DNA of 64,000 bases from an uncultured Chroococcidiopsis sp. (GTDB lineage: Bacteria; Cyanobacteriota; Cyanobacteriia; Cyanobacteriales; Chroococcidiopsidaceae): the NCBI GenBank assembly GCA_964248365.1, contig CAXTYC010000005.1, forward strand, positions 109,531-173,530, written 5' to 3'. The notes beneath the pieces are model-generated. The model was not told the origin of the DNA and searched no databases. It saw nothing but the letters and a program-made list of their open reading frames with translations. The position numbers and the translations under genes are program-made. Below, piece by piece: positions 1 to 64,000 of this stretch (position 1 is the first letter of the stretch; the number at the start of each line of letters is the position of its first letter).

Positions 1-434
1 TTGTCATCGTCCTGTAATGCAACAGTAAGAGCAGGAAGTGCTATTTTAGCTCTAGCGCCCATGCTTCCTAAAGCCGTTGCCGCACTGGAGCGTACAATCG
101 GACTTGTATCTTTTAGTGCTATGGCAAGAGCTGGAGTAGCTGACTGGGCTCCTATACCCATGCTGGCTAAAGCTGATGCCGCATTGATCTTCACTTTTTC
201 ATCGTGATGCCGCAAATTGCTTGCAAGAGTCTCAACAGCTGGCGAACCACATTTTCTTAAAGCCGCAATAGTAAAAATCCACTCCGCCGTATTGTTTAAT
301 TTTTTTATATGGCTGTTAATGTCTGCCTGGGAGCATTCTTTTGCCCAAACATTATTGTTCGGTAGATAACAAAAGAGGCAAAATAAAGTAATTTGTAACC
401 CTATAATTATTTTTTCTTTTTTGTTCTTATTCAT
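1..434 (-). CDS. HEAT/PBS-lyase-like repeat protein, N-terminal part (runs off the window edge)
   Basis: Not in the ORF track. Minus-strand translation from the ATG at 434 gives MNKNKKEKIIIGLQITLFCLFC... then DEKVKINAASALASMG..ATPALAIALKDTSPIVRSSAATALGSMG..ALPALTVALQDDD, which are typical HEAT repeats after a hydrophobic N-terminus. Confidence 0.8.
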   Translation of the reverse strand, partial: MNKNKKEKIIIGLQITLFCLFCYLPNNNVWAKECSQADINSHIKKLNNTAEWIFTIAALRKCGSPAVETLASNLRHHDEKVKINAASALASMGIGAQSATPALAIALKDTSPIVRSSAATALGSMGARAKIALPALTVALQDDD

Positions 435-870
435 ACGTTATTTTGCACTTTAACCTAAGCTCAATTGCCATCATCAACATCTAACGTGCTAAGAGAAATA
501 TTAATGTTGTAAATAATTAGTAGTAGTTAATTTGTATATATTACTAATTTTATTGTCAATTCAAGCATAAATAAAATGCATTTGTTAAGTGTAAACAGCT
601 AAAAGTCAAAATCACCTTTTGTACTAAACTAAACAAAAGTGTTACTATTAAAAAAATTACCAAAATGGCACTAAAATTTTTTGTATAAAAACAACAAAAT
701 GTCTAGTTAAAATTGTCAGATGTGTACATTATCATCGGAAAAGTATGTTATATATTATACATTAAATTGATTCAACCACAACTATTATATTTAGTAAATA
801 CTTCGCTAGAAGCAATATTTAAGGTGTTGTACACAATCTGATGATAATGTCACACATAGAGGCTGTTTGG

Positions 871-989
871 GCGGCTTCAAGGCAGCTTCGACGCGCTCGT
901 CGCAAAGGCAATAAGAAGAAATCATCACAAGTTTTGTGCCGCTATATCTAATTAAACAGATTACTCAAATAGAGTAAGCTTGAAGCCGC
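871..989. repeat. Short element bounded by 11-bp perfect inverted repeats (MITE-like)
   Basis: GCGGCTTCAAG at 871-881 and CTTGAAGCCGC at 979-989. The internal GACGCGCTCGTCGC recurs near 42777. Confidence 0.45.
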
Positions 990-1201
990 AAATACCTTTC
1001 GCTGCTAAACCAGTATTCACCTCAATTCACAATTAGGGTTAAAAACTGAATTGTGAATTGTGAATTATAAATTACCTTCTGACAGATAAAGAATAAATAC
1101 ACATAGCTAGATGAGAATTGCTTTTAACAAGAGTTAGAGCAAGCAAAACAAGAGCTATAAAATTTTGCCTTTATAACTATCTAATACTTGGGATTAGCTC
1201 A

Positions 1202-2617
1202 TCAATTATCTTTCTGCTGTTTGGTAGGAAAATGGAATGTGCTGTCAGCCACTGCACGTACTTGGGATTTGAGTGCTGGTGGTGCTACTTTTTCTGCCTG
1301 CTCAAACAAAGCAGTTGCACTTTTGGTATCCCCATTAACTTTACGCAGAACTGCTTTACCAACCAAAGCTTTGAGGTGATTGTTGTCCTGAGCTAGAATT
1401 TGGTCATAGACATTTTCTGCATCAGCCGCTTTGCCCATAATTTCATACAACTGTGCTAGCTTTAAGCGCAAATCAATACGCTGAGGCTCTCGTTGAATAA
1501 TTTGCTCAAGCTGCTTTGTGGCTTGTTCAAACTGCCCAGTTCGTTGTAGAGCATCGATATTTTCTATAGCATTGTTATTATTAAACTGAGGTTGAAAAAA
1601 TCGCTGGGAGCCTATGAGCAATATCAAAAGCATTGTGACTGAGCCAAGAGTTATATATAGTAATGACCTACGTTTTAATACGTTATTACCAGGCGAAAGT
1701 AAACTACTAGCACTTTTTACTTGTACTTGGCTATCTGAACTGAAAAGATTTTGCGCTGCTGAGGAAGGCAATTCTTGCTGTGACTGATACTTGTTTGGTA
1801 ATGTACGGTTGAGCAAATTGAGGATTTGATGCTCTAAACCGGGATTATGAACTTTATTTAACTCCCAAACTACCCAAAGCAGTGAAACAGCTGCACCTTT
1901 AGCTTCGAGCCTTGCCACATTATTATTCTGAATCAGCGGAACAAATGAATGGAAGATTTGATATTTAGCTTTTACAGCATTAAGATGTGCGGTTAATGGT
2001 TGTAGTTTTTTTGTAATTATTTGTTGGCTGACAGAGCTAGGTTCTAGTAAATCTGATTTAGTAAGTATCAATGCTAAAGGATACTCTAAACCATTCAAAT
2101 AAACTAGACTAGTGAGTGCCATTACTTGTTCAAAAATATCATCCAATACTTGAACATAAGCATCACTATGTCTTAGAGCATAGGCATCAATAAACACACA
2201 GCAACCATGAGAATTAAATACCATGTTGCGAAATTCCAGATTATGAATGTCGCAAATTTCACCAGGAATGTCATTCCAACTGAAGTTGCATAGTGTTTGT
2301 TCACCCCACAAACTTTGTTTTTTCAAGCTGAACTTAAAGTTCACAATTTTCATTGTGGGTGGCGGATATTGATTAGTCTGAACAATATAGTTAATAATTT
2401 TTTCAATATTTTCCTGTACTTGATCAGTTTGGCAATCAAACCACAATTTTTGCGGGTGTGCTGTTAGGTGATTAGCTTGTAGTTCTACGTAGCTACCCAC
2501 GATAAAAACCGTTTTACCTACACCTCTTTGACCAATGCTCAGTAAGTTAAATGTTTTTGTTTGTGCCAAATTTTTAGAGAATACATTTATCTTTTTCTTT
2601 CCGACTCTTGCAGTCAT
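1202..2617 (-). CDS. P-loop (TRAFAC-like) GTPase domain + TM helix + C-terminal TPR repeats
   Basis: G1 GQRGVGKT, G2-like YPPPT, G3 DIPGE, G4 LTKSD; hydrophobic LLYITLGSVTMLLILLIG; TPR-like GQFEQATKQLEQIIQREPQRIDLRLKLAQLY. Confidence 0.8.
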   Translation of the reverse strand: MTARVGKKKINVFSKNLAQTKTFNLLSIGQRGVGKTVFIVGSYVELQANHLTAHPQKLWFDCQTDQVQENIEKIINYIVQTNQYPPPTMKIVNFKFSLKKQSLWGEQTLCNFSWNDIPGEICDIHNLEFRNMVFNSHGCCVFIDAYALRHSDAYVQVLDDIFEQVMALTSLVYLNGLEYPLALILTKSDLLEPSSVSQQIITKKLQPLTAHLNAVKAKYQIFHSFVPLIQNNNVARLEAKGAAVSLLWVVWELNKVHNPGLEHQILNLLNRTLPNKYQSQQELPSSAAQNLFSSDSQVQVKSASSLLSPGNNVLKRRSLLYITLGSVTMLLILLIGSQRFFQPQFNNNNAIENIDALQRTGQFEQATKQLEQIIQREPQRIDLRLKLAQLYEIMGKAADAENVYDQILAQDNNHLKALVGKAVLRKVNGDTKSATALFEQAEKVAPPALKSQVRAVADSTFHFPTKQQKDN

Positions 2618-2903
2618 ACTGATTTCTTCCTGTCTACGCTATATAAGGTTAAGTTATAAAAATTTTTCGCAATTAGCAGCAGCATATCATTCAGTCATCA
2701 GCAAAAAAAGTTAAATTTATTACAAGGATATTCTGTAATTATACATAAATAGTCTCTACTGAGTAATAAATATTGCTATAAACTACACAACTACTGAAAA
2801 ACGCCTGAGAAATCTAATCCCTACTACTTGGTACTAATAAAAGTATAAAGCGAAAGTATATTGGACAACTCCTACATACAATAAGGCAATTAAGCAACAA
2901 CTA

Positions 2904-4874
2904 CTAGCGCAGGGGTACAAAACCAGCCTGTTTGATCATTTGTTGTCCTTCTGAGGAAAATAGCAAATTAGCGTAGGCTATACCAGCCTGTTCATCAACA
3001 CCGCCCTTTTGCCTAATAACGATAAATAAGCGTCTAGTTAGGGGATAAGAACCATTGGCAAAGGCAGTTATATTCACACGATTTTTATTATTTATATCAA
3101 AAGGATATACAAAATACTGGTTATCTATAGTAGATAAGGGCAAAGGATTGATAGTAGCTAAGGACACAGAATCTACAGATTTTTGCCCAATCACCTCACT
3201 GGCTGTAGCATAGCCAATTCCTCCAGGAGTTTTAGCAACGGAACGAATAGAGTCTGTTGTAGTTTCTACTTGTCGTACATTTTGGGTGAATTCGTGTCCT
3301 GCCAAGACTTTTTCTTTTATAAAATCCGCAGTTCCGCTAAATTGCGGGTTACGGGTAAAAGGAGTAATTGGCAGGTCAGAACCACCTACTTGTTTCCAGT
3401 TAGTAATTTTCCCAGTAAAAATATCTCTAATTTGATTTAAGCTTAAACCAGGAATAAGTATCTGGCGATTGACATAGAAGGCAATTCCATCGATCCCAAT
3501 CGGTATCTGTTCTAAAGTAAAGCCAAGTTTTTGGGCTTGTAGGAATTCAGATTCTTTTATAGGTCGAGAAGATTGGGCAAAACTTAATTGACCTGCAAGC
3601 AACATTTTAATTCCAATTGTCGACCCATGTTTGTGTGGAATTGGGTCGGTATAAATTAATTTAAATTGCGGGTGAGCTTGCGCGATCGCTTTTACTATAG
3701 ACAAAGATCGCAGTGGTGCAAAGCTAGTAGAACCTCCGTATTTAAAACTTCCCTGCGGTACATTGGGTACATCGGCTAATGTTTTGTAGACAACTGAATT
3801 TCTTGCCCAAGAAATTGAATCACGATAGTTTGAATTAGAAACACTCGCTAGCCGCAAACCATAAATACCAAAAGCCAAAGCTAAAACACTAGCAACAATG
3901 CCTATTAAGAGTAACAGTTGAGTTTTTTGGTGTGCCAACACAAAATCATGATTAGCACTTTTATTTAAAGTTTGACTTAAATATTCTGTGTTAGAAATAT
4001 TCTTCTGGTTAGTTTTTTTTGCCCTAGATGTATAAACATCTGCTGTATTGTCTGCTACTGTTTGTCGATTAAGCCAGGTTTTAATAGGTTCCTTAGTTTT
4101 ATCTTTAACAACTAAACTGCGAGTGTTAACCTTTGCCAGGTACGAGGGCTGATTTTTTTTACCTAAAACTTGTTTATAGGACTGCAATTGTTGCTTGTAG
4201 CTCTGATAAACTTGTATAGCAGTAGTTTCATCAGGTGTAGGCTTTTGGGCATCTAGATCTGTTGTATCTAGGTTCAAACCATAAATGACATAACTGGTGT
4301 ATATTGAAAGAGTTGCTATTTGCTGCTCGTAGGTTCGCCCATTTAGATCGATTACCGTTTCCTGTTCATATACGGGGACAAACATTTCTAGCAATTCCCC
4401 TTGTCGCAAGGCAAAAAAGCTGCGCTGTCGAACAGCCAGCCCAATTGCTACCCCAGCTCGAGCTGGTTGGTAACTCCACAAGTTTGGTATCACTTTAGTC
4501 TTTAAGCAGGTTGATGGGTTGTGTCGATCTATCAGTGCTACTGGACCTTTTTCCAAACAAGTAAAAATATTAGCAAGTTGAAACTCAAACAATGGCTCTG
4601 TTAGGTAATAGCAGACGAATAATGGTACATCACTACGACCTATGTCATCTGCTCCATCGTTGTATAACCAGCCAAACAAGGTTTGCTCTGGTGATACTTG
4701 ATACAAGTAAACAGCACGATATCCAGGCGGAGGGGGATTGTAAGAATCCCAATACTGAGATACACGTTGCATGAAGGCTTGCTGTATCTCTAGAGGCACA
4801 GAGGTACTAGCAAGGGTTCTAAATCCCCTAAGTGCAAAGCTGGTGTAAACAAGTTGACCGAGAAATAAGTACAT
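2904..4874 (-). CDS. GAP1-N2-like N-terminal domain + TM helix + PstS-like (PBP2) substrate-binding domain
   Basis: The C-terminal half has YGGSTSFAPL, GSTIGIKMLL, IGIDGIAFYVN, SGT and YPLTRRLF (PstS-type fold). TM is LLLLIGIVASVLALAFGIYGL. The N-terminus QLVYTSF..GF...D.IGR resembles GTPase-associated protein 1 N2 domains. Confidence 0.75.
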   Translation of the reverse strand: MYLFLGQLVYTSFALRGFRTLASTSVPLEIQQAFMQRVSQYWDSYNPPPPGYRAVYLYQVSPEQTLFGWLYNDGADDIGRSDVPLFVCYYLTEPLFEFQLANIFTCLEKGPVALIDRHNPSTCLKTKVIPNLWSYQPARAGVAIGLAVRQRSFFALRQGELLEMFVPVYEQETVIDLNGRTYEQQIATLSIYTSYVIYGLNLDTTDLDAQKPTPDETTAIQVYQSYKQQLQSYKQVLGKKNQPSYLAKVNTRSLVVKDKTKEPIKTWLNRQTVADNTADVYTSRAKKTNQKNISNTEYLSQTLNKSANHDFVLAHQKTQLLLLIGIVASVLALAFGIYGLRLASVSNSNYRDSISWARNSVVYKTLADVPNVPQGSFKYGGSTSFAPLRSLSIVKAIAQAHPQFKLIYTDPIPHKHGSTIGIKMLLAGQLSFAQSSRPIKESEFLQAQKLGFTLEQIPIGIDGIAFYVNRQILIPGLSLNQIRDIFTGKITNWKQVGGSDLPITPFTRNPQFSGTADFIKEKVLAGHEFTQNVRQVETTTDSIRSVAKTPGGIGYATASEVIGQKSVDSVSLATINPLPLSTIDNQYFVYPFDINNKNRVNITAFANGSYPLTRRLFIVIRQKGGVDEQAGIAYANLLFSSEGQQMIKQAGFVPLR

Positions 4875-5003
4875 GATATTGGGTCTGGAATACGTGTTTA
4901 TGTTGAAATATGTTGCAAAAAAAGAGGGATGACATCAAGATTTTAATTGTGTCAGATGTATTTAGGTAGCAATTACAGAAGTATTTAGCCAAGTGAAAGC
5001 AAA

Positions 5004-6662
5004 ATGAGTCAGATTCCTAATCCTGCCAACTGGGCTACTACTAATCGTAGTAGCAGTAACTATCCTGGTATTAAAATTAATCGTCGTGTCAGTACATTGG
5101 TGCAAGGTTCTTTGATTTATGCCTCACAATTGATGAAGCATCAGAGATATTCTCGTCGTCGCTCTCAAGGAATCACCTTCAAGGCTAAAGCATTAGCTTT
5201 AGTAATTGCTCTAGGCGCACTGCCAATATTAGCTAGCCGCGCAAGTGCTAGCTACTTTACTAACCAATCATTTCCAAATCCTGAAATTCAAGCTCAACAA
5301 GCTCGTATTGATAATTCAGACGATATTGTATCAGGGTCGCCCAGCGGGCTACCGTTAACCCTGGTGATTGAGACTATCGTAGCCTCATTACTGTTGGTTG
5401 GTTTACTCACCGCTTTTTTTGCCAATCGTAGTATGCGTCCAATCAAAGGAGCTAGTGAACAAGAGAAGAAACCAAATGTAGAACCAGATGAATTTTCATC
5501 ACAATTGGTAACTAGAGATAATTCTACTCTTCTGGAGACAATAAAGGTTGCACAGGACGGGGCAGACGTAGCTGAGCAGTCAAAGCTAGTGACAGAAATA
5601 TCTTTGCGTATTCGTCAGGCTCAGTACTTGGAAGATTTACTCAAAACTACGGTTAAAGAATTGCGCCGCGCAATTAAAGCTGAGCGAGTATTTATCTATC
5701 GCTTCAACCCTGACTGGAGCGGGTTTGTTGTAGCAGAATCTGTGCTGCCTGGTTTGCCTTCATGCTTGAAAATAAAAGTAACTGATACTTATTTCGCTGG
5801 GTCTAATTCTGGGATAGAAGAGTATAAAAATGGTCGTATTTGTGTTAACGACGACATTTATGCAGCAAACCTGAATGATTGTCACATTAAGTTGCTAGAG
5901 CAATTTGTCATCAAGGCACAGATGATTGCACCAATTGTAAAAAATCATGAGCTTTTCGGTTTAATAATTGCTAATCAATGCTCAGAACCCCGTGCTTGGC
6001 AGCAGCACGAAATCGATTTATTCGTGGAGTTGGCAAAGCAAGTTGGGTTTGCAATCGAGCAAGTAACTTTCCTAGAAAAACAAGAAGATTTAGCAGAAAA
6101 AGCTAATTTATTGACTGAAATTACTCTCCGCATTCGCCAAGCACAATTTTTGGAAAATTTGCTTAATACTACGGTTAAAGAAGTGCGACGCGCATTGAAA
6201 ACAGACCGAGTGTTGATCTATGGGCTTGATTCTAGTAACTGGGATGGAATTGTGGTAGCAGAATCTGTTGCTCCTGGCTGGCCCCAAACCTTGCGAGTAA
6301 GATTAAATGACCCGTGTTTCAGAAACCAGTATGTAGAAAAGTACAAAAATGGTCAGATTACAGCTATCAATAATATTTATCGCTCCTCAGTAGAGGATTG
6401 TTACCGCAAAATGCTAGAACAATTTGCAGTGAAAGCAAATTTGGTAGCACCAATTCTTAAAAATAACGAGTTACTCGGTTTGCTAATTGCTCATCAGTGC
6501 AGTGAACCGCGAGATTGGCAACAGGATGAAATTGATTTATTTGCACAGTTGGCTATTCAGGTAGGTTTTGCCATTGATCAAGTAAGTCTGACCGCACAAA
6601 TGGAAGAACAAACAGGAATTGAAAAACTTCAAGAACAATTTGAAGTTAATGAGCTTCATTAA
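5004..6662 (+). CDS. Membrane-anchored protein with two cyanobacteriochrome-type GAF domains and no output domain
   Basis: Two hydrophobic segments, then GAF1 (VVAESV..DTYF..DCH) and GAF2 (VVAESV..DPCF..DCY, DXCF type). The protein ends about 25 aa after GAF2. Confidence 0.85.
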   Translation: MSQIPNPANWATTNRSSSNYPGIKINRRVSTLVQGSLIYASQLMKHQRYSRRRSQGITFKAKALALVIALGALPILASRASASYFTNQSFPNPEIQAQQARIDNSDDIVSGSPSGLPLTLVIETIVASLLLVGLLTAFFANRSMRPIKGASEQEKKPNVEPDEFSSQLVTRDNSTLLETIKVAQDGADVAEQSKLVTEISLRIRQAQYLEDLLKTTVKELRRAIKAERVFIYRFNPDWSGFVVAESVLPGLPSCLKIKVTDTYFAGSNSGIEEYKNGRICVNDDIYAANLNDCHIKLLEQFVIKAQMIAPIVKNHELFGLIIANQCSEPRAWQQHEIDLFVELAKQVGFAIEQVTFLEKQEDLAEKANLLTEITLRIRQAQFLENLLNTTVKEVRRALKTDRVLIYGLDSSNWDGIVVAESVAPGWPQTLRVRLNDPCFRNQYVEKYKNGQITAINNIYRSSVEDCYRKMLEQFAVKANLVAPILKNNELLGLLIAHQCSEPRDWQQDEIDLFAQLAIQVGFAIDQVSLTAQMEEQTGIEKLQEQFEVNELH

Positions 6663-6694
6663 CTTCATTTAGTTAGAGCCTCCTAGAAGTCGTA

Positions 6695-6716
6695 CCCAGG
6701 CTCAGCCTGGGTACGA
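6695..6716. repeat. Palindromic dispersed repeat (CGTACCCAGGCTCAGCCTGGGTACG)
   Basis: Perfect-stem palindrome between convergent genes; a degenerate relative (GGTTCCCAGACTAAGCCTG) lies near 29171. Boundaries are approximate. Confidence 0.6.
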
Positions 6717-6727
6717 AAGGGGACTAA

Positions 6728-7372
6728 TTACGAATTCTCTTGTATTCCTTTGATAATGTCTATCAGTTCCTTTGGTTGATGAATCAAAAAGTCTGGGTTC
6801 TGCTGTGCTAATATTTCTTTTGAATTAAATCCCCAACTTACAGCGATCGCTTTGACTTGGCTTCTTTTTGCAGCAACTATATCTCTCGTTTCGTCTCCTA
6901 CATAAATAAGTTCTTCTGGCTTGAGTTTTGATTGTTTTAAAATTTTATTTATCACCTTACTTTTACTAAAGATTGCCGCTTCTGTATAAATAAAATCAAA
7001 TTTGTTTTGTAAATTATTTGCTGCAAAAAATTTCAAAATATTATCTTTGGAATTAGAACTAAGAATTCCTATGTCAACTTGATTTATTAATTCAATTAAA
7101 ACTGCTTCAATTTCTGGAAAAGGTTTTATATTTTGGATTTCATTGTTTAATTCAGATTTGACTTTTGCTAATAGTAAGGGGAACTTTAAAATTGAAATAC
7201 CTGAGTATTTAATAATTTCCCTAGAACTTAAATTTTTGATATAAGAAAGTTCTTCTTGATCAATGGTCTTATATCCAAACTCGACGGCTAAACGATTAGT
7301 AATATTAAGCAGCACATTGAGAGTATCTGCAATTGTGCCATCAAAATCAAATAAAACTACTTTTATAGTCAT
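6728..7372 (-). CDS. HAD-IA family hydrolase (phosphoglycolate phosphatase-like)
   Basis: Motif I FDFDGTIAD; YVGDETRD; VSWGF. Confidence 0.9.
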   Translation of the reverse strand: MTIKVVLFDFDGTIADTLNVLLNITNRLAVEFGYKTIDQEELSYIKNLSSREIIKYSGISILKFPLLLAKVKSELNNEIQNIKPFPEIEAVLIELINQVDIGILSSNSKDNILKFFAANNLQNKFDFIYTEAAIFSKSKVINKILKQSKLKPEELIYVGDETRDIVAAKRSQVKAIAVSWGFNSKEILAQQNPDFLIHQPKELIDIIKGIQENS

Positions 7373-7401
7373 TTTGTAAAATTACGAACAACTGCAACAA
7401 A

Positions 7402-8331
7402 TTATCCCAGATTAGCACGGGCATTGCGTCGCAACATTTCTGGTTTAATCCGCCGCAAAGCTGAGGCTGGAAAGCGTTGATCCCAATCTTCCTCTGAAAT
7501 TTCAGCTAATTCTGTTAAAAAAGGTGATATATTCTGGGGGTAAGGCTGAAACTCTGCTACATCAGTTTCTTTGGCAAAACGTTGGTTCCAAGGACAAACA
7601 TCTTGGCAGATGTCGCATCCAGCAACCCAGCCTTGCAGATGATTTGCGATCGCTTGTGGTAACTCCTCACCCCGATTTTCAATTGTATGATAAGCAATGC
7701 ACCGATTTGCATCTACTACAAACGGTTGGGTAATTGCATCGGTAGGACACGCCTCAATACAACGAGTACAGCTACCACAATGTTGAGTATGGGGTTGATC
7801 TGGAGTCAAATCTAAGTTTGTTAGCACTTCGCCCAAAAACACCCAAGAACCATATTCTCGCGTAATTACATTACCATTTTTCGCAATCCAACCAATTCCA
7901 GCTTGCTGCGCCCAAACTTTATCCTGAAGGGGACCAGTATCAGCATAGTAACGTGCTTGCACACCGTCTGCTTGGGCTTGTAGCCAATTACTCAAAGCTT
8001 TCAACTTTTTATGCAAAACCTTATGGTAGTCTCGTCCCCAACCGTAACGTGAAATTTTGGCATACTCATTGCCTGGGGGACGTTGAGCGGGTGTGTAATA
8101 GTTTAATGCTACACAAATGAGCGATCGCACATCTGGCATTACCTGATAAATATCCCCACGCTTGGGCGAAGCCATCCATGCCATATCCGCATGATATCCC
8201 AACTCAAGCCATGCTTGCAAACGTTGCTGTTGGGTTTGATTATCTCTGTTTGCTGTCGCAATTCCAACCTTATGGAAACCCAACTCTAAAGCTTTTTGCT
8301 TCACCCCAGTGCTACTAAGTGTTTGGCTCAT
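7402..8331 (-). CDS. queG: tRNA epoxyqueuosine(34) reductase
   Basis: ISRYGWGRDYH, GSWVFLGE, CGSCTRCIEACPT, GCDICQDVCPWN. Start placed at the ATG at 8331; the ORF track extends it to 8376. Confidence 0.95.
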   Translation of the reverse strand: MSQTLSSTGVKQKALELGFHKVGIATANRDNQTQQQRLQAWLELGYHADMAWMASPKRGDIYQVMPDVRSLICVALNYYTPAQRPPGNEYAKISRYGWGRDYHKVLHKKLKALSNWLQAQADGVQARYYADTGPLQDKVWAQQAGIGWIAKNGNVITREYGSWVFLGEVLTNLDLTPDQPHTQHCGSCTRCIEACPTDAITQPFVVDANRCIAYHTIENRGEELPQAIANHLQGWVAGCDICQDVCPWNQRFAKETDVAEFQPYPQNISPFLTELAEISEEDWDQRFPASALRRIKPEMLRRNARANLG

Positions 8332-8517
8332 GCTCGTTAATAAATCACTAAGCTTGCTATCCCATCTTAGCGACACTACATTCTCTCCTTTAATATTTCA
8401 AAACTCTCTCATTTGTAAATTTTATTTGCAATTTGTAAAAATCTGTTGGATTATTAATTCAAGGAGGAGAGATTCCTGCATCAAACCCTTTAATTGTCAA
8501 GAATCTCAAGTGTAGAC

Positions 8518-9039
8518 ATGACGTATACTACAGAGTCAGCTTTTACTGTTTCTTCTAACCGCTTCAACTTCAATAACCAGCTAGCTGATGCCGTGCCTGC
8601 CGCCATTGCTCAAATCAAACGCCTTAGCGTAGATGACCAACTGGCACTATTCTGGTATGTATACACAGAAATGGGTCGTTCCATCACACCTGCTGCGCCT
8701 GGTGCTGCCCGCCTACAGTTAGCAGAAGGGTTGCTAAACTCTTTCAAGCAGATGTCTAGGGCTGAGCAATTACAAGCGATGCGCGACTTGATTACCAACG
8801 CAAACACATCTATTAGCCGCGCCTATGGTATTCTGAGCAACAATACCAAGTTAGCTCTGTGGTATGAATTATCAGAATTGATGGTTCAAGGCTTTGTAGT
8901 GCCAATGCCCCCTGGATACAAGCCCAATAGTGATGTAGTCGAAGTTCTAGAAGCAATCAAGCAGCTTGATTTTGGTCAGCAAATCACTGTCCTGCGTAAT
9001 TTTGTTGCCGATATGGGTGTAGATCCCTTGGCTGATTAA
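8518..9039 (+). CDS. Helical carotenoid protein (stand-alone OCP N-terminal domain homolog, HCP)
   Basis: LSVDDQLALFWYVYTEMGRSITPAAPGAA; KLALWYELSELM; LDFGQQITVLRNFVADMG. Confidence 0.92.
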   Translation: MTYTTESAFTVSSNRFNFNNQLADAVPAAIAQIKRLSVDDQLALFWYVYTEMGRSITPAAPGAARLQLAEGLLNSFKQMSRAEQLQAMRDLITNANTSISRAYGILSNNTKLALWYELSELMVQGFVVPMPPGYKPNSDVVEVLEAIKQLDFGQQITVLRNFVADMGVDPLAD

Positions 9040-9066
9040 TCGCCTACGTGAACAAAAATAAAAGCC

Positions 9067-9124
9067 TGTGCGGGTTTTTATCGGATATTTGGCAGCATCA
9101 AATAACCTTAGTTAAACCCGCACA
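9067..9124. repeat. Intergenic stem-loop between HCP and CTDH
   Basis: TGTGCGGGTTT (9067-9077) and AAACCCGCACA (9114-9124) form an inverted repeat. Confidence 0.55.
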
Positions 9125-9257
9125 AAACACCAGTTCTACAAGGTAATTTTTCCGCTCAGACAAATCAGAATCCCTCCACAGGATCAGGATTTGACCTGCT
9201 TTTGTGTCTATTTTAGTTGTGTCCCAGTCTGGGAGACGTTCACTAGAGGGAATAAAG

Positions 9258-9701
9258 ATGAAAGCCGCTGAATCTATGCCAGAAATCCCGTCATCTGTTG
9301 GTAGCGATACGGACGTTCAATTCACAATTGAAGGTATTGCAGAACCGACAATTCTACGTTATTTTCAAACATTGAACGCTGGGGAGTTTGAGGCTTGTGC
9401 AGCATTGTTTGCAGCCCATGGAGTTATGTACCCCCCATTTGAGACTGGTATAGAGGGATCTGAGGCGATCGTTGCCTATCTTCAGCAAGAAGCCCAAGGC
9501 ATGAAACTCGAACCTCGTGAAGGAATTACCAAAAGCCTGGAAAATGATGATCTAGAAGTGCAAGTAGCAGGGAAAGTACAAACTTCCTGGTGTGGTGTTA
9601 ACGTCTCCTGGTTGTTTGTACTCAATCAACAGCGTGAAATTTTCTCCGCTAAGATCAAGCTTTTAGCTTCTCCCCAAGAATTAATTAATCTACGACGGTA
9701 G
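9258..9701 (+). CDS. OCP C-terminal domain homolog (CTDH, NTF2-like carotenoid carrier)
   Basis: IEGIAEPTILRYFQTLNAGEF, PPFE, GKVQTSWCGVNVSW, IKLLASPQELINL; adjacent to HCP. Confidence 0.9.
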   Translation: MKAAESMPEIPSSVGSDTDVQFTIEGIAEPTILRYFQTLNAGEFEACAALFAAHGVMYPPFETGIEGSEAIVAYLQQEAQGMKLEPREGITKSLENDDLEVQVAGKVQTSWCGVNVSWLFVLNQQREIFSAKIKLLASPQELINLRR

Positions 9702-9787
9702 AGACAAGGGGACAGGAGACAGGAGACAGAAGACAGAAGGCAGAATATTTAATTCTTTCATCTCCCCCTCTAGCCTCTAGCCCCTAA

Positions 9788-10216
9788 TTAAGCAACTAGT
9801 CGAGCTAATGAGCGTGTTAGTAGGTTTCTACCCAGTTCAATATCTTTATTGGCACATCGCCAGTCTGGATGGGCACTCATCAACAAGCTTTCGAGTGTCT
9901 CTCGATCAAACAAATGCCAAACAGTAGCTTGATTGACTTCAGCTTCTATGGCATAACAGTTAGAAGTGACACAGTGAATTGTGCAATCACTAGCTATCCG
10001 CATCAATTTCATTTGCTCTGTGGGCTTGAGTGAGCGAAATTGGCAAATTGCCTGCTTAAATTCACTCAATCCGTCCACTGTTAACCCAGGAATTGCTACC
10101 TGTGTCTTGCTATCTCCATTCACACTAATCCAATAATGACGGCTAGGATCAATTCCCTCCAGCCAAGGCAACTCATCATCAAGGCGGTAGCGTGGTGATA
10201 AAGCAAATAATGTCAT
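9788..10216 (-). CDS. Hypothetical protein
   Basis: 142-aa ATG ORF with protein-like composition; no recognised motif. Confidence 0.7.
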   Translation of the reverse strand: MTLFALSPRYRLDDELPWLEGIDPSRHYWISVNGDSKTQVAIPGLTVDGLSEFKQAICQFRSLKPTEQMKLMRIASDCTIHCVTSNCYAIEAEVNQATVWHLFDRETLESLLMSAHPDWRCANKDIELGRNLLTRSLARLVA

Positions 10217-10598
10217 GAGAATTATTTAAACTGTAAATCTTATGGCTAAGAAAATTTAACTGCACAGCACACAGAAAGCTATTTGAGCAAGAGCATACCC
10301 AATGGTTTCCTGCCCTGGTGTGCAATAAATTACATTACTTTACTTTTAAATAATTTCTCAGTATTTATAAACCCTATTTAACAAAACTTATAACAAAACT
10401 TATATTAAAGCAAGGAGCCTTAGAGACAAGGGGAAAGGGAAAAGGGTAGAGAGGTATTGCGGTTAAAGGATAAAGGGTAAAGGTTGAAGGTTGAAGGATA
10501 AAGATTGAAATTTCACACTTCTAACTTCATACTTCACACTTCACACGAGTTTCTCCCCTTTGCTCCCCTTTGCTTCCCTTTGCTCCCTCTGCCCTCTT

Positions 10599-11330
10599 CT
10601 ACCCGACTAGCCCAGAACGCAGGGCGCGAACAGCGGCTTGAGTACGGTCATCAGCACAGAGTTTATTTAAAATATTACGCACATGAGTTTTAACCGTTCC
10701 CACGGTAATATATAATTTTTCAGCAATGACCGCGTTACTACAACCTTCAACAATTAGTTGCAGCACTTCTAATTCTCGTTCTGTGAGTGGGTAGGCAGCT
10801 AGCATTTGGTCATACTCTGCATCAGCTGCATTAATAGCAACAGTTTTCAGATCTTTGGGAATCTCAACTGCTGCTTCGGGATCGTCTGAAGTTGGTTGCA
10901 CTTGTTGCAGCACTATCCGCGCGATCGCAGGATCTATCCAAGCGTTCCCACTGTGAGTTACACGTAATGCTTCTAGCAAGTTATCGAAGCTGATATCCTT
11001 CATGCAGTATGAGTCTGCCCCAGCCGCAAAAGCTGCTAGTACAGCCTCTTTATTATCCCTCAGCGTCAAAATCAGCACCTTGGTATTTGGTCCTTCTCCA
11101 GCTTCTTGAGATGCCTTGATCTGCCTTGTCAGCTCGATACCATCTTTGTCGGGTAGACCGATATCGACGATCGCAATATCTGGGTGAAGTTTCTCCAACA
11201 GTTGCAATCCTTCATTGGCATTAGCAGCTTCGCCCACCACTTCAATTTCTTGCCGCTGTTGCAGTGCTGTTCTAATACCCACACGGGTTAGGTCATGATC
11301 TTCTATCAGAGCAACGCGAATTCTATCCAT
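10599..11330 (-). CDS. NarL/LuxR-family response regulator
   Basis: REC domain (IEDH, IVDIGLPD) plus LuxR HTH (LTERELEVLQLIVEGCSNAVIAEKLYITVGTVKTHV). Confidence 0.95.
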   Translation of the reverse strand: MDRIRVALIEDHDLTRVGIRTALQQRQEIEVVGEAANANEGLQLLEKLHPDIAIVDIGLPDKDGIELTRQIKASQEAGEGPNTKVLILTLRDNKEAVLAAFAAGADSYCMKDISFDNLLEALRVTHSGNAWIDPAIARIVLQQVQPTSDDPEAAVEIPKDLKTVAINAADAEYDQMLAAYPLTERELEVLQLIVEGCSNAVIAEKLYITVGTVKTHVRNILNKLCADDRTQAAVRALRSGLVG

Positions 11331-11880
11331 TTTTACATCCGCTTTAACAATTTCTTACCTTAGAATCAATTTTGCTTAAATGCTAGTTCTAGCTAATTCT
11401 TGAATCCCGATCTACAGAAGTAGGGATTTTTACCCTATCTTTCATTCAATCTTAGTATTTTTGGGCATAAGCTACTAGTTACTAGCTTAAACTATCTCTG
11501 GAAATTAGCATTTCCTCTTATAAACTTAAATACCTTTATATTTTACGCCCCTTAAAGCATTTATTTTTATCTAAGCATCTATCTTTAGATATAATTTTAC
11601 TATCAACTTTGGTTATGTAAAGTTATGCCAAAGTAGGAATATTAGCTTTTATTCAATTATAAGTTAAGCTTATAGATATCGCTTTAATGTGTTGTAAATT
11701 TAACCAAGAGCTGCTAATTCGATTTGGCAAGTATGATTTAGAATCCTAAAAACCTGAATCAATGTTAGCAATAATACTAAAAAGCATAGAAAGAGTAAAT
11801 GAACAGTTGAAATTATAGGATATTTGTCACTAAAAAAGTAGTTGTGTAGTTTGAATTGCCAATTATTTTAACGAAAGATT

Positions 11881-14598
11881 TTGATGAATTCTGATTTTAA
11901 GTTAAGTGAACAAGAAACAATGAGTTGGGGATTCCTCAAAGCGATTCATCCCGAAGAGCGCGATCGCTACCTTAGCCAACAACAAGCCCTAGCGCAAGGA
12001 CAACCTTACGAAATTGCCTTCCGAATGTTGGGATCAGACGGAAAATATCACTGGTGGCTAGAGCAAGGTACACCTGTGCGCTTAGAAGATGGCACAGTGC
12101 AAGAGCTGATTGTTACCTGCACTCCTCAAAGCGAGGCAGATCACCAAAGTGGGCTGAAAAAGCCCTCCCAGAAAGAATTAATGCGTACTCAGCCAAATGG
12201 ACAGCAGCACTGGGCGGATGAGTCGAGATTTCGAGAACAAAAACTGGCGCTTCATGTGCAGCAAACTCCCCTAGCTGTAATTGAATGGAACGTTAATTTT
12301 GAAGTGATTCAATGGAACCGAGCAGCAGAAAAAATTTTTGGTTACAGCAATCACGAAGCAATTGGTCGCCATGCTGCCGGACTTATCATATCAGAAACTG
12401 CTAAAGAGTTTGTAAACGAAGTATGGAATCAGCTATTACAAAACAAAGACGGTAATCGCACCATCAATGAAAACATAACTAAAGATGGTAAGACTATCAT
12501 TTGCGAGTGGTATAACACTCCATTAGTTGCTGATAACGGAGAAGTCATGGGTGTAGTATCCCTAGCTCAGGATATCACCGAAAGAAAAGCGGCACAAAAG
12601 GCGCTTAAACAGAGCGAACAGCGTGTGCGTCTGTTTGTCGAACATACACCAGCTGCTGTTGCTATGTTAGACCGTGAGATGCGTTATATATTGGCTAGTC
12701 GTCGTTGGCTAACAGATTACCAACTGGGTGAACAAGAAATTATCGGTCGTAGCCATTATGAGATATTTCCTGAAAATTGCGATCGCCAGAAGGAAATTCA
12801 CCAGCGCTGTTTAGCAGGAGCAGTAGAAAAATGCGAAGAAGATCCCTTTGTGCGTACTGATGGCGAACCCATGTGGCTGCGTTGGGAAATTCATCCTTGG
12901 CACGACAGTAGCGGGGAAATTGGTGGCATTATCATGTTTACCGAAGTGATTACGCAAAAGAAAGCAGCCCAGGCAGAAATTCTGAGAATGAATGCCGAAC
13001 TAGAGCAAAGAGTAATTGAACGGACGCAACAGCTAGAAAGTGCTAATCAACTCAAGGATGAATTACTATTGCGCGAACAGCTAGCAAGGGTTCAGGCTGA
13101 AACAGCACAGCAACGCTTCAGCGAACTGGTGAATGGACTAGTTGATGTGATCTTTTGGGAAGGCGATCCTGTCACCTTCGAGTTTTCCTTTGTGTGTCAA
13201 AGTGCACAAAAGATTTTAGGTTATCCGCTTGAGCGGTGGATAACACCTGGTTTTTGGGTTGAAATCATCCATCCTGACGATCGCGCGAGGGTAGTAAATT
13301 TCTGTCAAGCCCAAATTTGTCAAGGTCGAGATTATGAGTTGGAGTATCGCTGTATTGCCTCAGATGGTCGAACGGTGTGGCTACGCGATCGCACTTATAT
13401 TGTACGCGACCAGCAAGGACAAATTCAAAAAACCAGGGGGTTGATGATTGATATTACCCAATCCAAGCAAAAAGAAGAAGAATTACGGGAAAGTGAAGCC
13501 CGATTTCGCACTATGGCAGACACCGCTCCAGTGCTAATTTGGGTAGCTGGAACAGATACACTATGTAATTGGGTCAACAAGCCTTGGCTTGAATTCACCG
13601 GACGCACGATGGAACAGGAACTAGGCAATGGCTGGGCAGAACTCGTGCATCCAGAAGATTTTCAACATTGCTTAGATATTTATATAACAGCATTTAACGC
13701 TCGTCAACCCTTTCAAATGGACTACCGCCTTCGCCGAGCTGATGGGGAGTATCGTTGGCTTTTAAATAACGGTGTACCTCGGTTTACACCTAATGGGGAG
13801 TTTGCTGGATATATCGGCTCTTGTATTGATATTACTGAGCGCAGAGCTATAGAGTCAGCACTAAAAGCCCGTGCCAATGAATTAACTTATTTGACAACAG
13901 TGCTGGCACAAACCAACACTGTCTTAGAAAAACGTAACTTTGAACTCGATCAATTTGCTTACGTTACGTCCCATGATTTAAAAGCACCACTGCGAGCGAT
14001 CGCAAACCTTTCCGAATGGATAGAAGAAGACCTTGCCGACGTGCTAACCGCAGATACTCGCCATCAAATGAACTTGCTGCGGGGGCGCGTTAACCGCATG
14101 GAAGCCCTAATTAACGGCTTATTACAATATTCCCGTGTCGGTCGCCTTGAAACTCCCACATCATTGGTATCGGTAGCTGACTTGCTAGCCGAGGTGATTG
14201 ACTCTCTCGCACCTGCTGATACTTTCACGATTGAAATAGCCCCGGATATGCCGACATTTGTCACCGAACGATTGCCTTTGCAGCAAGTTTTTACTAATCT
14301 CATCAGCAACGCGATTAAACATCACCCCAGGATAGATGGCAAAGTAAAAATTTTACTCCAAAATCTAGAGTCATTTTATGAATTTAGCGTCACTGATGAC
14401 GGAGCTGGAATTGCTTCTCAGTACCATGAAAAAGTGTTTGGGATTTTCCAGACATTAGAAGATCGTGACAAGAGTGAAAACACTGGTATTGGACTTGCTA
14501 TTGTCAAAAAAATTGTTGAACGTCAAGGAGGAACTATCTATTTGGAGTCCCAGGAAGGTCAAGGAGCAACATTTCGCTTTACCTGGCGCTCTTGCTAG
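11881..14598 (+). CDS. Multi-PAS sensor histidine kinase
   Basis: Several PAS/PAC repeats (IHPDD, VHPEDF, DITER); H-box FAYVTSHDLKAPLRAI; N-box NLISNAIKH; G-boxes DDGAGI and GIGLAIVKK. Confidence 0.95.
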   Translation: MMNSDFKLSEQETMSWGFLKAIHPEERDRYLSQQQALAQGQPYEIAFRMLGSDGKYHWWLEQGTPVRLEDGTVQELIVTCTPQSEADHQSGLKKPSQKELMRTQPNGQQHWADESRFREQKLALHVQQTPLAVIEWNVNFEVIQWNRAAEKIFGYSNHEAIGRHAAGLIISETAKEFVNEVWNQLLQNKDGNRTINENITKDGKTIICEWYNTPLVADNGEVMGVVSLAQDITERKAAQKALKQSEQRVRLFVEHTPAAVAMLDREMRYILASRRWLTDYQLGEQEIIGRSHYEIFPENCDRQKEIHQRCLAGAVEKCEEDPFVRTDGEPMWLRWEIHPWHDSSGEIGGIIMFTEVITQKKAAQAEILRMNAELEQRVIERTQQLESANQLKDELLLREQLARVQAETAQQRFSELVNGLVDVIFWEGDPVTFEFSFVCQSAQKILGYPLERWITPGFWVEIIHPDDRARVVNFCQAQICQGRDYELEYRCIASDGRTVWLRDRTYIVRDQQGQIQKTRGLMIDITQSKQKEEELRESEARFRTMADTAPVLIWVAGTDTLCNWVNKPWLEFTGRTMEQELGNGWAELVHPEDFQHCLDIYITAFNARQPFQMDYRLRRADGEYRWLLNNGVPRFTPNGEFAGYIGSCIDITERRAIESALKARANELTYLTTVLAQTNTVLEKRNFELDQFAYVTSHDLKAPLRAIANLSEWIEEDLADVLTADTRHQMNLLRGRVNRMEALINGLLQYSRVGRLETPTSLVSVADLLAEVIDSLAPADTFTIEIAPDMPTFVTERLPLQQVFTNLISNAIKHHPRIDGKVKILLQNLESFYEFSVTDDGAGIASQYHEKVFGIFQTLEDRDKSENTGIGLAIVKKIVERQGGTIYLESQEGQGATFRFTWRSC

Positions 14599-14819
14599 GG
14601 GCTAGGGGCTAGGGGCTGGGGGCTAGGGAAAGGATGAAGTGGGAAGGATGAAGTGGGAAGGATGAAGTGGGAAGTGGGAAGTGGGAAGGATGAAGTGGGA
14701 AGTATGAAGTTTGAAATTTCAACATGATCCTCTTTAGCCTTTTCCCTTTCCCCTTGTCCCTTGTCCCCTTGTCCCCTTGTCTTCCCCTAGCCCCTAGCCC
14801 CTAGCCCCTAGCCCCTAGC
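14595..14819. repeat. Composite short tandem repeat (STRR-like) array with complementary arms
   Basis: (CTAGGGG)n then (GGATGAAGTGGGAA)n on the left; (CCCCTTGT)n then (CCCCTAG)n on the right. Confidence 0.85.
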
Positions 14820-14929
14820 TAAAGGAATAGGTAATAAGGATTAAGTACTTATCCTCGATAAGAGAAATACTGCAAATGATTGATGTTAATAGCGACACAA
14901 ATCATAAATCATAGGTAGTAGAACAATAA

Positions 14930-15358
14930 ATGTTAGCAAATAACATGATCAACATCCTGCTTGTCGAAGATGGCGAAGTGGATGTCATGAACGTAAAAAG
15001 AGCGTTTAAAAAAAATAACATCAATAATCCACTTTATATAGCCCCTAATGGGTTAGAAGCATTAGACATACTACGCGGGGAGGGAAAATCATATATACCA
15101 AAAGAGCGAAGATTAATTCTACTTGATTTAAATATGCCCAAAATGAATGGAATTGAATTTTTGCGTGAATTGCGGGCAGATCCAGAAATCAAGCATATTC
15201 CCGTAGTTGTATTAACTACATCAAATGAAGACAAAGATAAAGTCGAAGCTTACAACTTAAATGTAGCTGGGTATATTCTCAAACCAGTAACATTTTCCAA
15301 CTTCATTGAAGCAATGGCAACTCTAGATAAGTATTGGACTTTAAGCGAAATGCCCTAG
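14930..15358 (+). CDS. Single-domain response regulator (Rcp1-like)
   Basis: ILLVEDGEVD, LILLDLNMPKMNG, VVVLTTS, GYILKP. Confidence 0.92.
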   Translation: MLANNMINILLVEDGEVDVMNVKRAFKKNNINNPLYIAPNGLEALDILRGEGKSYIPKERRLILLDLNMPKMNGIEFLRELRADPEIKHIPVVVLTTSNEDKDKVEAYNLNVAGYILKPVTFSNFIEAMATLDKYWTLSEMP

Positions 15359-15512
15359 TTTAGGGGCTAGAGGCTAGAGGCTAGGGGCTAGAGAAACAAT
15401 TATCAATTATCAATTGATAATTGATAATTGCTCCCCCCTCTCCCACTCTCCACCTCTTTCTCTCCTCTTTCCCTAGTCCCAAGCCGCCAGCCCCAAGCCC
15501 CTCTTTTGAGCT

Positions 15513-18500
15513 ATGGAAGAAACAGTTACGATTCTGATGATTGATGATGATGAAGTAGACCGCATGGCAGTACGGCGGGCGCTAAATGCTGCTGGCATCA
15601 AAATGAATTGGTCAGAATCCCATGACTGTGTCGGGGCGATCGCTACTTTACAGCAGCAGGAGTTTGATTGTGTCTTCCTAGATTATCGTCTGCCTGATGG
15701 CGACGGTTTGAGTTTAGTGCAGCAAATACGTGGTTTGGGAATTACTACTCCTTTGGTAGTTTTGACTGGACAGGGAGATGAACAAATAGCTGTCCAGCTA
15801 ATGAAAGCAGGGGCTTGCGACTATCTATCCAAAGACAAAATATCACCGCAGGCTCTATACCAAATCCTACGTCAGACACTTCGCGTTCATCGGGCAGAAA
15901 TGTCGGCAGCATCAGCGAATATGAAGCTCAAAGAAAGCGAAGAACGCTATCGCTTGGTACTAGAAGCGGCAAATGACGGCATTTGGGACTGGTTTTGTAC
16001 TACAGACGAAGTTTACTGTAACGACCGACTGCTAGAAATTATTGGTGTATCACGCACGGCATTTAGCTTCACTCCCGCCGCCTTTACCTCGCTGATGCAC
16101 CCAGAAGATTTACCGAGAATTAAAGCAGCAATTTCTGCCCATATGACTATGGGCGAGAAATGTGAAGTAGAGTTTCGGATGCGTCATGCTTCTGGAGAAT
16201 ACCTTTATTGTCTTGCTAGAGGAAAAGCTCAACGCGATCGCAACGGTTGTCCTGATCGGATGTCGGGAGTACTAAGCGATATTACCCAACGCAAGCACTC
16301 AGAGGCAGAAATTGTCAAACTAAATCGGGATTTGGAACGGCGGATAGATGAACTAGAAAAGTTGCTCGATGTGATTCCAATTGGAATAGCGATCGCCCAA
16401 GATCCAGAATGTCGGCATATCCGAGTTAACCCAGCTTTAACCAAGCTGCTGCAACTGCCTACCAATGCTAATGCTTCCAAAAGCGCTCCGGCATCCGAAC
16501 AATTATTATATAAAGTGTATAGGGAAGGCAAAGAATTATCTGCCGCCGAGCTACCCATGCAGTATGCTGCTGCTAACGGCAAGGAAGTCTTGAATACCGA
16601 ACTCGATGTAATTGTCGATCACAAACAACCAGCGGTTAAATTGCTCAGTAACGCTGTCCCATTATTTGATGAACAAGGCGAATGTAGAGGCAGCATTGGA
16701 GCATTTTTAGATATTACCCAACGCAAGCAAATCGAAGAACAAGACCGATTCTTGGCTGAAGCTAGTGTTATCCTAGCGGCTTCCCTAGACTACCAAACCA
16801 TTCTGAAAAATCTATCTGGGCTAGTAGTCCCCCAATGGGCTGACTGGTGTAGTATTCATGTTGTCGAAGAAAACGGCTTGTTATCTCAAGTAACAGTTGC
16901 CCACCGTGATCCCTTGAAAGTACAGTGGGCAAAAGAGCTAGTGCGCCGCTATCCAGAAAATCCAAACGGTTACTTTGGCGCTCCCCAAGTGATACGCACT
17001 GGGGAATCAGCTTTATACTCAGAGGTTCCCGACTCGGTTCTAGAAAGAATCGCTCGTGATGCAATACATCTTGAGAGCTTGCGTCAAATAGGTATAAAGT
17101 CGTTAATTTGTGTACCAATGCAAGCTCGTGGGCGGATATTAGGCGCGATCAGCTTTGTATGGGCTGAGTCTGGTCGGATTTATACGACCGCCGATTTAGC
17201 CTTAGCAGAAGACTTGGGGCGGCGGACTGGTTTGGCAGTTGACAACGCTCGTCTTTACCAAGAAGCAAATGAGATTGGCGAAAACCTGCGTCAGGCAATA
17301 ATGATTCTCGGTGAACAGCAACAGCAACTGCGAGTGTTGCAGCGAATTACCAACCTCTTGAACCAGCGCCTGACGGACTTACCCAATTTACTACAAATCA
17401 TTGTAGGAGCAATTTGTGATGGCATTGCCGGAGCCGATTTTGCTGTAATTGCTATCCCAAATCCCCAAACCAACCACTTAGAATTAACAGCTACAGCAGG
17501 ATTGGGCAGGGAAAGATTACTCTTAAGTGACTTATTCGATGCGGATGAAGGTTTGCTAAAGCAAGTATTTATCACTGGGAAATCCAATTTGATTCGTCAC
17601 GAAGCCCACGAGACAACCCGCCCTAGGGGATCTGGGGGAGATGAGGAAACTGGGGAAGCCCCGCGAGAGTTCTTAATCCAAAATCCAATCCCCCCAACCC
17701 CCCTTATTAAGGGGGGCGCTAAAATCCAAAATCCCCTAGCCTCTAGTCCCCAGCCCCTAGCCCCTCGATCCATCTACGCCGTTGCGATCGCCTCAGACGG
17801 GGCAAAAAGCCTGGGAGTGCTGGCGGTGGGAAATTGGCAAAATCCTGATGCTTTTGATCCCGAAGATCAGAATTTATTAGAGGCTGTAGGTGAACAAGCA
17901 GCGATCGCAATCAACAACGCCCGTCTAATCAGCACGTTGGAAGAACGGGAAGAACGCTTAGCTGCCCAAAATCTTACCCTAGCACAACAAAACCGCGAAC
18001 TAGAATTAACCAGGCAACGCATCGAACAACAGAACTTACAACTAATACAAGCGGCACAACTGAAATCTCAGTTTCTCGCCACTATGTCCCATGAATTGCG
18101 TACTCCCATGAATGCCGTTATCGGCTTTGCCCAAGTGTTATTGCGTCAACGCAAAGCCAAGCTGTCCGATTCTCAAGCTGACATGGTAGAACGCATTCTC
18201 AATAATGGTAAAAACCTATTGGCGTTGATTAATGACATTCTGGATCTTTCCAAAATCGAAGCTGGTCACTTGGAACTGGAACTAAAAGAACTCAATCTTA
18301 GCAAGCTAATTTGGTCAACAGTTTCTGAACTCAAACCTTTAGCCGATCAAAAGCAACTGCCATTAAAGGTATATGCCGAACTGGAAAACCCCATTATTAT
18401 TAATGACAGTACCCGACTGCGCCAGGTTTTAATCAATCTGCTCTCGAATGCGATCAAGTTCACAGAAACGGGTAGTGTAGAAGTAAGGGTAAGCGAATCA

Positions 18501-18746
18501 CCCACACAATTGTTTTTCAGTATCAAAGATACTGGTATTGGCATTGCCGAATCTGAACTTGAGCATATTTTTGAAGAATTCCGGCAAGTCGATCAAACTA
18601 CCACCCGCAGGCATGGCGGTACAGGTTTAGGATTAGCGATTACCAAGTCGCTGGTTAATATGATGCAAGGTAAAATTACAGTAGAAAGCAAGCTCGGTGA
18701 AGGTTCAACATTTTGCGTCGAGTTACCACGCCATGTGAGGGAATAG
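15513..18746 (+). CDS. Hybrid histidine kinase REC-PAS-PAS-GAF-GAF-HisKA-HATPase
   Basis: N-terminal REC (IDDDEVD, FLDYRLPD); PAS domains; GAF domains (DWCSIHV, LAEDLGRR); MSHELRTPMN; NLLSNAIKFT; GGTGLGL. Contains a repeat-derived in-frame insert at about 17615-17765. Confidence 0.95.
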   Translation: MEETVTILMIDDDEVDRMAVRRALNAAGIKMNWSESHDCVGAIATLQQQEFDCVFLDYRLPDGDGLSLVQQIRGLGITTPLVVLTGQGDEQIAVQLMKAGACDYLSKDKISPQALYQILRQTLRVHRAEMSAASANMKLKESEERYRLVLEAANDGIWDWFCTTDEVYCNDRLLEIIGVSRTAFSFTPAAFTSLMHPEDLPRIKAAISAHMTMGEKCEVEFRMRHASGEYLYCLARGKAQRDRNGCPDRMSGVLSDITQRKHSEAEIVKLNRDLERRIDELEKLLDVIPIGIAIAQDPECRHIRVNPALTKLLQLPTNANASKSAPASEQLLYKVYREGKELSAAELPMQYAAANGKEVLNTELDVIVDHKQPAVKLLSNAVPLFDEQGECRGSIGAFLDITQRKQIEEQDRFLAEASVILAASLDYQTILKNLSGLVVPQWADWCSIHVVEENGLLSQVTVAHRDPLKVQWAKELVRRYPENPNGYFGAPQVIRTGESALYSEVPDSVLERIARDAIHLESLRQIGIKSLICVPMQARGRILGAISFVWAESGRIYTTADLALAEDLGRRTGLAVDNARLYQEANEIGENLRQAIMILGEQQQQLRVLQRITNLLNQRLTDLPNLLQIIVGAICDGIAGADFAVIAIPNPQTNHLELTATAGLGRERLLLSDLFDADEGLLKQVFITGKSNLIRHEAHETTRPRGSGGDEETGEAPREFLIQNPIPPTPLIKGGAKIQNPLASSPQPLAPRSIYAVAIASDGAKSLGVLAVGNWQNPDAFDPEDQNLLEAVGEQAAIAINNARLISTLEEREERLAAQNLTLAQQNRELELTRQRIEQQNLQLIQAAQLKSQFLATMSHELRTPMNAVIGFAQVLLRQRKAKLSDSQADMVERILNNGKNLLALINDILDLSKIEAGHLELELKELNLSKLIWSTVSELKPLADQKQLPLKVYAELENPIIINDSTRLRQVLINLLSNAIKFTETGSVEVRVSESPTQLFFSIKDTGIGIAESELEHIFEEFRQVDQTTTRRHGGTGLGLAITKSLVNMMQGKITVESKLGEGSTFCVELPRHVRE

Positions 18747-18926
18747 GGAGAGGGGAAACTCGATCTTCCCCTCTGGGGATAGGGGGCAAGGGGGAGAGGG
18801 GGAAATGGGGAGATGAAGAATTAAATATTCACAACTCCTCACCTCCTCACCTCCTGTCTTCTATTTAAAAAGCACTTTTTTTAAAATTTGACAACAATTC
18901 ATTAATATGCTAATAGGAAAATATTA

Positions 18927-20678
18927 ATGCTCGGACACCAGATTATTGTGGTTGGAGCTTCCGCAGGTGGAGTGGAAGCATTGACGAATTTGGTACGTGA
19001 TATACCGCCAGAACTACCAGCAGCAATCTTTGTTGTTCTTCACATTCCATCTCAAGGTTCTAGTCTTCTGCCCAAAATTATTAATCGCGTTATCAAAAAA
19101 CAGCATAAAGGGGCATCTTCTCTGAGAGCAATCCACCCGCAAGATGGCGAAGCAATTCAAAACGGGGTGATTTATGTAGCACCACCTGATCGCCATTTAC
19201 TGATTAAGGACGGATACATTCATCTAGCTCGTGGTCCTAAAGAGAATGGTCATCGACCCGCGATCGATCCTTTGTTTCGCACAGCAGCAAGAACTTACGG
19301 ACGGCACGTTGTTGGCATCGTGCTATCGGGAACTCTTGACGATGGTACGGCGGGTCTGGCGGCTGTAAAACAACGCGGCGGCATAGCGATTGTTCAAGAC
19401 CCAGAGGAGGCTCTCTATGCGGGAATGCCGCGCAGCGCGATTGAGAATGTCGAAGTTGATTATATCTTAGGTGTGTCTAAAATTACACAGTTGTTGGTCG
19501 AGTTAGCCGATCAGCCTGTAGAAGAAGGAGTAGATGCCGTGCCTGATGATATGGATATGGAAGCTGACATGGCAGAACTAGAAGTGGGGGCAATGAACAA
19601 TCCTGAGCGCCCTGGAACCCCTTCGCCGTTCGCCTGTCCAGACTGTGGAGGAGTTTTGTGGGAACTGGATGAAGGAAAGCTAATCCGCTTTCGTTGTCGC
19701 ACTGGTCACGCTTACTCGACGGGTAGCTTGATGGCTTCACAGTCTCACGCACTCGAAGAAGCGCTGTGGAACGCGCTTAGAGCATTGGAGGAAAAAGCCG
19801 CCCTGGCGCAGCGGATGGAAGTCAGAGCGCGCGATCACAATCATATTATTTCAGCTAAACGCTTTGGGCAGCAGGCAGAGGATGCCCAGCAGCAGGCAAT
19901 CCTTGTCCGAGAAATGTTGTTGCAAGGCGACGGCAATGGTAAATTGTTACAGCCCAGTCAACTGGTAGATGCAAAAGGCCTTCTACCAGAGGAAAAGACA
20001 AGAGGACTTGGGGACAACGGCGACTTGGAGAAAATAGCTCCCCCAGCTCCACGCCAGTTTGCTCAAGTCGGGGAACCCGCCCACCTTGCTGGCTCCCCAC
20101 CTCCCCCTATCCCTGTAGTAGCAATCTGTGCCTCGAAGGGGGGACTGAATGCTTTAAGCTTGGTGCTGTCAGCATTACCCGCGAATTTTCCAGGGGCAAT
20201 TATTGTATTACAGCACTCGTCGGGCGATTCGAGTATGCTGCTAGACACATCCCGCCGCCGCATAGCCTTGCCAGTCAAGCAGGCTGAGGCGGGAGATTTG
20301 TTAAGTTTGGGGAGGATATACATTACCCCAAACGATCAGCACTTACTGGTTAACTCAGATGGTACTGTGTGCCTGTCCCGTTCAGAATTAGTTCACTTTG
20401 CCCGTCCGTCGGCTGATTTGCTATTTGAGTCGGTGGCAGCTTGTTTTAAACAGCAGGCGATCGCTGTTGTTCTTACTGGTACAGGCTCTGACGGTGCTAT
20501 AGGAGTACAGGCGATTAAACAGATGGGTGGGATTGCGATCGCTCAAGATCGAGCTACTTCTGAATTTTTTGCCATGCCTGAAGCTGCAATTAACACTGGG
20601 GCTGTAGATTGGGTTGTGCCACTTAATGAAATCGCTGATACTCTAGTGAGACTGGTAACAGTTAAAGATCAAGTATAA
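18927..20678 (+). CDS. cheB: Tandem CheB-type methylesterase (CheB - Cys/His metal-binding-like segment - CheB)
   Basis: Domain 1: VGASAGG, VLH, HRPAIDPLF, SGTLDDG. Middle: CPDCGG...FRCRTGH. Domain 2: ICASKGG, VLQH, RPSADLLF, TGTGSDG. No REC domain. Confidence 0.88.
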   Translation: MLGHQIIVVGASAGGVEALTNLVRDIPPELPAAIFVVLHIPSQGSSLLPKIINRVIKKQHKGASSLRAIHPQDGEAIQNGVIYVAPPDRHLLIKDGYIHLARGPKENGHRPAIDPLFRTAARTYGRHVVGIVLSGTLDDGTAGLAAVKQRGGIAIVQDPEEALYAGMPRSAIENVEVDYILGVSKITQLLVELADQPVEEGVDAVPDDMDMEADMAELEVGAMNNPERPGTPSPFACPDCGGVLWELDEGKLIRFRCRTGHAYSTGSLMASQSHALEEALWNALRALEEKAALAQRMEVRARDHNHIISAKRFGQQAEDAQQQAILVREMLLQGDGNGKLLQPSQLVDAKGLLPEEKTRGLGDNGDLEKIAPPAPRQFAQVGEPAHLAGSPPPPIPVVAICASKGGLNALSLVLSALPANFPGAIIVLQHSSGDSSMLLDTSRRRIALPVKQAEAGDLLSLGRIYITPNDQHLLVNSDGTVCLSRSELVHFARPSADLLFESVAACFKQQAIAVVLTGTGSDGAIGVQAIKQMGGIAIAQDRATSEFFAMPEAAINTGAVDWVVPLNEIADTLVRLVTVKDQV

Positions 20679-20927
20679 AGGTTCAACACTAAGTTTTAAA
20701 ACAAGTTTTAAATTTTTTATTTTTACCTTTTGACACAAATTGCCAGATTAGGTATGAGTTGATTTTGCTTATTTCAAAAAACTCTTTAGCGAGTGCGATC
20801 GCAATATCTGATTTAACCAACAATCTGTATCAGTAAATTTTTTCTCCAACTGCTAAATCTCGACTTTTTGCAAGTGTGGTTTACTATACAACTTATATTA
20901 CTACTAATTTCCATTACAATAAAACAT

Positions 20928-20943
20928 TGTAACCAGACATACA
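20928..20943. promoter_or_regulatory. Putative NtcA-binding site
   Basis: TGTA-ACCAGACA-TACA matches TGTA-N8-TACA, about 295 nt upstream of cheR. Confidence 0.5.
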
Positions 20944-21072
20944 AAAATATACAAATACTTCTATTGTCTCATGTTGTGGGGACAGCAACATTTGGGGGTT
21001 AAGATTACAGTTTTTGGTGTTGAAATACTAAGAAGATGTTTGAAAAATATTGTTTTGAACTTGTAGACTCTC

Positions 21073-21143
21073 TAGATCCCCCTTTATCCCCCAATTCATC
21101 GAGGAACTTTAACGCCCCTTGGCAAGGAGGGAGAGGGGGATCT
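21073..21143. repeat. ATCCCCC...GGGGGAT dispersed palindromic repeat
   Basis: GATCCCCCTTTATCCCCC...GGGAGAGGGGGATC. Related copies lie at about 17688, 28237 and 62272. Confidence 0.6.
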
Positions 21144-21236
21144 ATCAGGACTTAATGTATTACGCGAGATCCAAACATCCTCTAAAAATTTAGGCAAAGC
21201 AAAAAGTCTGAGTGTGCGTAATGGCAAAAGGTTTAA

Positions 21237-23096
21237 ATGAATACTAGCGAACAGAATCCCGAATTTGAATTGCTCGTTAACTACCTCAAACGCAATCGAG
21301 GATTTGATTTTACAGGTTACAAGCGCCCTAGCTTGATCCGCCGAGTACGCAAACGGATGCACGATATTAATGTTGAGAGCTTTAGTGAATATATAGACCA
21401 CTTAGAGGTAGATCCACAAGAATATGTTTATTTATTTAACACAATCTTAATTAATGTCACCTCCTTCTTCCGCGACGAGTCAGCCTGGGAGTACATTGGA
21501 AGTGAAATTATTCCCCAGATTGCCGCCAGAAGAAAACCTACAGAACCAATTCGTGTCTGGAGTCCTGGATGTGCTACAGGACAAGAAGCTTACACCTTGG
21601 CGATAGTCATGGCTGAAGCTTTGGGGATAGAACAATTCAAATCACGGGTGAAAATTTATGCTACTGATATAGACGATGAAGCTCTCAGCCAAGCCCGCTA
21701 CGGAACTTACAGCGCCAAAGAGGTGTCTTCAGTTCCCCCAGAACTGTTGGAGCGGTACTTTGATCGCACTGATAGCCACTACACTTTTCGCAAAGATCTG
21801 CGGCGAGCGGTAATCTTTGGTCGCCATGATTTAATTCAAGATGCGCCAATTTCCCGCATTGACTTGCTCAGTTGTCGCAACTGCTTGATGTATTTCAATG
21901 CGGAAGCCCAAGCCAGAATTATTGCTCGCTTTCACTTCGCCCTGAATGAAGGTGGCTTTCTGTTTTTAGGCAAGGCAGAAATGTTGCTTTCTCACAGCAA
22001 CAGCTTTACACCTATAGATTTGAAGCGGCGTATCTTCACAAAAGTATCAAAAGGAAATTTACGCGATCGCTCGCTACTTATCGGTAAAAATAGCAATGAA
22101 GACGACTTTAGCTATTTAACTAACCATGTAAGAATTCGGGATGCTGCTTTTGACGCTAATCCAGTAGCGCAGTTAGTCATCGATCTCAACGGCTTGATTG
22201 CTTTAGCTAATGAACGAATCAGGCAGCTTTTTGGTCTTACCCCTAAAGATTTGGGTCGCCCACTACAAGATTCAGAAATTTCCTACCGACCAATCGAATT
22301 GCGCTCCTGCATCGAGCAAGTTCACGCCAATCTTCGCACAATTACCCATGAGGAAGTTGAATGGACAACTAATTCTGGCGATATTGTATATTTTGATGTC
22401 CTGGTTGCACCACTGTTAGACCATAACAGTAGGCTGCTGGCCACAAGCATTACTTTCAAGGATGTCACCCAGTTTAAACAGTTGCAAGGTGAACTCGAAC
22501 ACTCCAACCAAGAGTTGGAAATGGCGTATGAGGAATTGCAATCTACCAATGAAGAGCTAGAGACAACCAACGAAGAACTGCAATCCTCCAACGAGGAATT
22601 GGAGACAACTAACGAAGAACTACAGTCAACCAACGAAGAACTGGAAACCATGAACGAAGAACTGCAATCCTCAAATGAAGAATTGCAGGCGATGAACGAA
22701 GAACTTCGCCTGCGTAGCGAAGAACTTAACTCGGTCAATGCCTTTTTAGAGTCGATTTTGATCAGTTTGCGTGGCGGTGTTGTAGTGTTGAACCGCGAAA
22801 TGCAAGTCCAAGTTTGGAACCATAGGGCAGAAAATCTTTGGGGATTACGGGCAGAGGAAGTTCAGGGACAACACTTTTTGAACTTGGATATTGGTCTGCC
22901 AGTAGATCAGCTAAAACAGTCAATCCGCAACTGCTTAACGGGTGAACCTAGCTACTTGGAAATAATGCTGAAGGCAACTAATCGCCGAGGTAAATTAATC
23001 CAATGTAAAGTTACCTGTACCTCACTGGTTGGTCTAGCTAATGAAATTCGCGGCGTGATTATCGTGATGGAGAGCTTGGAGGATAATGGGTCGTAG
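21237..23096 (+). CDS. cheR: CheR-type methyltransferase with PAS, glutamate-rich heptad coiled coil and PAS
   Basis: GFDFTGYKRPSLIRR, INVTSFFRD, VWSPGCATGQEAY, IYATDID, SCRNCLMYF, LFLGKAE; heptads ELQSTNE/ELETTNE at about 22490-22740. Confidence 0.92.
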   Translation: MNTSEQNPEFELLVNYLKRNRGFDFTGYKRPSLIRRVRKRMHDINVESFSEYIDHLEVDPQEYVYLFNTILINVTSFFRDESAWEYIGSEIIPQIAARRKPTEPIRVWSPGCATGQEAYTLAIVMAEALGIEQFKSRVKIYATDIDDEALSQARYGTYSAKEVSSVPPELLERYFDRTDSHYTFRKDLRRAVIFGRHDLIQDAPISRIDLLSCRNCLMYFNAEAQARIIARFHFALNEGGFLFLGKAEMLLSHSNSFTPIDLKRRIFTKVSKGNLRDRSLLIGKNSNEDDFSYLTNHVRIRDAAFDANPVAQLVIDLNGLIALANERIRQLFGLTPKDLGRPLQDSEISYRPIELRSCIEQVHANLRTITHEEVEWTTNSGDIVYFDVLVAPLLDHNSRLLATSITFKDVTQFKQLQGELEHSNQELEMAYEELQSTNEELETTNEELQSSNEELETTNEELQSTNEELETMNEELQSSNEELQAMNEELRLRSEELNSVNAFLESILISLRGGVVVLNREMQVQVWNHRAENLWGLRAEEVQGQHFLNLDIGLPVDQLKQSIRNCLTGEPSYLEIMLKATNRRGKLIQCKVTCTSLVGLANEIRGVIIVMESLEDNGS

Positions 23097-23444
23097 GGAG
23101 TAGGTAGGGGCGCTCTTTAAACGAGTTATCTGGAGGTTTACAAGTATATCTAATACACCCTTAGTACGGGAGTGGGGGGCAGGGGTGAAAAGAAAAATTA
23201 CGAATTACGAATTACGAATTACGAATTACCCTGTTGCTTTCAGCCTTAGAGGGGATATAAAAATACAAATAAACTGCCATCTTAGTAGTTAAAGACGGCT
23301 TACAATCTTATATAAACACTCACGGCTACAAATTCTACAAATTAAAAATATTTATTAGATCCAGTGTGTTTATTTTAACATAGGTTTTTGGTTAATGTTT
23401 GAATTTTGCAATTAGAGCATTTGACAAAAGGATTGTTAAGTTAG

Positions 23445-24830
23445 ATGAAACCCTTATTAAATACTAATTTTAGCAAAGATATGGATGAGTTTGTCCAGAA
23501 GGTGGAGAGTGTACAGCAACACGCAGAAATTTTACAACGCCGTGTGAACCTATCAAATTCACACGAATCAGAAGAAATCATGTTGTCAGCCTTGGAGGAA
23601 CTTCAAACTTCCTTGGAAGAACTGGGTGTGGCAGAAGAGGAGCTAAAACAGCAACATGAAGAACTGGCGATCGCTCGTGCTACTGTCGAAGCAGAACGTC
23701 AGCGATATCATGACTTATTTGAATTTGCCCCCGATGGCTACATAGTAACCGATGATGTTGGCATCATCAGGGAAGCCAACCGCGCCGCTATTAATCTGCT
23801 CAACGTCTCCCACGAGTATTTAATTCGCAAACCGCTGATTAACTTTATTCCTTATGAGGAACGGCGAAATTTTCGCGCCAAACTGAGCCAACTACTTCAA
23901 ACTGAGCGGATGGAGGAGTGGGAACTACGCATTAAACCAAAAGTAAGTGAAACCTTTGACGCTGCGGTAACAGTATCTACAGTCCGAGATTGGCAAGGTA
24001 AGTCTTCTGGCTGGCGTTGGCTGATACGCGATATCACCGCCCGTAAGCAAACCGAGGAAAAAATTCGCTCGATTCAATTACAAAACCTACAACTTCAAGA
24101 AGCGTCAAGGCTGAAATCTCATTTTTTGGCAATCATGTCTCATGAATTGCGTAGCCCCATGAACGCGATTATCGGGTTTTCCCAAGTGCTACTGCGTCAG
24201 AAGATTAACCAGGGGTTGTCTAATAATCAACAAAACATGGTTGAGCGCATTTTCAACAGTGGCAAACACTTACTAACATTAATAGATGACATCCTTGATT
24301 TCTCAAAGCTAGAGGTTGGTTGCCTGAAACTTCAACCACAAGAATTAAACTTAGCCCAATTAGTAACAGCAACGGTTGAAGAAATGCGATCCTTGGCTGA
24401 CCAGAAGAACTTGGATTTGCAGGCTAATATAAATTTGCAAAATACCAATATTGTTAATGATAGCACCCGCTTGCGACAGATATTAGTCAATTTACTATCT
24501 AATGCAATCAAATTCACTGATGCTGGTAATATACAAGTAGATGTATGGGAATTGCCTTCAAATAAAATAGCGCTCCAAGTTAAAGATACCGGAATTGGTA
24601 TTGCCTCTTCTGATATTGAGCATATTTTTCAAGAATTCCGTCAGTTAAATCAAACCCTAACTCGTGAACATGGCGGTACAGGTTTAGGATTGGCAATTAC
24701 AGACCGATTAGTACGTATGATGCAAGGAAAGATTGCAGTTGACAGCGAGTTGGGTCTCGGTTCAAGTTTTTGTGTTGAATTACCAAGGCAAATCCAAATC
24801 AATGATCAATTATCAATTATCAATGATTAA
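23445..24830 (+). CDS. Coiled-coil/PAS histidine kinase
   Basis: ALEELQTSLEELGVAEEELKQQHEEL; PAS (LFEFAPDGY, RDITARK); MSHELRSPMN; NAIKFT; GGTGLGL. Confidence 0.93.
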   Translation: MKPLLNTNFSKDMDEFVQKVESVQQHAEILQRRVNLSNSHESEEIMLSALEELQTSLEELGVAEEELKQQHEELAIARATVEAERQRYHDLFEFAPDGYIVTDDVGIIREANRAAINLLNVSHEYLIRKPLINFIPYEERRNFRAKLSQLLQTERMEEWELRIKPKVSETFDAAVTVSTVRDWQGKSSGWRWLIRDITARKQTEEKIRSIQLQNLQLQEASRLKSHFLAIMSHELRSPMNAIIGFSQVLLRQKINQGLSNNQQNMVERIFNSGKHLLTLIDDILDFSKLEVGCLKLQPQELNLAQLVTATVEEMRSLADQKNLDLQANINLQNTNIVNDSTRLRQILVNLLSNAIKFTDAGNIQVDVWELPSNKIALQVKDTGIGIASSDIEHIFQEFRQLNQTLTREHGGTGLGLAITDRLVRMMQGKIAVDSELGLGSSFCVELPRQIQINDQLSIIND

Positions 24831-24868
24831 TTACCAGGAAAGATGTAGCACTGCTACGTCTCTACCAA

Positions 24869-25237
24869 CTACCAATTAAGTTGATCTTGCAATTGTTTTT
24901 GTAGCGTTTTCACTTGCTCCTGTGAGATCTCCAACTGCTCTGTTAATTTATACTTTTCATCTTGCAACTGTTGATATAATTTCTCTGAGTTATCTGTTTC
25001 ATTTTGTAACTGATTTTGTAGATTATTGAATTTTTCTTGTAAATTATACAATTGTTCTTGATCTGACAAAGTTTTTGTCCTAATGTGTTGCTTCATGTAC
25101 TCTTCACGCTTGCGAGTATTGGCAACTAGTTCATTAATTGTTTTACCTATATCAGATTGCTGTTTTAGCCATGCCACAGTTTCTGGCAACAACCTTAGAT
25201 ACTTATTGTAAATAATAGAATCAGAGACAATAGACAT
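24869..25237 (-). CDS. Hypothetical coiled-coil protein
   Basis: 122-aa ORF with a Q/E/L-rich heptad C-terminus. Confidence 0.65.
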   Translation of the reverse strand: MSIVSDSIIYNKYLRLLPETVAWLKQQSDIGKTINELVANTRKREEYMKQHIRTKTLSDQEQLYNLQEKFNNLQNQLQNETDNSEKLYQQLQDEKYKLTEQLEISQEQVKTLQKQLQDQLNW

Positions 25238-25355
25238 ATTTCAAGCCTCGTGCGTAATAGAGGCACAAATAACCTGTTAAGAAGATAATCTTCGTCTCTA
25301 TTTTATCTAACTCTAGTGCCTAAACAAATAAAATAATTATGCATATAGATATAGA

Positions 25356-26270
25356 TCACATTATCCGTTCTGCTATTCGGAGCTTAGCAGAACGAGAGCG
25401 GGTATTTTGCTCTATTTCGTCTGCTTGTGGTATAATGGGTTTTTTTGTTAATACCTGCAATATTGGTGAAGAGCGGAGAGCATTTTTAACTAGTCGATCT
25501 TCTAAACTGTGAAAACTGATAATAGCAATTCTGCCGCCTGGTTTTAACCAGTTGGGGGCGCGGTTGAGGAAGGTTTCGAGCGTAGATAATTCATCATTAA
25601 CTACGATTCTCAAGGCTTGAAACACGCGAGTAGCGGGGTGAATGGATTTCTGGCGCGCTTTAGAGCGCGACTTACCATATCTGTATTGCCGAGGTACAGC
25701 TGATGCGATCGCATCGGCTAAATCGGTAGTTGTTTGAAATGGACGACGCTCAACAATCCGCCGTGCTATGCGGCGTGAAAGTCTTTCCTCACCATATTGA
25801 AAGAAAATATCTGCCAGTTGGCGTTCATCCCAGGAGTTTATCACATCAGCGGCAGTGATCTTTCGCCCTCTATCCATTCGCATATCCAAACTTGCCGTGT
25901 GACGAAAACTAAAACCTCGTTCAGCCACATCAAACTGGTAAGAACTAACACCTAAATCTGCGATAATACCATCAAATGTTAGATTATTAGGCTCATAAGA
26001 GGCAAAATTACTTTGAATAAATTGTACCCTCGTGCCATAGTCAGCTAGCAGGATTTTAGCAGCTGCGATCGCCTCCTCATCCTGGTCAACAGCAGTCACC
26101 CTAACATCTGAGCCAGCCTGCAAAATTAACCGACTGTGACCACCACCCCCTACAGTAGCATCTAGATAATGCCCACCCGAACGCACCGCCAACCCATCAA
26201 TCAATTCCCGACTCAACACAGGCACATGAACAAACCTTTGTGCCTCGCTCCCAGCTATCTCCGACTCCAT
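25356..26270 (-). CDS. rsmH: 16S rRNA m4C1402 methyltransferase
   Basis: [58 protein letters not shown]. Confidence 0.96.
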
Positions 26271-26429
26271 ATAATTAAAGAAGTGAAAAATGAAACAACA
26301 AGTCAAATCCCACATGCCGTCCCCTCCAACTTAACTTAACTCTATCGCCCCTTTTTGGCGTTCTTGGCGTTCTTGGCGTTCTTAGCGGTTCGATTCTAAA
26401 TACTTACTACTTTAAAAATCACTTAACCT

Positions 26430-27614
26430 ATGGCACAGATAGAAACCAGAACAGAACCCATGGTGCTTAACATGGGACCGCATCACCCCTCCATGCATGG
26501 AGTAATGCGGCTGATTGTCACCCTGGACGGCGAAGATGTGGTCGATTGTGAACCAGTCATCGGCTACCTGCACCGGGGCATGGAGAAAATTGCCGAGAAT
26601 CGTACCAACATCATGTATGTCCCCTACGTTAGTCGTTGGGACTACGCAGCAGGGATGTTTAACGAAGCCGTCACTGTCAATGCCCCAGAAAGACTAGCAG
26701 ATATTACTGTCCCCAAACGCGCCAGCTACATTCGCGTCATCATGCTGGAACTCAACCGCATAGCTAATCACCTGCTGTGGTTAGGACCATTCATGGCTGA
26801 CGTTGGCGCTCAAACTCCCTTCTTCTACATCTTCCGAGAACGGGAAATGATTTATGACCTGTGGGAAGCTGCTACAGGTTATCGGATGGTAAATAACAAC
26901 TACTTCCGCATTGGTGGTGTCGCCGTTGATTTACCCTACGGTTGGGTGGATAAGTGCTACGACTTCTGCGACTACTTCATCCCCAAAGTAGACGAATACG
27001 AGCGCTTGATTACCGACAACCCAATCTTTCGCCGCCGAGTCGAAGGTGTAGGCACGATTAGCCGCGAAGAAGCAATTAACTGGGGGCTTTCCGGTCCCAT
27101 GCTGCGGGCGAGTGGCGTGAAATGGGATTTACGCAAAGTTGACCACTACGAGTGCTACGACGACTTAGACTGGGATGTACACTGGGAAACCGCAGGTGAT
27201 TGCTTTGCCAGATACGTAGTGCGAATTCGGGAAATGCGTGAATCAGTCAAAATTCTTCGCCAAGCCCTCAAAGCACTTCCAGGCGGTCCCTATGAAAACC
27301 TAGAAGCCAAGCGGATGCAAGCAGGAGCAAAGTCAGAATGGAATGGCTTTGATTACCAGTACATCGGTAAGAAAATTTCCCCCACCTTTAAGATTCCCAA
27401 GGGTGAATACTACGCCAGGGTTGAAAGCGGTAAAGGTGAACTGGGAATTTATCTAATTGGAGAGGATAACGTTTTCCCCTGGCGGTGGAAGATTCGCCCA
27501 GCAGACTACAATAACCTGCAAATTCTCCCCGAAATCCTCAGAGGTGTAAAAGTCGCTGACATTGTGACGATTTTGGGTAGTGTTGACATCATTATGGGAT
27601 CTGTAGACCGTTAA
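26430..27614 (+). CDS. ndhH: NAD(P)H-quinone oxidoreductase (NDH-1) subunit H
   Basis: [41 protein letters not shown]. Confidence 0.98.
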
Positions 27615-27778
27615 TTATGAGGGGCTTGGGGCTTGGGGCTGGGGGCTAGAGGAAAGCTGAGGGGGAATCAGGGCAGAGTGGGAGAGGGGGAGAATCATTA
27701 ATTACGAATTACCTTTACCCTTTACCCTTTCCCCTTTACCCTTTCCCTAGCCTCTAGCCTAAGCGCCCCCATTTTTTT

Positions 27779-29125
27779 ATGAATCGACCATTAGTTGATG
27801 ATTCTAATTTGGTGTTGTGCGATGAGATTTGTCGTCGTATTGCTTCAAGTACTGGGCATCGGATTACTTTTGCCGAGTATATGGACATGGTGCTGTATCA
27901 TCCTAAGCAGGGCTACTATGTCACCAATGCTGTCAACATTGGTTCACAAGGCGATTTTTTTACTTCTCCCCATTTAGGTGCTGACTTTGGCGAATTGCTG
28001 GCTGTTGCATTTGTCGAAATGTGGGAGATTTTGGGGAAACCAGCACCTTTTTCTTTGGTAGAAATGGGAGCTGGGCAAGGTATCCTAGCAGCAGATATCC
28101 TCAAGTATATTGGGCAGCACTATCGAGATTTTTTTACCGCCTTAGAGTACATTATTGTTGAAAAATCCCCAGCTTTAAAGCAAGAACAACAGCAACGCTT
28201 GCAACACATTTCGTCCAGTCATGATTTAGAAGCGGAAATCCCCCCAACAGGGGTTGACAAGGGGGACTATGTTTCCCCCTTTGTAAGGGGGACTAAGGGG
28301 GATCAAGCCATACCCGAACAGTGTTTGAGTCTACCCATACGCTGGTGCAATCTGGAGGAGATAACAAGTAACTCAATTACTGGCTGCTTTTTTTCCAATG
28401 AATTAGTGGATGCAATGCCCGTGCATCAGTTCATTGTAGAATCGGGGCGTTTGCAGGAAGTTTATGTGACAACAGCAGGCGAGAGGAAAGTGGGGCAAGG
28501 CATTGCCCTTACAGGAATTGCAAGCAAGTTTACAGAGGTGATGGGTGAACCATCTACACCCCAATTGGCTGAATATTTTGATTTGGTAGGTATCAAATTG
28601 CCCTCTAGCGCTTACCCAAATGGTTATCGCAGCGAGGTGAACTTAGCTGCACTAGACTGGCTGAAAATGGTAGCAGATAAATTACATTGTGGGTATTTGT
28701 TAACAATTGATTATGGCTACCTGGCAAGTCGTTACTACAGTCCGACGCGATCGCAAGGGACGCTCCAGTGCTACTATCAGCATCGATACCATGACAACCC
28801 ATATATTAATATTGGGCGGCAAGATATTACAGCTCATGTTGACTTTACTGCTTTAGAAAGATCCGGTGAGCAGTGTGGGTTTGATAAAGTTGGTTTTACT
28901 CAACAGGGATTGTTTTTGATGGCTTTGGGAATAGGTGATCGCATAGCTACTCTTTCCACTACTACCACGCAATCTATCCAACAATTGCTAAGAAGACGGG
29001 ATGCATTACATCAGCTAATAGATCCCCACGGATTGGGCGGTTTTGGCATTTTAGTGCAAAGCAAAGGATTAACAGCAGCCCAAGCCGCACACAATTTGAA
29101 AGGTTTTAATTTACCTGCTATTTAA
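27779..29125 (+). CDS. MidA/NDUFAF7-family class I SAM-dependent methyltransferase
   Basis: ITFAEYM..LYHP..GYY, GDFFTSP, VEMGAGQG, FSNELVDAMP, IDYG, QDITAHVDF. Contains a repeat-derived insert at about 28215-28330. Confidence 0.9.
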   Translation: MNRPLVDDSNLVLCDEICRRIASSTGHRITFAEYMDMVLYHPKQGYYVTNAVNIGSQGDFFTSPHLGADFGELLAVAFVEMWEILGKPAPFSLVEMGAGQGILAADILKYIGQHYRDFFTALEYIIVEKSPALKQEQQQRLQHISSSHDLEAEIPPTGVDKGDYVSPFVRGTKGDQAIPEQCLSLPIRWCNLEEITSNSITGCFFSNELVDAMPVHQFIVESGRLQEVYVTTAGERKVGQGIALTGIASKFTEVMGEPSTPQLAEYFDLVGIKLPSSAYPNGYRSEVNLAALDWLKMVADKLHCGYLLTIDYGYLASRYYSPTRSQGTLQCYYQHRYHDNPYINIGRQDITAHVDFTALERSGEQCGFDKVGFTQQGLFLMALGIGDRIATLSTTTTQSIQQLLRRRDALHQLIDPHGLGGFGILVQSKGLTAAQAAHNLKGFNLPAI

Positions 29126-29220
29126 AATGTATCATAGTGCGTTATTAACGCATCTTACAGCTAAGATACTGGTTCCCAGACTAAGCCTGTAATTACCAAT
29201 TACTATTAACTGTAATCTTC

Positions 29221-29388
29221 CAGCATTCTCAAGCGCGCCTTCAGCCACCTTGAAATTAATTTCAAGGTTCATAGCACTCGTCTACAAATGTAGACTATGT
29301 ATAAGTCTTAACCCATTTTAATGGGTTTTAGCTATTAGCTGTGAAAATTAATTTTCGGGCGGTTGTTGCAACAGGTGCAAGATCCCAG
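29221..29388. repeat. Multi-hairpin non-coding dispersed repeat (MITE/REP-like)
   Basis: Palindromes CCTTGAAATTAATTTCAAGG, GTCTACAAATGTAGAC and AACCCATTTTAATGGGTT; ends in TGCAAGATC, a motif also seen near 49428. Confidence 0.55.
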
Positions 29389-29631
29389 ATTAAATAATTC
29401 ATTGTATAGGAATATCTATAATATAGCCTTTTTTACATCAAATAAAAATACTTTTTTGTCAAGGAATAACTAAATAAATAACATTTATTATCCAATAGAT
29501 AATGACCAGCTGTAGGATAGTAAATATTAACGAAGCTGCCCAAAACTTAAAACTGTGTTAATCATTCGAGAGTGTGAACCACTTTTCGCTCAAATTGATT
29601 AAAGTGAAAAGTAAAACGGCAGAGCAAAATT

Positions 29632-29727
29632 ATGAACACACACGATCTAATAATGTTGGTGGCGCTACTTGTTCCTGGTATATTACTCTCAATTGTAATT
29701 TTGGTTACATTTGCTGCAGGTGGCTAA
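29632..29727 (+). CDS. 31-aa single-TM small protein (possibly Norf4-like)
   Basis: Not in the ORF track. MNTHDLIMLVALLVPGILLSIVILVTFAAGG*, followed by a stem-loop. Confidence 0.7.
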   Translation: MNTHDLIMLVALLVPGILLSIVILVTFAAGG

Positions 29728-30001
29728 CTAGGAAAGGAATCAAGGCTGTCTCACTCATGACTTAACTAAAGTGAAGCCCCGCTGGTTCCACTAAATTAAG
29801 TTAGCCAAAAACTTTGGTAACTGGTAACTGGTAACTGATAACTGTTATCTCTACCCTGGAGTCGATAAGCCATTGTGAAGGGTCAAGTATAGTTAAAAGA
29901 TAGCCTGTACCTTATTTTACTTCCAAAACAGGCGAAAATAGGCATCAATTCGCAATTTCAACTATATTCAAGTTGTCATTCCCAATCAACAAGGCAAAAA
30001 T

Positions 30002-30445
30002 ATGGAATCTCAACTGCCACAAACAGAGTACGCAAATACGACCTCTCCAGAAGGTATGACGGTAACAGAGCCAGCACCCTTGGCAAAACTTCCACCTGCT
30101 CCTCAAACAGATGAGCAATGGCGTAAAGTTGGTACACAAGTTTCTTCCTTTTTGGCAGAACTACCTGATTACATAGGAAGGATTTTTAACGAGTACAAGC
30201 AGCCAATTATCGTTGTCTCTCTAATTTTGGCAGCGATTATTACACTTAGAGTAGTCCTGGCGGTACTGGATGCCCTCAATGGTATTCCTCTACTTTCCCC
30301 AACTTTTGAGTTAATTGGTATTGGCTACTCCGCTTGGTTCGTTAATCGCTACTTACTCAGAGCGTCAAAACGGCAAGAATTAGCTCAAGTAATTCAAGGG
30401 CTTAAACAACAAGTTGTTGGTAGCCAACAACTGCCGGAAGCGTAA
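30002..30445 (+). CDS. CAAD-domain (CURT1/CurT-like) membrane protein
   Basis: LAVLDALNGIPLLSPTFELIGIGYSAWFVNRYLL. Confidence 0.88.
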   Translation: MESQLPQTEYANTTSPEGMTVTEPAPLAKLPPAPQTDEQWRKVGTQVSSFLAELPDYIGRIFNEYKQPIIVVSLILAAIITLRVVLAVLDALNGIPLLSPTFELIGIGYSAWFVNRYLLRASKRQELAQVIQGLKQQVVGSQQLPEA

Positions 30446-30484
30446 AATTAAATTACTCATTACCTTGCACAACAGCTAAAAAAC

Positions 30485-30521
30485 TAAAGGGGCGATCTGG
30501 CTTCGTCAGATCGCCCCTTTA
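30485..30521. terminator. Bidirectional stem-loop terminator candidate
   Basis: TAAAGGGGCGATCTG / CAGATCGCCCCTTTA, a 15-bp perfect stem between convergent genes. Confidence 0.65.
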
Positions 30522-30613
30522 TGGTAGGGTGGGCGCCCACCCGAATAGTGGGTAATGTAGACTTTTGCAAGAGATCTAATGTGTAGGCATTACCCACCAT
30601 AAATAAAAAAACT

Positions 30614-31612
30614 TCATTGCCCCCTTTGCACTTGGGCAATGTAGGGAGATTGAATCTGTGGGAGCCTTCCATCTCGCACCAAAGCCTGATGAATCATACC
30701 AGCTACCTCAGCCCTCGTAGCATTTTGATTTGGATTAAGCAATTTGGCATTAGGGTAATTAACCACCAGCCCAGCTGTGCTAGCGGCTGCTACCTTCTCG
30801 ATCGCATATTTAGGAATTTGGTCAGCATCCTGGTAAAAAGACTGTAAAACTTGCCCTGGGAAGGATGGCGGCGCTAAGTTCAAACCACTAGCAAGAGCAA
30901 CCAGAGCTTGCACTTTGGGAATTTCTTGCTGTGGTTGAAAAGTATTATCGGGATACCCTCTTAAAAATCCCGTCTGAATTGCTCGATCAATTGCTGGCAC
31001 TGCCCAAAAACCAGGGGAAACATCCCTAAATATCGCTACGTTACGTCTACCTGGGTTTTGAGCAAAAGCTGCTTGCAACAGTGCTGCAAATTCAGCCCTC
31101 GTTACAGGATCAGTAGGTTTAAAATAGCCGCCTGGAAAACCATTGACAATACCTCGTTGGGCAAGAGTTGTGATAAAAGGATATGCCCAAAAATCCTGCC
31201 CTACATCTAAAAAATTAACTCTTTGAGCTGGGGCTGGAGTTGATGGGGCGGTAGCTTGTGGTATTGGTGCTGGTAAGGGAATAATCGCAGGAAATGGAGT
31301 TTGCCGCCTAATTGTATTTTCAGGCGGTACTGGTGTTAATACCTCTGGTGTTGGTGTGGGGATAATCGTTGGTAAAATTAATGCATTGGGAGCCGGACTT
31401 TGTGTTGCTTGGGGAGTTGGATTCACAGTTGATGGCGCTGTGGTAGAAGGAGATTGCGACACAAGACTAGGTATTTGCCAGCCTTCGCCTTGGCGAGAAA
31501 GTGACCAAAACAGAATAGCGCCGATCGCCCCCAAAGCAATGAAGACACCAACAAAATCATCAAACCCTAAAGGAGTTCTGGAAGATGATCGTGGATCAGG
31601 CGAATTTGTCAT
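30614..31612 (-). CDS. S-layer homology (SLH) domain protein with N-terminal TM and Pro-rich linker
   Basis: FLDVGQDFWAYPFI..LAQRGIVNGFP..FKPTDPVTRAEFA, with three SLH-type repeats. Confidence 0.9.
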   Translation of the reverse strand: MTNSPDPRSSSRTPLGFDDFVGVFIALGAIGAILFWSLSRQGEGWQIPSLVSQSPSTTAPSTVNPTPQATQSPAPNALILPTIIPTPTPEVLTPVPPENTIRRQTPFPAIIPLPAPIPQATAPSTPAPAQRVNFLDVGQDFWAYPFITTLAQRGIVNGFPGGYFKPTDPVTRAEFAALLQAAFAQNPGRRNVAIFRDVSPGFWAVPAIDRAIQTGFLRGYPDNTFQPQQEIPKVQALVALASGLNLAPPSFPGQVLQSFYQDADQIPKYAIEKVAAASTAGLVVNYPNAKLLNPNQNATRAEVAGMIHQALVRDGRLPQIQSPYIAQVQRGQ

Positions 31613-31725
31613 TTATATCACCCACATAGCAGCAAGTTTAAATTAAAACAATTAACTCATAATTAACAACTTTGGATACTTCCTTAAGGAGCAATTTTCG
31701 CAAATAATCAATAAATTTAGACAAT

Positions 31726-32256
31726 ATGACACAACGAATAAACGTAATCCAAGCCGATATTACCCAGCTACAGGTAGATGCAATTGTCAATGCTGCCAAC
31801 AATTCTCTACTGGGTGGCGGTGGTGTTGATGGGGCAATTCACCGTGCAGCGGGACCGCAACTTTTGGCACAATGTCGGCAGCTAGGGGGTTGTGAAACTG
31901 GCGAGGCAAAAATTACTAAAGGATACAACTTGCCAGCTTTATGGGTGATTCATACTGTAGGTCCAGTTTGGGAGGGTGGCGATCGCAACGAGGATGAATT
32001 ATTAGCTAGTTGTTACCGTAACTCCTTAGCACTAGCAGAGCAATACCAAATTAAAACTATAGCTTTCCCCGCCATCAGTACAGGCGTGTATCGATTTCCA
32101 GTAGAACGGGCTGCACAAATAGCCGTCACCACCATACTCGCTTTCTTGAAAACTAATAATTGGGTTGAACAGGTAATCCTCGTCTGTTTTAGCCCTCGTG
32201 CATACGAATGCTTTCTAACAGCAGTTAAACAAATCGGTGAAACACAGCTAGATTAG
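31726..32256 (+). CDS. Macro-domain O-acetyl-ADP-ribose deacetylase (YmdB-like)
   Basis: [40 protein letters not shown]. Confidence 0.94.
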
Positions 32257-32295
32257 ATCGGCGTATCTACTAATCATTCTTGATTGGAGTGAAAA

Positions 32296-33471
32296 ATGTC
32301 AAAACTGCCCAGCAATAAAATCAACCCCGTTCCGATGCCAACCCAAATTAGCGTAGTTGATTTAATTGATAATTACTTCACCGCCTACAACTCGGCACGA
32401 CTACGGGAGATCTGCCAGTTGCTCAGTCGGGAAGTATTACAATCGGGTGTGACAGTTGGAGTTAGCTTATCGGGTGCGATGACACCTGCTGGATTTGGAG
32501 TTTCAGCCCTTGCACCCCTAATTCGTCATGGCTTGATTGACTGGATGATTAGCACTGGGGCTAATCTTTACCATGATATGCATTATGGGCTGGGTTTTGA
32601 ACTGTACAAAGGCAATCCGTTTTTAGACGATGTGAAGCTGCGTCAAGAAAGCACAATTCGTATTTATGACATTATTTTTGGCTATGATGTGCTGTTGGAA
32701 ACTGATGCTTTCATTCGCAAAATTTTACAGGCTGAACCGTTTCAAAAGCGCATGGGATCAGCAGAGTTTCACTACCTATTAGGTAAATATGTTCGGGAAG
32801 TAGAAAAACAAGTTGGAGTTGAGCATTCTTGTCTTTTAGCTACAGCTTATGAATGCGGTGTTCCTATATATACATCCTCCCCAGGAGATAGTTCGATTGG
32901 GATGAATGTAGCAGCATTAGCCCTAGAGGGATCTTCGTTAGTGTTAGATCCATCGATTGACGTGAATGAAACAGCTGCGATCGCTTATTTAGCACGAGAA
33001 GCAGAAGGCAAAAGCGCTGCGGTAATTTTCGGCGGCGGTAGCCCCAAAAACTTCCTGTTGCAAACCCAACCCCAAATTCATGAAGTACTAGGCTTAGAAG
33101 AACGCGGACACGATTACTTTATTCAATTTACTGATGCTCGTCCAGATACTGGGGGTTTATCTGGTGCAACACCTAGCGAAGCCGTTAGTTGGGGCAAAAT
33201 CGATCCCGAAGAGTTACCTAGTACAGTTGTTTGTTATACCGATAGCACGATCGCCTTACCACTTGTAACAGCATACGTACTCAATCAATGCCCACCCCGT
33301 CAGCTCAAACGACTATACGATCGCAAAGAAGAAATGCTAGAAAAACTCAAAGCTGATTATCTCGCCGCCAAGACGCAGCCAACCGAGAAAATACCCGCTG
33401 CTATGGCTGAAAGTGCCGAGCAACCTGCGGCAACTTATCCCTGTGGTAGACTGATTCCCCATAGTTCTTAG
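32296..33471 (+). CDS. speY: Deoxyhypusine-synthase-like homospermidine biosynthesis protein
   Basis: [43 protein letters not shown]. Confidence 0.85.
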
Positions 33472-33487
33472 TAGTTTTTATCATTAC

Positions 33488-33522
33488 TCCTCCTGGCTGA
33501 TTACTCAACCAGGAGGATTTTT
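33488..33522 (+). terminator. Rho-independent terminator
   Basis: TCCTCCTGG / CCAGGAGGA stem followed by TTTTT, right after the stop codon. Confidence 0.75.
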
Positions 33523-33737
33523 ATTGCTATACAATTACTAACGCAATACTTCTTAATATTTTCTTTTTGTCTTTACTTACACTTAACTGTGTAATTACTG
33601 AAATCACTTTTTTTTAAATAAAAAAGCCAGAAATATCTCAGTTAAATTACGGTTGAGTAAATAGGAAAACAGATAGTAAAACTATATATATTGATTGTAT
33701 AACTTAGATTCCTGTATTCTTCAAACTCGTAACAGCA

Positions 33738-34340
33738 ATGATGCATCCAGACACAGAACTAGGCTTTGTCAATGAAACAATTGGCTATGGGGTCTTTGCA
33801 ACTAAATTTATTCCCAAAGGCACGATTACTTGGGCATTAGATGAATTAGATCAAACATTTAATGAAACTTACGTAAATTCCTTAAACAAAATTCAACGAC
33901 AAAATTTACTTAAATATTGTTATCGAGATAATCAAGGGAAATACATATTATGTTGGGATATTGCTAAATTTGTCAATCATAGCTTTAATGCAAATTGTAT
34001 ATCTACAGCCTATGAATTTGAAATTGCCATCAAGGATATTTACCCAGGAGAACAGTTAACGGATGATTATGGGTACTTGAATGTAGACGAACCGTTTAAT
34101 TGTGTTCAAGAACCAAATAGTTCTAGGACAAAAGTAATGCCTGATGATATTTTGTATTTTTATCAGGAGTGGGATGAAAAAGTAGCTGAAGCAATGAAGT
34201 ATTTTAATAATGTTGAACAGCCGCTGAGAAGTTTTATAAAAAGTAACTTTGTTAACAAAGTTAATGCAGTTGCCTTGGCGGAAAAACCACTAGACTCTAT
34301 TAAAACTTGTTACTATGACCGTAAATTAGTGTTAGTATAA
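33738..34340 (+). CDS. SET-domain protein (putative lysine methyltransferase)
   Basis: GYGVFATKFIPKG, FVNHS, IAIKDIYPGEQLTDDYG. Confidence 0.9.
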   Translation: MMHPDTELGFVNETIGYGVFATKFIPKGTITWALDELDQTFNETYVNSLNKIQRQNLLKYCYRDNQGKYILCWDIAKFVNHSFNANCISTAYEFEIAIKDIYPGEQLTDDYGYLNVDEPFNCVQEPNSSRTKVMPDDILYFYQEWDEKVAEAMKYFNNVEQPLRSFIKSNFVNKVNAVALAEKPLDSIKTCYYDRKLVLV

Positions 34341-34444
34341 AATTCAAACTTGATTTTCAGTAATCTCTAGTAATCAGCTAGGGATTTAACTATTTTTAAC
34401 TCATTTCATCAACTCATACGCCTTCAGCTATTTAATTTGATAGT

Positions 34445-34993
34445 ATGTTGAATAAACAGCTAAAAATTCTGCTTTATGGTAGTAACATCTGGTATTTAGG
34501 TGAAGGGATGTTTGCTCCTATTTTTGGAGTATTTACGCAAAAAATTGGCGGTAATATACTAGATATTACTAGTATTTGGGCAGCTTATCTAATAGCTACA
34601 GGAATTTTTACTGTATTTGTAGGTAAAATTTCCGACAAAAAACTGAGAAAAGAAAAGCTCCTGGTAACTGGATATGGATTAAATGCAATATTTACGTTTT
34701 GTTATTTGTTTGCTTCATCACATCTTAGTTTATTTATAGTTCAAGTAGGATTAGGGGTTGCTTCAGCTTTAGCAAATCCTACATGGAACGCTTTATATGC
34801 ACAATATGAAAATAAAAAACAAGCTGGATTTATTTGGGGTATTGCTGATGGACAATCAAAGATTTTTACTGGAATTGCTGTAGTAGTAGGAGGATTTATT
34901 ACTAATTATTTTTCCTTTAATACTTTATTCATAACAATGGGAATAATTCAAGTTTTAGCGACTTTTTATTCTGCTCAACTGCTGAAAAAATAA
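34445..34993 (+). CDS. Half-size MFS-like membrane protein
   Basis: Motif-A-like GKISDKKLRK; about six hydrophobic segments; only 182 aa. Confidence 0.8.
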   Translation: MLNKQLKILLYGSNIWYLGEGMFAPIFGVFTQKIGGNILDITSIWAAYLIATGIFTVFVGKISDKKLRKEKLLVTGYGLNAIFTFCYLFASSHLSLFIVQVGLGVASALANPTWNALYAQYENKKQAGFIWGIADGQSKIFTGIAVVVGGFITNYFSFNTLFITMGIIQVLATFYSAQLLKK

Positions 34994-35034
34994 AAATTAA
35001 TTCAAATTAGCTGTTAGCTGTTAACAGCTAACAG

Positions 35035-35676
35035 CTAATTGCTAACATTTTGTAGCTGACAAATGGCTTTCAGAACTTGTAACAACTGGATTGAACGCTC
35101 AGTATCCAGCAAATATAGTTCTGGCATTAGCTGATAAGTTAAAGTTCCCTGACTAAGATGCACGAACAGATATTGCAGTCCATTCGTTGCTAGTCCCCAC
35201 ACTGATGATTGCCCATCTAAACTTTTAAAGGCATATGTTAACAACTGAGGTAAACCTTGACGAACCTCAATCGCACTGTTTTTAGCTTCAATTACCAAGA
35301 GCCAGAAAGGTATATTAGTTGTTATTAGTTCACTGTTAATAGCTAATATATCTAATCTTCCTGAAATTGTTGTATTCTCGTCTTCAACTATAATATTAAT
35401 GCTATCTTCCACTGATAGTTTAATAAGGTAACTATAAAAGCCAGCTAATTTCATTAATGGAGCAACTGTTAGGAATTTAATCAATCCTTCAGAAACCTTT
35501 GCCTCTGTTAGATAGTTACGAAAGTCATTGCGAATTTGCAGTAGTTCTTGGGTTTCAAATTCTGTTAAAGAATCTAAAGTTAATAATGTGGAGAATGAGC
35601 CATTTAACTGCTCTTCCAAGTGAAGAAGGCGATGAACATCTTTTAGAGATAATTTGCTAACGTCTAGAGTAGGCAT
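35035..35676 (-). CDS. PD-(D/E)xK nuclease-like protein (HsdR N-terminal-like)
   Basis: GRLDIL...VIEAKN...QLLTY...GLATNG. Confidence 0.8.
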   Translation of the reverse strand: MPTLDVSKLSLKDVHRLLHLEEQLNGSFSTLLTLDSLTEFETQELLQIRNDFRNYLTEAKVSEGLIKFLTVAPLMKLAGFYSYLIKLSVEDSINIIVEDENTTISGRLDILAINSELITTNIPFWLLVIEAKNSAIEVRQGLPQLLTYAFKSLDGQSSVWGLATNGLQYLFVHLSQGTLTYQLMPELYLLDTERSIQLLQVLKAICQLQNVSN

Positions 35677-35786
35677 AGGTTTTTTTATCAGTTATTATCT
35701 ATTAGACTTATTTACTACTTTTAATCTTAACGACAACAGCGATCGCCCTATACTTTCTATTCAACTAATTAGTGCGATCGCTCTTT

Positions 35787-38351
35787 CTAAAACTTGCTCA
35801 ATACTCCATAAATTGCCCAAATAGCCATCGCCCGTAGGTAATAACTAGCTCGGAAAGTGCCGACAGCAGTAATAGCTTCTGGTGTGCGGAATTGCAAACC
35901 ATTATCATAAATTTGCCTTACTACCGCTTTGGTTAGCTCAAACGCCTCATCCTTCATTCCCATCTGCACCAAAAAAGCTGCTAGCCCAAAATTAATCCCC
36001 GTCCATACTTCCAGAGGATGAGTAGCATCAGGATTTTCTGGAGAACCGTCAGGCTTCAGCCCATTAGCAGCACCCAGCTTCCCGTTATGGAATTTCAAAA
36101 AGCAAGCATCATATACAGTTCTTAGTGCCTTCAAAGCACAATCATTTGGCACAATATCAGGTAATCTCAACAGACGAGCATAAAACTGACCACATAGCTG
36201 ATCCGCCATCACCACATCTGAACCACTTTCACTATCAAGGCGGTAATACTTTCCATTCCAAAGCTTATCCTGATACACAGGTCGAGACTGTTCCAACCAA
36301 CCCTCATAAATCGATTTTTGAACCGCCAAGTCGCCAAGTACGCTAAGGTTTTCCTTCGTGTTTCCCTGGGGTTTAAACCCCAGGCTAGCGTCTTTGCGGT
36401 TCGTTAACAAAACATTACAAATAGCGATCGCCGCCTCTAAAGCAGCCAACCACAACCCCCCACAATAAGCACTAACACCCTGCAACCGCCAATCATCAAA
36501 AGTTTGGTCAGGCGCGCCAGAATTTTCTGGAATACCATCTCCATCTAAATCAAAAGTTTTGAGATAGCTAAGGGTTTGCACAACAGCATCCCAACACCCA
36601 GCCAAAAATTCCACATCGGTAGCACCTGTCAGCAAAAAGTCCCGATATACCTGCAAGACAAAATCACAAGATAAATCTTTCCACAGGTTGCAATCTTGGT
36701 AGCTAGTGTAATTCGTCTTTTCCCAAGGATGCTCATTCGGTGCGCCCAAGTCGTGAGGTGTAGCACCTGCAACTTTTCGGACTGCGGTCGGACTTTCCGC
36801 CCCAATGGTATAATAGTAGCCAATTACACGGGTATTATCGTCACTTGCGGGGATTGCCCGTGCAAAGGCACGAATTACTGACTTTTCTAGTTCAGACCAC
36901 AGCATCAACAGAGCAAAGGAACCATACAGCCGCACATCTAAGCTTTCATACCAGCGATAATCAATACACTCTACAACGGCAAATTGACCTACGGGATCTT
37001 GTTCTGATTTCGCACTCCAGAGAGTAACGCCGCAAGTCAAGTCGTAAAGCTCATTAAATAAAGCCATGAGGAACTCTTCGGGCAATGCTTGCTCTAGAAT
37101 TGGCTGTTGCCAGGATTCGATCTGCTGCTGCCAAGATTGGTATTGTTGTAAAGCAGTTAGTGCGATCGCCTGGGCATTCTTCCCCGTTCGCCCAAAAAAA
37201 TCAGTGTAGCGACGGTAATACTTGACATCTGTGGCAAATTCTGTTATGGGGAAATCCCAAGCAAGAACGAACTCAATTGTACGAGTTTCACCAGCTTGTA
37301 GAGTAAAACGGACAGCTAATGCTGCGGCTATTTGTTCTCCCTCAGCGGCTGGTGTTTCATCAACCTGATTGGGTAACGAACCGTATTGTGCAAATTCCGA
37401 TATATCTTCACCTGTGCCGCTTGGGTTCCAGCGTGTGTGATATGTTACCTCAACTTCGGGATGCTTCCGAGTAGCAATGCACCACTGTCCCTCACCTTCC
37501 TCTAAATTTTCATTGCTACTAACTCTTCCTAACACGCACCCGATATAATCTTTATCCTCCACCAGTTGATTAAAATTCCCCTGACTATCTCCCAATTTTG
37601 GCTGATATTCATAAACTGGACTACCATCATCCCGTAACTGCACTTGTGGAGATTTAACAGCATTGGTAAACCAGCCGACCATATTTTGCCAGGTCAGCAT
37701 AATACTGATAGTTATTGGTGCATCAGTCGGGTTGTGTGCAGTCCACTCAAAGATGGCTACGGGATAGCTAGTTTCCTGGTAATTTTCAGGCAAAATCGGT
37801 GAAAACTGCTCACAAGTCAGCCCAGTTTGAAATACGTTCTCATACACAAACCAACTGCGAGGATAAAGAGCGTGATAAGTTCCCGTGTAAAGTTGTTGAT
37901 TGATGGGGTGATGGGGTGATGGGGTGATGGGGTGTGATGGTGAACTTCTCCCACTCTCCCACTCTCCCCACCTCCTCATCTCCCTATCTAGCAAAGCGGG
38001 ATACCACTGCCAAGCCTGCAAACTTTCATCATTTGCTGGTTCTGTACACAAGGCGTAAGCCTGCAATGTTGAGTTAGCTGGCTGTTCAAAAACGCTAAAT
38101 TGACAAGCTGGGATGCTCTTATATATATGTTCGCCGCCGTCAATTTGCCAAACGTTAAAATCTCCCCGTGAGGAACGACCGATACAACCAGCACCGAAGC
38201 CACCTAAAGGCATACCGTGCCAGGGACCATCATCAAGATTACTAGCAGTACGAACAGTATAGGGCTTGTCCCAGCCAAGACCGATGGGACGCTGCCAGGT
38301 ACAGGGGGGAATTTTGGAAGTTAGATGCTGCTGCTGCTGCTGATTTTGCAT
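35787..38351 (-). CDS. GH116 family glycoside hydrolase
   Basis: GMPLGGFGAG, ALYPRSW, TPHDLG, PDQTFDDW, FRTPEA, YLRAMAIW. Contains two repeat-derived inserts. Confidence 0.93.
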   Translation of the reverse strand: MQNQQQQQHLTSKIPPCTWQRPIGLGWDKPYTVRTASNLDDGPWHGMPLGGFGAGCIGRSSRGDFNVWQIDGGEHIYKSIPACQFSVFEQPANSTLQAYALCTEPANDESLQAWQWYPALLDREMRRWGEWESGRSSPSHPITPSPHHPINQQLYTGTYHALYPRSWFVYENVFQTGLTCEQFSPILPENYQETSYPVAIFEWTAHNPTDAPITISIMLTWQNMVGWFTNAVKSPQVQLRDDGSPVYEYQPKLGDSQGNFNQLVEDKDYIGCVLGRVSSNENLEEGEGQWCIATRKHPEVEVTYHTRWNPSGTGEDISEFAQYGSLPNQVDETPAAEGEQIAAALAVRFTLQAGETRTIEFVLAWDFPITEFATDVKYYRRYTDFFGRTGKNAQAIALTALQQYQSWQQQIESWQQPILEQALPEEFLMALFNELYDLTCGVTLWSAKSEQDPVGQFAVVECIDYRWYESLDVRLYGSFALLMLWSELEKSVIRAFARAIPASDDNTRVIGYYYTIGAESPTAVRKVAGATPHDLGAPNEHPWEKTNYTSYQDCNLWKDLSCDFVLQVYRDFLLTGATDVEFLAGCWDAVVQTLSYLKTFDLDGDGIPENSGAPDQTFDDWRLQGVSAYCGGLWLAALEAAIAICNVLLTNRKDASLGFKPQGNTKENLSVLGDLAVQKSIYEGWLEQSRPVYQDKLWNGKYYRLDSESGSDVVMADQLCGQFYARLLRLPDIVPNDCALKALRTVYDACFLKFHNGKLGAANGLKPDGSPENPDATHPLEVWTGINFGLAAFLVQMGMKDEAFELTKAVVRQIYDNGLQFRTPEAITAVGTFRASYYLRAMAIWAIYGVLSKF

Positions 38352-38474
38352 CTCATGATTTTACAGACGTAGCAGTGCTGCGTCTGTACTGTAATTGTTA
38401 ATTTTTTCAAAGCTATTACCTTTTACCGATTAGCAAAAAGCGCAGACTATAAACACAGTTAAAAAAATTTGTTT

Positions 38475-39221
38475 TTATAATCCAGCAAACCACTCATAAC
38501 CCTGGTCTTCCCAATAGCCTTTAGCAGGTAACAAATTATTAACTAGGATAATGCGCGTTACCCACTTACTTTGTTTGTAACCGAGTTTAATTGGCGAGGC
38601 TAAACGTAAAGGCGCACCGTTGTCAATGGGTAAGGGTTGCCCATTTTTCTGATAAGCCAATAATGTCTGAGGGTGTAAAGCTGAAGCAATATCCCAACTT
38701 TCGTAGTAACCATCAGCCGATTTGAAATAAACATAGCCGACATTTCCTTTAGGTTGGGCAAGGGCAATTATATCCCGTAGTCGTACTCCTCCCCATTGTA
38801 CGATCGCCGCCCATCCCTCAACACAAACATGGCGAATTGTCATGGTACTGGGAGACATTTGCTGGATATCTTTCATACTCAAACTGAGCGGATTATTTAC
38901 TTCTCCTTCAACTGTTAGACGAAAATTATCAATGTCTATCTGTGGTGTAAAGTTAAATGAATTGACTAGTAAAGCCTCTGGCTCAATTGCGCTTACAGGA
39001 AATTCCGGTACAGGCTTTTGTGGATTTAATAATAAAGCTTCAACATTTTGATTTAGAGGTTCAAAAGCTTTGCCTACCACACCTTCAAAAAGGGTCAAAG
39101 CACACCCATTTAAAAGTAAACCCATGCTGGAAAGTCCCGATAATTGCAAAAATTGGCGGCGTAGCAAGCGGCGGCGAACAACTTGAATTTGATTATCCAT
39201 CCTATTAAACCTTTCTCTCAT
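38475..39221 (-). CDS. Tat-exported molybdopterin-dependent oxidoreductase (MsrP/sulfite-oxidase family)
   Basis: RRQFL Tat motif, HVCVEGW, HPQTLLAY, NGAPLRL, KLGYKQSKW. Confidence 0.9.
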   Translation of the reverse strand: MRERFNRMDNQIQVVRRRLLRRQFLQLSGLSSMGLLLNGCALTLFEGVVGKAFEPLNQNVEALLLNPQKPVPEFPVSAIEPEALLVNSFNFTPQIDIDNFRLTVEGEVNNPLSLSMKDIQQMSPSTMTIRHVCVEGWAAIVQWGGVRLRDIIALAQPKGNVGYVYFKSADGYYESWDIASALHPQTLLAYQKNGQPLPIDNGAPLRLASPIKLGYKQSKWVTRIILVNNLLPAKGYWEDQGYEWFAGL

Positions 39222-39363
39222 ATAGCCCTATTAAACAATTCATAAAATCCTTTCTCTTGTCTCTCTGCGTTCTTTGCGTTCTTTGCGGTTCGTAAAAAAT
39301 ATATTTCCATCAAACTAGATATCTATACATTAAAAATATTTTCACCCTCAAATTACACTTAAC

Positions 39364-39966
39364 TTACCAAAACATTGAATCTATAAGGCGCGAACCTCCA
39401 ACTTTTAAGGCTAATAATGAGTGACTCAATGAAAAAACTACAAAAATTGGTACTGAGATAAAGTGAACTATTCGTAATGCTTGCCAGCTACCAAATAAAT
39501 CTACAATCCAAGGAAATTGGGCTGGTTTATACATTCCAATTCCAGATAAAATTGCTAGTAATAAGACGGGGATGATGGCTGTGTAAGCTATACGATGCCA
39601 TGCATAATTTTTGCGCTGTTGGTTGTGGCTCTTTTGTAGTGCTTTAAGATCTTTGCTGCTGACATATCGATATTTCCACCGTTGGGTAAGCAAAATATAA
39701 ACGCCGTACCAAAGTAAATTTAACGAAAATAACCACATGGCTGCAAAATGCCAATGTCTACCGCCAGCTAGCCAGCCTCCTAGCAAAAATAATGGTGGGA
39801 AATGCCAGCCCTCTCGTCCACCAAAAACAGGGTTAGCGTTGTAAATTTGTAATCCACTCGTAATCATTAATAGCAAGCTAATGATATTGACCTGGTGAAA
39901 GATTTTGGCTGGGGTAGCTTGCTTTGGTATAGGTCGAGGCTGAGATATTTTAGATGTAGCAGTCAT
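39364..39966 (-). CDS. Cytochrome b/b6-domain membrane partner of the molybdoenzyme
   Basis: IFHQVN..ITSGLQIYNA, GGRHWHFAAMW, RIVHF. Start placed at the ATG at 39966 because the longer ORF runs through a REP palindrome. Confidence 0.88.
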   Translation of the reverse strand: MTATSKISQPRPIPKQATPAKIFHQVNIISLLLMITSGLQIYNANPVFGGREGWHFPPLFLLGGWLAGGRHWHFAAMWLFSLNLLWYGVYILLTQRWKYRYVSSKDLKALQKSHNQQRKNYAWHRIAYTAIIPVLLLAILSGIGMYKPAQFPWIVDLFGSWQALRIVHFISVPIFVVFSLSHSLLALKVGGSRLIDSMFW

Positions 39967-40013
39967 ATGCTTATCAGTTTTGTATGTATTAGTAATATCT
40001 GAGGTTAGAAAAA

Positions 40014-40067
40014 GTAGGGTGGGCATTGCCCACCAAATCAGTGAATGGTGGGCAATGCCCACCCTAC
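40014..40067. repeat. REP-like palindrome (GTAGGGTGGGCATTGCCCACC...GGTGGGCAATGCCCACCCTAC)
   Basis: Perfect inverted arms; degenerate copies at about 30524-30598 and 42840. Confidence 0.85.
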
Positions 40068-40387
40068 TCCCAAGGGGTAAAACAGATAAATAGCACTTAT
40101 TAAGGTTTATATATAAATGCTTGTTTTTATGTTAGTAGATGTGGTAAATTATATACAAATTATTTTTGTGCAAGTAAGTGGGTAGGAATAGTAAAGGTTA
40201 GCATATTCCTCTTTTGTACATTTTATAGCCAGAGTTGCTCGTGTATAAAGTTAAACATTTAATCTAAGGAAAAGAAAAGTATCAGAGGAATGTAAAAGAA
40301 AACTTGTTCTGCTGTTGCCACACACAGCAGGTGATAATGAGTAGCATAGATTTTGTAGTCAGTCAGCAAGAGAGGAACGCGATCGCT

Positions 40388-41707
40388 ATGGGGATGACCC
40401 TCACCGAAAAAATTCTAGCTAGAGCTTCTGGTCGTTCTGTGGTTGAACCCGGAGAGAATATTTGGGTGGATGTTGACCTACTAATGACCCATGATGTATG
40501 TGGTCCAGGCACTATTGGTGTCTTCAAGCGCGAGTTTGGTGCTGATGCCAAAGTGTGGAACCCAGAAAAGATCGTCCTCATCCCAGATCACTACATTTTC
40601 ACTGCTGACGAACGGGCTAACCGCAACGTAGATATTTTACGCGATTTTGCCTCCGAGCAAGGAATAAAATATTTCTACGATATTACAGACAGATCGGATT
40701 TTAAAGCCAATCCAGATTACAAAGGTGTTTGTCACATCGCCCTTGCCCAAGAAGGTCATACTCGCCCTGGTGAAGTATTGTTTGGTACAGATTCTCACAC
40801 TTGCAATGCAGGTGCTTTCGGGCAGTTTGCTACGGGAATTGGCAACACCGATGCAGGTTTCATTATGGGAACTGGCAAGTTATTAATCAAAGTCCCAGCC
40901 ACAATGCGTTTTGTGCTGGATGGAGAAATGCCCGATTACTTGCTAGCAAAAGATCTGATATTACAAATTATTGGCGATATCGGTGTGGCTGGGGCAACCT
41001 ATCGGACAATGGAATTTGCAGGGTCAACCGTGCAGCAACTGACGATGGAAGAACGGATGACGCTGTGCAATATGGCGATTGAAGCTGGTGGAAAGAATGG
41101 CACGATTGCTGCTGATGACACCACATTTGAGTATGTGCGCGCTCGTACCAACAAGCCATTTGAGGCAGTATACACTGATGCCGATGCCAAATTCTACAGC
41201 GATCGCCACTACGATGTTACCACTTTAGAGCCTGTAGTTGCTAAACCCCACTCCCCAGATAATCGAGCTTTAGCGCGAGAATGCAGCGATGTCAAAATTG
41301 ACCGAGTTTACATTGGTTCTTGCACTGGTGGTAAAAGTGAAGACTTTATCAATGCTGCCCGTATTCTCAAAGGGCGACAGGTGAAAGTTCCTACTTACCT
41401 AGTTCCAGCCACGCAAAAAGTCTACGAAGACTTATTTACGACAAAGTATGATGGGCAAACCCTATCAGAGATTTTCCTCCAAGCAGGTTGCATTGAACCT
41501 GCTGCCCCATCCTGCGCTGCTTGTTTGGGTGGTCCCAAAGATACCTTTGGGCGGATGAATGAACCAGAGGTTTGTGTATCTACTACCAACCGCAACTTTC
41601 CTGGTCGCATGGGTGACAAAACAGCGCAAATTTATCTAGCTTCTCCATACACAGCAGCAGCTTCGGCACTTACGGGGTATGTAACTGACCCCCGCGATCT
41701 CGGTTAA
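40388..41707 (+). CDS. leuC: 3-isopropylmalate dehydratase large subunit
   Basis: MTLTEKILA, GTDSHTC, IGSCTGG, PSCAACLG, STTNRNFPGRMG. Confidence 0.93.
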   Translation: MGMTLTEKILARASGRSVVEPGENIWVDVDLLMTHDVCGPGTIGVFKREFGADAKVWNPEKIVLIPDHYIFTADERANRNVDILRDFASEQGIKYFYDITDRSDFKANPDYKGVCHIALAQEGHTRPGEVLFGTDSHTCNAGAFGQFATGIGNTDAGFIMGTGKLLIKVPATMRFVLDGEMPDYLLAKDLILQIIGDIGVAGATYRTMEFAGSTVQQLTMEERMTLCNMAIEAGGKNGTIAADDTTFEYVRARTNKPFEAVYTDADAKFYSDRHYDVTTLEPVVAKPHSPDNRALARECSDVKIDRVYIGSCTGGKSEDFINAARILKGRQVKVPTYLVPATQKVYEDLFTTKYDGQTLSEIFLQAGCIEPAAPSCAACLGGPKDTFGRMNEPEVCVSTTNRNFPGRMGDKTAQIYLASPYTAAASALTGYVTDPRDLG

Positions 41708-41861
41708 ATCTGGACTATATCACTTATCAGTTGTGGGCGATCGCTGATCGCGGTTGACCGACAACTGATATGTTAATAGTGTCTAAACAGTTACATCTGT
41801 CAGTGCTAATTAGATATATAAGTCTTTTATCTGTAAACACAATTGCGAATTACGAATTATT

Positions 41862-42692
41862 ATGAATTTTCGTAGTTTAATGAGAACATACAACCGCCTC
41901 AGTTTACCGAAAAAGGTGGCTTGTGGTGTAGCTGCTTTTGCAGGCGTTGGGGCTTTGATTGGCATTCCTGTGCTTTCGCTCAATCCTGTCCGTCCCCCTA
42001 CTGTAATAAATGAAGATGCCTATTATAAAAGTCAGATAAAGGATCAAAGCCTAGGTGGGGAAAATATTGCACCTAGCCAGCCTGCCAATATCAACACCAC
42101 CGCCCCAGCTGAGATTCCGGTAGATTCTAGCCAGTCCGCCCAGATGCCTGTAGATTCTAGCAAGCCTGCCCAGATACCTATAGATTCTAGTAAGCCTGAT
42201 GATCTACCCATAGATTCTAGCAAGTCTGCAAGTATTTCAGGCTCTAATTCATCTTTGGGTAGCAATTCATTTGGACCTGACACTTCCGACATACCCAGCA
42301 ACATCGGGGAGAATTCACCACGATTATCAAGGATAGGTACTGCTGGCAATACCAACAACCCTTACAGCAAGTCCATGTCCAGTTCCTACACTCCTTCTGG
42401 TAGCTTATCAGCAAACCCCTATAATGCTTCTACCACTGTTTCTAGCCCTGGTAATACTACTTTAAATACTCGTTACAGCCTGCCCATCCCCGCCTCTGCT
42501 AATTCCTACAGCCTCCAACCTAGTCAAGGCAACGTGTATACTAAGCCCAACAGCGGGGCAGATTCTGACAGTCAGAAAAATTCTCTCCCAGCTGCTGGTA
42601 CGTTGTCAAGCACCACCAGCGGTGCTAGCGAAGATTCCAATCAGCCACTGCCAACTACTTCTGCTGGTAGTTCTAAGGGTGGGAATAGGTAA
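41862..42692 (+). CDS. Single-TM Ser/Pro-rich low-complexity protein with four 10-aa repeats
   Basis: TM VACGVAAFAGVGALIGIPVL; 30-bp tandem unit with GATTCTAG at 42123, 42153, 42183 and 42213. Confidence 0.7.
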   Translation: MNFRSLMRTYNRLSLPKKVACGVAAFAGVGALIGIPVLSLNPVRPPTVINEDAYYKSQIKDQSLGGENIAPSQPANINTTAPAEIPVDSSQSAQMPVDSSKPAQIPIDSSKPDDLPIDSSKSASISGSNSSLGSNSFGPDTSDIPSNIGENSPRLSRIGTAGNTNNPYSKSMSSSYTPSGSLSANPYNASTTVSSPGNTTLNTRYSLPIPASANSYSLQPSQGNVYTKPNSGADSDSQKNSLPAAGTLSSTTSGASEDSNQPLPTTSAGSSKGGNR

Positions 42693-42859
42693 TCAGGAGT
42701 CTTCGGAATCTTTTTGGCGTTGTAACAAAGTAAAGATAGTGTCACGCATAGACACGCAGCGGCTTCTCGCCCAGTAGACGCGCTCGTCGCTAAGTGAAAC
42801 AAAGAAGATTATTTGGAGAATTATGCAATGCCTCTTTTCGTAGGGTGGGCAATCCCTGA

Positions 42860-44587
42860 TTAAAAGCCTAAATCGGCTTTGGCTAATTCAGCAGCGGCGA
42901 AGACTTCGGCATCAGGTTTTTCTTCCCAGGCAACATCCCCAATTTCAGCATAGAATTGTTCGTCATAGGGTCGCGTCCGTACTACAACTGGCATAGGGAC
43001 AGCGTGACCTAAAATTAGAGCTTGTTGTTTAGAATCAAGTTTAGCTAGGACTGAGCGTAGACTTTGCCCCCCAGATACTCCTGTAAAGATTGCTTCAATG
43101 TCTTTTTCGTCATTGAGTAAGGCTGTGATGCGAGTACCAATCTGGGACATGACTTCATTATCAATGCCGGAGGGACGCTGGTCTACTACTAAGAGTGTGA
43201 CGAAGTATTTTCGCATCTCACGGGCGATTGTGCCAAAGATTGTTTGCCTGACTGTGGCAGTGTCAAGGAAGCGATGGGCTTCTTCAATTGTAATTACTAA
43301 TGGCAGGGGGCGATCGCTCGGATTTTTCGACTGCAAAAATTTCTCTGCTTTATGGACATAATGCTTGTGAATTCGGCGGGAAATCAAATTCGTTGCCAGC
43401 ATATACGACAACATATTAGATTGAGAACCAAATTCAATTACTACGTGTTTACCTGCACTCAAAGATTCCAAAATTTGATTGATGTAATTACGTGGGCATA
43501 CAGGGCGCATATAATTTAGTTCACTCAAGCGATTGAGTTTGCGCTGCAATGCCATGATTGATGACTTGTTACCTCGCTTCTCTTCACAGAACATCTGAAT
43601 TTCTTCATTAGTCATGCTTAATAACTGACTAATCCAAGCATCACCAAATTCACTGCGAAGGATAATGGCATTTTCTAAGCTGGCTTCCGAGAGATTTAAC
43701 TCATCTCGTGCCAGCATGATATCTTCGACATCAATTTGGTCGTAGCTAAGGTAAAGTTCTTGGGCATCCCGCACTCCCCGCCGCTTAGTGGATGCCGGAT
43801 CAAGGGTATACATTTGCACTTGACCTGGAAACAACTGGCGTAAACCTTTCACAGTGCTAAATTGTTTTCCCTCACGCACAGCTTCCCAGCCATACTCTGA
43901 GTGCATATCAAAAATTAGGTTAACCGCTGCTTGTTTGCGAATAATGCCACACAGCAACAGGCGGGTGAGAAAAGATTTGCCTGTACCAGATTTACCAAAA
44001 ACGCCGTTACTGCGTTCAACAAAACGGTCTAAGTCTATGCATATCGGTACATCCATGTCAAGTGGTTGACCGATCGCAAAGTTGCGGCGATGAGGATCAT
44101 CTTCCCAACCGAAGACAGCACGAAAATCCCGTTCACTAGCGTCATAAACCTGACTAAAGTGGCTGGGAATTGTCTTGACTGGCATCAATTCCATACTGGT
44201 GCTGCTTTGTGCTTGAAATGATGCTAAGGAAGAGGAGGTTGGGGAAGATTTTTGAGCTAGCTTCCAGTCACTCGCCTCTAGCCCCTCGTCTTCAGGCGTG
44301 AACATCAACATCGGGGTGAGGTTGATAGTGCCATACGTTCCACTACCCGCCAGAACTTCCCGCATAAAATCATCATTGGGGCTAGGCGGGTTGGCGACGA
44401 TGCGGTTGCTAGATGTTCCGAGTGCTACGTCAGTAAGCATACAGAAGAAACGCGATCGCACTCCTTCCACGACCAAAAATTTTCCTACCCGCATATCTTC
44501 GACCGAGACATCTGGGTGTAGACGCACCTCTAATCCTTGACTGAGAGAGCCTTGTGTAACTGAGCCTAAGGGTTGCTCTAAATTCAT
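42860..44587 (-). CDS. HerA-like ATPase (DUF87 type)
   Basis: GVFGKSGTGKS, IFDMHSEYG, ITIEEAHRF, AREMRKY, VDQRPS. Confidence 0.92.
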   Translation of the reverse strand: MNLEQPLGSVTQGSLSQGLEVRLHPDVSVEDMRVGKFLVVEGVRSRFFCMLTDVALGTSSNRIVANPPSPNDDFMREVLAGSGTYGTINLTPMLMFTPEDEGLEASDWKLAQKSSPTSSSLASFQAQSSTSMELMPVKTIPSHFSQVYDASERDFRAVFGWEDDPHRRNFAIGQPLDMDVPICIDLDRFVERSNGVFGKSGTGKSFLTRLLLCGIIRKQAAVNLIFDMHSEYGWEAVREGKQFSTVKGLRQLFPGQVQMYTLDPASTKRRGVRDAQELYLSYDQIDVEDIMLARDELNLSEASLENAIILRSEFGDAWISQLLSMTNEEIQMFCEEKRGNKSSIMALQRKLNRLSELNYMRPVCPRNYINQILESLSAGKHVVIEFGSQSNMLSYMLATNLISRRIHKHYVHKAEKFLQSKNPSDRPLPLVITIEEAHRFLDTATVRQTIFGTIAREMRKYFVTLLVVDQRPSGIDNEVMSQIGTRITALLNDEKDIEAIFTGVSGGQSLRSVLAKLDSKQQALILGHAVPMPVVVRTRPYDEQFYAEIGDVAWEEKPDAEVFAAAELAKADLGF

Positions 44588-44813
44588 AGTACTTGCGATC
44601 GCGTTATCCCTGGGCTTATCTTATAGTGCCTAGTGGCTGGTGGCTAGTGGTTAGCTAGGGGCTAGGGGCTAGAGAAAGCGGGAAAAAGGGAAAAGGCGCG
44701 CATACTAAAGGCTAAAGGGAAAACGATAAAGATTAAAATTTCACACTTCATCCTTCATCCTTTATACTTCATAGTTCCCTAGCCCCCAGATCCCAGCCTC
44801 TAGCCCCTCGCCT

Positions 44814-45605
44814 CTAGTCAATATTGATTGAAGTGGGTGCCGTCCTTGGTGTAGTGTATCCGGTTATTGGCTTACGATATTGGGCATAAAGGCGATCGCG
44901 CCAACTGAAAAACGGTTCATAAATCACACTATCAGCTAATCCTGGTATTCCCTTATCTCTTAGGGTTGCTGGTAGCTCCAGATATGGTCCATCGGGGAAC
45001 TTAATCAGCATGGATAAACCAGCCACTGCCAAATCTGCCAATGTCGGTTGATCTGAGATTAAAAAGGGACGTTCTGACAGCAGCAAACATAATGCTTCTA
45101 GGTCTTGCTTCAAGTCAGTTATGGCTGATTTTACAACATCTGGAGTATATCCCACCCCAAAACCGAGAACCTTGAGCAAATCACTTGGAATAACTTCGAC
45201 TAAATTCTTGAGGATATCAGGTGTCGTAGTGGGTAATAGAGACTTACGCAAATTTTGATCCTGACTAATTGCTCCAAACAGCGCCTTGCGACTTTTTATC
45301 CCAATCGATTCATCTGCCCACTCTTCCATCAGTAAACAAAGTCCTCGTTGTAGTGGATCTGTCGGAATTATAGGACGTTCAGGATACTGACGGTCTAGAT
45401 ACTTAGCAATTTCAGTTGAATCTGCCACTATCTGATTACCATCTTTTAGTACAGGTACTTGCCTTTGACCTGTCATTCGGAATAGTTCTACCTGTCCTAT
45501 GCCTGGGGTTACTTCAATTTTGCGGTATGTTAATCCTTTGTAGTCTAGTATTAAACGTACTTTTTCTGAGTACTGTGATAACTCAAATTGGTACAACTCC
45601 AGCAT
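44814..45605 (-). CDS. Glutathione S-transferase family protein
   Basis: SQYSEKVRLIL, QVPVL, DSTEIAKYL, PTLADLAV. Confidence 0.9.
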   Translation of the reverse strand: MLELYQFELSQYSEKVRLILDYKGLTYRKIEVTPGIGQVELFRMTGQRQVPVLKDGNQIVADSTEIAKYLDRQYPERPIIPTDPLQRGLCLLMEEWADESIGIKSRKALFGAISQDQNLRKSLLPTTTPDILKNLVEVIPSDLLKVLGFGVGYTPDVVKSAITDLKQDLEALCLLLSERPFLISDQPTLADLAVAGLSMLIKFPDGPYLELPATLRDKGIPGLADSVIYEPFFSWRDRLYAQYRKPITGYTTPRTAPTSINID

Positions 45606-45855
45606 TTTGTCTCTCCTTTGACTAGTTTTTGATCATTTTCAAAAGTTAGATTGACCCAGCTGCTAGCAATACTATGAATCTTGACAGAAATTCTTTGTAC
45701 ACGCAAAAAAAGCCAGTATAGACACAATTCTACATACTAAACTCTACCCATGTGGGTACTAAGGGTTGAATCAGGTTATTTGTCGTCTTCACGTTCATCT
45801 GTTTAAAGAGCTTGCTACCTACTAACTGATAATTGCTTTTTCCAGTAAAACAATA

Positions 45856-45881
45856 CTCCCCCAGTGTTGCTTCTGGGGGAG
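45856..45881 (-). terminator. Stem-loop terminator candidate
   Basis: CTCCCCCAG / CTGGGGGAG stem downstream of the GlsB/YeaQ gene. Confidence 0.5.
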
Positions 45882-45918
45882 AGAAAATCAATATTTACAA
45901 ATCGGCTATTATTATCTC

Positions 45919-46200
45919 TTAGGCTGTGCGACGGGTAATTAATCCCCAGATGAAAAGTAGGATAATTGCGCCAAGTACTGCAAAGATAATACTACCAATG
46001 CTGAATGCTCCTGCTGCTGCTCCTGCTGCTCCCGCACTATACGGGAATATAGCCTGACCTAGCCAACCTCCAACTAAAGCACCCAAAATACCTAGAATAA
46101 TTGTTGCTAAAATTCCGCCACCTTGATGACCTGGATAAATAGCTTTGGCAATAGCTCCAGCAATTAGTCCTAAAACAATCCAAGCTAGTAGATTCAACAT
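45919..46200 (-). CDS. GlsB/YeaQ/YmgE family stress-response membrane protein
   Basis: WIVLGLIAGAIAK..PG..GG...ILGILGALVGGWL...AVLGAIILL. Confidence 0.92.
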   Translation of the reverse strand: MLNLLAWIVLGLIAGAIAKAIYPGHQGGGILATIILGILGALVGGWLGQAIFPYSAGAAGAAAGAFSIGSIIFAVLGAIILLFIWGLITRRTA

Positions 46201-46802
46201 AATTCTTACTCCTTAATTTCAAATTGAAATTTGTTTGTTTTGTTATGTATAACCTATCACTACACTTTTTCCTTTTCTATCTACCGCAGGTAGGAATCTA
46301 AACAAATATAAATCAATAACTGGGTTGACTCGGAAATTTGTGTAATCATTCTAAATTTATCGCTGTGTAGTTTAATTGTGTTCTGCCAATAGCAATAGAA
46401 AATCCAAAGATTAAAAAGATTATTTGCCAATCAAAATACTTATTTCGATAGAGTTAATAAACGTGCCACAAATATCAACTGCTGCTGCGAAGATATAACT
46501 TTTGGACTATTCACATTTAACTTTAGCTAGTAAAAATTTAACCCAACAGTAAAGATAATGGCGTAGACGCTTGGGAAACCTGTTTATCAAACATCGCACT
46601 GTCTGGGAACTAGCCCTCTATCCTCTCGTCACCTCAACAGACAAGTAATATCATCAACAATAGCGATCAATGAACCCCACCAGTGAACAGTAAACAGTAA
46701 ACCTCTACCTGAAATTGATAAGTGATAACTGATAACTGGTAACTGGTAACTGATCAATGTTATAAAACTTAAAACTCAAAGGAAAAATAGAGGAAAGTAA
46801 AA

Positions 46803-47495
46803 GTGAGGAAAGTACAAAGTTACAATAGATTGCTCAAGCTATTGGTTAGCCTGGTAGGAATGGTAAATGCTAGCATCCTCGTCAGCTTGCCAGCCGGAGC
46901 GCAGCAGTCAGGCGGGGCAGTCAATCCTCGACCAAGTATTTTTAACGAACCTCCATATAATCGTTCTCGTACACCTGCACCAGCGCCAGCTTCCCCTACT
47001 ACGCCCTCACCTGCACCAGCGCCAGCTGCCCCTACTACGCCTGCACCTGCCCCAGAGGGAGCAACTCAACCCTCAAATCAGAATGTAGTAGCTCTCGCCG
47101 CATCGAATGATTCTTTCAAAACTCTTACAGCAGCTTTGAAAGCAGCAGGATTGACAGAAACACTATCAGGAAAAGGTCCTTTTACAATTTTCGCACCGAC
47201 AGATGCAGCATTTGCCGCTCTACCCCAGGATGCGCTGCAAGAGTTGTTAAAGCCAGAAAATAAGGACATCTTAATCAAGATTTTGAGTTACCACGTAGTT
47301 CCTGGTAATGTCACATCAGGAGATCTCAAACCAGGTGAAGTCAAAACTGTTGAAGGCGGTGCAGTTAACGTTAAAGTTGATCCGGCTAAGAAGAGTGTGA
47401 CCGTAAATGACGCTAACGTCGTTCAACCAGATCTTAAAGCCAGTAATGGTGTTATTCATGCAATTGATAAGGTGATATTGCCACCTGACCTATAG
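46803..47495 (+). CDS. Secreted fasciclin (FAS1) domain protein
   Basis: Signal peptide, Pro/Ala linker, GPFTIFAPTDAAF, LSYHVV, NGVIHAIDKVI. Confidence 0.93.
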   Translation: MRKVQSYNRLLKLLVSLVGMVNASILVSLPAGAQQSGGAVNPRPSIFNEPPYNRSRTPAPAPASPTTPSPAPAPAAPTTPAPAPEGATQPSNQNVVALAASNDSFKTLTAALKAAGLTETLSGKGPFTIFAPTDAAFAALPQDALQELLKPENKDILIKILSYHVVPGNVTSGDLKPGEVKTVEGGAVNVKVDPAKKSVTVNDANVVQPDLKASNGVIHAIDKVILPPDL

Positions 47496-47538
47496 CCTAT
47501 AGATAGATAGGTTTGAATAATGGTTGAATAAGATAAAT

Positions 47539-47571
47539 CCCGCTCAAATGTAGATTTGGGCGGGGCTTTTT
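47539..47571 (+). terminator. Rho-independent terminator
   Basis: CCCGCTCAAAT / ATTTGGGCGGG stem followed by TTTTT. Confidence 0.7.
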
Positions 47572-47940
47572 CTACTCATTCGTAGATTTCTTGCACGAAT
47601 ATATTGTAGGGGCGCTCCTGACTCAAAATATTTCAAGAGTTAGGCAGTTGGAGTGAGCAAGTAGCGATCTTGAGCTAGATATGCGCGTACAGCTAATGCC
47701 TGTACTTAAACATTGATTTAGTAAATGGCAGGTAGTAGCAAGTAGGTGAGTTTGATAAATAAATAACCAGATTCTTCAAGAGTAAAAGCCAATTTTTTAA
47801 AAGAGTAAAAGTATCTAGATAAAGCAGGCGTTGCGATCGCCCAAACCTAAAGCAGTATTCTAAATGACACAATCAGATGCCAAATTGATATATTAAAGTT
47901 TTACAAGCTAAATGTCTTTTAATGGCATTGCGATCGCCCA

Positions 47941-48075
47941 TTTGGAGCAGGCATTACTATACTGACTGGACGCAGCATTTTCTATTCTGGAACTCGTCAG
48001 GTAATCTTTGGTTTCACAGCAGCAGGAATAACTTTTGCCATTGGGCGATTAATTGGAGTTGCCGTGGGTAGCTGA
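47941..48075 (+). pseudogene. C-terminal remnant of a VIT1/CCC1-family transporter
   Basis: FGAGITILTGRSIFYSGTRQVIFGFTAAGITFAIGRLIGVAVGS* resembles the VIT1 C-terminal helices; no recognisable gene body upstream. Confidence 0.65.
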
Positions 48076-48270
48076 AGCTAGCTTTCTGTAGCTAGCCTCG
48101 ATTTGAACGCCTATACATTAAATTCGCGCGTCTGCGCAGATGTCCAACTCCTTTTGGTTTCTCCAACTTTATGCTTTTAATAATAAGATCCTGGCAGCAA
48201 ATGCTTAACTTCATTGCCGAGTATTCTTACCTTTATTTTTACCAAAAGTATGATTTTTAATTTTCTTATA

Positions 48271-48912
48271 CTATTTACTGTTGGTCCCTGTCGAACCGGA
48301 AGTGCTGCCACTGGGGAGTCCCTGAGCAAGTTGCAAATGCTGCTGCTGTACTGGTAAGGTTTGAGCTATAAAGGACTGAATATCTGGGTCCTTGATTGAA
48401 CTTGAAGCACGCTGTAAATCTTGGACATCACTTTGATTGGCTTGTGCTGTTTCCTGCGTGTACTGGCGATCGAACTGGCTACCTTGCAGTCGCATTAACC
48501 GCCTGAGCTTAGAGCTACCTTCTTTATCGAGAGTAACTGGTAATTCCACTTGTTTCTGACGAGCTAGCTGCATCAATTGCTTATTGTACTGGGCGTGGTC
48601 ATCCATCAGGCGCAAGGCGTACTGTACCACTTGAGGATTTTGTGCTTTCTGTACGGCTAGTTGGGCGGATGCATACTCCAAAAGGCTATCTTGGGCAGAT
48701 TTTCTCAAAAATTCCTTGTCTGAGGAACTCAGTGCAGACATCCCGCTTTGGTTTGGCTGCTGCCCAGACTGGGTTGGCACTTGCTGTTGTGTGGGCATTT
48801 GCTGCATACTACCACCTTGTCCTTGGCTTTGCTGTGCGATGGCAGCTCCTGTTCCCAGTGCTAAAAAGACACCAGTAGCTATTAGGGTAGTGAATTTGTT
48901 AAGTCTCATCAT
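48271..48912 (-). CDS. Secreted DUF4142 (ferritin-like) protein
   Basis: Signal peptide; DKEFLRKSAQ..E..AQLAVQKAQNPQV..YA.RLMDDH; FDRQY; TLPVQQQHLQLA. Confidence 0.88.
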   Translation of the reverse strand: MMRLNKFTTLIATGVFLALGTGAAIAQQSQGQGGSMQQMPTQQQVPTQSGQQPNQSGMSALSSSDKEFLRKSAQDSLLEYASAQLAVQKAQNPQVVQYALRLMDDHAQYNKQLMQLARQKQVELPVTLDKEGSSKLRRLMRLQGSQFDRQYTQETAQANQSDVQDLQRASSSIKDPDIQSFIAQTLPVQQQHLQLAQGLPSGSTSGSTGTNSK

Positions 48913-49535
48913 TTAATTTCGGATTCAGATTTAAGGTTTGCCATTGTTTTCCATTTTTGTCCAAAAAAATTGCACATACCTCCGCTCAAAGTTTGAGATT
49001 TTATCCTCTTATAGCTAGATAATTTAAAAAAAACACAAAAGTTTCTCCAACCACAGCAAGGCAGCACCAATTTCAAAAGCTCAGTTATTCTAGCACTTAG
49101 TCAATAAATTGCTTAAGCAAATTTACGCATAAATTTATATTTATACGTAAAAATTAACAAGCTCGATAGACAGATTGCTAGAATGTAGTTCTAACAACAC
49201 AATAATACAAAGAAATTATAAGAATTGGCGATATTTTGGCTGAACACGATCTGTCAGTCTGCTTTGGTATGGAGAAAATGTTATGGTTAGCGATCGCGTC
49301 AGAAAAATCGCAGACTTCCCAACCGAGTATTGCGATCGCTTCAAACTTGAACCACTAGCACCTTAGTGTAAGGTGGATCTTACTTTTGAGGGTTTAGCTA
49401 GCTCTTGCCGACTGGCAATCTCTCGATGCAAGATCTGAGATAGTAAAGGATCTATGCTAATTTCAGTTGATAAATCAACCTGTTGGCTGGGTGTCTAATT
49501 GCCCCCATGCTGAGGAACGATTAAAGGTTACAAAG

Positions 49536-50007
49536 TTAAAGGGAATCAGAAACAATACACACTCTTCCATACTTTTTTTAGCATCGGTGTAATCGCTTCT
49601 ACTACGCTAACGCTGCTACTATGTGTCCACCAAAGGGTATGGGCGCGTTGTGTGAGAAAAGAACTAGCAGTAATAAAAGTGACAGCACTGATAGATCCAT
49701 AAGTTGCGGCGATCGCCTCAGCATTATATGCATCAAGTTTTATTTTCAGAACAAAGAATGAGTACATAAGTACAACACAAGCCATAAATGTAGCACCGAT
49801 GAGTGTAAGTATAATTTCTGGATTGATTTCACTTTCTTGCAGTTCATTTCCTCCCTTAAAACCAATCAAAAGTAACAGATAAAGTGAAAAAATTTTTGGC
49901 ATTTGAGGAATTTGTAAATCATATTTTAGCAAAATAGCCAGCCTTCCCAAAAAGAAAAACAGCACTGGCAAATTCAATATATTAGACAGGAGCAGGCTTA
50001 TGTTCAT
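49536..50007 (-). pseudogene. sbtA: Truncated SbtA-family Na+/bicarbonate permease fused to a PII-like (SbtB-type) C-terminal remnant
   Basis: SLYLLLLIGFKGG and AIAATYGSISAVTF, then a frameshift to IPFGGHIVAALA, then abruptly VVEAITPMLKK/YGRVCIVSDS. Confidence 0.8.
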
Positions 50008-50458
50008 CTCTAATATTTCTATTGTTTGGATTGCTCAGAACTCAAATAATTCTAATTTTAATATAAGGAAATTGGGAAGTAAAATCAAGTATTAATAATT
50101 TTATTTAAATGTATTCTATAACTATGATAATGGTGAAATAATTATGTGCCAGTTTTGTGTCATCAGCATAAAAAATTATCTCGAAAACAAAGCTTATACT
50201 TTAAATATGGCGGTTTTAAACTGATTTACTATTTCAACAATTAGAGCAAAGCAAGGCATACAAACATTACTTTCCAATGTGAATGAAAGGGTAAAAAGGT
50301 ATTGCGGTAAAGGGTAAAGGGAAATGTACACTATGGCAAGCAGGGTAAGAGTGAGGCGGCTTTCGCTGCTGTACGATCAAATAATTTAACTCCTTTTAGA
50401 TTGAATCAAAAGAAGTTAATACAAAATAGAAATATGTAACCAACATTGACGGGGTAAT

Positions 50459-51652
50459 ATGAAACTAAGTCTCTGCATGATTGTCAAAAATGAAGAAATA
50501 GCATTACCCAAGTGTCTTAGCAGTGTTAAAGAAGTGGTAAATGAAATAGTAGTTTTAGATACAGGATCGACCGATCGCACGGTCGAAATTGCTCAACATA
50601 AGGGTGCGAAAGTTTATCATTTTGACTGGTGCAATGACTTCAGTGCAGCCCGAAATCAAGCTTTGAATTATGTTACAGGAGACTGGATTCTCGTTTTAGA
50701 TGCAGATGAAACTCTCACAGCAGAAATTGTGCCGCATTTGCAGCAAGCGATATTAAGCGATCGCTACCTGGTAATTAATTTACTACGGCAGGAAGTCGGT
50801 GCGGCACAATCTCCTTATTCTCTCGTTTCTCGCCTATTTCGCCGTCACCCAAATATTTACTTTTCGCGCCCTTACCATGCTTTGATAGATGATAGTGTTG
50901 CCCAAATTTTGAATCAAGAAGCGAGGTGGCAAATAGGCTATTTACCACAAGTAGCAATTCTACATTCAGGATATCAACTGTGTGCGATCGCCCAAAAAGA
51001 CAAATGGGAGAAGGCGGCGAAGACAATGGAAGGTTTTCTGGCACATCATCCCACAGATCCTTATGTGTGCTGCAAACTAGGAGCATTGTACGTTGAATCT
51101 GGAAAGATCGAGCAAGGAATTGAATTGTTAGAACGAGGACTTAGTTCTAACAAACTTGATGTTCAGATTCTCTACGAACTCCATTATCATTTAGGTATTG
51201 CCTACAATAAGTTACACAATTGGCAACAAGCGATCGCCCATTATCAAGCAGGGATCAATTTAGATATCTATCCCATGCTTAAACTAGGAGCATACAACAA
51301 TTTAGGTAACTTGCAGCGAACAGTTGGAGAACTGTCGGCTGCTAAAACAACCTATGAGATGACTTTGCAGATCGATCCTAATTTCGCCGCAGGTTATTAT
51401 AATTTAGGTATAACTTTGAAGGCAATGGGGCTTTTTACTGATGCGATCGCCGCCTATAAACAAGCAATAAAGCTAAATCCTAGCTATGCCCAAGCGTATC
51501 AAAATTTGGGAGTAGTCCTACTGAAAGTAGGTAATATAACAGAGAGTATGGCAGCATTTAAATCTGCGATCGCACTTTATCAAAGCCAAAACTCAACCGA
51601 AGCAAATCGACTACGCCAAAGTTTGCAAGAAATGGGTTTTAATAATTGGTAG
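50459..51652 (+). CDS. GT2 glycosyltransferase with TPR repeats
   Basis: LSLCMIVKNEE, DTGSTD, DFSAARN, LDADE; C-terminal TPRs (AYNNLG, YYNLG). Confidence 0.93.
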   Translation: MKLSLCMIVKNEEIALPKCLSSVKEVVNEIVVLDTGSTDRTVEIAQHKGAKVYHFDWCNDFSAARNQALNYVTGDWILVLDADETLTAEIVPHLQQAILSDRYLVINLLRQEVGAAQSPYSLVSRLFRRHPNIYFSRPYHALIDDSVAQILNQEARWQIGYLPQVAILHSGYQLCAIAQKDKWEKAAKTMEGFLAHHPTDPYVCCKLGALYVESGKIEQGIELLERGLSSNKLDVQILYELHYHLGIAYNKLHNWQQAIAHYQAGINLDIYPMLKLGAYNNLGNLQRTVGELSAAKTTYEMTLQIDPNFAAGYYNLGITLKAMGLFTDAIAAYKQAIKLNPSYAQAYQNLGVVLLKVGNITESMAAFKSAIALYQSQNSTEANRLRQSLQEMGFNNW

Positions 51653-51806
51653 TTGGTAATTCGGAAGGCTAGAGGCAAGAGGCAAGAGGCGCTCATGCGA
51701 GAGGATTTTGGATTGAAAGAACTCCCCAGAAAGCCCCCTTGCTCCCTTGCTCCCTTGCCCCTAGCCCCTAGCTATAGCGCCTCTAGCCCCTAGCCCCTCT
51801 TAAGCG

Positions 51807-52370
51807 ATGCTGATTAGCTTGGAAATGCGTTGGTTTTATCCAGGTAAGCTACCCGAAGCGATTTCAGAAAAATTCGAGCAAGACGCATTAGGTGGAAAAA
51901 TGCAACCACCAGAGGAACGCTCAGACATATATCTTTACTCCCCTGAATGTGAATATCTCGGAATTAAATTGCGACAAGGGCGACTGGAAATCAAATGGCG
52001 CAATGCCCAATTAGGTATCGTGCGTTGCAAAGAACGAGTAGAAGGCAAGTTAGAAAAATGGGGCAAGTGGGAGTGTGAAGATCCTACTGAAGAAAGCTTT
52101 AGACCAGAAGTTGTGATGGGAAAATCCTGGGTGAGTGTAAAAAAGGTGCGATCGCAGCGCATATATGATGATTGTACGCTCGAACTTACTCAACTAAACA
52201 TTAAGGGTAATGATTGGTGGACTCTTGGTTTTGAAACTGTTGGTGCAGAAGCTAGCAAGATGAATCAGTTGCAAAATCTAGCCACTGAGGTATTTCAAAG
52301 TTATGCTGATTTAGAATTGACAAATAGTAATTCTTATGCATATCCACACTGGTTGTCTATAGTTGTCTAA
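51807..52370 (+). CDS. Hypothetical protein, CYTH-like
   Basis: EMRWF, RSDIYL, KLRQGRLEIK, VKKVR, ELT, GFE. Confidence 0.7.
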   Translation: MLISLEMRWFYPGKLPEAISEKFEQDALGGKMQPPEERSDIYLYSPECEYLGIKLRQGRLEIKWRNAQLGIVRCKERVEGKLEKWGKWECEDPTEESFRPEVVMGKSWVSVKKVRSQRIYDDCTLELTQLNIKGNDWWTLGFETVGAEASKMNQLQNLATEVFQSYADLELTNSNSYAYPHWLSIVV

Positions 52371-52606
52371 ATTGGGGGCATCTGGCAAGGCTCAGCTCTT
52401 ACTTTCAGGTTAAATCGCGCTTGACTCAGACTGACTAATGCAATTGGGAAGCAAGTAAGATTCCCAGGCGTTCGATGAGAGTTGCGTACGCGAAGCGTTG
52501 CCGCCGACATCGCTCCACCTGGAAAAATTTCAGATGGATATTGTGGCTGTATCTGGACAAAAACGATAATTTGAGGAATAGCCAGACTAAAAATATTCAA
52601 AGCTGC

Positions 52607-52717
52607 TCACTGGGAGAGAAAACCAGTTAACAAAAGGGGCAAGAGTATAAGGGCAAACACAATTAAAGCAATGGTTCCAGGCTCAATGTTAATTTCGTTT
52701 TTCTTTGGAGCGGGCAT
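52607..52717 (-). CDS. 36-aa single-TM small protein
   Basis: Not in the ORF track. MPAPKKNEINIEPGTIALIVFALILLPLLLTGFLSQ*, preceded by GCAGGTG. Confidence 0.6.
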   Translation of the reverse strand: MPAPKKNEINIEPGTIALIVFALILLPLLLTGFLSQ

Positions 52718-52968
52718 TTTGCACCTGCAAAGGAATTGAGGTATATTAATTCAGCCTAAAGGATATTGGTTCCTTTCTCGAAGCCGAAAGAGTAAAAGAA
52801 GCGTAAATGAGGCTACACCGATATACTCAATCAATACCAAATTGGTAACAAGGCTAGTTGAGAAAGGGACAAGGGGAAAGGGTAATTTCCCCCCTTTGCT
52901 CCCCGAGGCTCCCCTGTTGCCATAACGAAAAATATTTAACACAAAACGAGTTCCCCAGCGCCCCTCTT

Positions 52969-53664
52969 ATGCAAGTTGCACGTATCCGTAATATCCTTGT
53001 CACCCTCGCAATTTCCACTGGCTGTTTGCTGGAATTTAGACCAGTATTTGCAGCCACTTCTGCTAGTCAATATCGATCGCTGGGGCTATCTTATCGCGCG
53101 TCAGAACGTTATACTGAAGCGATCGCTGCTTTGAAAAAGTCCACCGAACTCGAACCCAAAAACCTTGGGGGACGAGTAATGTTGGGTTGGACACAGCATT
53201 TAGCAGGACAAGAGGATGCAGCAGCCCAGACGCTCATTCAAGTGCTATGTCAAAATCCAACGAGTGTTCCAGCACTCAATGCTTTAGGTATTGTATATCT
53301 AGTTAGTAGTAAATTAAACTCTGCGGTTGCTGTTCACGCTTGGGCTGCTTTCTTAGATGCCAAGAATGAAGTTGCTAACTTCAATTTGAGTCTAGCTTTT
53401 CATCGTTTGCACCTATATAAATCAGCAATTCTCACTGCCAGAAAAGCTGCTACTCTAGAGCCTAATAATCCTCATCCACTGGTAGCTCTGGCGCTTGCTT
53501 ATTGGGATAGTGGCGATCGCTCCTCGTCAAAACTTGCCTATCGTAAAGCGCAAAATCTAGATTTTCGGTATAGCTCAGGCTCTTTTCTTAATCATCTTAA
53601 AAAAGCTGGCTTCAGTCTTGAGCAAATTGAAACAACAAAGCAAATTCTTTTTGCTCAGACATAG
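52969..53664 (+). CDS. Exported TPR protein
   Basis: Signal-like N-terminus; TPRs (YRSLGLSY..ERYTEAIAALKK, ALNALGIVYL, ANFNLSLA). Confidence 0.85.
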   Translation: MQVARIRNILVTLAISTGCLLEFRPVFAATSASQYRSLGLSYRASERYTEAIAALKKSTELEPKNLGGRVMLGWTQHLAGQEDAAAQTLIQVLCQNPTSVPALNALGIVYLVSSKLNSAVAVHAWAAFLDAKNEVANFNLSLAFHRLHLYKSAILTARKAATLEPNNPHPLVALALAYWDSGDRSSSKLAYRKAQNLDFRYSSGSFLNHLKKAGFSLEQIETTKQILFAQT

Positions 53665-54085
53665 ATTAGTTTACTACGTCTGACACTACTCCCTAACTAC
53701 GCAACTTATTTTCCAAAATTGGAAATTAACTTTCCGCTAAAGTGCATTAATTATTTATCTACTTTCTTTATTGTATAAATAACTTCTATCTCAACTCTAT
53801 TACAACTTGTGAATATTTATTTCTGTTTATGTGATTATTTTTAATTTAGTTGAATTTAATGCAATAGCAATATTCATCAACAATTTAGATTTGAGCCTTC
53901 AGCAATAAATCACAGTAACTTTTAAAAATTGTTTGCGTAATTTCATTTATAGCAACTGTATTAAAAGTTAGGAATTGCATTGTGCATTATTAATCGATGA
54001 TGGCAAGCAAACCTTAAAAAACAAGCATAGTCAACTATCGCTTTAGATTATCTGTTGAAGAATTCAGCACTTACTTAAGGAAAGA

Positions 54086-54529
54086 TTGATGAATCTTAAA
54101 TGTATTACTTTAACACTTTGTTTAACAGCTTCCGCCCAGCTAGAGGCACAAAAAGCATTTGGATTAGACCATCAAAGTCACAAAGAAGTACATTTATTGT
54201 GTGTAAGAGAAGCAAAAGATCATTTAAACTGTAAAGTTGAAAGTAAAGATCATAAGTATTTGGGTGTACAAAAAGCTAAAGGGATAGAAAGTAGCAAATC
54301 CTCGTTGTCAGCTGCAATGCCAGCATTAAATACTAATGGGGAATTAGTTGCCCTTCATAACCAATACAGTCATACACATACCTATGAAGTGCTAATAATG
54401 GTTGTTTTGCTTAGCAGTCTTAGCTTATGGCTGCTTTTGTATACCAAGCATCGTAAGAATCGCCTTGCTGTTATGCGTCAAAACATCGAGGCTTTAGAGA
54501 GGCTATGGAAGATAAGTAACTATCAATAA
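54086..54529 (+). CDS. Hypothetical exported protein with a C-terminal membrane anchor
   Basis: N-terminal hydrophobic stretch; TM VLIMVVLLSSLSLWLLLY; tail RQNIEALERLWK. Confidence 0.65.
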   Translation: MMNLKCITLTLCLTASAQLEAQKAFGLDHQSHKEVHLLCVREAKDHLNCKVESKDHKYLGVQKAKGIESSKSSLSAAMPALNTNGELVALHNQYSHTHTYEVLIMVVLLSSLSLWLLLYTKHRKNRLAVMRQNIEALERLWKISNYQ

Positions 54530-54603
54530 AAGCAATTAGCTTTTAGCTTTTAGCTTTTGGCTATAACTGGTAGTTGGTAGTTGGTAACTGCGCGTTCCCC
54601 ATT

Positions 54604-55195
54604 TGACAGCATCACTTTCTGGGGCAGGATTCCGACATTTTCTGATAAATTAGCTCGAATAGGTAGACCAACTGTACGCAATTAAGATGCGAATAGTGGG
54701 TTGTTTGCTGACACAGATGCCAACTCAACAGGCAGCGGCGATATCAATGTTACAACGCGATCGCTCTTTTTGGGCAATGGCGCTGGGGTCGAGGGAAGGA
54801 GAAGAAAAATAATGGCAGGCTTCATCGATGATCGGTGATGCATAATGAGTAATCTGTTTTGTTAAAAGCCCTAGAAGATGCCTAGAAAATACGTCCAGCC
54901 AAGCGACGTTTGGGGAAAGAAGATTCTTTCCCCAAAGCTCGCGCCTCTTTGAGTTGTCGTGTTGTCATCATGGTTATTAGTGTTGTGATTCAGTCGTGGA
55001 CTTATTTTTGGCGACGGCTCCCACGCCATTATTTTTAGGCTTCATTGTAGTAAATGCCAGTACACAGCAAACAAGGAAACTCACGCGATGTGACAATCAA
55101 CGTTGCTGATTCTCTCTTACTTGATCGCGGTGCGATCGCTGCTAACAGCCTATCTGGACAGGGAGGTAATATCAATCTACAAGTATCAAACTCAT
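54604..55195 (+). pseudogene. Filamentous-haemagglutinin-type beta-helix gene remnant interrupted by an insertion
   Basis: NSGLFADTDANSTGSGDINVTTRSLFLGNGAGV before 54790 and DVTINVADSLLLDRGAIAANSLSGQGGNINLQV after about 55080; internal stop and frameshift. Confidence 0.7.
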
Positions 55196-55229
55196 CTCCT
55201 CTAGTTCCCCAGCGCCCCAGCGCCCCTCT

Positions 55230-56612
55230 CTAGCCTCCCATAACCAAAGACTCGATCGCATCCACTGAGGTTGGCAATTCATCTGTTAAGACTTCGCAGC
55301 CTGTTTGTGTCACTAACACATCATCTTCAATTCTGATGCCGCGCACATCGGCAAATTGTCCCAGACGTTCCCAATTCACCACATCTTGATATTTTGACCA
55401 CCGTTGTGGGTCATTCAAAATTGCTGGTACTTGATAGAATCCTGGCTCGATTGTTACCAACATACCAGGACGAAGGGGACGATTGAGACGAAGGTAGTTT
55501 AAGCCAAAGCGTGTGCTTCTTGTCCTTCCTTCTTCATACCCAGCTAAATCCCCCAAATCTTCCATATCATGCACATCTAACCCCAACAGATGCCCAACAC
55601 CATGAGGGAAAAACAACGCATGAGCATCCATTTTAACTAAATCTTCTGGTTTACCTTGTAAAATCCCCAAATCTACTAACCCTTGGGCAATGACAGTAGC
55701 GGCAAGCAGATGAATATCTTGGTACTCTATTCCAGGGCGAATGTTAGCAATGCAAGTATCGTGCGCTGCTAGCACCACATCATATATATCTCGCTGCGTG
55801 GAAGAAAACTTACCAGAAACAGCCCAAGTGCGAGTTACATCACTTGCCCAACCTGTTGCTGTCTCAGCACCGACATCTGCAAGTAGCAAGTCTCCTGGCT
55901 GTAAGAGATTGTGATACTGTTGATTGTGCAAAACTTCGCCCTGAACGGTGACGATACTGGCATAGGCACAAGTCATGTTGTTACCTATAATAATATGCTC
56001 CATCGCCGCTCGGATTTCTGATTCTTGTTGGGTGCTACTAGTTACTACCATACCAGCGAGGTGAGCTTGCACACTTACAGCAGCAGCTAGACGTAATTCT
56101 TCTATAGCGGCGGCATCATGGGTGAGTCTAAGGGAAACAACAGCCCGTGCTAAATCTAAGTCAATTCCTTGCAGGATCTTTGCCGGAGAAATTGGTCTTT
56201 TTAAGATCCGAGACTGTATCAGCGCTGTAGTAGCATCCTGGGCGGCAATTGTAGCGGCTGGCTGTGCTTTTGACTCTAATTCGCTCATCGGCTTTGCCAC
56301 ATCAGCCCCGATCGCACTGGCAATTTCTGCTCGCTTTGGCGTTTCTCCATGCCAAAGGGCGCTTTCTGGTTTTGCCTCATCCATGAATAGTGTCATAATG
56401 CCTGCTTCCAGACGGATCGCAGCCTTTTCCAGAGGAATTCCCGCAAAGTAAAGGAAGTGACTATTTGCCCGAAAGGGGAAAGTATTTGCAGCAAAATTGC
56501 GCGGACTACTACGCCCAGACCATAAAATTACTGGTACATCAATTAGCGAGGCTAGCCGCACTCGCCGCTGGCGCAGGGTATTGACAAAATCATGGGTGTT
56601 GTGCATCTCCAT
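55230..56612 (-). CDS. pepP: Xaa-Pro aminopeptidase (M24B)
   Basis: FRANSHFLY, VLHN, DVGAE, SDVTRT, HGVGHLLGLDVHD, TIEPG, GIRIEDD. Confidence 0.93.
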   Translation of the reverse strand: MEMHNTHDFVNTLRQRRVRLASLIDVPVILWSGRSSPRNFAANTFPFRANSHFLYFAGIPLEKAAIRLEAGIMTLFMDEAKPESALWHGETPKRAEIASAIGADVAKPMSELESKAQPAATIAAQDATTALIQSRILKRPISPAKILQGIDLDLARAVVSLRLTHDAAAIEELRLAAAVSVQAHLAGMVVTSSTQQESEIRAAMEHIIIGNNMTCAYASIVTVQGEVLHNQQYHNLLQPGDLLLADVGAETATGWASDVTRTWAVSGKFSSTQRDIYDVVLAAHDTCIANIRPGIEYQDIHLLAATVIAQGLVDLGILQGKPEDLVKMDAHALFFPHGVGHLLGLDVHDMEDLGDLAGYEEGRTRSTRFGLNYLRLNRPLRPGMLVTIEPGFYQVPAILNDPQRWSKYQDVVNWERLGQFADVRGIRIEDDVLVTQTGCEVLTDELPTSVDAIESLVMGG

Positions 56613-56663
56613 ATTTAGGAGCTTTTGGGAGCTACGAAGAAAAGAGGATAAGATTAACCTAGC

Positions 56664-56930
56664 TTAGTTACGATCATCTTTATCATTTTCACTTTGATCG
56701 TTGTCTTCGTGTTCTTCGTTTTGTTCGTTGTGTGACTCGTTACGCTGATTATTATTTTCTTGGTTTATACGCTGATTGTTGTTTTGATCGATGTGTTCAT
56801 CGGCTTCATTTTCTTTCTCTAGTGTGTTAGAGCCACAGCTAACTAATCCCCCAGTGCTGACAAGCAAGGTGAAAGCACTAATGATAGTGGTGAGCGCTTT
56901 TTTTTGCTGCCATTGCTTCAAAATCAACAA
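56664..56930 (-). CDS. Putative small acidic lipoprotein
   Basis: Hydrophobic signal ending GLVSC; N/E/D-rich tail. Confidence 0.6.
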   Translation of the reverse strand: MLILKQWQQKKALTTIISAFTLLVSTGGLVSCGSNTLEKENEADEHIDQNNNQRINQENNNQRNESHNEQNEEHEDNDQSENDKDDRN

Positions 56931-57081
56931 CCCCCTATTTAAAATTCATAATTCGTGAGGAGACAGAAGACAGAAGTCAGTAGTCTCCAAGTCAGTAGTC
57001 AGAAGAGTTAATTCTTCATCTCCCCTGATTCCCCCTCTGGTTCCTCTGGTTCCTCTAGTTCCTCTGGTTCCTCTGGTTCCT

Positions 57082-57696
57082 CTAGCCCTTAGCTAAAACG
57101 CCATTGAGGAAAATATCAGCCAATCCTTCTGCCATTTCCTGCATTGCTTGGGGGGATGGGTTTGGTTCTAAAAGAGTATTGTGGGAAAAACCTGCGATCG
57201 CAAACATCCCTAGAAATACTTGTGCCACAATCTTAGGATTCATGGGGCGATAGATGCCTTTATCCATAGCAGTTTGAAAAAAGGCTTCTGCTACATCAGT
57301 CATTTTCGCAATTACTTCAGATTGAATGCGATCGCGCAATTCTGGGTGATACTGAGCCTCCATAAAGCAAACCCGCATCAGATCGGCATTTTTCTGAAAA
57401 TTCCACATCCGGCGGTGCATCACCTGAGCCACAGCCTTATAACTGCCCATTTCACTCAATTCTGTTAATAAATCTGTGAGAATCTCTATCCAACCCTTGG
57501 TTGCTACCTCAACCAAAATCGCCTTTTTATTGGCAAAATGGCGAAACAGAGTACCTTCGGCTACTCCTGCTGCTTGCGCCAAATCACGGGTGGTTGTTCC
57601 ATCAAAGCCTTGACGGGAAAACAACCGCAGCGCCGCCTTCAAGATGCGATCGCGCGATGAGTCTTCTGAATGTGGAGTACGGTTAAAAACTTGCAT
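57082..57696 (-). CDS. TetR/AcrR family transcriptional regulator
   Basis: RDRILKAALRLFSRQGFDGTTTRDLAQAAGVAEGTLFRHFANK. Confidence 0.95.
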   Translation of the reverse strand: MQVFNRTPHSEDSSRDRILKAALRLFSRQGFDGTTTRDLAQAAGVAEGTLFRHFANKKAILVEVATKGWIEILTDLLTELSEMGSYKAVAQVMHRRMWNFQKNADLMRVCFMEAQYHPELRDRIQSEVIAKMTDVAEAFFQTAMDKGIYRPMNPKIVAQVFLGMFAIAGFSHNTLLEPNPSPQAMQEMAEGLADIFLNGVLAKG

Positions 57697-57821
57697 GGCG
57701 TTTATGGTTGTATCACCTTAATACAACTTGTAGCGTCATTTTCTAACATCAGGCTGCACAAAACTAAAAGTTTAATAGATCATTAATAGATTGCCATTGA
57801 GACATATTTCCATCGTCGCCC

Positions 57822-59513
57822 ATGAACCAGCTAATTCGCTTGATTTTACTTCGTTTATCCGCGCCTGCTACTTGGCGACGACTAATAGTAACTTTTCTTT
57901 TCATAACTGGGCTAGCTTGGACTTGCATGACAGAAATAGCTCTATCTGATACCAAGTTGGGGACAGTTTGGCAACGGGGAGATGAGGAAGTGAGGAGGTG
58001 GGGAGAAGACTTACCATCTGACAAGCAACCACTCACCCCATCACCCCATCCTTTCTTACGAGAGAACACAACTAAGCATGAATCAATACAGCCGTATTTT
58101 GAGCGTGTAAGCAAGGAGCTAACCGAGTTTCGGCTGGAAAATGGCATCAAGTTTATTGTCTTAGAACGACACCAAGCACCTGTTGTTTCTTTTCTCACCT
58201 ATGCTGATGTAGGTGGTGTGAATGAGCCAGAGGGAAAAACGGGTGTAGCTCATTTTCTAGAACACTTGGCGTTTAAAGGCACAAAACACATTGGTACACG
58301 TAACTATCAGGCAGAAAAGCCCTTGTTAGATCGTTTAGACGAGCTAGCTAAACAAATTCATGCTGCTAAGTCAGCTAAAAATGACGCTGAGGTGAGGCGG
58401 TTACAGGCACAATTTGAGCAAGTCGAAGCTCAAGCAGCCCTTTTAGTCAAGCAAAATGAGTTAGGACAGATTGTAGAACAATCTGGGGGTGTAGGCTTAA
58501 ATGCCAATACCTCGACAGAAGCAACGCGCTACTTTTACAGCTTTCCGTCTAACAAGTTAGAACTTTGGATGTCATTGGAGTCAGAGCGGTTTCTAGAGCC
58601 TGTGTTTCGGGAATTTTATAAAGAAAAAGATGTGATTTTGGAAGAAAGACGGCTGCGGGTGGAAAATTCCCCCCTTGGGCAGATGATGGAAAAGTTTCTT
58701 GATACTGCTTATCAAGTGCATCCCTACAAGCGTCCCGTGATTGGTTATGACGAGGATATACGTAATTTGACACGGCAAGATGTGCAGCAATTTTTCGATG
58801 CTTATTATGTGCCAAGTAATTTGACGATCGCCGTTGTAGGTGATGTTAATCCTACCCTTGTAAAACAGCTAGCTGGGGTTTATTTTGGTCGCTACAAAGC
58901 AAAGCCTGCTCCCCCAAAATTAAAAGCAGTGGAACCCCAACAGCAGGAAACGAAAGAAGTGACGTTAAGGCTACCTTCTCAGCCTTGGTATTTCGAGGGC
59001 TACCATTGTCCCAGTATCAACCACCCAGATTATGTTGTTTATGACATTGTTGGTAGTCTACTTAGTGATGGGCGCACGTCTCGGCTATATAAATCTTTAG
59101 TAGAACAGCAGCGCGTGGCTTTGTCAGCCCAAGGTTTTACTGGGTTTCCTGGGGATAAGTACCCGAATTTGATGCTATTTTATGCGTTGACGGCGCGGGG
59201 GCATTCGACCGATGAGGTGGGAGCGGCTTTGAGAAAGGAAATTGACAGGCTGAAGACACAGCCAGTTTCAGATCTGGAGTTGGAGCGGGTGAAGACACAA
59301 GCAAGAGCTGGGGTATTGCGATCGCTTGACTCAAATATGGGAATGGCACAGTTGTTGTTGGAGTATCAGGTAAAAACTGGTTCTTGGCGGAATTTATTTA
59401 CTCGGCTAGAGGCGATCGCGCGTGTGACACCAGCAGATGTGCAGCGGGTGGCGAATGAGGCTTTTACCGCAGAAAATCGCACGGTGGGGCGTTTGTTGTC
59501 TCAAGAGGGATAA
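57822..59513 (+). CDS. M16B zinc peptidase, catalytic subunit
   Basis: HFLEH (HxxEH), LNANTS, EKDVILEER. Confidence 0.93.
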   Translation: MNQLIRLILLRLSAPATWRRLIVTFLFITGLAWTCMTEIALSDTKLGTVWQRGDEEVRRWGEDLPSDKQPLTPSPHPFLRENTTKHESIQPYFERVSKELTEFRLENGIKFIVLERHQAPVVSFLTYADVGGVNEPEGKTGVAHFLEHLAFKGTKHIGTRNYQAEKPLLDRLDELAKQIHAAKSAKNDAEVRRLQAQFEQVEAQAALLVKQNELGQIVEQSGGVGLNANTSTEATRYFYSFPSNKLELWMSLESERFLEPVFREFYKEKDVILEERRLRVENSPLGQMMEKFLDTAYQVHPYKRPVIGYDEDIRNLTRQDVQQFFDAYYVPSNLTIAVVGDVNPTLVKQLAGVYFGRYKAKPAPPKLKAVEPQQQETKEVTLRLPSQPWYFEGYHCPSINHPDYVVYDIVGSLLSDGRTSRLYKSLVEQQRVALSAQGFTGFPGDKYPNLMLFYALTARGHSTDEVGAALRKEIDRLKTQPVSDLELERVKTQARAGVLRSLDSNMGMAQLLLEYQVKTGSWRNLFTRLEAIARVTPADVQRVANEAFTAENRTVGRLLSQEG

Positions 59514-59564
59514 CGAACCGCTGAGGGCGCTGAGGACGCAGAGGAAGAGAAGGGAGAGAGGGTT

Positions 59565-61013
59565 ATGAAGAGGGTGGTTATTTGGGTGGGGTTGTTGTTG
59601 GTGTTGCTGTGGGGTTTGCCTGCTGTGGGGGCGACGGCGAAACATTATACTCAGTTGAGGTTTCCGCCGTTAGCTGAGGTTAAGTTGCCGAAGTATGAGC
59701 GTTTTATGCTCGATAACGGTATGGTGGTGTATTTGATGGAGGATCACGAGCTGCCTTTGGTGGGGGGTACGGCGCTTGTTCGTACGGGCGATCGCCTGGA
59801 GCCTCCGAATAAGGTGGGCTTAGCTAATTTGACGGGCGTTGTGATGCGGACTGGGGGAACTCAAAAGCACTCGGCTGATGAGTTGAATCAGTTGTTGGAA
59901 CAACGGGCGGCTGCGGTAGAATCAGGTATTGGTGAGAGTTCGGGTAGTGCTAGTTTTAGCGCTCTGAGTGAAGATTTGGAAATGGTGTTTGGGTTGTTTA
60001 CTGAGGTACTTAGGCAACCAATTTTTTCTCAGGATAAGTTGGATTTGGCGAAAACTCAGGTTAGGGGCGGAATTGCCCGTCGCAATGATGATCCAAATGA
60101 GGTTGTTGGCAGGGAATTTCAGAAGTTGGTTTATGGTAGCACTAATCCCTATGCCCGAACGGTGGAGTATGCGACTTTGGATAATATTTCACGCGATGAT
60201 TTGCTCGGTTTTTATCGGCAGTATTTCCATCCCAACAATATAATTTTGGGAATTGTAGGGGATTTTGATTCAAAGCAAATGCGATCGCTGATCCAAAAGC
60301 ATTTTGGTGACTGGACTTGCGGTAATCTAGCTCCAACTAAAGTGCCGACTGTATCTGAGGGACGGTTGGGGGGAATGTTTCTGGTTAACCAACCCCAGCT
60401 GACTCAGAGTTATGTGCAAATGGGACACTTGGGGGGGAAGTTTAATAGTCCTGATTATCCAGCGCTGGATGTGTTAAATCGGGTTTTGAATGGGTTTGGA
60501 GGACGGTTATTTAATAACTTGCGATCGCGCTTGGGTCTTGCTTACACTGTCTACGGTGTCTGGAGTCCCCGCTATGACTACCCTGGTGTCTTCGTTGCTG
60601 GGGGACAAACTCGCAGTGAAACTACTGTCCCTTTTATTCGTAACTTGCGATCGCAAATCGAGCAACTTCAGGCTGAACCAGTTAAGCCAGCTGAGCTTGC
60701 TTTTGCCAAAGAATCTGTATTGAACTCGTTTGTGTTCAATTTTGAAGACCCAAGTCAAACTATATCGCGGCTGATGCGCTACGAATACTACGGCTACCCT
60801 ACTGATTTCTTATTCCGCTACCAACGCGGTGTGAAAGCAACAACTGCTACTGATATTCGGCGAGTTGCTAAAAAGTACCTCAAGCCAGAACAACTCGTTA
60901 CACTGGTTGTAGGAAATGCTAACGCTATCTCCCCGCCGCTAACCGAATTAACCGCAGAAGTAATACCAGTAAACATCACGATTCCAGGTTCTAAACCAAT
61001 GGTGATGAAATAA
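59565..61013 (+). CDS. M16B peptidase partner subunit (lacks HxxEH)
   Basis: LDNGMVVYLMEDHELP, GLANLTGVVMRTGG, RLFNNLRSRLGLAY. Confidence 0.92.
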   Translation: MKRVVIWVGLLLVLLWGLPAVGATAKHYTQLRFPPLAEVKLPKYERFMLDNGMVVYLMEDHELPLVGGTALVRTGDRLEPPNKVGLANLTGVVMRTGGTQKHSADELNQLLEQRAAAVESGIGESSGSASFSALSEDLEMVFGLFTEVLRQPIFSQDKLDLAKTQVRGGIARRNDDPNEVVGREFQKLVYGSTNPYARTVEYATLDNISRDDLLGFYRQYFHPNNIILGIVGDFDSKQMRSLIQKHFGDWTCGNLAPTKVPTVSEGRLGGMFLVNQPQLTQSYVQMGHLGGKFNSPDYPALDVLNRVLNGFGGRLFNNLRSRLGLAYTVYGVWSPRYDYPGVFVAGGQTRSETTVPFIRNLRSQIEQLQAEPVKPAELAFAKESVLNSFVFNFEDPSQTISRLMRYEYYGYPTDFLFRYQRGVKATTATDIRRVAKKYLKPEQLVTLVVGNANAISPPLTELTAEVIPVNITIPGSKPMVMK

Positions 61014-61127
61014 GTATAGGTAACTTCCTTTGTAAGGGCTTGGCACTGCCAAGCTTCGATTAATGATATAGCAACCCGCTCATGATCGTGAATTTTCCAT
61101 TGTAGTTGTCCTTTGTCTATAGTCCTT

Positions 61128-62252
61128 TGTCTAAAACCAACAACCATGACCAATTCGTTAAATACTTGTAATTCACATATTGCACCAGTTTCAATAACTA
61201 AAACATCACCATCTTCTGAACGCTTGCTTTTAGTCTAAACTCCAGTAAGAAGGTGTGTTAGCTAAAGCGTAACGCACCCTCCAAGATCAAGCGATCGCAC
61301 TAATATTAATCAGTCTTCTAGGAACGACTAATCCGATACCGAAGTGTGTAATCCCAGTTATACCATCGATGATCTGTACTCCTCATTTTCCAGGCTCGCT
61401 CTTCATGGGAAGGTCCTGTAGCGGAAATTTCTAATTCGATAACACCGAGTAAATCATCTCCAGGCACACTACCGAGAATGTCTACCCCAGTTGTAGCTGC
61501 TGAAAGTATTGTTCCCGCAATACCTGCTTGTGGTCTTGCTTCTGCCAAAGCACTGGAAACAGCATTGCTAATCTGTTTAACTGCATCACCGTACTTATTC
61601 CAGTCTTTTTCCTTATCTAGGTCATAAGCCTTTAGTCCGCCTTTGATGCTTTCTCCTGGTGGGATTTCGCCTTCAAATAAAACGGAGTCCTCTGGACGGA
61701 ATTGTTTGGTTTGCCTGTCATTGATTTTGATAGGGCGGGTCAGAATTGGTTTTGTGTTTCCCCCGCCTACCAAAGCACCAACAAGATAAAAATCATCAGC
61801 AGCAGTTATATCTTCAGTATCTGCACAATAAACATCAAGCAATTCGACTTTTACTTTTGTCATACTCTTCTCCGACTATTGTCTTTACTTTTAGACAGTA
61901 TGTAAATTTGCTTAAGTTTCGTAAATACGTGAATATACTGAAATTTTGCGGAATTTTGACCATGAGTTTAGTGTTAGTCACATTACGATTTTTGCTTTGT
62001 GATCCTACGGAAAAATATTATTTACTTTTTACAGAGTTATAGAACAGCAATTCTTATTATGAGAATAGTTATCAGTAGGTGAAGGTCGAGACTAACTGAT
62101 CAAACTTGGGAGAGCTTGGGAATGCGGGTAATGTTTTAATTCGGTTGCTTGATCGTCCTTTGTCTACAGTTTTTAGCCAAACTTAAGCGCAGGTTCCGCT
62201 TGCGCGTCTATGTCTAAAACCAACAACAAATGACCAATTCATTAAATACTTG
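61128..62252. repeat. Pair of ~41-bp direct repeats
   Basis: TGTCTAAAACCAACAACCATGACCAATTCGTTAAATACTTG (61128-61168) versus TGTCTAAAACCAACAACAAATGACCAATTCATTAAATACTTG (62211-62252). Confidence 0.75.
61318..61863 (-). CDS. Hypothetical protein, possible C2-like beta-sandwich
   Basis: 181-aa ORF preceded by GGAGAAGAG; acidic loops CADTED..ADDFY, YDLD and GDDLLG. Confidence 0.75.
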   Translation of the reverse strand: MTKVKVELLDVYCADTEDITAADDFYLVGALVGGGNTKPILTRPIKINDRQTKQFRPEDSVLFEGEIPPGESIKGGLKAYDLDKEKDWNKYGDAVKQISNAVSSALAEARPQAGIAGTILSAATTGVDILGSVPGDDLLGVIELEISATGPSHEERAWKMRSTDHRWYNWDYTLRYRISRS

Positions 62253-62544
62253 CAACATAAGATCCCAACATAGCCCCCCCTTTTAAGGCAGGTTGGGGGG
62301 CTCATATCTGTAGCAAAGTCAAAGCAAATTTTTATAAATATTACTTAATTTATTTTTTACTTAATATTTAATCTACTTATTGTAATTTTCATAGCTCCTG
62401 CCACTAAGTATAAATTATATTACGTAAATATAAAATTAAAAGTATATTTTTTGACTTTACAGCTTTTGTAATGATAAATCTTGATTAGTTAACTCGAAAC
62501 TGAAAAACCTTTTCTTGGAAATCAACACAAGGAGGATTTTTGTA

Positions 62545-63515
62545 ATGCAACTGAATTTTGCTAAGGGCTTTTTGTTGCTAATTACTCCTATAGCACCTCT
62601 TGCTTTAGTATCTACACCTCTTCATGCTGCTACTTTAGGAACTTCCAAGTCAACCGTAAATCTCAATAATTTTAGTCACAATCCCTTAGATGTTTCAACT
62701 CTTACTGACAATTTCACTGATACATTGGCAACAAATGGCTTCGTTAATGCTAAGGCAGATGCTGTAGCAACTTTTCTCACTAATAACACCCCACCATCTG
62801 CTAATAATTCATCTTTCAGTGACATTAATGGCAACGGTAACGAATATTTTGGTTCAGCAGAAATACAGCCGCTGTTATCGGTTATGATTTCCTTGTCAAC
62901 AAAGATGAAACTTTCTCTTTCAGTTTCGACGCTGCTTTAAATTCGGCAACATCAATAGACAATCCCCAAAGCGAAGCCGCCAATGCTGGTGGTACTATAA
63001 CTTTAGAGCTATATGACACTACTGATCAAGATAATTGGTTAGACCTCTTGCAAAAGTATCTTTTGCAAGGTAGGGGAAAGGGACTTGGGACTCGGGAAAA
63101 GGTAAATTTCTACCCAAGTTCCGAGTCCCTAAAACCAGCGTCCCCCGATCTAGTAAGAAGTCCGTTGTACTTAGATTCCTTCACGCTAGAGGGAAGTTTA
63201 ACAACAAGGGGTGACAACGATTATCTTAATTATGATAAGAGTAACAGCATTAATTTAAATCCAAATCAACCTGTTCTTGACACTACTTTTGGAGATAATC
63301 AAGAAAGTGCTAAAGGCAAGTTTCAGGGTGGTTTTTCTCGTACCTTTGATGACTTAACTAGTCTAACTTTAGTAAAATCTAAAAACAATCAGGCTTCTGT
63401 TAGTGTTCCTGAACCTTCAAGCTTTTTGGGTTTACTTTTAGGTATCATAGGCATAGGATATAGAATCACGAGTAAAGCTGTTAGCTCAAAATTAGCCGTG
63501 AAATTAAAACAGTAA
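62545..63515 (+). pseudogene. Frameshifted PEP-CTERM sorting-domain protein
   Basis: Signal peptide MQLNFAKG...; frame change near 62863; the second frame stays open to SVPEPSSFLGLLLGIIGIG and a basic tail; repeat insert at about 63040-63165. Confidence 0.8.
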
Positions 63516-64000
63516 CTATGTAGAAATAAATTGTTCTGGGCTGCTATCTAGGAACGATTTTCTAGAAATGATTTTGGCAAGCCGCTCTTAGGAATTTTCC
63601 CTAGCAAATATCTTTGAATAATAGTAGATTAGATAACATTATAATTTAGTAAATGTACGTGTTAAATAAGTATTAAGATAGCTTTTTATACCCATAAACT
63701 ACTGAGGTAGCTGTCCTTTGTCTATAGTCAATGACAAATGACGTAGGGCAACGCGAGCACCCGTTGGGTATGACAACAAAACGCAGTATTTCATAACTGT
63801 AATGGGATTACGATATTAGCGTTTTAAACTTGAACACTAATTAGATAAAAGTAATAAAATATATAGTTCATGTGTGGTAAAGCAATTTTATTTCACTCAA
63901 CCTTATTATGGACGGCTGAAATTACTTCTATTATGTAGCACTACTCTTAGCAATTCTAGATAAAATGGCTTGGCAGATGTTTGTCAGTAAACACTCCTAG

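Follow-up and report, generated by a model that had tools for sequence, protein, structure and literature searches.

A two-gene cyanobacterial locus pairing a membrane-anchored GTPase with a protein of predicted longin/TagF-like and PstS-like domains

The window, i.e. the whole analysed stretch of 64,000 nucleotides from an uncultured Chroococcidiopsis sp., contains two co-oriented genes on the minus strand, separated by 286 bp. The gene at 1202..2617 encodes a GTPase of 471 aa (P0001) and that at 2904..4874 a partner protein of 656 aa (P0002). Each consists of an N-terminal domain, a single hydrophobic segment and a C-terminal domain, confirming the architecture described in the initial annotation. 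Their order is the reverse of the commonest arrangement. A HEAT-repeat gene downstream and a divergent two-GAF gene flank the pair, and in five of five congeners the block keeps its place between genes of housekeeping type (synteny). Both neighbours were considered as third components and rejected: the HEAT-repeat gene follows the pair in the five congeners but in just 1 of 52 wider loci and is therefore treated as synteny. Promoter and terminator scans remained at chance level (15 vs. 15.5 and 4 vs. 2.9), and a crude scan for Pho-box half-sites gave single scattered matches.

The GTPase domain of P0001 (aa 22-255; 1853..2554, on the minus strand like all features below) was assigned as TRAFAC-type and DO-GTPase2-like by Pfam PF19993 and a structure model. 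With E 1.5e-6 and 28.5 bits, PF19993 scores above its cut-off of 27, and it matches 20 of 25 GTPase homologues at E<=0.001, so that the presumed kinship to DO-GTPases is supported by the profile search. The model (pLDDT 91.6) retrieved EF-Tu, YcjX, Arf/Arl, Rag and Ras in Foldseek with E values of about 1e-6 to 1e-5. All four GTPase motifs noted before are intact: the G1 P-loop G29-QRGVGK-T36 (aa 29-36; 2510..2533), G2 or switch I Y84-PPP-T88 (aa 84-88; 2354..2368), G3 or Walker B D116-IPG-E120 (aa 116-120; 2258..2272) and the guanine-specificity motif G4 T186-KS-D189 (aa 186-189; 2051..2062). G29, R31, G32, G34, K35, T36, T88, G119, E120, T186 and D189 do not vary in any of 46 paired homologues, nor does Y84; K187 is kept in 41 of 46. 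Judged by these residues, the motifs are conserved beyond chance and the active site is intact. The Walker B glutamate is a hallmark of DO-GTPases (PMC7159879). The Cys pairs of zinc ribbons are absent before G1. A TM helix (aa 318-336; 1610..1666) was assigned by hydropathy and oriented N-in with three K/R before and one after it. As stated earlier, P0001 ends in TPR repeats (about aa 355-453; 1259..1555; TPR_19, E 6.9e-11), which are predicted to lie outside.

P0002 starts with the previously reported QLVYTSF..GF and DxxGR (D76-DIG-R80) motifs within an N-domain of 170 residues (aa 1-170; 4365..4874). A cytoplasmic linker (about aa 175-315; 3930..4352) is poorly conserved, with 21-25% identity to two congeners compared to 66-68% for the flanking domains. 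It is followed by a TM helix assigned by hydropathy (aa 320-338; 3861..3917), which in P0002 itself has one K/R before and one after. Across the families the charge distribution is clearer: K/R prevail on the N-terminal side in 87 vs. 22 of 141 partners and in 32 vs. 1 of 40 GTPases. This topology prediction gives N-in for both families, which most likely puts the N-domains of both proteins on the cytoplasmic side.

The C-terminal domain of P0002 (aa 375-656; 2907..3752) is a PstS-like binding domain, as noted initially (PF12849, PBP_like_2, aa 375-642, E 4.6e-34), and is as well conserved as the N-domain, i.e. not hypervariable. Its best solved relatives are 4q8r (E 1.5e-19) and Sll0540, 9l8j (E 1.8e-18). 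Alignment to both structures places S382, T383, S384, S418, S436, R437, D462, R508, S513, G514 and T515 at the anion site, and the phosphate-site residues of the S-type, as defined in PMC13614923, are present. The PstS family profile TIGR02136 reaches 140.2 bits, below its cut-off of 206.6, and 20 of 51 PstS fusions that carry R80 show changes at the anion site. Similar to Clostridium perfringens PBP-1 and Synechocystis Sll0540/SphX, Ser replaces the discriminating Asp; unlike in these proteins, the domain is the C-terminal part of a protein that crosses the membrane once and is encoded apart from pstCAB. The claimed lack of pstCAB beside the pair holds, since pstC and pstA have no match on the window's contig and the three pstCA loci of the genome lie on other contigs. 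The closest paralogues of the domain in the genome are two further membrane-anchored copies outside the pstCA loci.

For the N-domain, searches of Pfam, NCBIfam and PDB sequences gave no match. A model of aa 1-170 (pLDDT 89.3) has the element order E-E-H-E-E-E-H-(E)-H-E, and structure comparison found TagF as the best match (Z 8.2, rmsd 3.7, 157 residues aligned), with a second TagF match at Z 6.2. Longin chains followed with Z 5.2-7.3 and rmsd 3.7-4.5, a Z range that may mean a mere common arrangement; among them are an archaeal longin (7.3), C9orf72-SMCR8 (6.5) and further longin chains (6.0, 5.9 and 5.6). Classed by title, 17 of the best 20 structural matches are presumably longin- or roadblock-type chains. 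Foldseek returned nothing at E<=0.001 with this model, and the Pfam TagF profile matched no N-domain. The fold is predicted to be longin/TagF-like.

The initial annotation had called the N-domain GAP1-N2-like. A remote relationship is hinted at by the motifs, by language-model features (Atlas matches of 0.90, 0.86 and 0.85 with GAP1-N clusters, which serve as no more than a lead) and by a weak profile match: in hhalign, 250 N-domains aligned to 13 GAP1-N2 sequences with a pairwise E of 0.0015, a probability of 16.6 and a score of 26.65, whereas 100 column shuffles scored 19.64 at most. Pfam GAP1-N2 (PF20013) itself did not match, neither in 35 N-domains at E<=10 nor above its cut-off in any of 201 genomes. 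No support came from comparing the N-domain profile with one GAP1-N1 sequence (E 0.52) or with five aligned proteins that partner other DO-GTPase-like genes in cyanobacteria (E 0.32 and 0.41). True GAP1 proteins continue with GAP1-M and GAP1-C, for which P0002 has no Pfam match at E<=1; instead, the variable linker and the TM helix follow. G17 occurs in 244 of 250 N-domains and is followed by F, L or Y. The GP motif, which PMC12290439 places at the start of strand 2 in longin-domain GAPs, is thus not present.

Genome surveys revealed a close association of the two genes. In the class sample, the N-domain occurs in 21 and the GTPase in 17 of 201 genomes; all 17 are among the 21, and each holds one pair within about 3.1 kb. 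The order sample gave 31 and 22 of 301 genomes, again with all 22 among the 31 and with the genes adjacent in 18 of the 22. Among 52 independently fetched GTPase loci, 35 include an N-domain gene, in four arrangements, and 17 have none nearby. The adjacency survey (17/17 and 22/22 co-occurrence; 35/52 loci) is in accordance with the expectation that the neighbourhood is conserved: by these counts, the partner N-domain is genetically tied to the GTPase, and a functional partnership is very probable. Coincidental proximity of an orphan membrane-anchored PstS protein and an unrelated GTPase would agree with the reversed gene order, the 286 bp gap and the occurrence of the partner without GTPase in some relatives. 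It is, however, contradicted by the nesting of the GTPase-positive genomes within the N-domain-positive ones and by adjacent genes in many families and four arrangements, as well as by the behaviour of R80 described below, and is extremely improbable. Against a two-protein switch speak the 17 loci without N-domain gene nearby and six related genomes in which an N-domain-TM-PstS-type frame of about 600 codons is kept and no GTPase was found. A mirror-tree correlation of 0.745 (permutation maximum 0.36) was set aside as evidence of coupling, since kinship alone yields such a value.

The loop that joins strands 4 and 5, D76-x-x-G-R80 (4635..4649), is, from conservation and the model, a candidate arginine finger or GTPase contact. 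R80 is kept in 45 of 46 paired homologues and in 217 of 250 N-domains. All 21 N-domain copies from GTPase-positive genomes possess it, compared to 2 of 12 GTPase-negative genomes (G370 and G096). Among 31 conserved N-domain positions it is the one most often lost in the GTPase-negative genomes, where 15 core positions are kept in 12 of 12. In G327 and G331 a stop-containing GTPase remnant lies just upstream of the N-domain gene, and R80 is replaced by P and S, respectively; the congener G378, 86-87% identical to these two, retains both GTPase and R80. On the tree the GTPase is absent in six places and R80 is missing in four of them, only two of these four losses lying on well-supported branches of short to moderate length, and the starred branches force just three label changes. 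The G-R of the loop is also found in true GAP1-N2 domains, all 13 of 13. A place in the strand 4-5 loop may also apply to the arginine fingers of eukaryotic longin domains; a literature search found no paper that describes it. Arginine fingers in longin GAPs as such are described in bioRxiv 2020.04.15.042515, PMC8213707, PMC9473554 and PMC12290439.

These observations suggest that the N-domain is likely to bind the GTPase directly, via a surface that would comprise R80, N72 and Y45. It may be a GAP whose arginine finger is R80, comparable to the longin domains in FLCN, NPRL2 and SMCR8; for this role we consider the chances even. Alternatively, within the same partnership, the longin-fold domain could be an exchange factor, effector or scaffold in which R80 serves binding, and hydrolysis would be accomplished by Arg31 and Glu120 of the GTPase, possibly on dimerisation. 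R31 and E120 are invariant, and a dimeric mode of action has been proposed for DO-GTPases (PMC7159879). TagF, the top structural match, binds protein via D81, R85 and P88 (PMC5995506; Acinetobacter baylyi loops), which would correspond to D76, R80 and P84 here, and the bound protein is Fha, not a GTPase. Longins are also more often GEFs than GAPs according to PMC12290439 and PMC13408092. On the other hand, R80 is the residue most specifically lost with the GTPase, which fits catalysis at least as well, and the equivalent arginine is kept in canonical GAP1-N2. A role other than GAP appears fairly unlikely.

The initial annotation further proposed a receptor in which the ligand-bound PstS domain docks on the TPRs outside and thereby switches the GTPase inside. 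Both domains are predicted outside, and their pairing recurs in five congeners as well as in L112 and L125. TPRs are, however, optional in the family (26 of 52 GTPase loci), and the nearest N-domain partner of these 26 GTPases is PstS-type in 3, caspase-WD40 in 3, Roadblock in 4 and without recognised module in 5, with none nearby in 11. At L109, a PstS-type partner adjoins a GTPase without TPR. As the two domains do not co-vary, docking is unsupported and this receptor is very unlikely.

The C-terminal modules of the partner family comprise PstS-like, WD40, caspase-like, Roadblock, GAF and V4R domains, including three binding-protein families. Caspase-like domains occur in 11 of 98 members, with the G-H-G catalytic motif in 4 of 13 inspected, and a fused Roadblock domain in 12 of 98. 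The description of the pair as rewired into a receptor without effector therefore applies to this locus and not to the family, in which caspase-like and WD40 modules appear as in conflict systems. The pair could also be imagined as a minimal conflict or defence system, the GTPase and longin domain forming a threshold switch, the variable C-domains sensing invaders or envelope damage or acting as effectors, and the PstS fold being captured and possibly repurposed. Conflict systems were also predicted for the nearest relatives described so far (PMC7159879). The presence of the pair is patchy (17/201 and 22/301 genomes), losses are recent and G602 has a frameshifted copy, and the downstream HEAT-repeat gene contains a NACHT C-terminal helical domain and gives weak PADLOC HEAT matches. 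In contrast, the synteny among housekeeping-type genes, the evenly conserved PstS domain, the lack of GAP1-M, GAP1-C and FNIII parts and the plainly sensory nature of other C-domains (three binding-protein families, GAF, V4R, Roadblock) argue against this function. The PADLOC library matched neither P0001 nor P0002, which counts against defence but does not decide the matter. Altogether, a conflict system is unlikely.

The DO-GTPase/GAP1-N2 systems (Kaur, Burroughs, Iyer, Aravind 2020, PMC7159879), described by prediction only as large multi-gene conflict systems, share a TRAFAC GTPase with Walker B glutamate, a GAP1-N-like partner gene, usually downstream, and membrane anchors, extracellular binding domains and variable fused modules. 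The present system differs in having two genes only, without zinc ribbons, GAP1-M, GAP1-C or FNIII protein (the latter was not found in the two flanking genes scanned), in an N-domain below Pfam detection and in modules among which binding proteins, WD40, caspase-like and Roadblock domains predominate. A second GTPase in the operon, common though not universal there, is absent here. Section 29 of PMC7159879 lists phyla for these systems without cyanobacteria.

FLCN-FNIP2, NPRL2-NPRL3 (GATOR1) and SMCR8-C9orf72 likewise pair a longin-like fold, predicted here, with a small GTPase of the TRAFAC class, have a conserved arginine in an exposed loop and are linked to nutrient-binding parts at a membrane. 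Unlike these, the partner has a single longin-like domain without DENN, GF for the GP motif, no sequence similarity and a putative GAP role, and both proteins have their own TM helix. TagF, a T6SS repressor, has a similar D-x3-R loop followed by Pro, but its partners in secretion clusters are Fha, Hcp or TagZ, whereas the linked partner here is a GTPase; a type VI secretion context was not found among the neighbouring ORFs, which are of other kinds. MglA-MglB is a bacterial small GTPase with a Roadblock GAP. It likewise consists of two genes for a GTPase and a profilin/roadblock/longin-type regulator (PMC13408092), but the GTPase family and the regulator fold subtype are different, and the proteins here span the membrane with outside domains.

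Taken together, we favour, at roughly balanced odds, a two-protein membrane-tethered GTPase switch of cyanobacteria in which the N-domain binds the GTPase, probably as arginine-finger GAP. It would originate from the DO-GTPase/GAP1 family by reduction to the GTPase and a GAP1-N-like domain. The interchangeable C-module would supply input or location, here as a periplasmic S-type phosphate/oxyanion-binding domain. Control of the GTPase by the PstS ligand is doubtful; if it occurs, the long variable linker between N-domain and membrane makes ligand-dependent clustering or co-localisation of the tethered proteins likelier than a rigid movement through the helix. A more far-reaching interpretation, rather improbable at present, would be a bacterial longin GAP with a trans-acting arginine finger and a periplasmic phosphate-binding gate on the same chain, i.e. 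a nutrient receptor resembling GATOR1 or FLCN acting on Rag. GAP1-N domains generally, with TagF by descent, would then form the bacterial longin-GAP branch, with the D-x-x-G-R loop as shared catalytic site.

Since the partner combines a predicted longin-like inner with a phosphate-binding-like outer domain, the pair may represent an undescribed bacterial link from outside conditions to a GTPase. Cyanobacteria would thereby gain a small-GTPase route for sensing across their membrane, equipped with a set of exchangeable input domains. In the literature consulted, the origin of longin-domain GAPs is placed in eukaryotes and Asgard archaea. The module comprises two soluble domains of small size (170 and 240 aa) and one candidate catalytic residue, which makes both GAP1-N as GTPase regulator and a bacterial longin arginine finger directly testable.

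The longin/TagF-like fold and the GTPase-tracking arginine are additions to the initial annotation. The genome holds three GTPase copies, the other two on other contigs without an N-domain gene nearby, and a plasmid search revealed one distant GTPase.

The partner gene (2904..4874) and the GTPase gene (1202..2617) both lie on the minus strand, the former first and the latter second, with a gap of 286 bp between them. The partner is composed of the N-domain, a linker, one helix (320-338) and a PBP_like_2 domain. In the GTPase, motifs G1-G4 are intact and accompanied by a single hydrophobic helix (318-336) and TPRs, which confirms the initial annotation of two co-oriented genes, each with a transmembrane segment, one of them encoding a GTPase with TPRs. 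With 28.5 bits the protein passes the Pfam DO-GTPase2 cut-off of 27, and its model (pLDDT 91.6) resembles TRAFAC GTPases in general, no single family standing out. Invariant in 46 paired homologues are G29, R31, G32, G34, K35, T36, Y84, T88, G119, E120, T186 and D189. Positive-inside charge counts favour an N-in orientation in both families (GTPase: N>C in 32, N<C in 1, n=40; partner: 87 and 22, n=141, the window copy being neutral with 1 and 1), in accordance with the proposed placement of both N-terminal domains on the same membrane side.

The adjacency of the two genes is conserved as well. Two samples were analyzed, which overlap by a few genomes and contain kin that are not independent: in the class sample (201 genomes) 21 carried the N-domain and 17 the GTPase, the 17 forming a subset of the 21, each with a pair at most about 3.1 kb apart, as read from coordinates; in the order sample (301 genomes, GTPase counted at E<=1e-30) the numbers were 31 and 22, again fully nested (22/22), the genes being adjacent in 18 of the 22 and unlinked in four. 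In a separate collection of 52 GTPase loci an N-domain gene was present in the fetched flank of 35 and in none of the other 17. It lay on the same strand downstream (24) or upstream (6), convergent (4) or divergent (1). The gene order of the window is a minority arrangement, common to 5/5 congeners. By record title, 50 of the 52 loci are cyanobacterial, from Gloeobacterales to Nostocales (one pattern, among the matches listed). Six genomes retain a full-length partner, and the GTPase was not found there. Genetically, the partnership of both proteins is established. In one congener (G602, L240:6452-8427) the partner gene is broken by a frameshift inside the binding domain.

The source genome contains one N-domain gene and three GTPase copies, two of them without an adjacent N-domain. 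One orphan (L006:7600-8871, plus strand) adjoins what we take, from the translations, to be tatC and a lytic transglycosylase-like gene; the other (L007:7124-8509, minus strand), which carries TPRs, lies between presumed shikimate kinase-like and sfsA-like genes, a few kb from a cluster (L007:1-3483) presumably of phage-integrase-like genes, judged by motifs. Both paralogues may rely in trans on the one longin partner that the genome encodes.

The N-domain family is sharply delimited (185 representatives, E<1e-10 in 179) and gave no Pfam or NCBIfam match; Pfam GAP1-N2 hit 0/35 N-domains at E<=10 and 0/201 genomes above its cut-off. Language-model features, taken as a lead only, were nearest to GAP1-N clusters (0.90, 0.86, 0.85). 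A true GAP1-N2 seed and 13 relatives were collected, and the seed was aligned with 12 of them, one partial match being omitted. Comparison of the N-domain with the GAP1-N2 profile yielded a pairwise E of 0.0015 and a score of 26.65 at a probability of only 16.6; the score exceeds all 100 column shuffles (maximum 19.64). The motifs Q-x-x-Y-T-S, GF, PP and G-x-D-x-x-G-R are common to both. On the strength of profile and motifs, the N-domain is therefore read as a probable distant relative of GAP1-N2 that lacks GAP1-M and GAP1-C; the annotated GAP1-N2 likeness would then be a remote one, below what Pfam GAP1-N2 picks up.

The N-domain model (pLDDT 89.3) predicts strands 3-13 and 17-23, helix 28-41, strands 53-61, 64-72 and 84-91, and helix 97-109, in what we take to be the longin order. 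In a structure search TagF ranked first (Z 8.2, rmsd 3.7, 157 aligned), followed by a Lokiarchaeal longin (7.3), C9orf72-SMCR8 (6.5), TagF (6.2), MON1A-CCZ1 (6.0) and FLCN-FNIP2 (5.9), where Z <8 can, by the tool's own warning, reflect merely a common arrangement. Longin- or roadblock-type chains made up 17 of the 20 best rows. Foldseek listed the same names, with no match at E<=0.001.

In the model, the D76-x-x-G-R80 loop joins strands 4 and 5, where the finger arginine of the eukaryotic longin GAPs probably lies as well. R80 is kept in 45/46 GTPase-adjacent copies and 217/250 overall, and its equivalent in 13/13 true GAP1-N2 rows. It was present in 21/21 copies from GTPase-positive genomes (best copy, 21 of 22 genomes) and in only 2 of the 12 genomes in which no intact GTPase was found (all rechecked, E<=0.001). 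Among 31 positions conserved in the GTPase-positive group, 15 are kept in all 12 negative genomes, R80 in two, N72 in three and Y45 in four. Two genomes (G327, G331) show a stop-containing GTPase remnant directly upstream and Pro or Ser for R80; a congener 86-87% identical to them (G378) has both GTPase and arginine. On the tree, GTPase absence corresponds to six changes, of which well-supported branches compel three. Four of these six lineages have lost R80, two of them being long branches of uncertain support, and G370 and G096 retain it. In SMCR8, FLCN and NPRL2 an arginine finger is provided by a longin domain (bioRxiv 2020.04.15.042515, PMC8213707, PMC9473554); a GP motif close by, where strand 2 begins, and similar longins in Asgard archaea are also described (PMC12290439). 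The partner has G17 in this place, but with Phe after it. R80 could also be non-catalytic: the like D81/R85/P88 loop of TagF is the Fha binding site (PMC5995506; similar loops in bioRxiv 2025.12.08.692957), and the GTPase carries its own invariant arginine, R31.

The C-terminal ends of 34 N-domain ORFs from genomes were WD40 (13), PBP_like_2 (2), pentapeptide repeats (1), a weak Roadblock (1) or unrecognised (17). From 150 listed representatives 98 were scanned, leaving out 31 of <300 aa and 21 WD40-like by pattern. These 98 carried PBP_like_2 (10), phosphonate-binding (1), Peripla_BP_6 (1), caspase (11), WD40 alone (6), Roadblock (12, one with V4R), pentapeptide (2), GAF (2), SepF (1) or no module (52). 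PstS is thus a single entry in a varied set of modules; within this set, P0201 is the N-domain fusion to the cell-division protein SepF and P0185 that to Roadblock plus V4R. The nearest partner of 26 TPR-bearing GTPases was PstS-type in three, caspase-WD40 in three, Roadblock in four, unrecognised in five and absent in 11; TPRs do not track with PstS, which weakens the suggested docking of PstS on them.

The binding domain is S-type, best aligned to C. perfringens PBP-1 and Sll0540, with the anion-site residues kept. S-type proteins are described as lower in affinity and selectivity, and Sll0540 as lying outside Pst operons with unknown function (PMC13614923). The three pstCA loci of the source genome lie elsewhere, so that the pair indeed lacks pstCAB. 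By our own criterion 31 of 51 R80-positive fusions have an intact anion site and 20 an altered one; of the R80-negative fusions, several of them close kin, 1/11 has it intact. In a six-genome sister clade that has lost the GTPase, the three copies checked carry T383P and R508F in this site, which counts as a single event. The binding domain has its closest relatives in two further PstS-like genes of the source genome (C45:10622-11908, C3:244588-245667; E 2e-80, 1e-76), both membrane-anchored and apart from the pstCA loci; the N-terminus of one is rich in Cys. Similar genes adjoin the module in L107, L112 and L125.

Most likely, both proteins would be anchored in the same membrane, their N-domains facing inwards, and the longin-fold domain would touch the GTPase via the R80/N72/Y45 surface and accelerate hydrolysis, with R80 as candidate arginine finger. 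The outer domain, in this case a putative binder of oxyanions, would alter the frequency of GTPase-partner encounters. Rigid transmission through the linker is unlikely, because its identity to that of two congeners is 21-25% vs 66-68% for the domains; clustering or localisation appears the better guess. Binding, GAP activity, ligand and output of the pair are what we infer. The module most likely works like a longin GAP-small GTPase pair.

GAP1-N2 systems are described as combining zinc-ribbon GTPases with an FNIII protein and a GAP1 of three domains (PMC7159879). The phyla given for them are actinobacteria, firmicutes, planctomycetes, verrucomicrobia and chloroflexi; that text makes no mention of PstS, and cyanobacterial cases could figure in its neighbourhood source data. 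According to a 2026 preprint citing unpublished observations (10.64898/2026.10.19.760177), profilin-longin-like domains often accompany GTPases in anti-selfish-element systems, and the general longin-GTPase theme is therefore anticipated. No paper on the cyanobacterial pair or a GAP1-N longin fold was found in the open literature, with subscription journals mostly uncovered. The pair is a variant of the DO-GTPase/GAP1 kind outside the canonical GAP1-N2 system.

A two-GAF gene (5004..6662, plus strand; PF01590 E 6.1e-40) with hydrophobic N-terminal segments runs divergently to the partner gene, as it does in 5/5 congeners; by its motifs, we take it to resemble a PixJ-type cyanobacteriochrome without chemoreceptor tail. 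GAF-like genes flank N-domain genes at several other loci, and in two family members the N-domain is itself fused to GAF. Downstream of the GTPase, with synteny in congeners only, lies a minus-strand gene (1..434; in full L001:13875-15434, 519 aa) for HEAT repeats, a TM helix and a NACHT C-terminal helical domain (NCH4). Loci L188-L205 hold at least four other cyanobacterial DO-GTPase2-like families, each followed by a gene starting with a GAP1-N-like strand and without a GAP1 Pfam match; several of these come after a dynamin-like gene. They are possibly more undescribed GTPase-longin pairs. Partners in L188/L189 show a D-x-x-x-R loop ahead of a strand. Canonical GAP1-N1 (GASH, GTPases, GAP1-N1-PNPase) and GAP1-N2 systems occur at L187 and L207, in another class of the phylum.
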